From NCBI GenBank assembly GCA_977016875.1, contig CDRNST010000013.1, positions 992,001 to 1,056,000 of the forward strand: DNA of 64,000 nucleotides. Direction: 5' to 3'. The DNA is from Pavona decussata (lineage: Eukaryota). Position numbers and translations under genes: made by a program. Positions within the stretch are counted from its first letter, which is position 1, and every line of letters begins with the position of its first letter. This document shows, in pieces, positions 1 through 64,000 of this stretch. The notes beneath the pieces were generated by a model. It was not told the origin of the DNA, did not search any database, and saw only the letters and a list, made by a program, of their open reading frames with translations.

Positions 1-2419
1 ACAAAGACACCGGTTTGTCGCAATATAGCCCTGGACTCCGACTTGGCTATCCCACGGTCTGCTTTTCTCGTCCTCCCTTTCGCAGTATGTTCAGAGAGCC
101 CTGGTGGAACCCGGCATCGATTAGCTCCTCTGCGCCAGCCAATTCCCAGAGATGAGCGATGGGCAGGGCAAATAGTCCACGTAGAAATATCGTGCGGAGG
201 CGCGAATATTGATGCGCGCGCTAAAACAAGCTCAACTTCTGAATGGACGTCAGTTATTCCAACACTGCGAGTGTGTCCTGTTACGTCTTTATTACAAGAC
301 GATAATGGAACAACATCTTCTCGTTCGTATCGCTTGTCAGAGGCGCAAATGCCTCCAACCAGTTTTTTAAATGAGCAAGTGACCTCCATCACTGCTACAG
401 AAGATTGATCGTCTGTAGACCTTAGCTTGAAAAACAACTTAAATCAAATTATCCTGTTAGGGAAAATTACATTACGGCCTTTAGGTTCATTCAGTTTTTG
501 TGCCTTTCACTGTCTTTCTGTAACGTCCTACCAAAAAGATTTCACACGGTACTTTCCAATGCGTTTGTTGTTTTCGTAAATGTACTGCGCCGAACGTGTA
601 CCGAGAAGTTTACTCGAAGCACAAAGTTGATGGGCTTATCACTGAGAAAATTAAAACATGGGCAAAATTTCACGAGTAGGCTGAATTAACAGGATTACCT
701 CCGAAATGGATTAATATGATTGAAATTATCGGGAAATTTTTTAATTTAACGAAGCTTGAACATACAACTACAAAATGTTTTCGACAGAGAAATATATAGC
801 TGGGGAATAGTTCTGTAAACTTCATTAAAGTTCCATCCGGGGCGGGGTGCGTCAAGACTATTTCAAACTACGGCGGTGCTTATAAGACCGCAATATAGAT
901 GATTGTGAAAAAACAATCGTGTTTTAACAAATTTGCTGCAGATTGATGAAAACTCGCGATTAAACAGGAAACTGAACTTTTTCAAGGCTCTTGTCAACGA
1001 GAAATACACGTGCCTTTTTATCTTCATAATCAAGCGGAAAAGTGCGCGTTGTTGCTGGCCTTGCTGGCCGTTGTTAACATGTTGACGGAAATTTGTCACA
1101 TCAAACTGTAAAAGGTTTCTATAAGTCATAAATACTTTGTTTATATCACCTTATTTACTGCGCAGTTTCCTTCCCTTAAAAATCACGCAAATTGTAACTT
1201 GTATGAATTAACTATCTTTCGTGAATAATCAACTTGTGAAACAAACAACGTCAATAAACTTCACCGGGTCACGGAGAAATTCATAAGCCCCCTTATCAGC
1301 GTAGAGTCATAGATCTATGCATGTTCAAATAGTTTTAAAGACACTGGCTTCAAACGCCCTAATCTTTGGCTTGATTTTTTCCATTGCGGCCATTGCATGA
1401 GAAAAACTTTCGAGTAAAGGAAGCTGTTGCGTGACAAAAAAAAAAGAGTAAATAAATTTTGGTGACAACCGTAGCAGTTCGGCGTTTTATTAACGCTGCT
1501 GAGGCACATACTTCTTTTAATATTTCGTTTTAGCAGGGGATTATTTACCGTCAAAGGATTTTATTCTTCAGCTGGCATAAAAATGGTGGTGTAAATGTGA
1601 TGACAGTTATAAGTCAATTAAGCAATTTATTTAAGGAGATACTGAAGATGATATCAACCTCGCGCGTCAAGATGGCTAATTATGGTACACACGATGTCAT
1701 GATAAACCAACAAACTCATCTACTTTCACACAACATCTTTATTCAAGGTGAGCTAAATATGAGTTTTCTGTTGTTAGTTCCTTCCAAATATCGAGGAAAA
1801 CAAGAAAAAACATTACAAGTCCCCGCCGTTTGGTTGTTCAGAAACCGATATGCGTATTGTTTCTAGTTGTTTACAGGTTGTGATTGTCAGGATTTTGAGA
1901 GCGTTAGTTCTCGGCGCTGATAGAAAGCCCGAAACTGGTTTTTACACCCAGTTTTAGAGCGGCATTGTCTCAATCACGAATTCTAAATTTCAAATGATTG
2001 GGTATTTTACCGGACACGGAAACTTTCTCCTGAAAAAGTGCGCCAAATTAAGAATTTCGAACGAGCGAATTTTAGTAATTTTCAGCAGCTTCCCATGACT
2101 TTTAAAATTAAAGCACAGGTCTATAATCGGTATCAAATAATTTGTAAAGACTTTAACTGCACATTTCCAAACTTAAAATGAGGTTTTACGACGATGCGAA
2201 GTAAACAGAGCAAAGTTGAAAGGCAGTACGAGACACGTTTTTTGGGGGTGTTTTTCTAGACACGTCGGGTCGGGATAGATTTTAATTTTTTTCTCTGGTT
2301 TAAAAAAACATTTCAAGAAATCAAACCCACCACGATGCTACGACTACCATAGGTTATCTTTAGCCAATTTATGAACGAATTTGATTTTTTATCATGTGCC
2401 ACCTCTCGCTCGGTGTTAG

Positions 2420-5148
2420 TGGACATTCCCTCTTAAGATTCACGCGTGCGCTGTTCGGTCTCACTTCTTCGCCATTCTTACTCGGTGGAGTTATCGAAAG
2501 GCACCTCGATTCCTGGGAAACACAAACTCCAGAGCTGATAGCCGAACTACGCCGAAGCCTTTACGTTGATGACCTGGTGAGTGGAAAACCAACAGTGAAC
2601 GAGGCCCAGGATTTGAAGTGCGGAGCCATCGAAGTTTTCAAGGACGCAAAGTTTACGCTACACAAGTGGCATTCCAACGTTCCAGCCCTTGAAGAAAGTG
2701 AACCCCAAACAGAAAACGAACAAACATTCGCGAAACAACAACTTGGAATGCAAAAGGGCGAAGAAAGCAGTCTCCTGGGCCTTCCGTGGAACATTTGGAG
2801 GACAAGATCAGCGTAACCTTTCCCAAGAATAATGCAGTTAGCACAAAGAGAGGACTCCTGCACAACCTCACCACAATCTATGACCCCCTGGGCCTTGCCT
2901 CACCTCTGACGCTAAAGGGAAAATTCATCTTCCGAGACGTCTGTGTTTCCAAAGTGGCTTGGGACGCGCCGCTTCCTGATCAGACAGCAAGAGAATGGTT
3001 GAAATGGGAGAAGATCGTACCACAAGAGGTTGCAGCACCGAGATGTCTAGCGATAAACAAGAGAAAATCCAAGAAATCGAACTTCACGCCTTCGGGGATG
3101 CAAATGCAAAAGGCATAGCAGCTGCTGTGTATTCCATTGTGAAACAAGAATCAGGCGTGAACGTTGGACTGGTGGCCGCCAAAGCACGTTTAGCCAAACA
3201 AGGCCTGACCATACCCCGCCTGGAGCTCGTGGCTACACACATGGCAACCAACCTGATCATTAACGTGAAGCAAGCACTAGAGGGAATGCCGGTGACACAG
3301 CTACATGGGTGGCTAGACAGCTTGGTTGTACTTCACTGGTTGAAGGGTGGAGGTCAATACAAACAGTTCGTGGCAAATCGAGTGAGCAAAATACAGTCCC
3401 ATCCAGAAGTATCTTGGCATCATGTTCCAACTGAAGACAACCCTGCAGATTTGGGGAGCAGAGGCGGGCTGGTCACAGACTGCAAACCGTGGTGGAGTGG
3501 ACCGGCGTGGCTTCCCAACAAAGATGAGTGGCCCCCAGACATTGTAACCACAGCATCACCTGAAACCCAGGCAGAGGCCAAGGCGACAAAAGAACTCTTC
3601 GCCATGGCTGAGGCGAAGAACCACACATTAGACGAGTTATTGGCGAAGTTTACACTGACCAAAGCAATGAGAGTGAGTGCATGGGTATCACGATTCACGA
3701 GAAACAGTCGCCTGCCAGAGCAAGAACGAGCTACAGGACCATTGACAACCCAAGAGATGCGTGACCAGCAAATCATCTGGACAAAGCTCGCGCAAGCAAA
3801 TCATGAGAAGAGTGAAGATGAAGAACGTCTTGGATTGCAAGTCAACATCCAGGGACTCCTCGAGTGTCGAGGCCGACTCCAGGGGCACTACCCAATTTAT
3901 CTACCTGATCGACACTCATATATGCTCAAGCTCGTAGAAGACGCACACCAGCGTACCTTACACGGGGGAGTTGGTCTTACAATGGCAAGAGTTAGGCAGA
4001 ATCATTGGATACCAAGGTTGAGACGGTTAACCAAACAAGTAATCAAACAGTGTCACGGATGTCGTCGATTCCAGGGCAGAGCCGAAACGAAACCTCCGCC
4101 TGGAAACCTGCCACGAGACAGAACGGAAGGGGATCATCCGTTCCAAACTGTGGGAGTTGATTTTGCTGGACCGATCACGTATCGCATTTCCAAGAGAACC
4201 CAAGGCAAGGCGAATGTCATCCTCTACGCGTGTAGCCTCACACGAGCGGTCTACCTTGAGCTAACCTAGTCCATGGAAACTGGAGAGTTCCTGCAAACTC
4301 TTAAACGCTTGATAGCCAGAAAGGGAAGACCTGAGAAGATATACTCAGACAATGCCAAGACCTTTGTTGCCGCAGCTCAATGGTTGAAGAAAGTCCAGCA
4401 AGACGAGAAGTTCCATCACTTCCTGACAAACCAGAACATCAAATGGCAATTTAATCTGAGCCGCGCCCCCTGGTGGAGCAGACAGTTCGAACGCTTGGTG
4501 GGGGTCGTCAAAAGCGCTCTGTACAAGGCTATTGGTAATGGCTGCCTGAGCTGGACAGAACTACAAGACGTCCTCCTAGACGTGGAAGTAACCCTGAACA
4601 ACAGACCCCTTGGTTATCTGGAAGATGATATTGAAATGCCAGTGCTCACCCCGAACAGCATTCAATTTGTGGGATCGACTCAGCTACCAGAATTGGAGCC
4701 TCACCGTGAAGATGATCGTGATTTGCGCAAGAGAGCCAAGTACCTGAAGCAGTGCAAACAAACCATGTGGAACAGATGGACGAACGAGTACTTGAGAGGT
4801 CTCCACGAACAGCACAACTTAAAACACAGCCGAAAACCATGTGCACTAAATGTGGGGGATGTAGTGATCATTCAGTCCAACGAGCGAAATCGTGGCAAGT
4901 GGGCTCTGGGAGGTATTGAAGAGCTCTTCCCTGGACGAGACGGAATCATCCGAGCCCCAAAACTACGCGCGGGGAAGAGTTACCTGGAACGAGCAGTTAA
5001 CCATCTTTACCCTTTGGAGTTATCCTGTGACAGGTCGCAACCCAAGCAGCTTAATCCAGTTGCCCTTGAGTTTCGCCCTGTGCTTAACGCTGCGGCTGCA
5101 GCCAAACTACGCATACAAGACATTGCACAAGAGCAGGATGAGCTCTGA
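2420..5148 (+). mobile_element. BEL/Pao LTR retrotransposon pol (RT C-terminus, RNase H, integrase), 5'-truncated, with frameshifts and stops
   Basis: FGLTSSPFLL and LYVDD (RT); YDPLG, HAFGDA, IPRLEL, WLDS, NPADLGSRG (Pao RNase H region); HHCC zinc finger, GVDFAGP, YSDNAKTF, APWW..FERLV (integrase), split over ORFs 2394-2816, 2786-3118, 2995-4269 and 4273-5148. Confidence 0.93.
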
Positions 5149-5340
5149 TTAGAAGACATTTAGTTCCGTGAGACATTTATCTATTATAGTTTCAGTTTTA
5201 TTTCAAGAATTGACACATATATCCAAAAGAGACACTGCTTAGTGGACCTTTATTTTGTATCGTAAACATTTCGCCATTATAATTTAAGTTTCCTTTTGAA
5301 AAGTGACATATATCTCCAAAAGGACATAAATGGGGGAGAG

Positions 5341-5607
5341 TGTCGGAAACTGCCATGACAGTGTCGTGACAATTTTAATGGAGTTAGCGAATGTGTAGTA
5401 CCTGTCATTTAATCATGAGAAGAATTTCCGGTTATCAATAGATCGCGTGATAGGTAAAGAAACAAAATACCTTGTACTCGAGTAAGTTGAGTTTTTAGCA
5501 CGATTTTTGTGTGTCTATCAAGCGAGACGTGAACACCTAGTGAATAAATTACTTCTTTTAATCGGAAGAAGTGTGTTGGTTGGATATCAGGGAGGCAATT
5601 CCCAACA
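5341..5607 (+). repeat. 3' LTR of the first BEL/Pao element
   Basis: Polypurine tract GGGGGAGAG (5332-5340) directly before TGTCGGAAA; ends TTCCCAACA (TG...CA with imperfect terminal inverted repeat); contains AATAAA; right boundary coincides with the interruption of the Myb/SANT ORF. Confidence 0.75.
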
Positions 5608-6439
5608 GCCCTTGTCGGATCAGCAATAGTGACAGTAGCTGATGCGTCACTGCTCCCACTATCGGAACTTGTCAGGGAATCCTTTGGCCTCACTTGCATT
5701 ACTCGCGTTTCCTTGACAAATTTTGGGTTTACTTTGTCGGACCCTGACATGAACTCATCCATCTCATCGTAAAACTCAAAGGTCCCTGCGATCCCATCCC
5801 GTTTTGTTGTTGTTATCTTTGACAGCCTTGTATTTGTCGAACAAAGACCTCCATTTCTCTTTGACATGGGCTAATGTTTTCTCAGTTTCTATTCCAGCGC
5901 CGCTGCATAAACTCAGAAAATCTTCCATAATTGTATCCAACACGCTTTTCTTTCCATGGCTACTCTTTGGCGACCTTAGGCGATCGTAGTTGTCCCGGTA
6001 GGCGGAAATCAAGCTACGTACTTCTGCAGGTTCCCAGCTTGTACGTTGGCTCTTTTCTCCCTTCTCACCACATGTTTCAGCTTAAGAAATGCCGGCTGAT
6101 GGCTCGAAACATCCAGGAATTGGACTACAAGATAGCAGAGCCGGCTCAGGAACGTACCGTAAAGGTATTCTCGGGTTTCCAGTGAAGTAATAAGGATACG
6201 GAGGGTACGCTGGTTGTGGTTGTGGATTTCTCTCTTGCTCTCGACCTCTCTGAAATAAATAACCGTTATGCAATGGCGCATCTTGATCACCATCTTCTGG
6301 TCTAAAGTTGCTGTCAAAAACAAAACAAAAAACAATTACAAAACCATGCCGCACTAAAGGAACTCAGATAATTAGGGTATTTGGAGCAAAGACGTGTAAA
6401 ATATACTCACTGTGTCAGTGAACCTCGAAAGTTTGCCAT
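5608..6439 (-). pseudogene. Myb/SANT-like (trihelix/MADF-type) DNA-binding protein gene of the kind carried by PIF/Harbinger elements; disrupted
   Basis: KKSVLDTIMEDF...KTLAHVKEKWRSLFDKYKAVKDNNNKTG plus frameshifted TFEFYDEMDEFM; putative exon 1 at 6439-6411 with GTGAGT donor; 3' part cut by the LTR at 5607. Confidence 0.75.
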
Positions 6440-6962
6440 GCTTGTTGCCGCGTGTCTTGAACTAGGTACCTGATAGGGTATCTGCCGTGAATTCAGCGCA
6501 GCATGTGCTGCGGCTGCCGGTATTTACAATTTTCTGCCACCCGATTGATTGAACTACTCTTGTGGTTAGATAAACCATAGATAAACCATATGACCAAACA
6601 GTTTGAGTAGTTTCGTCAGGTAAAAGGCAAAAATGGTATTGATGTCGTGTGTACCACGGGAAATGGAGAAAGCAAAGGTTCCTTTCCCATTGAGTCTCAT
6701 CGACACAGTTTGTGCAAGATGAAATTTTCAGTAATTGACAGTGAGGAAGGTAAATACTTACCCTAAAAAAACCGAATAAATTTCCATTTACTCAGGAAAG
6801 TGGGACGATTTCAGATCATTACTTCTGCTACCAGAACTTGCCTGTTTTTTATGAAGTCTGTACAGTAAACATGAGCTCGCGATTTTCTCATTTTATTAGT
6901 CATGGCCGGTGGTCGGCCTCTGCACATAACGAGAGGAAGCGGGAAACTAGTGAAAGTATAAA

Positions 6963-7198
6963 CAGGGCGTACCCAATCGATGAAATCGATGATCGATGAC
7001 AATCGATGACAATTAATCGATTGATATTGATAATCGATGAACAATCGATCGTCCAGGTTTGTGTGATTATCGATTGTCATCGATTATCAATATGAATCGA
7101 TCAATTGGCATCGATTGTTATTGATTATCAATATCAATCGATTAATTGGCATCGATTGTCATCGATTATCAATATCAATCGATTAATTGGCATCGATT
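6963..7198. repeat. Left TIR plus subterminal array of 16 ATCGAT hexamers (copy 1)
   Basis: Counted by eye; interspersed with ATCAAT/ATTGAT and TAAT/ATTA. Confidence 0.9.
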
Positions 7199-8018
7199 CT
7201 TTAACAATTTTCATCTATTGGTTATTATTGTTATTTTCAGTCATGATTTCCAAAGGCAGAGTCTCTTGATGCATTTTAATGACGAAAACAATGACATCAT
7301 TGGCAGAAGATCGAGGTTTTTTTACAACTTGACAGATAATCAGCTTAATTCTGCTTAACTGAATAAAGTTGTATAGCTGTATAGCATACACATGCGTCTT
7401 GTCTTTTCGCATTTCCCGTCCTTTCCTCTGGTTTGTGCTCGATGAAAGTTACAACAATCTGATTTTATTAAAAAAAAAAAAAAACAATAAACTTGAACTT
7501 TGAAACCCAAACATCTAGAACATAACGTGAAAACACTTACAGTTTACTTACAGAGGCGATTTTTGATGTAATTGTTGTCGCGATTTTCATTGTTGTCTCG
7601 CTCGCGCTGCAACTCAAATTCTACCTGTTATCACAAGGCGTTGTGACCTTACGACGAAAACGACATCATCCTTTTTTGTAAGACGTGTTTACGCATTTAC
7701 CACATTTCGTAGACATTCTAGCTAGTGATCAAAATCGCAACTCGTTGCAGCACTATCACGAGAAAATACGCAGTGGAAATCGCGGAAATTGCAACAAAAT
7801 CGCCTGTGTAAACGAGCTGTATTAATTTTGAACGGGGTGGCCAAAAGTGTCAACTGTTTGCAACTTTGAAGTCCAGTTTACAGGAATTCACTTTCAAACT
7901 ATAACGATGTTAATAGTTTTATACCGCTTTCAAAAAAGTACCTCGCACCAATCAGTGGCACATTAGTAGCCCGGCCTCGGCATAAACAGTAGAACCCATG
8001 TCTATTAGACTGTAACTG

Positions 8019-8570
8019 TCACCACAAAAGCGGTTTACATTTACTTGCGCAAAAAAAAAAAGAGGTCAACAACAACAGCAGCAGTGCAAGGAGTATGGAA
8101 AACAGACAAGTTAGTTCCTCGAAAATAAGTGTTGCTTGAATTGACATCAGTGTGTTAATGACGTGAAGGTAAATCGCGTTTGCCATGTACGCATTGATCA
8201 GATCAATCATAAACAGTAAAAGCAGTAACAGGTGGATCACTCTTTCTTTTTTTTCATCAAAATAATAGATAAACTTTGAAGGCTGTACAATTTTACGTGC
8301 ATGACAAAACCGCGAAGAAGTGGAAGGAGAAGAGCAGGTACTCGCTTTTGCAGTGAGAGACTCGGCAGAAGTGTCCAAACTGTGGCTTGTAGTGCTTTCG
8401 TGACCAGTAGCAACTGTGCTTGTAGCGGAGGCTGTACATGTCATATTGTTTGCTTTTTCCCTTGCCGCTATAACTTTCTCGATCAGGACCGTTTTTTTCC
8501 AACTTTTTTTGTACGGCTCGCCCATTTCGTCCAAAATTTCGCGCAATAACGTAATGGTCATATCATTCAT
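8019..8570 (-). CDS. HeH/SAP/LEM-like helix-extension-helix domain, Ser/Thr linker and hydrophobic (TM-like) tail; in frame with and directly after the transposase
   Basis: MTITLLREILDEMGEPYKKSWKKTVLIEKV fits the HeH/SAP pattern; homologue at 57743-57958; separated from the transposase by TAA-ATG-AAT-GAT-ATA-TAA, which overlaps a 15-bp tandem duplication (8560-8589). Confidence 0.6.
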   Translation of the reverse strand: MNDMTITLLREILDEMGEPYKKSWKKTVLIEKVIAAREKANNMTCTASATSTVATGHESTTSHSLDTSAESLTAKASTCSSPSTSSRFCHARKIVQPSKFIYYFDEKKERVIHLLLLLLFMIDLINAYMANAIYLHVINTLMSIQATLIFEELTCLFSILLALLLLLLTSFFFCASKCKPLLW

Positions 8571-8585
8571 TTATATATCATTCAT

Positions 8586-11500
8586 TTATTTTTTCTCTTT
8601 CATCCTTTCGTTGCAAATCCTCTTTTTCTTCCTCTCTTCGTCCATTTTCTGCAGTCGTGGCAATTCCTTTAAAATATCCGTCAAATCAACGTATATCGGC
8701 CATTTAGGCTGTGAACCACTAACCTTTCCCACTACTTTGAGGATGGTATGAACTTCAGACCAACGATAGGTGGGAGTAGTTTCCAACTCCCACCCAAGAG
8801 AGTCTTTTTTCTCATAGTTTAACACCCTAAAGCAAATGGTAACTTTTTCTCTTTTTTTGGAATCTGATCGCCATTCAAAAACTGGAAAGTTTGATTTTAG
8901 AGACGGTGATCTTACAATCCTGACAATATGGGCAACTTGTAATCCTTCCGATGGAATCCACAATGCAACGATGTCGTTGATGTAAGTACCAGTTTCGACG
9001 CGTTGAGGGTTCATGAGATTTTCGATTTTTTCATAAAAATCGTTTCTCGCCGACTCCATCCATCGTGCAAGTCGTGATGTGGCAGGACGGTATACTTTAC
9101 CTTCCTGCAATGACAGAAATTCTGCCATATGGTAATGTTGCCCTTCATGCTCTACATAATTTGGACGAATAGAGTAATTGGTTTGACGTTCTGCGCTTTT
9201 GGTTTTTTGGTCAACCCGAAGGCGTTTTGGCTGGGGCTCGAGAATAACGTTTTCGTCCACCAGTGAATGCTTTTCTGACTCTAAAGCTACCAATTTGTCA
9301 CGAAAATGTTCCCTGATGTTGGTATGTTTGGGGCAGATAAGTGTATACTCGTCTCTTTCCTTGTCTGTTGCGAATTGCAGAGAGAGACACTGTTCGTGAT
9401 ACCAATCTTTGCAAGTAGGATAACTGCATCCCACCCAGTGAGTGTTTTTGGGAGGGATAAACGATTTATCTAGGTACTTGCACTTCCTTTCTTTATAGAA
9501 TGAACAATGTGTAGGACTGTCTTCATCGTCATCTTTGTCTTCCTCATCCTGATCAGTGTCTAAAGAGGCTGTCGCGGCCAAATCTACCAACGCACTAAAA
9601 TGATTGCTTCCATGATCTTCAATGGCAGTTAAAAGCACCTCATTGTCTAAATCAAATAGATCCTCACTAGATATTACCTCATTCTCATCAGGTGCGTCCC
9701 ATACGGCAAACGTTCCAAACTCGGGAGTAGTTATATTGATAATGTCATCGCCCTCTAATTTAAGGATGTTTCCTTTGACTAAAGCTGGCAACATACCTAT
9801 AAGCTCTAACGTCTTCAGAACTTCTTTCTCTGCCATTATCATGCCTGCCTTAAGTTCATCGTCGATGTTTTGTGGCCATTGCGGCAGTTGCATGTCTTGA
9901 GCCTCTTTTTCTACTCCCAATTTCAGTTCTAATTTTTGCACTCTTCCTGAGAAATCTATCATGTCTAGCAAGGATAAATTAGGCTTCCCTCGACAGAAAC
10001 ATCGCAACTTTCCAAATAATTCCTCGCACTTTTGCGAACCAAATGTCCAAGGATGAAACACATGATTCGGAAAATACACCGAAAACATCTTCATTGATAG
10101 AATGAGGCTATGTCCCGCCAGAATTGTATCATCAAACGTTTGCTGTGAAATAAAGTTTTGATGAGCATCGTATCCTTCAATTTTTAACCAGGCTCGCCAA
10201 TATCGAAGGAATGTCACAGGTGCCCAGGCAAGCTTTGCGCGTTGTTGCACAGTCAATTCCCTCTCCGTATACGCCTCTAGCAAATACTGCCCCATTTGCA
10301 AGTATGCTCTTGTCGCAAGAGTTTCCTTATCACTCCACTCTTTCATACAAACCCTGACTTCTTTCTGTAAAATTCTCATGGCCGCATTGACGTTCTGCTT
10401 GTCTTTCATGAAAACGTCACTTTTCCATAGACCCGATCTTATTCTGTCCTTTTCAAGCACCTTTATTATATGTTCTATTTGAGCGGTACCTTTGCCAATA
10501 ATGAGAATGCGTTTAACGTTCAGTAGTTGGTTGCGCCATTTTTTTATTAGATGTCGCCAATCTGGGAACATGAGGGTTGGTACGGAAGTATCAATATCCA
10601 TGTTCTGATAGTCTTCAACTACAATGTTGAACTCAAAGGAGTTATAATGAAGACTGACGATATCGTTTCTGTCCTCTTCCCGTTTTTTGAAGCGATCGAC
10701 ATAATATTTACGGACTTTGGAATCACCATCCGCTCCTAATCCAACTACTTTCATACCGTTACGCAATCCCCACAAAGCGACTTGATTGAACCAGTGGTTC
10801 ACAAGGGCGTGGTCTTGACCCTTATAAACAGGGCTGATAGCCAAAACAAACGACGGTACGTGATCTTCCAGTGGTGCCAGCAAAAATGCATTAGCTTGTT
10901 TAGCCCTTTCGTTACTTCCATCCTTCACTACATCTATAATGTCTTGAGCGGTAGTGAGGACACACTCACTTTCTGTTGCCAAACCTATCAGCTTATTACC
11001 TTTAACGCGCAGGGTGGGAATGACCGCAGTTGCGTCGATCGCCAGCTGGAAAACGCCATTATAGCCAATTTTCTTGTAAAATGATGCGGCTAGTTTCATG
11101 GCGTTTTCCTCTAACTTAATAGGAATGGCATAGTTACACCTTGCTGTGCGGTACATCGTGTTTAAACTGGGACCACCAATTTTATCCTTAACGATTTTGG
11201 CCAACGCTGGACCTCCATAGTCAAGAATGGTTGTAAAGAGGGATTTCGTCTCATCGCTCCATCGCTTAACTGGCGTGCCTCGATTGTGAATCAAGTTCTT
11301 AAGTAAGGAAGCCAATACTAAACAGTCTTTATCAGGATTTTCCATCATAGCAGCAATTTTAATAGCTATATCAGGAACAGCACGATTAATATTGTTTTGT
11401 TCCGTTAGTGCCTTAAGTTCTTCAAGCGCAATTTCTTTATCTCTTAACTGTGTCTGCATATCTCGTACTTTTGCGCGATACATATCAAGAAGTGCGGAAT

Positions 11501-11906
11501 ACTCAACCATGTCTTGCAACAGACATTGTACAGCTTTTGATCCTGTTGCCTCCCTTGATGATATTTGTGACATTTCGAGAACGATCTTGACTTGTCGTAA
11601 AGCGTTTTCTTCGAACTTTTCTACCTCTGTACTTAAAGTAGTTAGAATTTCGGGACCAATAGTTGCCGCGGTTCTGACGGATGCTAGAGTAGACGACAAA
11701 ATTACTTTTTGTACACTTCTTGCCATGGCCAATTGTTCCCGTTGGAATTTGTCAACATTATCCCTCACTATTTCCTCTACAGAAATGTCCGAAGTAGTTT
11801 TATCAGGTTTGGGTTGCGTTGTTGTAGATGTACTGGACTTTGCAATGGACCTTCCGAGTCTTGTTCCAAGTTCTTTTTCAATTTGAACTTTTGTCCTTGA
11901 CTCGAT
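8586..11906 (-). CDS. P-element/THAP9-type DDE transposase (main exon) with C-terminal acidic linker and PHD finger
   Basis: GPSLNTM (P-type PS..TL helix), LAIDATA (D1), GLGADGD (D2), FPDWRHLIKKWRNQLL (DxxH...RN), KDKQNVNAA, SQKCEELFGKLR (E); PHD-like WVGCSYPTCKDWYHEQC...ICPKH; frame open up to a TTTTAG acceptor at 11907; an upstream exon ends at 12120 (AAG|GTTAGT). Confidence 0.88.
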   Translation of the reverse strand: MESRTKVQIEKELGTRLGRSIAKSSTSTTTQPKPDKTTSDISVEEIVRDNVDKFQREQLAMARSVQKVILSSTLASVRTAATIGPEILTTLSTEVEKFEENALRQVKIVLEMSQISSREATGSKAVQCLLQDMVEYSALLDMYRAKVRDMQTQLRDKEIALEELKALTEQNNINRAVPDIAIKIAAMMENPDKDCLVLASLLKNLIHNRGTPVKRWSDETKSLFTTILDYGGPALAKIVKDKIGGPSLNTMYRTARCNYAIPIKLEENAMKLAASFYKKIGYNGVFQLAIDATAVIPTLRVKGNKLIGLATESECVLTTAQDIIDVVKDGSNERAKQANAFLLAPLEDHVPSFVLAISPVYKGQDHALVNHWFNQVALWGLRNGMKVVGLGADGDSKVRKYYVDRFKKREEDRNDIVSLHYNSFEFNIVVEDYQNMDIDTSVPTLMFPDWRHLIKKWRNQLLNVKRILIIGKGTAQIEHIIKVLEKDRIRSGLWKSDVFMKDKQNVNAAMRILQKEVRVCMKEWSDKETLATRAYLQMGQYLLEAYTERELTVQQRAKLAWAPVTFLRYWRAWLKIEGYDAHQNFISQQTFDDTILAGHSLILSMKMFSVYFPNHVFHPWTFGSQKCEELFGKLRCFCRGKPNLSLLDMIDFSGRVQKLELKLGVEKEAQDMQLPQWPQNIDDELKAGMIMAEKEVLKTLELIGMLPALVKGNILKLEGDDIINITTPEFGTFAVWDAPDENEVISSEDLFDLDNEVLLTAIEDHGSNHFSALVDLAATASLDTDQDEEDKDDDEDSPTHCSFYKERKCKYLDKSFIPPKNTHWVGCSYPTCKDWYHEQCLSLQFATDKERDEYTLICPKHTNIREHFRDKLVALESEKHSLVDENVILEPQPKRLRVDQKTKSAERQTNYSIRPNYVEHEGQHYHMAEFLSLQEGKVYRPATSRLARWMESARNDFYEKIENLMNPQRVETGTYINDIVALWIPSEGLQVAHIVRIVRSPSLKSNFPVFEWRSDSKKREKVTICFRVLNYEKKDSLGWELETTPTYRWSEVHTILKVVGKVSGSQPKWPIYVDLTDILKELPRLQKMDEERKKKRICNERMKEKK

Positions 11907-24475: not shown

Positions 24476-26560
24476 TGATGGAAGTTCTGCCAGAGATATT
24501 TTCAGGAATATCTTTGGTAGAATGGGTGATCTGTCCGCCGCAATTACCCAACAACAAGGATATTCTCTTAGAAGGGACAAAGATCTTCCACCAGCCAGCC
24601 TGGAAGATGCAGTTCGTATTGTTTTTAATAACCATCAAGTTCGTTCCTTCAAACTCAGATGTTCCACGGACTCCCGCACAGAGAGGTTCTTCTCTGCCCG
24701 GTACAAATTCTAGTGCTCCTTTGTATACCATGAGAAGGAACTTCTCCAATTTCAGGTCAGCCAACTATCATTCTTTGCGAGGAGGTAGAAAACAACCTGC
24801 AAAACCTTCAGGCGTCTTCTCACGCGACGTAATACTACTTACAGGACCCGAAGATGAAGACCTCCCACGTCAAGGAAATACAGTTTTCTTGCAAGAAAAT
24901 GGACATGTTGTTATGGCATTCCCATTCATGAAGGAATGGAGCGGCATTGGAGTTCAACTAAAGATCAAAGAAGCGTATCAGGATACCATTCCTCCGCTAG
25001 TCGATTTTGAACTTTTACAATCTGTCCACACCAAACTCCTGAAGCCCACACTAGCTCAAGGGCTGTATTTAACAGGGGCAATGATTCGCCTCATATTCCA
25101 AAAACCAGTGTATGTGAGACCCACCCAGCAGATTTTAAAGCCTCCTAAGACACGCAAAAAGTATGAGGACTTTGATGGTCAGGATTACGTTGACCATAAT
25201 GTCCCTGGAGCCACAGGGGAAAATGTTTCATCAGCATCACAGAGTGCGCCAACTGGAGCCACAGGGGAGAATGTTTCAGTGCACCAACCAGATACAGTGA
25301 TGTGAATGTCAACAACCCATCAGAGCAGCAGCGGCCACTTCCTACATCATATGATAACTATCTTAGTGTCGTTTATGATGATGGTGATGATGATGATGAC
25401 GATTATTCTGATCTGCTCACAGCTATTACTGCAAGCCTTGAAAATCAGGGTAGGAGCAGTGTGCAGCCACTTTCCTCTATTGAGAAACAAGTTGATGAAG
25501 TTTTGAGAAAGTTCATCAATGACAATCTTCAGCCTGCAGTTGAAGAGTATAGCAATGTCTTGATAAATAGAAAGAATGTATTGTCAAGCACCATACGGGC
25601 CATTGAAAGAAAGGCATTCTCATTTGTCAGACCAGTCTATGTTTCCTTCTCTGGTGAAGAAGCGGTGGATGCTGGTGGCCCTAGAAGACAATTTTTTCGT
25701 CTATTTATGTCATCTTTGAAAAGTCTTGGCATTTTTCAGAGAAATTGGTTCTTCGCTCAAAGAAGTACGAATTGGGAGGAAAATCGATCTCATGGAGTAT
25801 TATTCAAGGGTGACCGGGCCCTAAGTACTTATCAGAAGAGGGTTTTGCAGTGATGAGCGATTTACCACTGAATTCTGCAGATGCCATTGCAGTAGTACAT
25901 GACGAAGAACTTAAAAAAGTTCGCAACAGTCTGAAATGCTGCACAAATAGTTCTGATTTCAGTGCACTTGTTCAGACCAAAGGTGATGATATTGCTGGAC
26001 ATGGTTATTCCCAAATCTACAGAGCTGACTTCAGCAGCATAGATGAGATTATACACTGCCTTCTTAAACAGGCATTCATGTTTTCTTTTCATGCTGAAAT
26101 TGAACAATTCTGGGATGGCCTTAATTCCATTGGAAGATTTGGATATCTTCTTAAAGGAAATTCAGAACTGTTTGTAGCAGTCCTTTGTGACAGGCAAGCC
26201 AAGCTTAATACAATTGGCTTCAAGAAATTGTACAAAGTTGACTTCTCTGATGACGGATCCAACCAAAGGGACAGTGGAGAGAAAACAATTTATTGTTTTG
26301 AACTGTTCTGACAGGACTTGGAAGAGCAGGTAGTCTTGGAGGACTTACTTTGTTTCATTACTGGAGCAGATTCTATTCCACCTCTTGGTTTTGATGTTCC
26401 CATTGCCATTAACTTATACGATATAACAACCAATGTGAAGAGGCTACCTTGGTCATCGACATGCGCACTTACCCTCAATCTTCCAAGAGGTTTTGATGAT
26501 CCTCAAGAGTTCAATGCTATCATGCTATCATCAGAACTGTTTTGATTTGGCAAAAGTTGA
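24476..26560 (+). pseudogene. Intronless G2E3-like HECT E3 ubiquitin ligase with frameshifts and stops
   Basis: VSFSGEEAVDAGGPRRQFF, EIEQFWDGLNSIG, FSDDGSNQR, LEDLLCFITGADSIPPLGF, LPWSSTCALTLNLP (catalytic Cys retained). Confidence 0.85.
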
Positions 26561-28203
26561 TTTCTCACAATATGCTACTTCTATGTGGCTAAGTGTTCTG
26601 CAAAATCTTTGTCAAAACACTATGCTCTAGAGCTCATGGGGCTCACAGGATGGGGGAGGAGTAGGTTGTAGAAAGTGCGCCCGTTTTATCTCCGTAAGCA
26701 GGCCATACAATTCAGTTGCCATGGAAACATGTAATAAATTGTATACATAATACAAAACGGGAAACTTTTTTGTCTCCAAGAAATCAATGGGAAATCAATT
26801 TTCTAAAAAAGTTATGTACGTTTTAAATGGCACTTTCTCACTCCGTTCACAGCACCCAATCTTATAGGGCTACAATGCAAGAAAAGTCATTTATTACAAT
26901 GTAGACCAAACATTATTTATAAAAAAAACTTTTGTTTTTCATTTCTCTTTTATTCTGGAAACAGGTATAGTTGAATACAATCCCTTAATACTGATTTGGA
27001 GTGCACTTAAGGTATTTCAATATAAAAAAAAGCATGAGTTGGATAACACAAGCTTTTGAATAGCTGTGTAGCTACACGCTTCTTATCGCAAAATACTCCA
27101 TACACTGCAAATTCTTACATAATGAAAAACTATGTTTCGACAGTTTTCTGACACTATTAATGGAAAAAGTTAATATACAAAGAGAAATTGCTATCCAAAA
27201 CAACAAACTTACTAAGTTCACTGAAATATACGGAATTTTTTTTGTAATTTTTTTTATACTGTTTTTTTTTCTTTAAACACTTTATTTTTGTTGTTACTTG
27301 TAACTTATATATATACTTCATTATATCTTGTAAAACGCTGCTGTTTATACGTACTTTGTATAGTTTACTGTTACTGTTTCTTGTAAATACTAACACTAAT
27401 AAAATATAATTAAAAAGAAAAGTCTTCTTCTATAAAGGGTTTTGTCACTTACACCAAGACATCTTGCTATGGCCCAGGCTGTGATTCATGTAGGATACGC
27501 CAAAGATCTACAGTGTGGGTTTGAAGGACGCTCGGCGTACTGGCGTACGATGGAAGTTGTTGGCGCGCAGCTGGCGTATATCTTGTGGTGAAAACTATAG
27601 GAATATTGCATCAAGGCTTTTGCATAAGCCTGCCTGTATAGACTGTAGTAAGTAGTACAGTCCTCAAAATAGCTAAAAATTAAATTTACTCGAACAGACC
27701 CCAAACATGTTGGTGCCAAAGTGATTTAGTTACCTGCAAGACGTGATTTACCCAAGTGACCAGGCTCCAGAGCGCGATTTTGCCGGCCCGCCAACCAAGG
27801 CGCCATCTTGGAAAGTAATTCGGCTGGTCACATTGATGAAGATGCCGAAGATGGAAGCCAAACTGCAAAGGGTCTGGGAATGAGTTCACTTAAGCCCCAA
27901 TTTACCAGTATTACCAGGTGAATTTGACAAAATAGTGAAATAGTGCCAAGTGCAAATTTTACATTTTTCGTTGATGATTTATTGATTTACCAATCCCGGT
28001 ATCCCGGCCGCTTTATTCCTAGTCTCCTACGCAAGAATCAAGACTGAATCAATCTTGAGCCGCCCAATCCAATAACTGAGGTTTCACAAATCAAAAGAAC
28101 TAAAAGAGGGTTAAAAACAGTTGAAAAGCCAGTCATTTATGAGCTTAAGGTTTCACTTATCTACAATATTATTTAGTGTCAAGAGGTCATGACTTTTACT
28201 TTT

Positions 28204-28230
28204 GTTGTGGCTCTGAAAAGAGCCGTTTGG
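28204..28230 (-). terminator. Replication-dependent histone mRNA 3' stem-loop
   Basis: Minus strand reads CCAAAC-GGCTCT-TTTC-AGAGCC-ACAAC; the 16-nt hairpin (28209-28224) matches the metazoan consensus with typical flanks. Confidence 0.85.
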
Positions 28231-28243
28231 AGTTAAATTTTCC

Positions 28244-28483
28244 TTATTCTGAAGACATAGCTGACAAAAGTTGCTCTTCAACAGCGTCCATATTTGCAAC
28301 CAACGAAATTATTCTCCTCAGTTCACAGTAACTCTCCAACACAGGCAACCAGTGTTGGACTGTTGCAGAAGTACCCGCGACATAACACAATGTTTCCAAT
28401 ACTCTTTAGCGCTCCTCTGCCAACTGTTCAACTAAATCCAACCTGTCGTCTTGAATGAAGTCTATTTCTTTGGAATAGTCCAT
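28244..28483 (-). pseudogene. Small acidic non-histone ORF (79 codons, one internal TAA at 28406-28408)
   Basis: MDYSKEIDFIQDDRLDLVEQLAEER*RVLETLCYVAGTSATVQHWLPVLESYCELRRIISLVANMDAVEEQLLSAMSSE; stop is followed by a histone stem-loop. Confidence 0.45.
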
Positions 28484-29742
28484 CGCGATTCTTAAAAGGC
28501 AAAAGCTTCCACAGTTTAAAAACTGTTCAACAAAGACTTTCTTACAAACCGGTGCATCATGGTTACATATACAGTGCTTTTGGTCAGCAGTTCAGTTCAA
28601 TTCATTCATTGCTGTTACGCAATTGCACTCGGTCTGCAGGAGGATTTTGTCTGTAAGTATAAACTTTTCTTACCGTTTTAAAGCTCAATTTATGGTTTAT
28701 AGTTTTTGAATGCAACGCTTTCTTTTAGCAGAGAAAAAGTAATTTACTTTAGACACATAACATAACGTTTTTAATTGGTTAAACATTCATTCATCCATTC
28801 AATGAGCTTGACTGATGATGAGCGCCAGGGCCGTGAAAAAGAAGTCAAACAGGCAAATGCAATGCCATAGGCCCATAGCTATGACATATTTATATTTTGG
28901 TGGATGACTGAACGAAAATGAAATTTATTCCCTCAGTTTTACATTTTAAGAGTCTCTCGGCCTGAAAAGGCTGACATCAGTGATGAAATAACTGATTCAC
29001 TGTGTAAGAAAACCATTTAAGAAAAACCATCTAAGAAAGCTATTTAAAAGTAAGTTCCAGCTGGGTCAAGTTGAATGTCATACCTCATAAAAAATTAAAA
29101 ATATTAATTGTGCTGACGTTTAAATGTAACATTTAACGTGGATATCATATGAAGAAAAAAAGAGTGCGTACTGAATGTTTTAATACTCAAACTGTGGGTA
29201 AAGAATTTGAAAAACTGCACTGATTTTGTGCCTGTGCGGTCAGTGTAACAGTGTCCCTGTATTGTCGCTGTTCTAACAGAATGCAAAAGTCCTTAGGGCT
29301 ATAGGAAGTTATTCTAACGTACTGATCTTTTTTCCTAAATTCGGAATTTCAGACCTGATTAACAAGCTTGGGCCTTAGGGCCTGCAGATTCATCTTCTAT
29401 ATTTTTCCTTTCTCAAGTAGGTACGACTAACCCTGTAAATAATATATCAGAAATATGGCCTGGCGGACATCAGAACGAATGACGCAGAAAAAAAGTTAAC
29501 ATACAACTAGAGTAGAATGATGATAAGATATCACCTACCAATTGCATTTTTTATATGCAATTTCATATAGGACATATTATATTTGCGAGTCAAAAAATGC
29601 AATACATAAGATTCTGAAATCTGCATGAATCTTAAACAAAACAGTTATTCGATGTAGAACTGTTAGTTGGGAGACAGTACCACAAATCGTTGAAAGAATC
29701 AAAATTTCATTTCCCAAATTGCAATATGGTTGCGCTTATAAA

Positions 29743-29938
29743 TATGAGTTATTGGCCAAGCGTGAGGTCAAGATGGTGAAATATTGGCCAAGTTCTTTCG
29801 TCGCGGTCCATAAGCACGCAAAAAAGAAGGAGGCCAATATTCTGCTATCTTGACCGAACAAGCTTGACCGCGTGGGTAGCCAATCAGAGCACATGATTCG
29901 CTTCATCTTGCCCACGCGCGCTGCTAGCCATATAATAA
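29743..29938. repeat. Short interspersed repeat with internal inverted segments
   Basis: GGTCAAGATGG..AATATTGGCC pairs with GGCCAATATT..CTATCTTGACC. Confidence 0.45.
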
Positions 29939-30250
29939 GCAGAAAGAATAAACGGTTTATTATTATTTTTTACTCTCAGTTATGGATCGAAAATGTCCCG
30001 TTTGTTTGCAAGAGGTAGGGGATGCTCAGAACTGTATAAAGTGCAAGAAATTTATCCATGTTATCTGTGGGAGGGCGATGGTGAGAGAGTAACGTGTCGC
30101 AAGTGTCGAGATGCTGGTAAATACTGCAATTATATTGATTTCAATTACGCAATAGTTTTCTTGTTAATTGAGACACACATTTATGTTTGTCTTTATTGTT
30201 ATTGTTAAATAGCAACTCAGACATCCATTCCACCGGCCAAAGAAGAGAAC

Positions 30251-33200
30251 TTGGTGGCAGGATCAAAAAGACCGCTTATGTGGCTCTGGAGAACTGGTGG
30301 AGGGAGTAAAAAAAAGGATCCCGTCCCGGAAAAGAGGACAAAGATTGAAGCCAAAACGAAACCAAAACGAGCAGTAGAAAAGTACTACTGCATGGAGTGC
30401 CTGGAACTTTACTTTAGCGGGAAAAGAGAGGAAAGATTCGCTATGTTGTGCAGAATAGATGTATCTAGTGTAAACCGACATAAGAACAGATGGCACACCA
30501 CATCAGAAAGTTGTATGTACACTGTTGTCCCGTCTACTGCACCACAAGTGAAAGCACTCGAAAGGAGATATGCTAAGTCAGTGCCAACTCCAGCGGCACT
30601 GAGTAAAGTCGCCCCGTCAAGTATCCAACTCAGCCGACCCTTAGAAGAAGGCCCTACTTTGGTTAGCCGTTTGGAACCTACTACCAGTATTGCAGAAGTG
30701 GACGTACCTGAAAAGCCAGAACGGTCTTCAAAAACATCTCCAAAGAATCAAGCAACATTACTTTCCTACAAGCAATCAACCACAACAGTTTCTTCTGGAA
30801 CGGAAGTTACCTTGGATAATGTAATGGATGCCATTTCCAGTCTGTCCTTGAAAGTTGACAATTTTGGAAAGAAGCATGCTAATCTGGAACAGCTGCTATT
30901 TGAAGATGATGACGTCCGCACAGCTGTCTTGGCAAGGCGGCAATCCGATGATATCTGCCATTTAGCTGACATATCCGAGTTTCTTCAATTTTTCTATGAT
31001 GAAGAATCAGAAACGGCCATTCTTTGTTGCTTGCCCTGCTATAAATTGCATCTTGCAGCTAAACCTACACTTTGCGGCTTCAGCCCATTCCAAGCTCAAC
31101 AAATCATTTATTCTTCAGGCAATGGTACACTTGGCACTGGGATTCTCTTGAATAAGGATACCACCCGTCTACTCATTGAAGGGCGCAATCAAACCTGGTA
31201 TAGGCAGAAGAAGTCTTGCATCGATCACCTATGCCTTATTGGGGATGGATCAAAAGTCCATAAAAATGCAATGGAGGTATATCAGCGACAGTTGAAGATC
31301 ATGAAAAGAAAAACAGCAGCTACTAGCAACATTCTTCGACCCACAATAGCAGATCTAAAGCTTGGGGCGGGTACCAGGGATTTTGAAACCCTAGTCTCGT
31401 TTCTTGCCTGCTGTTTTGCAGATGTCGGCGATATAGGCCACAGCAGAAACAACTTCAGTGACATTCTGTACTGTTTAGAGAAAACTTTCAATGGTAGAAT
31501 CAATGCCTGGTTGAATCATCCTCTTCCGTCTACTCAGTTGCCACCCCATTTCTGGGCCACGGTGGATAAAGTAACACCATCCAGAACAACAAATCAAGCA
31601 GTACTTGTCGTAGCCTGCGACAAAACAGACGTTCCTTGCCCAATTCCCGTTGCTGCTACAAGTGTTTACACAGAATTGGAACAACCTTCATACGATAAGA
31701 TGGCAGACCTGCTAATCAAAGTAATCGAAGATAATTTTTCCAAAGAAGTGCTCTCAAGACTGTGTGACGTTGCAGCAGATGGCCCATATCTGGCAAGCGG
31801 ATATCGTGCCAGGCTATTGGAGGTTTGGAACATTGTAGGTGGGATGGATCAGCTGGAATTACCTGTCACATGTGATGCTGCTCACGTCTTATATTTGGCA
31901 GTTTCTGGTGTCAAAGACTCCAACACGCCTAGTGGCACATTCTTCCAAAGATTTGTGAAGAGGTGCAACGTCTTCAACACAAGTTTAGCACATGGAAAAG
32001 GTTTTGCCTTCCTTCAACTCATTGATGAGTCCGCCAGAAGACCTGTGGCGTACGCTACGCAACGTTTTCAACGTTTTACTAAATCCTCCTACGAGCAATG
32101 GCTCAAAATTGAGAATAGTTACCCATCTTTCTGGAAAGCGTTTGAAAAGCTGCACCCAAATCGAGTTGAAGAGGAAGAGCCTCAATACATGATTGCCAGA
32201 TTGGATTTTGTCACTGATCTGCTCGTTGACCTCATGACCAGAGTGCAATCGCTTGATACCCCGATTTGAAAACTAAAACTATGGTGGCCAAAGGTTAAAG
32301 CAAAGTTGGAAAAAGCTGCCACTGGTGATGACGATGCTCTCCCGCACTTGAAGAAGGCGGGTGATGCGTTAAAACCCGGTGGTCAGTACAAGGGAGTAGA
32401 ACTGTTGGAGGGTTGGATGATTACGAAGGACGAGGGAAGTGGAGCAGTGGGGAATCGGTGGGGAATCGGTTTACATGGCAAATGCGAGAAAGCAATATCA
32501 GAGACGATCATAAGCGTCTTGCATCAGACCTACTCGCTGCCCTATAGAGAAGACTTGATCATGTAGTCTCAGATAATTCCTTAGCAGTTCTCCAGGCATT
32601 TGATGCCACTGCACTTGTAGGTCTACATTGTGGTTCTGTATCTGGAGGGGTTATAAAGTTTGCAGTAAAGGACAGAGAGTACGAAAGCTACGGCATGCAC
32701 AAATGTAAAGCTCTGATGGCAGTCGCATCCAAAATGGCACACATCCAGAATTCGGGAATGGATTTTGATCCTCGTCTGTCATATCAGTACATGAATGCCA
32801 TCAAGGCAGCTGTCAAGGCAGGTATCTGGGATGGACCATGTCCAGACTGGTTTGTTCGACAAGATAATAACACACCAATTCAAACGCAAGGTGCAAAGTT
32901 GCTCAAATTTGAGTCTATTCCCTCACACACACTGGACACCTGCTTCAGGATGGCGTTCGACAATGGGAAAGAGTACAATGTGCGTTTGCATGAACAGAAC
33001 ATGTACGGCTCCTTCTACTCAAGTGCTGACGTCTACGGTATTGCCAAGCCACCGTCATGTGCTATCCTGGACATTGTGTTGGCAAAGGGGGGACCAGAGG
33101 CCATAGCGGAGAGCTACTACAGCGCAATGAGAGGGCAACAACAGTCTGGGGGCCAATCCAACAACACACTCTCAAGAAGAACCAAACTGAACTGGTGTTT

Positions 33201-33387
33201 ACCATCGTTAAAAAACTGTGATGAGATCATTCATGAAAGTGTTAGCTGGTACCTTAAGGGCGATGATGTCATTAGAGTGCACAGAACACCATACTTTTCG
33301 GGAACTGAGAAGCGGTATACAGTATCCAAACTTGTTGATCGCGTGGATGCCGATTTGGGTTGCTGTCCTTTTCTCACTCACTGCTAG
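30251..33387 (+). pseudogene. hAT-superfamily-like transposase with N-terminal C2H2/BED-like zinc finger, disrupted near 32269-32600
   Basis: YYCMEC...RHKNRWH; WATVDKVT (D1); VAADGPY (D2); CDAAH (C/DxxH); YATQRF (TRW-equivalent); PEAIAESYYSAM (E); TIRs not identified. Confidence 0.65.
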
Positions 33388-33839
33388 GACATTAGCTGAG
33401 CTGAGTTCCTGTTTCAAACATTTTTAGCTACATTTTTGCCGACTTACTTGGCTTGGAAACGATGCCTAGTCAGCTTAGACATCTACTTTGAGATTAACTT
33501 CCATACAATCATACAACTGTACTTTTAAATGTGAATTCATAAGCTCTTTAAAATGGAAGGGAAAATGGGAAATGAATTTCTGCACAAGTCAGTTGCTGGC
33601 TAGATCGAAAAATTCCGGATTGCTTCTGGGAGACTGGTATCTAACCATAGCATGATAGCAAAAGGTGGCCCTAACACATTTAGGTTTAGAAAGAGTTTTA
33701 TATGTCATAGATTTTTTCTGCTTAGGTATTATTTTGAAGATCTTCTATTCCTGTGAAATCGTATAGTTGATATTTGTGACCGCTTGTTCGCTTGTCAAAT
33801 GTCAAGTTGGCGGCTTGGCGTGGAATTAAGACGTCCTTG

Positions 33840-34290
33840 GCGTACCTTCAGGGTGATGTTGACGTGGAATGCACTTTGTGCTATGGCCGTCCACTGCATA
33901 CCCATGTTTCTAAGAACTTCGATATGTTCCCTTGTGATCATGAACCTAGGCCGTCCACCAGAACTTTGGGCTTGGGAGGGCTCTCGCCGAAACTAAGTGC
34001 ATGAATCCACATTGGAGTTTGTGATCTTGTTCCTTAAATCCATAAGGAATCCCCAAAGACATTTCAGGAGATTTTGAAGCATTTCTTTCAACGTTTCAAA
34101 GCACTGTAAACTGGCCAGAACCAAAGAAACTGCAAAAACAATTTGCACATACCCCTTCAAACGGTTGTGTAGATACTCTATATCCCTCAGGTTATCAGTA
34201 ACTGCAGTCTCTATTTGTGTTACACAGTCTTGTAAAGACAAAAAAAGTTCTCTAAATCTTCATGTTGTGCTTTAACTACAATATTATTGT
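33840..34290 (-). pseudogene. N-terminal HTH region of an IS3/IS481-like eukaryotic integrase-core transposase; catalytic core not seen
   Basis: GGRPRFMITREHIEVLRNMGMQWTAIA resembles the GRP..I...L...GF.W..IA HTH; lies just inside the right TIR. Confidence 0.55.
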
Positions 34291-35089
34291 GGACAAAACT
34301 GTTAAGAAAACATACCCTTCCAAGCCTTTTTACAAGTAAACAATCGAACAACCATATTTCCCCTCCCCCCGACTCAATGTTGTTTGGAGGGTCACAAATA
34401 GTTTCCCGGCAATCAGCACTTCCCAAATCAACATTGTATAGGGGCAGGGGGGAGGGAGAAGTAACTTGTAGAAATTCGAGGGGAGGAATAGTGAATAATT
34501 GTTTTTTTGTGAGCCGCGTTCAGATTTCTTAACAAGATTTGCCCACCATTGTAGCTTATATTTCAATAATAACATGACCGCAGTAAATAGCAAAGTCAAA
34601 ACATCCGCCATCTTGTTACGTCTTTGTTTGTATCACGTGACAACATTTTGGCGCGAAAATGCCTGCTGACCAGAATATTTTCTCGACCGCTGAAAAATTC
34701 TTGACTGATGAAAAATTCTCGACCGATGGAAATTTCTCGTTCAGACATTATTTTTCGCCATGTGAAAGCACGTTCTCAAACTCATTAATAATTCATCAAG
34801 AGAAAACAAAGAAAATCACTACCATGACCGTGGCTTGGATATGTGATCCTAATTACCATAAAGTTTTGCCAACTTTAGCCTTGAATTTCTCCAAGAATTA
34901 TTGATCATTTGAGAACCCATATCAAACACTCGAAAAGTGTGTTTCATCAGATATCCAAACACCTCAAAGTCATTTAAAAAAATGACCGCCAATGTGAGTA
35001 CTCTGGGCAAAATCTGAGTGTTTAAATGATGTTTCTAGCGGAGATGGAATCCGCCGTGTATACGGCTTCTTCACAGAACTCAACAAAGC

Positions 35090-35555
35090 CACGGAAATAG
35101 AAGACAAATATAGCGATTGATCTAGATTTGGAAACGTGCAACGTCTATTACCGTCAAGAGGCTTGGTGGCTAGATCTCTTAGAAAGATCCATGTCAAGAT
35201 TATTCGGCGCTTGCACATCAGGCCAAAGGTAGCAAATCCTTGGCTGGGCGAGTTTACAATGGACATGCCCTCTGAGGTTTTTACAAGCATGACACAAGAT
35301 ATCATGGGACGCACAAATTTTGGTCATGAATTCAGTGAAACGAATGTCTATCTTATCTAAAAGATTATTGATTTGCAAAAAGCTAAGTATCTTTTTTCAA
35401 GGATGGACATCGATGGTGCAGAGGTGGACATGAGCAATATTTTGAAAAAGGAAATGCAAGCCCCACAGAGGCGTCAAGTAATTGTGACTGAAGAAAAGCC
35501 TTTAGTGCTGAAATTTTATAAGCAAAATGATGTTTTGCTTGTGAAATTTCATTAG
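35090..35555 (+). pseudogene. Unknown small protein, paralogue A
   Basis: IEDKYSD*SRFGNVQRLLPSRGLVARSLRKIHVKIIRRLHIRPKVANPWLGEFTMDM...VIVTEEKPLVLKFYKQNDVLLVKF aligns with paralogue B. Confidence 0.6.
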
Positions 35556-35950
35556 TGCTATTTTTTTTTTGTAATTTGTTTATTTTAGCACACGTTACAA
35601 TACTTAAAAAACTTGATTAACTAATTACAGTTTACAGCTTATCTACAACATACCAAGAGGAAACAAAGGAAAAGTTACAATTTACAAAAACACCGCTCGG
35701 AATAAGTTACTAAAAAACACGAAACAGTACTTACAAATAACTACTTACTAGTAAATAACACACGAAGAAGGAAAGAAAAAAAAAAGACCGAAAAAATATT
35801 ATGAAATAAATAGCAAATTTAAGGAGACCAAAGTTAATGTATAAAAACTTAATGAAAATTTCATTATGGTTATTGGAACACCTTCACAACACTTGAAAAT
35901 ATCTGATCTGTTGTCAAGAGTTCTAATTAATTAATTTGGAAGACAAATAC

Positions 35951-38900
35951 TGTGGGGAATGTATTAGAATAAAACAGAAATTCCCTGACACACTGAAGAA
36001 TCCACCATCCACCGTTTTCCAGTTTACTCTTTAACAACCAACGCGAGAAAAACGCAGTGTTACAGTGCAAGGCCAAGTGCCCTTTTTGCAAGCACGTGTG
36101 TTATAAAAACCCGAAAACCCTATTTCCAAATATGGTCATAAAATCTGACGCGTAACGCAAACTGGCGAGTTTACGACACCCTCCCCCTATTAAAGGGCTG
36201 ATAAGCAGCTTTAATACAGTTCTAATCGTCTTGAAACTCGTTCATTGCAATTCCGATCATCCAGTTCCTTGCCGCACTCTTGGCTGCTCGTCTAGGTTGC
36301 TGCCGCAGTTGAAACTCTGGCGCATCTGGATTCAAAACTGTGCAGTGTAGCTGGGGTGGTGTGCCTATCTCCAAATCTGCAACCAGTTGAACATGGCGTT
36401 CTACAATGTACCCGTTTCCTGTCAATATCTTGAATCCTCACAGAATGCCATCCCTTCCCTTGATGTGGCTTTCAACTCTTCCAAGTTTCCACTTTCCAGT
36501 GTTCTTAATGGAGCCTTTAATTAGGACCATGGACCCTTCTGAGGGAACCGTCATGTTTTCAGCTACTGGAGTCTTAGATCTCTCCTCCAATGCAAAAAGA
36601 TACTCTTTAACCCATCGTTTGCGCAGCTGCAGTCGGCAATTCCTCAAGTAACGCAATCTTCTCGTGACCTCGCTAGTGTCATCTAAAGTGCCAAAATCTT
36701 CTTCAAGAAAAGTCGCAGGTTTTCCTCTGATAAGGATGCTAGGCGTAACTGTCTGCTGCTCAAACTCTTTACCTACGTAACACAACGGTCTGTTGTTCGC
36801 AAAGCATTCTACATCGAGAAGTGTTTCCTCTAGTTCTGCATAAGAGAGCAATGCTCTACCGATAACCTTTGAAAGACAAGACTTCACGATGCCAACCATA
36901 CGTTCAAAAAATCCTCCCCACTAGGGGGCTCTGGAGAGGTTAAACTTCCACTGAATCTGCTGTGATGCGAGGTAGTTGTTCAGATCTTCATCTTCCTGCA
37001 GAGTCTTGAGCCATCCTTTAGTCGCTATGAACGTCTTCGCATTATCGCTCACTATCAGCCGCGGGGCACCTCGTCTCGCCACAAATTCCTTCAATGCTTG
37101 TTTAAATTGCTCAACAGTCATGTCCGTGCACAATCTTAGGTGAATGGCACGAGTGCAAGCACAAGTGAATAATACTACATATGCCTTCCTAGGGTTAATC
37201 CCTTGTGTCTTGTGGAACAATGGACCAATGAAATCCACTCCAGTTGAGGAAAATGGATCAGTAAACTCTGCTTGAAATGACGGTAGAGCAGCCATCGGTG
37301 GTGCAGGCAATGCCCTTGCTCTGAACTTCTTGCAGTGATTGCAGCTCAACCTTAGCCTTCTGGTAATACGTCGCAGTTGTGGGATCCAAAACCTCTCTCG
37401 CACCTTGCTCATTGTGGACTGAACTCCCCCATGCAGATTCATCTGGTGGCAATGTTCCACGACCAACTCCGCCAATCTGTGCTTCCTTGGTAGAAACATC
37501 GGGTGGTAGTCCGGGACTCGCCCATACCAACGCCAGATCCCGACTGAGTCTTTCTTGATGGGAACATCGGTTCTTTGCTCACATCCTGCCTGTGCTAACT
37601 TGATCCACCACTGCTCAGCTTGTTCAATCTCAAAAGTGGTAAGGGGGCCATGTGTTTGAGCCACTTTCCGGCAGTTGCCAATAAATCTTCTAATGAATGC
37701 TGTGATCCTTAGAAGCTTCCAGTACCTGTGCTTCTGGATAAGTTCCTCAGCCCAAGTTTCTTGTGAGTTCTGATTTCCCTGTTTTTGGAGAAGTGCAGCA
37801 TCCTTTCTCGGTAATGCTTCAGTTTGAGCTTCTGCTGTCTCCCTGACTTCTACCTTCTCCGGCCATAGGAACCGCGGGAGCAACTCCCCTGGTTCCTAAG
37901 TCACTAGGATTCTCTGTTGTTGGGACGTAATGCCACACAAAGGTTCCAAGATCCTGTATCTTTGCGACTCTGTTCCCGACGTACTGTGACCATTTGCCCT
38001 TGTGTTCCAACCAGTAGAGTACAGTAGTGCTATCCACCCATGCGTGGGTCTCAGCAAACATGTTGGGGTCAAGTGCCTTAGTGGTATGATTCAGCAACTT
38101 GGCAAGAGTGAGGGCAGCAGTGAGTTCTAGGCGTGGAATCGACGTGTTCTTAGGAGCAATTCTTGACTTGGCAACAAGAAGGTTTTGACTGACAGACCCA
38201 TCCAAGTACTTAGCAACAACGTAAACAGCCGCAGACACAGCTGATTTGCTGGCATCCGAAAATCCGTGTAACGACAGTTCCCCTTTGTTGTAGTCAACAA
38301 CACTTCTTGGAATTGCAAGGGTTGGCCGTTTCTTTAAACTGCTGATCCACTTGTTCCACTTCTGTACAATTTCATTAGGGAGGGGTGCATCCCATGAGAT
38401 CTTCTGTAAACAAACTTCGCTAAAGATGATCTTTCCAGTAATCATAACTGATGAAGCCAAACCGAGAACGTCATAAACACTGCTAAATGCTGCTAGCATC
38501 TTCCGCTTTGTTACTGGCTCTGTTACGGCTTGTCCCACTGGGTGCCTAGTATTCTGGCCCTGTGATCCTCTGTCTGTGATCCCTTGTTCTCAGGTGTACT
38601 TTCAAGGGTGGGTACATTGCTATGCCACTTGTGTAGTGTGAACCCTCTTTTGTGCATGATCTGTGTCGCTTCCTCCTTAAACCGTGTGAGGGCTTCCACC
38701 TTGTCCCTCCCATATTGTATGTCATCAACATAAGTGTCATCCAGCAGCGCTTTAGCTATGTCTGGAAATTCTTCCTGATGTGCCAACAAGTGTTTCTGGA
38801 GAGTCGCACCAAAAATGTAAGGGCTAGGTGCTGCACCGAAGATCACTGGTGTAAAGCGATACTCAACCACCTTTCGCTCGTCCAAATTGTAAAACCAAAG

Positions 38901-41900
38901 TACTCTTTGGGCATCACGATCATCCTCATGAACACGAATCTGGTGAAATGCTTTCTCTATGTCTCCAGTGACGCACAATTTCTTCAACCAATTACGAAGA
39001 AGAATGTCAAAGATCCGGGGTTGAAGAGCTGGGCCGGTCTCTAGGCAATCATTCAACGAAGGCAATTGCTGGCTGGTCTCGGAGGAGCAGTCATAGACTA
39101 TGCGCATTTTTGTCGACTCAGCCTCCTCGCGAATGACAGGATGATGTGGAACATAGTGCACGATTTCTCCAGTGGGCTGAGTTGGAGCAGGCTCAAGTAT
39201 TCCTCTCTCAATTTGTTCTCGCATAATGGTGTTGTACTCCACCAGTTTGTTATGTTTCTCCAAGCGCCTTGTTGTTCCCCAGAGTCGTGCCATTGCTAGC
39301 CCCTTGTTGGTTGGGAGCGGTCCATGGGGAAGCTTCCAGGGCAGTCGTGTCTCATAAAACCCTTCACTCTTGAACTCGATTTGGTCCTTAAAGTCTTGGT
39401 GGAATGAGGGGTTGAGAGTATCGGTATCATCCAGGCCAAGCAAATCCATGGAGCACAAGCGTTCAAACTCACTTCGGCTCGAGGTTAAAAGGAATTCCTT
39501 CTCCACACCACCTCCATCTGAAATAAGCCTCCCATATAAGATCCATCCCAGCATAGTGAATTCCGCTCCAGGGTCAGTGTCAGGATTGTTTCCAAGAATT
39601 GGTGGTTCTGTTGAATGGATGCGCTGGTAATCAGCTGCTCCTAGGATGATATGTACAGGAAGCTGATCTGCCAATTCTTCTTCATCACTCAGTTGTAGCT
39701 TCCTAAGTCGAGGGTACTCCCGTTTCAAGTCCTTAATTCTTGGATTAGGTAGAAATGTCAACACATCCTTCTCTGCTTTGATACAATTAACAACAAAGGT
39801 AAAACCATCCACAAAAGCAGACTCAATGTTTAAGGAGTAAATATCCACTCTTCTTGTAACTGTTCCATACATTCCTCAATGCATCTTGTCTCCTGACAGA
39901 TCGGTGAGATTTCCAGCTTTGTAATCAGGTCTGAGCAGACGTAAGAACTTCCCGCTCCTGTGTCAATCATGATCCTTGCTTCCTGTCCATTGACCATTGC
40001 TCGCACTGTGGCATGTAAGGTTGAAGTAGAACGAGTTAAAGCGCTCATGTTCTTTTCTGTTGATGCAGGAACACTACCTTGCTTGGGGACAATTGAAATT
40101 CTTCTTTCACAAAGAGATGTATGATGCCGCTGTCCATAGTATTTGCAGGGTCTTGAACGGCATGCAGAAACAAGATGGTTATCACCAGTACAGTTGTAGC
40201 ACAAATTCTTCCTTCGTATGAGGTCTCTTCGGGCAGCGACAGTCAACACCTTTGTACAGTTCACAGATGAATGGTGCGTAGAACCGCAGTAAACACATCT
40301 ATTTGCACTGGTATATCTTTGTGAGCCCTGCATCATCAATTTTTCCGTATTTTGCCTGCCATCTCCAGGTCCGCTTTGCTGTTTGCTCTTCTCTTCCGTT
40401 CGAAGAGGGTTCCGGTCAACAAACTTACGCAGAGCTTCCACTAACTGTTCAAGTGTCCACTCCTCCCACTTATCATCTGTCTGAGTGATAACTTCCCGTA
40501 CCGGTCCAAGCTTGTCCATCAGTGTGTACACGGCGCTCTGAGCTGACAACAGCTTGTCCATTGTTGACAAAGTTTGTACAACTCTTGAAAGCTTGTTGTA
40601 GAATTCGTGAACCCGGTCGAGTCGACGAATGTCCGTAATACTGTGTAAGCTCTCCATTTCCTTAATGAGCGCTTTGTGCACCTTAAAATCCTTGCCATAG
40701 GTGGTCTGCAGAATTCTCTTGGCTTCTTGGTAACCTTCTACAGTGTGCGGAAGCCCGAGTATGTCCTCCCGTGGTTGGCCCCTTACGAGCTCCAATAAAT
40801 AGTTGAATTTGCTGATTTCCGATATTTTTGCACCGTCCACTTCTACTTCAAATTGATTCCAGAATCGAAGCCAATCTTTGTAATCGCCTTGAAATGGAGT
40901 GATGGTATATCGCTGAAGCTTCACCGACTGTGTTGCTGATGAGCCAGGAGAATTGCTATTTCCTGCTCTGGCGTCTTTCTCCATCTCCAATTTCTTTTTC
41001 AGCCATCTTCTTCCCGTTGTTGTTGTCTAATATGCACGGCTTCAAGTTCCTTTTGTTCCGCCAGTCGCGCTTCCATATTTTCCTTGTTGATGGCTCGCTG
41101 CTTTTCTAATTCTCGCTGAACCCCTTTGTCCTCCTCCCTTCTACGTCATCCAAAGACAACTTAATTTGCCCCCGAATTTCTCGAAACATTTGTAGTTTTT
41201 CCTTCTGTTGCGTAGACCAATTTTTTATCTGATCTAACGTGTGTTTGCTCTCCAACATATGCTCCCCTGTCTCATCAATTGAAATCTCCAATTTGCGAAT
41301 AAGCCCGCATATCTTGTTGTAGCAAAGTTCCAAGTCTTCTTGATCGCAATTTTCCCAGGTTTTTGAGATTTCCTCCAGCTTCAAATTCGAAAACTCTAAC
41401 AACTGATCGTCTTTCAGTGTTACCGCCATTTCGATCTTGTAATCTGAGCCCACCAAACTTGTGTTTGCGAGGATTGTAAACAACTCGCCTTTTGTTTTCC
41501 TACCGAAGTTAAAGTTCGAAAAACGACCTAGTAACGTGTAAATGTACCTTTTGTCGATGAATTATCACAACTGTTCCCTCATCGCTTCTTCTCAACCGAA
41601 AATTATCCAAAATTATCCACGATTATCCAACATTCATCGCTTTCTGTGTTCTCGGGCGAAATCTCCAACTCGTGTCCTGGCAGGGTCGCCACTTTCAGTG
41701 TGGGGAATGTATTAAAATAAAACAGAAATTCCCTGACACACTGAAGAATCCACCGTTTTCCAGTTTACTGTTTAACAACCAACACGAGAAAAACGCAGTG
41801 TTACAGTGCAAAGCCAAGTGCCCCTTTTGCAAGCACGTGTGTTATAAAAACCCGAAAACCCTATTTCCAAATATGGTCATAAAATCTGACGCGTAACGCA

Positions 41901-41919
41901 AACTGGGGAGTTTATGACA
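35951..41919 (-). mobile_element. Full-length BEL/Pao LTR retrotransposon (5969 bp); gag-pol has several frameshifts and stops
   Basis: LTRs at 35951-36178 and 41699-41919 (TG...CA); 5-bp TSD AATAC (35946-35950 and 41920-41924); PBS TGGCGACCCTGCCAGG (41691-41676, tRNA-Arg-like); PPT next to 36179; gag with Cys/His knuckles, protease MIDTGA, RT YVDD, HGFSDAS, integrase GVDFIGP and SDNAKTF. Confidence 0.96.
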
Positions 41920-41924
41920 AATAC

Positions 41925-42412
41925 TGTGATCAGGCGAGGAACAGAGAGGTACAACAGCTGATTGGTACCAAATCAATGGTTATAAGTGCTTTGAAGAAGA
42001 ATTGTACGAAAATAATCCGGAGACTTCGCACTACACCTTCTATGGCGACACCTTGGAAAGGCGACTTTACAGTTGACCTTCACCAGGAGGTATTTCGTGT
42101 TATTCTGAACCGTATAATTCAACAAAACAGCTATGGACATGAATATAATATGCTATAATTGATGTTCAATGTACACAGTTAGGAAAAGCTTTGTTCGTCT
42201 TTAATAAAATAAACTTGGAGGGCGATTTGATAATCAAAGAAGAGCTACTGAAGAAAACGTTTTCTTCTGGAGAGGAGAGGTCAGCTGAGAGATGTGAGGT
42301 TGTCATAACAGAGTCAAAGCCAATGATATTAAGATATCTCAAAAACTCAGAAGTGCTATCTATTAGCTTTGAGTACGGCTATTGGAATGAACATGGGATA
42401 CCTCAACATTGA
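41925..42412 (+). pseudogene. Unknown small protein, paralogue B; its 5' end lies left of the BEL insertion (about 35935-35950)
   Basis: Removing the BEL element restores LEDKY|CDQARNREVQQLIGTKSMVISALKKNCTKIIRRLRTTPSMATPWKGDFTVDL...VVITESKPMILRYLKNSEVLSISF. Confidence 0.6.
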
Positions 42413-42929
42413 AATTTGAATTGAATTTGGAGCACCCAAATTGAACTGTTTCACTTCATGGCTCTTGTGGCACATTGTTGTAGCAAGTCCTAGATGTAAA
42501 CAAAGGGGAACCAAGAAACTTAATTATGCATTGGTATCCAGTTGTGGTTCAGGTTTTCTTGTTGATTATAATTGTGGATGTCTCAGGAGACTAGCAAACG
42601 ATAAACATTTGAACATACCATATTTCCTCGAATAATAGCCATACTTCAATTAATCGCCTCCCTAGAAAAATTTGCCCCCTTTCAGTGGGAAAAAATAATC
42701 GCCCCCGACTATTATTCTGTATTTTATTTTCCAATATTATAACATTTTTTTTTTTAATTTAAATACGCAAATACACTTAGGTTGCTTACACTTGGAAGTT
42801 AAGGCTCAAATTACAGGAAGTGACGTCATTGGCTCAACACGAAAAATTCCACATGGCTAATTTTCATATGGATTCTACTTCATAAACTGTATTCTGCTGT
42901 TGCGAACTTAATAACAGCAGAATACAGTT

Positions 42930-45480
42930 TACAATGTTTGAACCATTTCTTTTGTGTGCAAAGGTACTACATACCCAATGGTACAGACTGTGGGGTTTAC
43001 CTTTTGCAAAAAACAAAGCATTCACATTGAAATATTCTTTGCAAGAATTCTCCAACTGCAGAATTTGTTCTTCTGTGAGAGGGAGACACTATCACGCAAT
43101 TTTTCAGCAGCTTTGTGAAGGTCATGTAACTTAAAAACTGTGCTCTTGTCAGGATTCAGTTTCAGCAGTGTTTCTGTCACATGCCCAAAATTCCAGGCAA
43201 AGCATTTTGATTCTTTGCCTGTAAATCTGTATGACAAATTGCGCTTCTCATTGTACCACTTACAGATGTTATTCAAAGCCTTTTCGGTTAAGTAAGTGTT
43301 CTAGACAAGTAACAAACTTTTTGAAAGCACACGTGCTTGGCAAGTCTTCAGAATTGCTAGCCTTTTTTAGTACCTCTTGTTTTGTCAGCTTCATGGCTAT
43401 AACAAAAATTTGTAGGAACAAGTGCTGCCATGCATTGTTGCTTGTGTTCAGTGGCTCAACTTTGGCTTTGTCTATAAATTTTCCCAAGGGGGGCTTAAAA
43501 CTCTTGCCTAGATTCTTGTTTTGCAATAAAGGTAGTGACCTTTGTCCTGGCTTTTAATTCTTTCTGAGAACGCTTCTGTTTGTACTTTCCTACAGCTTTT
43601 GCTTTTTCAATTCTGTCTGAGAACTTCCAGCACCGCCAAGTTGCCTTTTTGTCACCAATGTTTCCCCCCAAAGTAGCCATATTCTTATTGCTGACAGTGG
43701 CAAATGTGGAAAAAGATGTTGCCGTATTATTTAGTTCCCCTCCCATACAAGCTAGCCATTTTTGATCACATGGGACAAGTTGAAAAACACATTTTACCTC
43801 CATATTTCCAGCCATGTAGTTTTTTTCCTGTATAGTTGCCATTTCTTTAACAAGATGCTTAGTGAAATTGATCAGAACAGGATCATCCTCTTTACAGTTG
43901 GAGCCCATGAGAAGAAATTTGTCTTCACTCCTGGCAACTCGCTCTAGGACATTAAAAAAGCTTACCAGGTAAGCTGTTGTTGTCTCATCTTTTCCAAAAG
44001 GTGCTCCGTCAGCCCCTAAAGCAATGTGAAACACACCCACTTTCTCGTTGAACCAATATAAGGAAGGTAGGCTAGCATTGATCTTAACATAAAGAGATGC
44101 TAACTGCAGAAGTAGTGGTTCGAAACTTCTATACACCCCTGAAAGAGGATTTAAGCCTGCTTCCTCACAAAATTCTCCTAAATCCCTTACATCACCAATG
44201 TCAATAGTTTTAATAAACTGTGAAAGAGGTTTGTAAGGTAACATGTTTGGTGCATAACAGCCTTGCAATATTTCAATTGGGCACTCGCGTATGGCATTGT
44301 ACTTCTTTTTGCTCATTAACCCCCCTTCATATAATACTCTCACACTCCTGATTTTATTGCTTACAGCTTTCTCAGATTCTAAAACGTTTTTCTTCATAAC
44401 CTTTGGTAGTACATTTTTCATACAAGTCACTGAGTTTTCAAAATACTTGTTGAGATCTTCCTTGCTTAATTTTGTGACCAGTGTAACCCACATACCATCC
44501 AGAACAGCCTTTTCCTGTTTTTTTTTTTCTTCTTTTTTTTCATTTTTTTACCTGGGTACTTTGGCAATAAGCTGGCACCAAATTCTCACAAGTAGTCCGT
44601 TTCCTTCGCCTGTTCTGGGCTTCTGAGAGCTTGAGCTGTTCTCTATTGTCGTCTTTTACTTCACTTGTGATATTAGGCAGTCTTGGAACCTTGCTTATTG
44701 GTTGTAGTTCTGCCAAAGCATTATGGAGTACAGAGATCTAGTCAGAAAAAAATAGTTACATTTAGTGTAAGAAATGTCCTTTTTTTAAATAGAATCTCAC
44801 ATCCCGGTCATAAAAAATACATGGAGAAAAGTGAGAAAATCATACACTGAAAAGGTTATTGATATTGTGCATGGGCTCACCCAGCCTTTTTACAAGAGGG
44901 AGTTCTAACTTATCTCAAGAAAGTTCAATTATACAGCAATTCAGAAGCCTTGAGTATTTCATGTCTAGAAAAAAATAATTTGTTGTCTTCCCTTGTTGGG
45001 ATTCTCATTTCTCAATCTGTTGACAAAAAGGCAAGGCTCTGATTGATTGATTGATGTTAATATTTTGGTCATAAAGTAAACATTCATTCATATTGGGCTA
45101 ATTTAGGGTAACAGATAGAACTGCAAGCCAGTTCTTTACTAGACCTCCATCCACATTTGAACAACTTGATATAATTTATTTAAAAATGCCACATTGCATG
45201 TTCCATGTTGTTGATATGACCATTTATATAGGTCATAAATATTACATTTGTAAGCTTTCTCATCATCTTTCTACCTTCCTCTTTCTATATGCTATCATGT
45301 TGTTAAGATTATCTGTTTCTTTCCTAAGTTTCACAACTTCATTTTCCTTATCAACTTTTTCTTTAACCAGTGCCTGAAGTTTGTCCTCCTTCATTTTCTT
45401 TACCTGTTTTTGATACTGCCTTAAGTCAAATCGTTTCCCTCTCTTCTTTCCATGGCGCACAGAACTGTGAGAGAGCAAAG
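42930..45480 (-). pseudogene. RAG1/Transib-like DDE transposase, multi-exon, frameshifted and 3'-truncated
   Basis: ALGADGAP (cf. RAG1 CDG, D600); PCDQKWLACMGGEL (cf. YDEKLVREVEGL, D708); VEPLNTSNNA (cf. DALHCDIGNA); RFTGKESK (cf. MNGNFARK); upstream coiled-coil exons. Confidence 0.55.
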
Positions 45481-46651
45481 TAAAAGGCTTGATTTAAATT
45501 TGACACCGACGAGCAAAGACAGATTTTTTGTTCACAAACCAATCAAACGGTAAACAAGCTTTGGTCGTATGATTTTAGAATTTTAAAACTTGGTCAAAAA
45601 TAGCCGAAAAATCAGGCCTCTAATTCACTGACCTTGATGCTTCCTGTTACATTGGGTTGCTCACTCTCTTGTCGGTTCCCTCCTTCATTGTGGCTTCAAA
45701 AATACATAAACATCGGCTAAAAACACATCGATGGAAAGCTCATGAACCACAGAAATCGAAGATGGCGCGAAACAAGTTATAACTAGTACCCAGTCTTCAC
45801 AATTGGTCTCTAAAAAACCCTCGGGGAAGGACATTGACCGAGAAATGGTCCCCCATGAGACATTGCGCGCAGTATGCCGCCATATTGTTTGAAAAAACCA
45901 TGAGATTTATGATCGCGCGAAGGGTGAGTCTAGCCCCAGCGTGTTTTGCTAAGATTTGGTTTGTTGATGCGTATTGCCGTCTAAACAAATGTGATGAGCC
46001 CCGAGTTGGTGAACGCCGAAGAGAAGGAAAGTAACGAGCTGGCCATCAAGCCTTCCAAAACGAAAATGGTGCACGCAAAAGATGTAAGTATAGCTGTTAA
46101 CCTTACTTTAACATACATCCTCGTTAAGCGACTGTTTTGTCTGACGCGAGTTATTTATTGACACAAATTCACAAAAATTAATAGTTCCTTTCTTTTCTTA
46201 CTAAGTGATTTTTCGTAATACACTATAATTGATGATCGACTGTGTGGGTTGGTCCGATTATTACTAATTACAACATGCATTTATTGTGACATCTCAGCCG
46301 ATTCGCAACACCAGTTATCTATGACTCCCTTTATAGTAATCTCTTTAGTTGTTTTAGCAAAATAGTAATCAGTATTCAAGTCAAACATGCCAACTTCAAA
46401 TGTGCGAGTTTTTAGGTATAGTTTTATAAAGTTGTGCAAAACACAAGTAATGCTTGACCGGTTATTGTAACAATTGATAGTTCATTAGCATTGCGCAATC
46501 TGGTACCTTAATGAACCACGGCAATAATGATTAAGTTAGTTAAAAAAAATCAGTCAGCGCCTATACTTGTACTTTACTGTAATCGGCCTCATCATGGTTT
46601 TCGACGCTTTTTTAATGAGTAGGCAAACACGTCTTGAAATAACAGTGTTGT

Positions 46652-47916
46652 GTGGAAATCCGAAGTCACATAATTTCCTTTGAACATCGCTTCTGTCTGG
46701 AGTGGAATACCGAACGCAAAGCAAAGAGAGCCAAGGCACAGTCAGTAGTCCCAACAGTAAAGCAACCCGAGGCGAGCATCATTGACCGTGACCATCAACA
46801 AGAGGACCTCATCACTCCCTTGCGCCAGCAGCATGCCCACAAAACAGAGGAGTGTAGAGAATTCAGGAACAGATTGGAAAGCATTGAAGCAGTCAACGCT
46901 CGGATCCTCAAGAACCAGACAGAAAAGCAGGAAAACCTTCTTATGGTAATGTCTCTATAGGTCAAATTAATTCATAGTTCCTCGTGTTCCCTGCGAGCAG
47001 TTTCTTAATTGTCTTGTTACACTCTCTTCTTTTTACCTCAAGAATTTATTTTACAAATAAATAAGCGAAATTTTAAGAATATTTTTGGAATAAACCCAAG
47101 GCTGACTTTGAAAAGAATCTAATTTTGCGTGTAGAAAAGCAACACATGGAAAATGTCACACCTTTTTTCCAAAATACTGCATTGCCAAACTCACTTCTTG
47201 CACGTCGATTAAAAAGTCTAATTCAATTGCTTAAAGGTTTCCTGTGTAAGTCAGCATCAAGATGCCATGATAGCCCACGATGTTGATAAATTTTGAATTG
47301 ACTAGTTCGGAACAAGATCATTGACACCCAGTTTCTCCCTTGTATATGTATCCCGGCCATAAACAGCAACTCAACACGCAATTTTACACAGGCTTTTAAC
47401 CGGTTTTTTTTTTGCCAGCTTCATGCCACATCCATTCCTGAATCAGACAATGAAACCTCAATGAAGGACAACACTGAATCAGCAGAACAGAGCCAATACC
47501 TGACCACCATCAATTATGATACTCTGAGTGGACTTCATGAGGACAACCAACCTACTGATGTACAATCTGCCGTACAACAAGGAAGCGCTTCCCAGGAAGT
47601 TGGCGTGGAGTTGATCAGCACATGTGTTACGCCGACCAGAATAAAAACCATTCAGGGTGTCCTATCAAAGCCACAGACCAACTGACACTTGTGTGCCTTG
47701 AAGCTGCTGCCACATTTCTTCAGTAAAGAGGAACTTGCGGAAAGCAATACTGATGGCAGTCATGACAAAAAATGCCTGGACAGTGTCAAATTAAATTCGC
47801 TGAAATTATTAGTCTTCAGTAAATTTCCACTGAGCAAAAGCGAAGAGAAGGACAAACCTGGAGGAATATCAAAGGAAAAATTAACTCCAAGTGTCGTGCT
47901 ACCCGCAAAGTTTTAA
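46652..47916 (+). pseudogene. Coiled-coil plus BEN-domain protein gene, disrupted
   Basis: ALKLLPHFFSKEELAESNTDGSHDKKCLDSVKLNSLKLLVFSKFP and, after a frameshift, WRNIKGKINSKCR; stop at 47683-47685. Confidence 0.75.
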
Positions 47917-48154
47917 TGTCAGACTTTACTCCATCTCGTTCATTGTCATCAATTTCATGTATGCTCTTTTTTAAGCTTGATGAATAAAGCTTTTGTAAGT
48001 TTAGTTGTTTGCTTGGTTTTTAATTATTAGTGTTCCTTTCATTACCAAAAATGTTTGCTCGATTCTGTTTGATTGACATTGCTGGGACTGCGGGACAGTT
48101 CGTAACAATGGCGGGATTTTCATTCCTTAATTCCTTGTCGCGTGCACTAAAAGC

Positions 48155-48244
48155 TAGTTTCCTACGCAGCCATTCTTAGTGTCGTCACGCAACGCTCCTC
48201 CCTGCGTTGCGTGACGACACTAAGAACGGCTGTATAGGAGACTA
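48155..48244. mobile_element. 90-bp hairpin MITE; diverged second copy at about 56561-56648
   Basis: TAGTTTCCTACGCAGCC.TTCTTAGTGTCGTCACGCAACGC pairs with GCGTTGCGTGACGACACTAAGAACGGCTGTATAGGAGACTA. Confidence 0.75.
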
Positions 48245-49507
48245 ACTAAAAGCATGCACAAAGTAAAGCCGGCGAGCCACCTGGCGATTTTATACGCAGA
48301 TCGCCGAAAACCGCCAGGTGTGCCCGGTGCAGCTATTGCGATTTTCGCCAGTCAGATATCTGCAATTAAATTTGCCGGCATTCTCCAAGTGTGTCTTTTC
48401 TATGCTCATCGCTGCGAATCGTCGGTAAAGTCAACTAATCAGGTTGGGCGATTTTATTACATGACTTTTCAAAATGCTCCTCGATTGAGTCCGGGAACAA
48501 GGTTGAAGTACCACATCGTCGCGATCGACAAAAGCCTAAAGTAAAAGACATTATCAAGTTCCTGTATGTCCAGTGGTGAACTAGGCCAAAATATATTTTT
48601 TGTACTTCCTTATTTTTTTTTTTAAAGTAAAATACAAATTGACACATATACATGGAAATTGGTCCTCAACATGTTCAATCTAGACCCTTTTATTGCATGG
48701 TTGCATTATTGTTACGTAAAAGAATACCATATGTTGAAATAACGCAGTTTCTGAAAATGTGGAGTACCTATTGTCATAACCTGCTCACATAAGCAAAAAG
48801 AAATAGAAATTTTCCTGAAACCACAAAAAAAGTGTCTGGCAGTTGGTCAAAATGTGTGAAAACTAAACAAAAGAAAACAATGGAATTAGTCTAATAGTGC
48901 CTGCTAGTGTGTACTAGCTTAGTAAATGTTTCACAGTTTGAAGAAAATCACTCTAATGACAATAAAAAAATCATATATACCACATAGCACTAGCATGGGT
49001 AGTGACCCTGATTGCCACTCGCTAATGTAATAATTATACTTCGAATGAAATTTTAAAACTCCCATCTAAGCGAATTTCTCTAACTGGCATGGTTTAGTGT
49101 GAGCTCTTTATCCTGACAAAAGACTTAATAATCACTTATCTTTAAATCTACTGTTACAGTAAATAAGGATCTCTCTTGGTACGTGACACAATCTGGCACC
49201 AGGTAGGTTTTCTGAGTCACTTGAAAATATAAAATACCTCTTAAAAATAGTCATTACATGGCAGAGCAGTTTTCAATTGCTTCGATTTTGCTTATTGGCT
49301 TTTCTGTAAATGGTTAGTCAATTAGAAGGAGAATCAAAACTGAACATGACTGGCAAGCTTTACACTTGTTACTAACATGCATTTCCTTCAGTTTCTGATT
49401 GGTTTGTTTGAATTTGTTGGGATTGACTATAGCAATCACCTTGATCAGTTTGCTTTTCAAACACTGGCACATTGAAACTGCTCACATTCATGCAATAACC
49501 AATGAAA

Positions 49508-50651
49508 CTACAATGTGAAATAGGAAAATGGGATTATTGAACAATATCGTAAATTGCATTGCCAAGTTTCTTGCAGCATTGCTGCAAACCATTCCGCTAG
49601 CAACTCAGTGGACGTTGAAGGACAATATGCGATAAAAGTACCATCATTTAGATGTTTGTGAGAATCCACAATCATGCACAAACCATCTTGCTTCACAATG
49701 AATAGCATGGTTCTACCTCTGGTCACAAGTGCATTGCACCTGGACTGCCAGATAACAGCTTAAAGGCAGATGCCACCTGATCCACACAGTCCTGTCCAAT
49801 AAGACCAATGTTCTGTCCTACACAGTTCACAAAGCATTTAGTTCCAGCCATACTGACGGCATTGTTCACCTTGACATCCACTCCCCCTCCTTCAAACAAT
49901 TCAGCATGGATTTCATTGCCCTTTTTCATTGCTTTGTACAATGCGCACTTCCAGTCCATTAAGGGAACACTGCCATGTGGTGGTGGCAAATTCTCATGGA
50001 GGTAAAGGTGACCAAAATACAAAGCAATGAATGTACAAGCATTACTTCCACATCTTCCTCCAAGAGAAGGCTGGCAGAAATCAGCAGGAAAGCGCCACTG
50101 TACAACATCTCTCACACTGGCAATGGTCTGACCAGCAATAAAGACCGGTTGCTGCTGAGATGCTGAAGTGCTACAGACTGGCTGTGGTTGTGATGGACAA
50201 AGCCTTTGCAAATCAGCTGCCCCCTCTTGCAATGTAAGCTCGATCCCCTCGCTGGTCGATGGAGGACAAAATTGACCCACACTGGCCAGGCAAATGAATG
50301 AACGTGACCGAGAAGCGTTTGCAGCTTGGCGACCAATGGCATGCGATTTACCACCGGAATTTCCACTTTGCCTCAAAGATCCCGGTGACCTGTATCAAAT
50401 ATCCTGTTATGTTCTTGCCTAGCACTTTCTGAAACAGAGGGAGTGCTATTAGGAAAAGCACGATTTGAGCCAGCACACCCACTCGGTATCGAGTTGTTGT
50501 CATCTGGTCGGGCTGGTCGCAGATGTGTGTTGGATGTGCTCGATGACGCGCTGGATGATGAAGCGGATCCACCACTAACTCCTGCACCTCGAATAAAATC
50601 GGCTGTTTCAATTAAATGCTGGGCACTTTCCCTTCACAAATTGGGATCCAT
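49508..50651 (-). pseudogene. Papain-fold cysteine protease resembling peptidase C76 (herpes tegument deubiquitinase-like), frameshifted
   Basis: FCQPSLGGRCGSNACTFIAL (Q...C nucleophile), AMKKGNEIH, and MIVDSH (D-x-H) in the next frame. Confidence 0.55.
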
Positions 50652-51361
50652 TATTGCAAAAAGCCTCACAAAAGCGACTGATTGGGGTCGATTACCCTTC
50701 GTTTTGCTGGTGGGCAAGTAAGACTATGTTGTGCCTCTGTTACCCCTGTTTCGCCAATGTGGGGCCAATATAGCGTGAGCCACTGATTTGGCCCTGAGAA
50801 CTGCCATTTTGGATTGGTGACCCAGAGACACTGGGGAGGAATTTCCAGACTTTTTCCGGGCCTTGTTGGGTAGGTAGCGCCTAGTTGAAAGTTCGCAAGT
50901 CATTGCGAAGAAAGTGAATTCAAAAGTCATCGCGAGTTGCTACATATTTTGCAAGCATACAAAGAGAATTCAAAAGTAGCAATGGTTTTAAAAGTCATGT
51001 TAAAGAAATTGCTTGCCTTGTTTTCAACATCAAATAATCCTACTTCTACACATTTTGCAAGTGAGCATGCATGCAAAGAGATTTCAAAAGTAATAATGCA
51101 AACGCGTTACACATTCTCAAATTAACTCTTGTCAGAATATCAGATTTTAAAGTCATCCCAAACAGATTCCATTGCAAGAGAGCACATCAACAGAGGTCAT
51201 CGACTGGCAATATCATCACGTAAGATAACAACTTATTTTACAATTAAATTTGTGCGGTAACTATACACTTAATTTTGACCCTGAAAACGCGCCACAACTA
51301 TTGGATATGCCTTGCAGAGTTGACCTCAAATTCATCCTGTCACATTTTACTAAAGACTTAA

Positions 51362-52130
51362 GAGTCATTGTCTGAGAAAACCAGGCAGAGGTGAAAGATG
51401 GGGGTCGGCCGATTTCCTTCAAACTTTCACCATTTAATGTCTGTCCAAAATGATAATGAATGATGCTATTTAGCAATTCTCTTGCTGTTGCGTTTCGTAG
51501 TTTGACCACCCCCCCTGGTTTTGACCCTCACTGACCCTGATGTCACGAAAAATATATGCAGAATTTGAAGCTCAATAAAATATATTTTGCGTCATTTCTG
51601 GTGACTCATATCGATTGCTTGTATTGTTTATCGTCTAAAAAACGTTGTTAAAGAAAAATATCCCGACTTAACATTTTTTTTAAGGAATTTTGCAATTTCC
51701 TTGGGATCGCAAAAATGTCTTGGGCCAAATGTGAGGCAATTTCGAAACGGTTTTTCTCAATGGTGCGGCGTTCCTTTCCAAAAATTTCTTGATATTTTTT
51801 AAGCCAAGCATCTGTTCTCCGGAAATCAGCAAACTCTAACTTGAGCCATTAAAATGCGTTTGCATGAGCCACGCTCGAAGTCAAAGATGACTCTGTATTT
51901 TTGCTAAATATATTTTATTGAGCTTCAAATTCTGCATATATTTTGCGTGACATCAGGGTCAGTGAGGGTCAAAACAAGGGGGGTGGTCAAACTACGAAAT
52001 GCAACAGCAAGAGAATTGCTAAAGAGCATCATTCATTATCATTTTGGACAGACATTAAATGGTTAAAGTTTGAAGGAAATCGGCCGACCCCCATCTTTCA
52101 CCTCCGCCTGGTTTTCTCAGACAATGACTC
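51362..52130. mobile_element. TTAA-flanked MITE with TIRs of about 230 bp (Kolobok-like GAG...CTC ends)
   Basis: TTAA at 51358-51361 and 52131-52134; 51362-51590 is the reverse complement of about 51904-52130. Confidence 0.85.
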
Positions 52131-52134
52131 TTAA

Positions 52135-53280
52135 CATCATATGCTAAATTTCTTGGGTCACCTTTGACCCTTTTGGGAGTATGCTGAAAGATGTTGTGGC
52201 AATAAGGGCACTCGACTTGCCTTAAATTACCATCAAGGACTGGGCACACAAGCAGGTTCTCAGCAGAGATAACATGACCACAGGGATTTACTGGACACCT
52301 AGCAGGAAGAGTCCACTCCACCTTAGGGTCCCAAAAATATGCAAGCTGAGCAAAACGAGTACCATCCCAAAACTCTTTTTAGGTTCCCAACCCCACTCCT
52401 CCTGTCTTTCTACAGGCAACCAGTGGGATTTTTCCTTCCAATGGGCTATCATCTTTTGACACATGGTAGGTGATGAAAACCATATCTTGACTTTATCACA
52501 CTACGATAATGGTAAGGGATGTTACCCTTCTTCCCACAGTGTGGACAGCATTCATCCTTTGAAGACAATACACTAAACAGGAAAGGATGGCTGTCATCTA
52601 AGCAGACCCAACACAATCTTGGATCACTGTATCCAGACAGTTCTTAGGTTATTGATGTTGGCTTTGTTAACGATATTCTCCCTCCAGTGGAGCAGATCCT
52701 GAAAGACACTCTAGGAAAACCTTGCTTGGCCCTTTATTTCCACCAGGCGAAGTATGGTGTCATATAGAAATTGGTCAAGGTCTTCCTCTGCACCTTCATC
52801 TCTGTCTGAATCATTGTGTTTCTCTCCTTTTGAAATATCATCATCACCGCTAGCATTGCAATCTGAAGACAGTTCCATTACGCTCTCTGCATCATAAGGT
52901 ATCTTGTATTCTGTAGAAGAGTTTTCTGACTCATTTTTTTCACTTTCGGTGGGTTCTCCAGCCAGTGCAGATGGCAAATCACTGGAAAATTTGCAGAAAG
53001 AGTCTGACGCCTGAAAAACGTCTCCAACATTTACCCATCCCTAACTCAACTGGCCCAACTCGTATGTTCCCGATGGTATTTGCAACTGCTCGTCCAAAGT
53101 TTCCTTTCTAGCTAAACTTTTCCTTTGGAGATGTTTCCATGCTGTCATGGGATAGACAGCCTTGCCTTTACACCGAAGACAAGAACAGTGAACATGTGCT
53201 ATGCCTGATGATGACATATTCCTAGCCTCATCGCTATCCAAACATCTACACAAATTTCCTTCCTTTGTGGACAACGCCAT
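52135..53280 (-). pseudogene. EnSpm/CACTA-like transposase N-terminal half, degraded and cut by the MITE
   Basis: HCSCLRCKGK...AWKH; acidic linker; WVCLDDSH; MIAHWKEKSHW; WDGTRFAQLAYFWDP; CPYC...KGDPRNLAY ending just before the expected first catalytic Asp. Confidence 0.55.
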
Positions 53281-54473
53281 AAACTCACGTTTTTTTGACA
53301 AGGTCACCAAGATCAAGAACTTGAATGAAAATTTTGAACAAGGTACACAAAACATCAAAAGGGGATAATAACAGTAACAAAGTTTTATCGATATCAGCTG
53401 TTACAAACGCAATAGTAAAGCAACAAAGCGAACGTCTGCAACAAACGGTGAATCAGACGACATTCGAGAACAAGAACACGTACTTTATTTAATATAACAC
53501 AACGTGCGCTTAATAACATAAACTATAAGTCAGTACGATCAAATATATAAATGTTCGAATGCTTATCGGCCTGGTTTAAGTGTCCATATAGTCTTAAGGT
53601 CGATGAACATCCAATGGAGGGAACATCCAAAGGAGGGAGCAGAGCGAAGGAAAATCCAAGACGAAAGTAGCGAAAGGCTTTTCTCTTTCACAACTACATA
53701 TTCCCAGGGCTGTTCTATTTTTATCCCCGAACATCTGCTAGGTGAACAAACAAGCAAGCGCCAATGGAGGTGTCTTGTTTCCGTCATTTTTCATCAACTT
53801 TTCAAACAATGTTTTGCGAAACCCAATTACCAGTGTGTATAAAATTGCTAATAAAATTTTTAGAACATGCCAAAATGCAAACCGACCAAAGTGTCGCTCT
53901 TCTGTCAAAGACAACGCTACAGAAAAAAATTAAATTAAATTAAAAAGAAAATAAATTATATTGCGGAAAACAAACCGTGGCAGGTTTGTTCTGCAGCTAG
54001 CCGGACAAGGGATTCTTTTGTGTGAGCACAAAGAATTAATGTGCTCACGCATAGAATCCCTCGTCACGCTTATCCTGCAGTCTTGACAAGCAAAAAAAAA
54101 AACAACAACAACAAAAAATAAATAAATAAGAAGAGAGAACGAGAAAATTTAAAATGAAACATTGCAAAACTACTATCTATCTCAACATGACGGGCAAACC
54201 AACTGGTGAATAAAATTTAATTAGAGTTCATATGCAGATGATGTGGCATGAAACAAAAACCGAATTTCCCCCAGGGAAGAAAAATTGTCTATGGTTAACC
54301 AATAACCTATAACCGGATAAACTTGCTTAGTTGATGAATCGATCTATTGTTCCTTAAGTGGGATCAATTTTCCTGTCCCTTGGGTGCGCTTGGCCAAACA
54401 CATCAAGATTTGCTGCAGCGTGCCTGTTCTCCCGATTTATGCTCTCGAGATCTAAGCTGGTTTTGTCACTAAG

Positions 54474-54678
54474 ATGAGTTATAACAAGCGTGCTTTCTCA
54501 AGGACTTTTGTTTTCCTGGACAAGAGACGAACTTCTGTGCCAAGCAACGCTGAACTAAGCCAGCTGATAAATGCAACGCGGGTCATGGAGATATCGTTCA
54601 CCAAAAATAGCACCTCCACCGAGATGGGCGACAAGATTGTTTGTGCTTTTCCATCTCTGACTGGAAAAGACCTTAGTG
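54474..54678 (+). CDS. First exon resembling the N-terminal domain of G2E3-like HECT proteins
   Basis: FSRTFVFLDK...VPSNAEL...MEISFTKNSTSTEMGDKIVCAFP is similar to FSRDVILL...LPRQG...FPFMKEWS...KIKEAY in the 24379 ORF; GTAAGT donor. Confidence 0.4.
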
Positions 54679-55207
54679 GGTAAGTTTGATGTTCCCAAGG
54701 TTAACTATCTGTAAACGTGTTATAGCCGTTTAAGATTACTCACACGGGAATTTAAAATCTGCCTGATTGCTTATTGTAAAGTGATCATCTGATTGACATT
54801 GTTATTGTTACTTTCACGGGTTTACTTTCAAACAGAAAGGAAAAAAGCGTCATAGATATTTTCTAGAATACAAAACGTCAAACTTAACGGAGATAAAAAA
54901 ATGGAATTAAAGTTTTTAATGTAATAGATTCAGTCCAGTGAAAGTGGTCCTTGTCTGTTATAATCTCGTGTCGAAAGACATTGTGTGCGTGTATCCCGGA
55001 CTACGCATCAAACCTGAAGAGTTACCATCCCGGCTTCATGTTATTTTTTTTAAATTCTAGTAACCTTCTTTGTAAAAATGGTAAAGAGACGCTGTCGGCT
55101 GGTCATTCGGTAGCAGCAGTGGCATCCTAATCTCTTCTTGGCTGTGCCGCTGGCACATGACTGACGCCATAAGACTACTCGTGAACAGGCTTTGTTAAAA
55201 TAATCGG

Positions 55208-55407
55208 TAAAGCCTAGTGACGCAAGCGCAAGCACAAGCATACATGTAAGCGCAAGCATAAGTAGCTATGCAAAGTGAAAACGAACACTACGGAAGCGAA
55301 CGCAAGCATAAGCGCAAGGACAAGGAAAAGGAAAAATTTTGATCCTTTGCACACCAGCTTGTGCTTGCGCTTTCACTGTGAAATAAACGCTCTTGTGCTT
55401 GCGCTCA
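55208..55407. repeat. GCAAGC-rich MITE-like repeat; second copy at about 61978-62216
   Basis: Both begin TAAAGCCT, carry (GCACAA/GCATAA)n arrays and the inverted (TTGTGC)n, and share TTTTGATCCTT. Confidence 0.65.
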
Positions 55408-57742
55408 TCGGCAATAATGGAATTTATTTCTTTTCCCTTTTTGATGAGTTTGGGGATTGTGAGATCAAATAATGCATTCCCAGCTCTCACTAAAATCGCT
55501 TAAATGCACCTAAACAAACATAACATAGTTTGGACAAGCAAAACTAAAAAATTCCATAGAAATTGTACGAAAATTAAGGACTCCCGTACAAATGGAAATA
55601 AAAGTCCGCGTACAGGTGCCGTACAAATAGCCACTGTCTAAAAAAATATCTTGCTTACATTTATACATCACATACGGTCACAGTGCGTTTGGAAACACTA
55701 GAGAAATATCGATAGTTCATTAACAATAATCGGCTTTAGAGTCAAATTGGTCAAAACATAAGACACCTTCTTTCACGTTTTTCAGTATTTGCTGGCTTCT
55801 TGTATGTCTCTTCAAAATTCACCCCCACAAAAAACTGCAGGTATTTGATAGTTTTTTTTTAACAGAAACCATGAGCTTACTGCGAAAGGTATGCATCTGA
55901 AAATAAAAGCTATGACCAATCATGCAAATTTTAGTAATTCTGACCAGGCTGTTGATAGGTTGTAGAGTCAAAAGTCAAAAATCAAAAAGACCACTAATTG
56001 TCCTTGTCCACTAGTTTAGTACTAAGCTCATAGCCAGCATTGTAATGTTTCTACATGCCTAGTCTTGTTGCCATGGCATACGTGTCAGTTCCCCATACAG
56101 ACATATTTCCATCTGTGATTATAAAAGGTGCATGTGCATTTAAACACTGTGAACACAATGGTCACTTTTAATAAGCCCATCTCTTTCGGGGATCTTTACA
56201 TAAAGAAATGAAGGACTTAGAAAAGCTGCCATATCTAAATTAAGAACTACTAACTACACAGGGAGTTCTTGCAAACCCACAATCAGTCACTCATCATCAA
56301 CACATGCCAATGGTAGAAAGTACACAGAACACTGTATGTTGCATCATGTGCTTGTTAACCAGGAATGACTTGTTGTACTGATTCCCAAGTATTTTTATGC
56401 TTAATTTTCAATTACATTGATTGTCATGATAGAATACATGTATACAATTTGCATTATTATGGTGATGATGATCTGAAGCGGATCCTGGAGTGGTTTGGCC
56501 AAAACCCCTAAACTAGTGAAATGAAAGACAATTAAAAACAGTCACAATGTCCTATTGTTTTACACAGCTGTTCTTTGTGGATCATCACGCAATGCTTCCC
56601 CTAAGGAGTGTTGGGTGACGACACAAAGAACAACTGTGTAGGAGACTAATGCTGTCCTGAACAGACTGAAACAGTAATACAAAATATAAACAAGATTTTC
56701 AAAAACACATTTTTTTCCTCATTGCAGTGGTGAAAAAAGTTGAGGTTTTGCATAAATTATATAAGATAATGGCAACTTATATACAGCTTATATATATGTA
56801 CAGCTGATTTGGAGAGGATTTTTTTGTATTGAGCCCTTCATTTATACAGGGGGTATCTAATCGATATTTTCGATACTCGATAGAAATTGATCGTAATCGA
56901 TAATAATCAATCAAATAATATCGGAAATCGATATATATCGATCGCTCGTTTTCTTGTGATTATCGATTTTGATCGATTTTTGGTAATTAGCTATCGATTT
57001 TATCGATTTGTTCGAAAATAGACGAAGATCATGTCGATTCATTTTCGTCAAGTGTTTATTTCTAGCGCCTGGTTGATCCTCACCAGAACGAATCCCCAAC
57101 TCACTCAAACTAATAACAGCAGTCCATATAAATTCAATTAACATCCTCTTAACACTTAATTGAAGTTTGACTATCAGAGTTTAAATTTCGCTATAAAACT
57201 TAAAAGAATGGAGCATGCAGTGTATTAAAACAACAAGACATTGAACATTTTGTAACGCAACGTAATGCAGTGTAACGCAACTGTAATTTACGCGTCCAAG
57301 AAGTCACGCTTTCTGGCACGCCTGCTAGAGTTTATCCTACAGGTTTATCTTTCACGAGTTCTTTTCTCGTTCTGTTTCAACATTAACAACCTAAAAACTA
57401 TTGCAATCAAAGATATCTATATCGCTTTTAAAGCTTGGCAAGGCAGACTTGTAATGTCCAGGCCAGAAAGCATTTCTGAATTTACTTTCGCGAATAGCCA
57501 ACAAGATAGTAACTCCATCCAAAGACGAAAGAACTCAGTAACAAACCCTGTGACAAAACCTACATGTAGATGTAAACTGTAGACCATAACAATAAAACAA
57601 ACTACTGCTTGACAAAGAATTGCTGAGAACCTATAAGTTCAAAAAGAAAGAGCAACTGAAATAAAGATGTAGAAATCGTTCTTTTCTCTTGTCGTAATAA
57701 ATTAATGGGAACAAAGAGGCCTTAAATGTAACCCTATTAATT

Positions 57743-60040
57743 TTATGCCAGTGATTGATCATCATCATGGTTATTATTATAATTCAATGGAAAATGAAAG
57801 GGCCTGCCTTGTTGACAATGACTTTCTTGCAACTCTTCCCGGGCCTGGCGAACTTTGGCAATAAGGTCTTGTTTCTTGTCACTCGCTTTATAAGTGACGT
57901 TTAGGTCGTCAAGAACTTCTTTGAGAAGACGTATGGTCATATTTTTTGGTTCTCCCATTTTCTTTTCTTTGCTTCTATAGAAACCTCGTAGAGGCGCAAA
58001 CAGTCTTTCGCAGCTATCCTAACCAAAAACTTTAAGATGGAACAGTTCATCAGGAAAATGTTTCGAGAAAAGTTTCATCGAGAGGACAAGTGTATGTCCT
58101 GCGAGTATCATATCGTTGTACGTTTGCAATGATATAAAGGAGGTTTCTATCGAATAGCTTGACATCTCTATCCATGCTTTCCATAAACGAACAAAGCAGA
58201 CCGCCGACCACGCTAGCTTTGCTCTTTCTTTGACAGATAAGTTTTCTTCTGTGAAACTTCTCATCATGTTATGCCCTATCTTAAGGTAAGTACGAGTTGC
58301 TTCCGTATGTTGGTCATTCCAGTCTTGTAAGCACTGTCGGACCTGTGGCTGTAAAATCCGCAGTGCGGCATCCACATTCTGTCTGTCCCTAACAAAAACG
58401 TCACTTTTCCATAAACCACTGGTCAGTTTGTTTCTTTCATACAGTCCCATTAAGTCCTCGATCATGACGAATCCATTTCCGAGCACCAGGACCCTTCTAA
58501 CGTTCAGTATTTGATTCCTCTGTTTCTTAATTAGGTGCTTCCAGTCAGGAAACATAAGAGTAGGAACTGTTATACCGTGAATATCTTCGGCAACACTGAC
58601 AAAACTGAAGCCTTTGTGGGGAATCGAAATCACGTTGTTCAAATGTTCGCGCCTTTTTAAGAACTGCTCGAAATAATATTTTCTAAACTTACAATCTCCA
58701 TCAGTGCCAATGCCTAATATTTTCAAATGTTGTTGTGCCCCCCAATTTACTGCACTATTGAACCAGTTAACAACTGTTTCAAAGTTCTGTCCCTTAACAG
58801 CAGCTGACACAGCAAGCACAAAGCAAGGAACATGCTCCTTAAAGGGGGTCAGGACAATTGCATTGGCTAATCCCGCTTTCTCCATGCTTTCATTGCCTGT
58901 AATGTCAATGATGTCTTGTGCTGTTTTTACGACAACATCCTCTTCAGTGGCTATACCTATCAACTTGTTTCCTTACACCCTGATAGAAGGTAATATGGCC
59001 GTCGCATCCATAGCAACGATAAAGGGCCCGTGATATCCAATTCGATCATAGAAGGAAGCTGATTTGGCAAAAATACTTGCTTCTAATTTGGTCGGAGTAT
59101 GGAATTTGCTTCTTGCCGTTACGTAAGCGGTCTGAAGACTTGGCCCGGCAATTTTTTCTCTTATTATTCTTAACAATGCCAGCCCACCATAATCCAGGGC
59201 AACCGCAAAAAACGATTTTGTGTCATCATTCCAGCATCTACTTTCTTTTATGCTGTTTGTTAGTAGATTGGAAACAATGGATATTAATGTGCTACTCTTC
59301 TCACCCTGATTTCCATTCACTGTGGCAAGTTGCATTGCAATCTCTGGCAACTGCTCTCGGGCATTTTTTCTGGCTAGCTCTTGCTCCAAGTCGTGTAATG
59401 TCTCTTCTGAACATTTTACTTGCAGCCGAAGTTTTGCGATTTCATTCCTGTACTTTACTGCTAAAGAATACACTCCTACCATGCCCTGTTTTAACAAGGA
59501 TGTCAGTAGATTAACTTTTTCACGATAGTTTCTATCTTGATGCGACGGTCCCCAGAACTTTTGCATTGCATCAATTCTTTCCTTAGTGGATTTATGCATT
59601 TTGTATCTGTATTCTGTCAAAAGATGTGTTATTTTCGCCGTAAAAGAAGACATCCGTTGCATTTTCGACAGTGCTGACGAAAGTAACATTTTTTCAATGT
59701 TGTCTCTTGCTTCCGCAGTGCGTTCAACCTGTTGTAGTTTTGTATTGCAGATAATCTCTTCAACTGGAATGGTTGACCCCATGGTTGTTGATGTATGCGC
59801 TGACGAAGATGGTGAAGATTCCAACACCATTTCACCCACTCTTTGTCCAAATTTCTTATTCATTTCTTTTCGTGTCTCTGAGACAACCTTTTCCGTCTCT
59901 GCGGCCAGAGCAATTGTCCTCATGCTCAATGAATGTGCAAATTTTGAATCGATTGTAGTAACTGGCAGGGTGGGCGGTGGCCTTGCGGGGACTCTGTTTG
60001 TAGGTGCCTTTCCAAAGAAAGTTGTCAATAGTTTGTTTCC
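57743..60040 (-). pseudogene. P-type transposase of copy 2, in frame with the HeH domain; two nonsense codons; PHD region absent
   Basis: VAMDATA, GIGTDGD, FPDWKHLIKKQRNQILN, GLWKSDVF, VFG*DSCERLFAPLRGF then EKKMGEPKNMTIRLLKEVLDDL; one reading frame with stops at 58973-58975 and 58019-58021. Confidence 0.88.
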
Positions 60041-60791
60041 TGTTGTTTAAAAACAAAGATTGTACTGAAAGATCCGTAATTACATACACTTAAAGTCCTC
60101 TTGTACTAGAAAATCCCGGCTTAGACAATTTCTTAGGGTGGCTGGACGGACTTTTAAGTGCTTGTATCCGGGTGCCCGGGGAAAGAGGGCGGGGGGCGGG
60201 GGGGCGATATCGTCACAATTCTTTCTAGACCGTCAGCACTGCACTCTTAGTCAGTGTATGAATACTACCGTTTGGAGATAGTAATAAAGCTATCATTGAC
60301 TGATACTGTTTTTTCGTTTTCTTTTGTTCCCACCACCCACAATCTCTGGCAGTTATTTAATCATGACATCGAGAGGGAAAGCGCAATGAGAGTCTTAAAT
60401 CTTACTTCCGAATTTTATTACCAGCCTCCTCTGATTGTGCAATAGCAGAGGGCATGAGAGACATCATGACTCATAGAAGACAAACCATTACAAACAAACT
60501 CGAATGGCGGGTAATTTTCATAAAACACTTTCTGACAACTGGTGTTTCTAAAACAGATTTTTGAAATGAAAAATTCGCCTAGATTCCCTCTATTGTTCTC
60601 ATAACACGCTGATGTTGTCCAGTGTGTTGTATTAGCCTCATAGGGGGTATAATAATTTACATTCTATTTTTAAACCTTGCACGCTTTGCTATTGCACGCA
60701 TGTACAGTCTGTCAGCATCAGTTGGTCTATGCGTTGCGTTCAGAAGGCTCTTTTTCTCTTTCCGTCCACGTGCACCACGAACGCTGTATGA

Positions 60792-61198
60792 AATGGAAGC
60801 CTGTAAGGTTGTTAAAGTATCGGTTGTCATCCATGATAAATATCTGGATGATCTGAAAGGTTTTGTCACAGAAAAAGGAGGAAGCGTGGAGAGTTCGGAG
60901 ACTTCAGATGTAAATGCCGCATGTGATTCCGGGTGTTCTGACGCAGTGCCTGACGCAGAAGCTCTTGTGCCAAAGGAAATCGCGTCAAAAATTTGTCGAT
61001 GGCTCCAAAGAAACAGTGTTCCTGAAAAGGTTTTCGCCGAGAAAATTTTGCATCGATCACAAGGATCGTTTTCAGATTACATGTCGAAGGCACCATCAAC
61101 TATGCCAAAAACACATGGCCGGGGAGTTTGGCAAGAACTGAACGATTTTTTGCAAAGCAAAGAGAAGCAAGAGGAGCTGCTACAACAGCTTAGGGAAG
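60792..61198 (+). CDS. CUT-domain protein exon of copy 2; homeodomain exons not found
   Basis: KEIASKICRWLQRNSVPEKVFAEKILHRSQGSFSDYMSKAP...GRGVWQELNDFL; phase-1 donor G|GTAAG at the same position as in copy 1; N-terminal VSVVIHDKYLDDLKGFVTEKGGSV matches copy 1 ITVEIPASEKEKVLQFVEGCGGKV. Confidence 0.8.
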
Positions 61199-63011
61199 GT
61201 AAGCTCAATAACCCAGTAACTGTTCATATCTTTTTAAACATCAGTGTAAACGTGCTAAACACCACCATAAGACTGCTGGGCCGGAATATTCAGCTGAATA
61301 TTGCCTGTCAGTGAAGAAAGAAAATTAGAAAAAGTAGCTAACATAAGACTGCATAAAGTAAGATCAAAGTCGATTACGAGGTAAGAAAGTTTTCATGTCC
61401 GCCTAAGGAGCAGCTTTCACCATTTTTGTTTACGAGATGGGTGTTAAGGTTTGGCGCACGTTTTTTATTACCGATTTTTATCGATGTGATAAGAAAGTTT
61501 GTGATTATCGAGTAATCGATTAGCTTTTCGATGATCGATTTCGATCGATTAGATATGCCCTGATTTATAATATAGTTTTTCATTAGTATCCTTGTTGATG
61601 TTGCTGTTGTTTTTGTTCTTATAATTTGCATATTCACTGTAACTTGTCACACTTCTATCTTTGCAGAACGAGGTGATGAAGATCAGGAACCAAGCCTTTG
61701 TAAGTGCTTTTTATTTCATATTGAAAAATGAAATGAAAGTGAACAATGGTAAAGATATTTTTAAAGCATCAAGAGATACAAAAACAAATATTGGCAGTCC
61801 TTATCTTCTCTACATTATCTGTTATTGTTGAATATTGTTGCATGGGCTAAAGCACGAGTGGATGTTCTTCGATTACTTATAATATATCAAATTTTCCATT
61901 ATGACATTGCTGACGATTTATCCACTGTAGGAGTAATCACAGGTACGCTTAAAAATAACTAGACAATTGCAGCACGTGTAAAGCCTGGTTTTCACCACGT
62001 CGCAAGCACAAGCACAAGCATAAGTGCAAGCATAAGTAGCTTATGCCCAGCGAAAACAAACACTACGCAAACGAACGCAAGCATATACGCGCAAGCCCAA
62101 GGAGAAGGAAAGATTTTGATCCTTGCGCTTGTGCTTATGATTGCGTTAAGCCCGTTTTCACAGTGAAATAAGGGGTCTTGTGCTTAGGCTTGTGCTTGCA
62201 TGGCTAGTGAAAACCAACTAATATGTAAGCTAAAAGTAACAACATATCTGGGAAGGCATTATCAAGTTGCAACCGCATAACTCAGTCTCCAAACATGTGG
62301 TATCTATGGTATTTCCTTACAAAGAAATTCCCGTTTTTTTGCAGACAAGAATGTGTCAAGTAGGACAAACGAAGTCCTAAAATGCATTGAGGCAGTGGAT
62401 CTCTTCCATTTCCAACAAACACGTTTGAAGAGGTAGGCTGAGGCATGCAGTCTTACATACAATAATATTGAGATTTGCTGTTGTCTCAGTGCCCTGTTCC
62501 ACAACCATTTTAGACAAAAATTAAAGGTCTAGACAACATCTTTATCAGCTTTTTCTGTTTTCTCTTAAGTTCACATGGCAAGGTACAGAGGACTCAAAGG
62601 TCATGGTGGTTGTGCTCTTGCACTTCAATTGTTCTCCTCAAAGCAAGAGAACCTTAGTTTGGTGAGTTGCCTTTAAACATTGTCTCATAGTGTTGTCAGT
62701 AAATCGTGTATGGTTAAGTTCATGATCTAATTTAAAAGAGAAAAAGTTGATTCTTTTCTTGTGAACTAAACCCATGCAAAGGAAAAGGTAAATTATTCGA
62801 TTATATACAATATAATTAGAAATTAAAATACAACATGACTAACCAGTATACACAGATGTTCTTAAATAGTCATACAATACTGTAAATTAAAATCTTCAGC
62901 TGGTCCAAGCCTCAAAAAAGGGCATTTGAGAATGAATGCACTTATGTGAAAACAATATATTTGAAAAATTATGTGGATTAAAAAATGAATATAATGTGAA
63001 TGGTTGAATTA

Positions 63012-63082
63012 CGGTCACCTCGCCACCACGGAGTCTCGCCACCAGCCAACTCACCACCAAGTGAAGCCTTCTCGCCACCAAC
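63012..63082. repeat. CTCGCCACCA short repeat cluster, probably a transposon terminus
   Basis: Four copies of CTC(G/A)CCACCA after CGGTCAC; partner end not seen in the window. Confidence 0.35.
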
Positions 63083-64000
63083 GATGCACTTAATAAATCT
63101 AACACTAAACCACATTCGAGTGTAAGTTCAGTTGCTCACGTAAACGATCAGAAAGATCAGACTGTTCATGGTCACGATAGAGTATGATGGAATAGGGCTT
63201 GTACGATTGATCAAGGCGATGAACTGTTTACATGATAGATCGAGTCTAGGTTGTCGCTCCACGAGTGTTATTTGAGTGAAAATTCAGAGTACTGTTTATA
63301 TTATCAATCAGAACAACGAGTAAGAGCATCTGTTTTGATTTCATCGCAAATATGACTGAGTAGCAATAATGACCCACTTACCTGTGTATACTTAATTTAT
63401 TATTACCCAAATATACTCCCCAAATAATCTTTATCAGTTACAACTCATCGGTTCATAGTAGACTAACTACGATCAAGTTACTGTGTCTTTCAATAACATG
63501 CAGACTCTGAAGTTCAAGATTCAACCGACCTTAACACTTTTCACTCAGCCGTCAATCACTGCTGCGAACCTCTGAGAAAACAACAACGCTTGGCTGAATG
63601 GGGTCGGGTTTGTGCTCTGTGATTGGTGGATTTCGATCCAGTTTCCCGAATTAGCGGCTTACGTTTATTTTTTTCTCGCACCCTTACAGGATTAAAATGG
63701 TTGCTGAAAGAATTTTTGGTCATTAAGGATGACAAACAAATATTTGACCCCTTACACACGGCAGCTTATGGGGTGGAAGGCAATTTTTTTCGGCCGATGG
63801 TTGTCCTGACGGACTTTGAAGAATTAAACTCAGTTTAACGGCTGCGGTGTATTACAGTGATTTCGCACAACAAATAATCAAAAATGCGGCTGTATCCGAC
63901 TGAAACTATAATTTGATACATTTTGAAATATTCAGTTCTCGATATTTCACAAGGTAAGTGGAATTTACCATAAGTTTCTTAGTATATCGTTATTTTCATG

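Follow-up and report, generated by a model that had tools for sequence, protein, structure and literature searches.

A decayed P-fold transposon in Pavona decussata belongs to a two-gene cnidarian family with a CUT-homeodomain protein as probable end-binder

Introduction

Elements of the P superfamily exhibit TSDs of 7-8 bp. PIF/Harbinger elements are mobilised by a transposase acting together with a Myb-like DNA-binding protein, which serves as a recruiter. In the literature, a TSD of approximately 8 bp is also given for the P superfamily (PMC3706591). RAG-like elements are described with a 5-bp TSD, heptamer-like ends and convergent genes (PMC7204232). With regard to CUT-class proteins, ATCGAT is the consensus site of p110 CUX1 (PMC2248751). 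Among 8.1 million PMC papers and 0.36 million preprints searched, none was found that describes a transposon of which a CUT or homeobox gene is a conserved component.

The DNA analysed here (the window) is a stretch of 64,000 nucleotides from Pavona decussata (contig CDRNST010000013.1, positions 992,001 to 1,056,000). It contains E2, a DNA transposon of 4.7 kb at positions 56847-61562, and a longer reference element, E1. We consider it very probable that E2 is a decayed member of a co-inherited and selected two-gene family with a P-fold transposase, in which the CUT-homeodomain protein would bind the element ends.

Structure of E2 and comparison with E1

The features of E2, followed by E1, are listed below with their positions in the window.

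56840-56846, no strand: left TSD, ATTTATA, with the same 7 bases after the right end
56847-56865, plus strand: left TIR, 19 nt, starting with CAGGG
56860-57007, no strand: left subterminal ATCGAT array, 8 sites, with a conserved TGTGATTATCGA at 56955
57417-57742, minus strand: remnant of the hydrophobic, membrane-like C-terminal tail, aligned to the continuous tail ORF of L059 in three different frames
57743-57958, minus strand: HeH/LEM-like domain exon of the transposase tail (Pfam HeH 5e-7, above the cut-off)
57959-58018, minus strand: junction of a 1398-bp internal deletion, with the DSCE catalytic motif still encoded
58019-58021, minus strand: nonsense codon TAG, where the FGSxxCE motif has Ser
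58022-58972, minus strand: second half of the transposase catalytic core, with a GxGxDGD motif, 50% identical to E1
58973-58975, minus strand: nonsense codon TAA; both E1 and the family consensus have Lys here
58976-60028, minus strand: N-terminal coiled coil and first half of the transposase core, with an AIDAT motif, 32-33% identical to E1
60793-61198, plus strand: first exon of the CUT gene, with a small N-terminal module and the CUT domain (about 60958-61198), frame open
61199-61259, plus strand: start of the phase-1 intron (G|GTAAGCT); a deletion of about 1.8 kb begins approximately here
61480-61549, no strand: right subterminal ATCGAT array, 4 sites; its TGTGATTATCGA at 61500 is oriented like the left copy
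61544-61562, minus strand: right TIR, 19 nt, 89% complementary to 56847-56865
61563-61569, no strand: right TSD, ATTTATA, read from the sequence
6963-15249, no strand: E1, reference element of clade A, 8.3 kb, comprising TIR, HeH/TM, PHD, transposase (minus), CUT-homeodomain gene (plus) and TIR

The two TIRs of E2 show 2 mismatches over 19 nt, and the left one shows 3 mismatches with the TIR of E1. The TIR pattern occurs four times in the window, always at the ends of E1 or E2, where 0.01 occurrences would be expected by chance. The TSD is 7 bp long in all three insertions for which it was determined: ATTTATA for E2, GTATAAA for E1 and GTTTATG for a third copy (L038). Between the TIRs, the E2 transposase spans 58019-60028 on the minus strand as a whole, and the CUT domain is located in an ORF at 60622-61314 on the plus strand (Pfam CUT, 1.4e-13). 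A database protein, P0028, is 97% identical to the first exon of this CUT gene.

E2 has the order of E1: TIR, HeH/TM, minus-strand transposase, plus-strand CUT gene, TIR. At the protein level, E2 and E1 are 50% identical in the transposase core, 32-33% in the N-terminal part of the transposase, 34-35% in the CUT domain and 49% in the HeH domain, whereas at the DNA level only short stretches can be aligned, at 68-82% identity. The intron donor following the CUT domain is located at 13481 in E1 and at 61199 in E2; both are phase 1 and split a Gly codon at a homologous position, which is also the position of a phase-1 intron in L055, Oculina and Clytia. The earlier note had described the repeated order, the different TSDs, the related but distinct TIRs, the homologous yet diverged proteins and the conserved phase-1 intron, and all of these observations hold.

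Decay of E2

The state of E2 is best seen by comparison with L059, a full-length copy from a coral metagenome, which is 96-97% identical to E2 at the nucleotide level and 98.6% identical in the HeH domain. Neither of the two nonsense codons is present in L059, and both are private to E2. The deletion of 1398 bp is in frame and removed the mid region, the PHD finger and tail sequence, all retained in L059. The second deletion, of about 1.8 kb, removed both homeodomain exons, whereas L059 has a homeodomain exon. The nonsense codons and the loss of the PHD and homeodomain regions had been correctly noticed before. Nevertheless, that list of lesions was incomplete, as the alignment with L059 reveals two additional frameshifts in the tail that runs from the HeH domain to the membrane-like part. 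The DSCE motif, with the catalytic Glu, is encoded directly past the TAG codon, and E2 retains both TIRs and both ATCGAT arrays. E2 is a decayed copy, which could be mobile only with proteins supplied in trans.

Architecture and distribution of the family

Full-length members of the family are about 8 kb long and comprise two divergently transcribed genes inside CAGGG-type TIRs, with 7-bp TSDs. The first gene encodes a transposase of approximately 1270 residues, in which the core is followed by a PHD finger, a HeH/LEM-like domain and, in the anthozoan copies, a hydrophobic tail. The second gene encodes a small protein in which a single CUT domain is combined with a homeodomain. The CUT domain precedes the homeodomain in one protein in E1, in the annotated Oculina gene, and in L055, L058, L059 and L063; in E2, the CUT part alone survives. 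E1, clade B, Oculina and Clytia have two conserved introns, one after the CUT domain (phase 1) and one within the homeodomain.

The recurrence of the transposase and CUT pair across genomic copies, which the earlier note had anticipated, is observed in several genomes. The divergent pair, with or without a preserved homeodomain, is present at at least five further diverged places of the Pavona decussata genome, where L038, L040, L044 and L051 exhibit the matching architecture. In Oculina patagonica, an annotated CUT and homeodomain gene adjoins the transposase P0017 within perfect 20-nt TIRs, and the TSD of this copy is ambiguous, at 6 or 7 bp. The pair is also present in the hydrozoan Clytia hemisphaerica (L032) and in coral-metagenome copies (L054/55, L059, L062-65), of which L063 and L065 have unbroken transposase ORFs of 1264 and 1248 residues and ATCGAT arrays at both ends. 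Many copies in the family are decayed or internally deleted, and near-identical multi-copy insertions are found in other assemblies.

Searches with the CUT gene used its individual exons rather than a spliced protein. No CUT gene was detectable near the transposase remnants L041, L042, L046, L048, L049, L050 and Clytia L033, which is compatible with decay or truncation of these remnants. Deaminated arrays (ATTGAT/ATCAAT) were sought at the ends of the old copies L040, L043, L044 and L046, and none was found, indicating that the ends are lost or lie beyond the DNA examined. At L043, a CUT-homeodomain gene is located 4 kb from the transposase, on the same strand.

Classification of the transposase

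The transposase core has no match in Pfam, including the P-element and THAP9 models, and a PDB sequence search returned PHD fingers only. In contrast to these sequence searches, an AF2 model of the transposase (pLDDT 83.7) matches the P-element transposase structures 6p5a and 6pe2 (Foldseek E 1e-12, Z 27.7), with 404 of 442 residues aligned to residues 130-566 of the 6p5a chain; the next best fold is that of Transib/RAG1 (Z 11, range 9-11). The matched fold comprises the P-element features, namely a HTH and a RNase H domain interrupted by an insertion domain (the GTP-binding domain of the P superfamily), and the region of this insertion aligns within the overall match. The 7-bp TSDs and TIRs of E1, E2 and L038 correspond to those of the P superfamily. 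On the basis of the predicted model, the family transposase is of the P-element fold, a placement made by fold search alone and without sequence-level support.

Other assignments were considered. Transib/RAG1 and hAT were rejected on TSD length and fold score. Kolobok was rejected on TSD length, the fold comparison containing no solved Kolobok structure. The Dada superfamily, which has a TSD of 6-7 bp, was rejected, its members being without TIRs and targeted to small-RNA genes (PMC3706591).

No THAP domain was found in exon 1 of E1, and neither this nor any other DNA-binding domain in the N-terminal 330-380 residues of P0001, P0004, P0008, P0017 and P0022. A built-in THAP domain appears to have been replaced, in this cnidarian transposon lineage, by the separately encoded CUT-homeodomain protein.

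Co-inheritance and selection

The clades A, B, C and hydrozoan of the transposase tree reappear in the CUT tree. In the latter, which is unrooted and based on about 78 alignment columns, all CUT domains from elements group in a single clade that excludes Cux repeats 1-3 and the host Onecut-like gene (L053, which represents the host CUT genes), with support values (88/89 and 91) that are not decisive. A grouping of the CUT sequences like that of the transposases is not rejected by the AU test (p = 0.22). The two genes are located within one TIR pair and share their clades, and in this tree the CUT genes do not nest with different host genes. Their joint inheritance predates the split of the family clades, which occur in scleractinian corals and a hydrozoan.

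These trees bear directly on the possibility that E1-type and E2-type transposons each captured a host CUT gene and converged on the same order. The identity of only 34-35% between the CUT domains of E1 and E2 would fit such captures. However, the element CUT domains group together rather than with the host Onecut-like gene or the Cux repeats, their clades parallel those of the transposases, and orientation, N-terminal module, phase-1 intron and homeodomain intron are all common to them, which makes two independent captures very improbable.

Estimates of dN/dS were obtained by NG86 on tblastn-anchored codon alignments of copies that are partly decayed. They range from 0.05 to 0.26 for CUT and homeodomain and from 0.13 to 0.25 for the transposase. 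Where dS is unsaturated between sub-families, CUT gives 0.075-0.19, the homeodomain exon 0.05-0.12 and the transposase 0.13-0.25, and dN/dS climbs towards 1 only among very young copies. Both genes are under purifying selection. Synonymous sites are saturated between E1 and E2 (pS at least 0.78); for this deep branch, selection is deduced from protein conservation only. In clade B, synonymous divergence is 1.4-2 times higher in CUT and homeodomain than in the transposase. This excess raised the suspicion of recombination between the two genes within the clade, but all pairs, even the youngest, show it and the two genes branch in the same order, so that different rates are the simpler reading. 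The recurring copies, the mirrored trees and the low dN/dS, obtained in the three tests that the earlier note had suggested, bear out its reading of a pairing that is old and kept by selection rather than a one-off capture.

Long ORFs that join a transposase to PHD and HeH domains are reminiscent of domesticated chromatin proteins, and one could ask whether the locus is a duplicated host pair, comprising a domesticated transposase and a CUT gene, with inverted repeats nearby by chance. This is hardly credible given that three insertions carry different 7-bp duplications directly outside the TIRs, that numerous copies are decayed and internally deleted, that other assemblies contain near-identical multi-copy insertions and that dN/dS is near 1 among the youngest copies.

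Role of the CUT-homeodomain protein

The element ends are rich in ATCGAT. Of the 49 ATCGAT sites of the window, 37 fall within the four 300-bp ends of E1 and E2; the first 300 bp of the left end of E2 contain 8, versus 10 in the 51 kb outside both elements. The ends of the Oculina element exhibit AATCGAAC arrays in place of ATCGAT, and its CUT helix-3 motif is RAKST versus RSQG. In Clytia, at the one end examined, ATCGAT is mixed with ATCGAAC-type sites.

As the transposase has no THAP domain and the element ends are tiled with the CUT/Cux site, the CUT-homeodomain protein is probably the end-binding subunit, and thus a core component, although motif enrichment is circumstantial. The protein would recognise ATCGAT-type arrays at both ends and, once bound, would bring the transposase, which is devoid of a DNA-binding domain, to these ends. 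This recruiter logic would be that of the two-protein PIF/Harbinger system. A complex prediction for residues 1-860 of the Oculina transposase with the N-terminal module and CUT domain of its neighbour gave a score of 0.00, which speaks neither for nor against binding. The earlier note had called the CUT gene a cargo shared by the family: the gene is indeed a family trait, but "cargo" is probably the wrong term for the same two reasons.

The term would nonetheless be right if the co-inherited gene had no role in transposition and encoded a transcription factor manipulating the expression of host or element, or an end-binding repressor of transposition. End-binding repressors are known from other transposons, and a useful passenger or self-regulator equally predicts purifying selection and co-inheritance. 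We consider such a true cargo unlikely for three reasons. First, no recognisable sequence-specific DNA-binding domain is present in any member of the transposase family examined, so that another factor must read the ends. Second, the CUT/Cux site is the sole repeated motif in the ends. Third, in the Oculina clade, a changed end motif accompanies changed residues in CUT helix 3.

A broader proposal can be made, which we put forward tentatively and stop somewhat short of favouring. Across Cnidaria, a THAP-less P-fold transposase may depend for the recognition of its ends on an obligatory subunit, a homeobox transcription-factor type with one CUT domain plus homeodomain, which would co-evolve with its subterminal site (ATCGAT for clades A and B, ATCGAT and ATCGAAC-type at the examined Clytia end, AATCGAAC for the Oculina clade), and the CUT-class genes of animals and those of the transposons may have a shared transposon-borne ancestry. 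As the CUT tree is unrooted, such a common ancestor is possible. A transposon-borne ancestry has been proposed for the Paired domain, with regard to Tc1-like transposases.

Implications

What could have been a single odd element is a family, which extends to a widespread cnidarian lineage of P-fold transposons. For transposon biology, the end-binding role would, if true, represent a second, independent "split" design of transposase plus recruiter, with a readable DNA code in which ATCGAT and AATCGAAC arrays are paired with differing CUT helix-3 residues. For homeobox evolution, dozens of cnidarian gene models of the "atypical CUT-class" type are transposon genes, and the question arises which way exchange between the CUT class and transposons has gone. 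For annotation, fragments of the E2 type, with a CUT domain and no homeodomain, are liable to be mis-called as host CUT genes.

Comparison with known systems

CUT-class proteins such as Cux and Onecut share with the element protein a Pfam CUT domain that precedes a homeodomain, the latter with WFQN in helix 3. Outside the elements, the closest matches are three-CUT Cux proteins, and the ATCGAT end motif is the CUX1 consensus. In contrast, the element protein has a single CUT domain, is about 240 residues long, lacks a KPKPW-type motif and is encoded in a transposon; in the tree, the element CUT domains fall outside both CUT-class groups included, Cux repeats 1-3 and the host Onecut-like gene (support 88-91).

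The RAG-like elements (ProtoRAG/Transib) also have two genes between TIRs, a PHD finger in the system and a transposase with a distant RNase-H likeness (Z 9-11). However, this fold match is far weaker than that to the P element, and the PHD finger is carried by RAG2 in those elements, whereas it is part of the transposase in the present family.

PIF/Harbinger elements resemble the family in having two genes within TIRs, a transposase without an end-recognition domain and a small DNA-binding protein that, by analogy, is the likely recruiter. They differ by an unrelated transposase fold, a TSD of 3 bp and a partner of the Myb/SANT type instead of a CUT-homeodomain protein.

The closest resemblance in fold is to P-element/THAP9. 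The predicted core of the family transposase can be superposed on the P-element transposase of Drosophila (Z 27.7, 404 of 442 residues), both have short TIRs with internal subterminal site arrays, and the 7-bp TSD of the family is within the 7-8 bp of the P superfamily. Unlike P-element/THAP9, the family lacks a THAP domain and any sequence match to the P-element/THAP9 models, its transposase comprises an additional PHD finger, HeH domain and hydrophobic tail, and it has a second gene, which encodes the CUT-homeodomain protein.

Architecture and decay of the two elements

The decayed transposon copy E2 and the reference element E1 both lie in the window, a stretch of contig C13 of the 602-Mb source genome that contains no N. 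The nearest relatives of all the parts studied are corals, sea anemones and one hydrozoan.

Features of E2 and E1 (window positions)
56847-56865 and 61544-61562: terminal inverted repeats (TIRs) of E2, 19 nt, starting CAGGG, 2 mismatches
Both flanks of E2: 7-bp direct duplication ATTTATA
57743-57958, minus strand: HeH/LEM-like domain of E2 (Pfam, 5e-7)
58019-60028, minus strand: E2 transposase
58973-58975, minus strand: nonsense TAA, a Lys codon in E1 and in the family consensus
58019-58021, minus strand: nonsense TAG, at the Ser of the conserved FGSxxCE motif
60622-61314, plus strand: CUT-domain ORF of E2 (Pfam CUT, 1.4e-13)
6963-15249: E1, 8287 bp, duplication GTATAAA

Chance predicts 0.01 occurrences of the TIR pattern (up to 3 mismatches) in the window; the four observed are both ends of E2 and both ends of E1. 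L038, a 97% identical copy of E1 elsewhere in the genome, is flanked by GTTTATG. As E1, E2 and L038 are all flanked by 7-bp repeats, 7-bp duplications are a habit of the family. With pieces of E2 as tblastn queries, the sole other matches in the window fall inside E1, in identical order and on identical strands. These matches share 50% of residues in the transposase core, 49% in HeH, 35% in CUT and 33% in the N-terminal part of the transposase. The DNA is alignable only in short core and terminal stretches (68-82%), and synonymous sites are saturated (pS 0.78-0.87; pN 0.32-0.42). The earlier note had proposed that the order TIR, HeH/TM, transposase, CUT gene, TIR is repeated with a different target-site duplication and with homologous yet diverged proteins, and these results agree with it on each point.

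The E2 transposase is a single reading frame from 60028 to 57743 with the two in-frame stops, and it runs into the HeH domain immediately past the catalytic DSCE motif. L059, a near relative on a Tara coral metagenome contig, is 96-97% identical to E2 in DNA, has 1398 more bases at the DSCE/HeH junction (mid region, PHD finger and tail), carries a homeodomain exon behind its CUT exon and has neither stop. Because L059 keeps the parts missing from E2 and lacks its stops, E2 derives, judging from this comparison, from a full-length sub-family by internal deletion, and it acquired the stops after insertion. On the right side of E2, about 1.8 kb including both homeodomain exons is gone, by comparison with L058, which has a matching right end. 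The CUT exon is still open, and both TIRs and both ATCGAT arrays are retained. The view of E2 as a dead copy with two nonsense codons and without PHD and homeodomain regions is thus upheld, and two frameshifts relative to L059, both in the hydrophobic tail that follows HeH, extend the list of lesions.

E1 is itself imperfect at 8571-8600. One nucleotide has been lost from an A-run there and a short rearrangement has occurred, so that two stops fall in frame between the end of the transposase tail and the stretch encoding HeH and the membrane part. The L038 frame shifts there too; the reference is the continuous 1271-aa ORF P0001.

Distribution of the transposase-CUT pair

When the whole genome was searched in six frames with the E1 transposase core, 45 matches turned up at about 20 places, the majority interrupted by stops. 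The CUT gene was searched exon by exon throughout, never as the exon-joined protein, and its two exons gave matches beside six such places besides E1 and E2. Five of the six are confirmed pairs; at the sixth (C33) the match is weak (E 6e-4) and tblastn did not confirm it. Several remnants in the genome have only the transposase left.

Pairs and derivatives outside the window
L038, L044, L051: divergent CUT/transposase pair
L040: divergent CUT/transposase pair, complete, about 50% identical to E1
L043, Pavona C96:1754500-1764400: pair rearranged
L045 and L047, Pavona C90:199500-209000 and 141000-150500: deletion derivatives
L031:5073-12972, Oculina patagonica CM126638.1: complete clade-C element, perfect 20-nt TIRs

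The annotation of Oculina patagonica places a 239-aa CUT and homeodomain gene head-to-head with the 1334-aa transposase homologue P0017, the pair being enclosed by perfect 20-nt TIRs. At the Clytia hemisphaerica locus L032, a CUT-homeodomain gene lies upstream of and divergent from the homologue P0022. Entering from the CUT side, through proteins found with the E2 ORF or a CUT profile and then their contigs, we reached the same layout in L054, L055, L056, L059 and L062. L063-L065 also show this two-gene layout, with ATCGAT arrays at both ends in all three and uninterrupted transposase ORFs of 1264 aa (L063) and 1248 aa (L065). The pairing, seen at five further places in the genome, in Oculina, in Clytia and on metagenome contigs, is a family trait, as had been proposed.

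L043 is the nearest in-genome kin of E2 (HeH 80%, CUT 58% identical). Its CUT-homeodomain gene and transposase are on the same strand, 4 kb apart, without ATCGAT sites, an arrangement that could reflect an inversion or a second truncated copy. L045 and L047, whose sub-family is 60-75% identical to E1, retain the transposase core from about residue 220-240 onwards, fused straight to the homeodomain exon. L039 (C382:2376500-2386000), 10.7 kb from L038, shares with it an identical CUT-homeodomain gene and right element end as well as the flanking sequence; no transposase lies upstream of the gene. L039 is a product of segmental duplication or a repeat in the assembly and does not count as an insertion of its own. 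In metagenome loci L060:1075-2974 and L061:5666-7565, three tandem ORFs, each with an element-type CUT domain of a hydrozoan-like clade, adjoin a 1055-aa ORF unrelated to this transposase (hhalign probability 0.1%); they may represent a domesticated gene or a derivative with several CUT domains.

Common descent and selection

The transposase tree (451 core columns) resolves, nearly all with full support, clade A (E1, L038, L040), clade B (E2, L059, L055, L043, L041 and others), clade C (L044, L046, Oculina and others), L063/L065 and a hydrozoan clade. When element CUT domains were searched as a profile against 1.84 billion proteins, small single-CUT proteins of the same type made up about 50 clusters, and three-CUT Cux proteins came next. 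In the CUT trees, which rest on a short alignment, every element sequence lies on one side of a branch (SH-aLRT 91 with 88 rows; 88/89 with 25 rows), with Cux repeats 1-3 and the Onecut-like L053, the one host CUT gene of this genome sampled, across it. Nesting of each CUT gene with a different host gene is therefore not seen. E1 groups with L040 (100/99) and E2 with L055, L043, L058 and L051 (98/97), a group whose internal branching repeats that of the transposase tree. The sole apparent conflict, L063 beside L044, is not significant (AU p = 0.22).

The decayed transposase L046 (C175) is far closer to Oculina L031 than to the clade A and clade B copies that share its genome; hence the clades predate the split of these corals or moved between them.

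The intron behind the CUT domain has its donor at homologous positions, 13481 in E1 and 61199 in E2, and is in phase 1 in both, a Gly codon being split behind its first base. The G|GTAAG junction recurs in the clade-B copy L055 and in the Oculina and Clytia genes, in keeping with the proposed conservation of this intron. A second intron lies within the homeodomain, just ahead of V(S/T/K)TWF(Q/R)N, likewise in L055, Oculina and Clytia.

dN/dS (Nei-Gojobori, tblastn-anchored codon alignments, copies partly decayed)
Clade-B sub-families (dS about 0.2-2), transposase core: 0.13-0.16
Clade-B sub-families, whole transposase: 0.2-0.25
Clade-B sub-families, CUT exon: 0.075-0.19
Clade-B sub-families, homeodomain exon: 0.05-0.12
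Clade-B sub-families, CUT and homeodomain pooled: 0.11-0.26
E1 versus L038 (dS 0.013), whole transposase: about 0.9
E2 versus L059, transposase and CUT: 0.3-0.5

The CUT exon values are not near 1, and given these ratios the CUT gene is constrained at least as strongly as the transposase along active lineages. The near-1 value of the youngest pair and the intermediate E2/L059 values are as expected for neutral decay after insertion. Among E2, L059, L055 and L043, synonymous sites have diverged 1.4-2 times as much in the CUT and homeodomain exons as in the transposase. Every pair shows this excess, and the branching order is unchanged; a rate difference or constraint at transposase synonymous sites may be the cause.

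A P-like transposase and its putative recruiter

Pfam and PDB sequence searches of the transposase detected the PHD finger and HeH domain only, and the core had no match in either. An AlphaFold2 model of E1 residues 140-720 (mean pLDDT 83.7) matches the Drosophila P-element transposase (Foldseek E 1e-12; Z 27.7, 404 residues against chain residues 130-566) far better than the runner-up folds, Transib/RAG1 (Z 9-11) and Hermes (Z 9). The invariant AIDAT, GxDGD and FGSxxCE motifs fit a DDE triad. The 7-bp duplication also fits the P superfamily. Sequence searches show no similarity to that superfamily, and the N-termini of five diverse members contain no detectable THAP or other sequence-specific DNA-binding domain. 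On the modelled fold and the duplication, the transposase is P-like by fold, not by sequence or THAP.

Behind HeH, the anthozoan transposases P0001, P0004, P0005, P0008, P0010 and P0017 share a conserved, strongly hydrophobic C-terminal segment (window 8019-8300, minus strand) with a YYD/FDExKER motif ahead of it; both Clytia proteins lack the segment. The HeH domain and membrane anchor of the anthozoan transposases recall inner-nuclear-membrane proteins. Distant paralogues (25-26% identity) without Pfam match occur at L034 (C215:2440547), L035 (C339:1894687), L036 (C382:1551887) and L037 (C65:2810991); the first three have long open frames of 833-1077 aa, and in L037 a stop divides the frame into ORFs of 603 and 469 aa. 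L034 and L037 have a 350-aa ORF upstream, that of L034 with a weak BED zinc-finger match (E 0.011), and this related lineage may carry its own DNA-binding domain.

The four 300-bp element ends hold 37 of the 49 ATCGAT sites of the window (8 and 4 in those of E2), and are its sole ATCGAT-rich places, with 10 sites in the 51 kb outside E1 and E2. ATCGAT is the consensus site of p110 CUX1 (PMC2248751), and CUT helix 3 reads the major groove (PMC4901127). Such arrays also occur at the ends of L038, L041, L055, L057/58, L063-65 and both Clytia loci. The Oculina element instead has 13 and 14 copies of AATCGAAC-type sites at its ends, and its CUT helix 3 starts with RAKST, versus RSQG in the others, which may be co-variation of protein and site.

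The transposase has no detectable DNA-binding domain of its own, a DNA-binding protein is inherited together with it, and the expected site of that protein fills the element ends. This combination suggests that the CUT-homeodomain protein is a putative marker of the element ends which, once bound, would recruit the transposase. That it is instead a passenger or a repressor seems rather unlikely. Our searches of the full-text literature, Repbase aside, turned up no description of CUT or homeobox genes as conserved parts of transposons. The proposed recruitment by the CUT-homeodomain protein has its counterpart in PIF/Harbinger elements, which are known for the same logic of a DNA-binding protein bringing the transposase to the ends.
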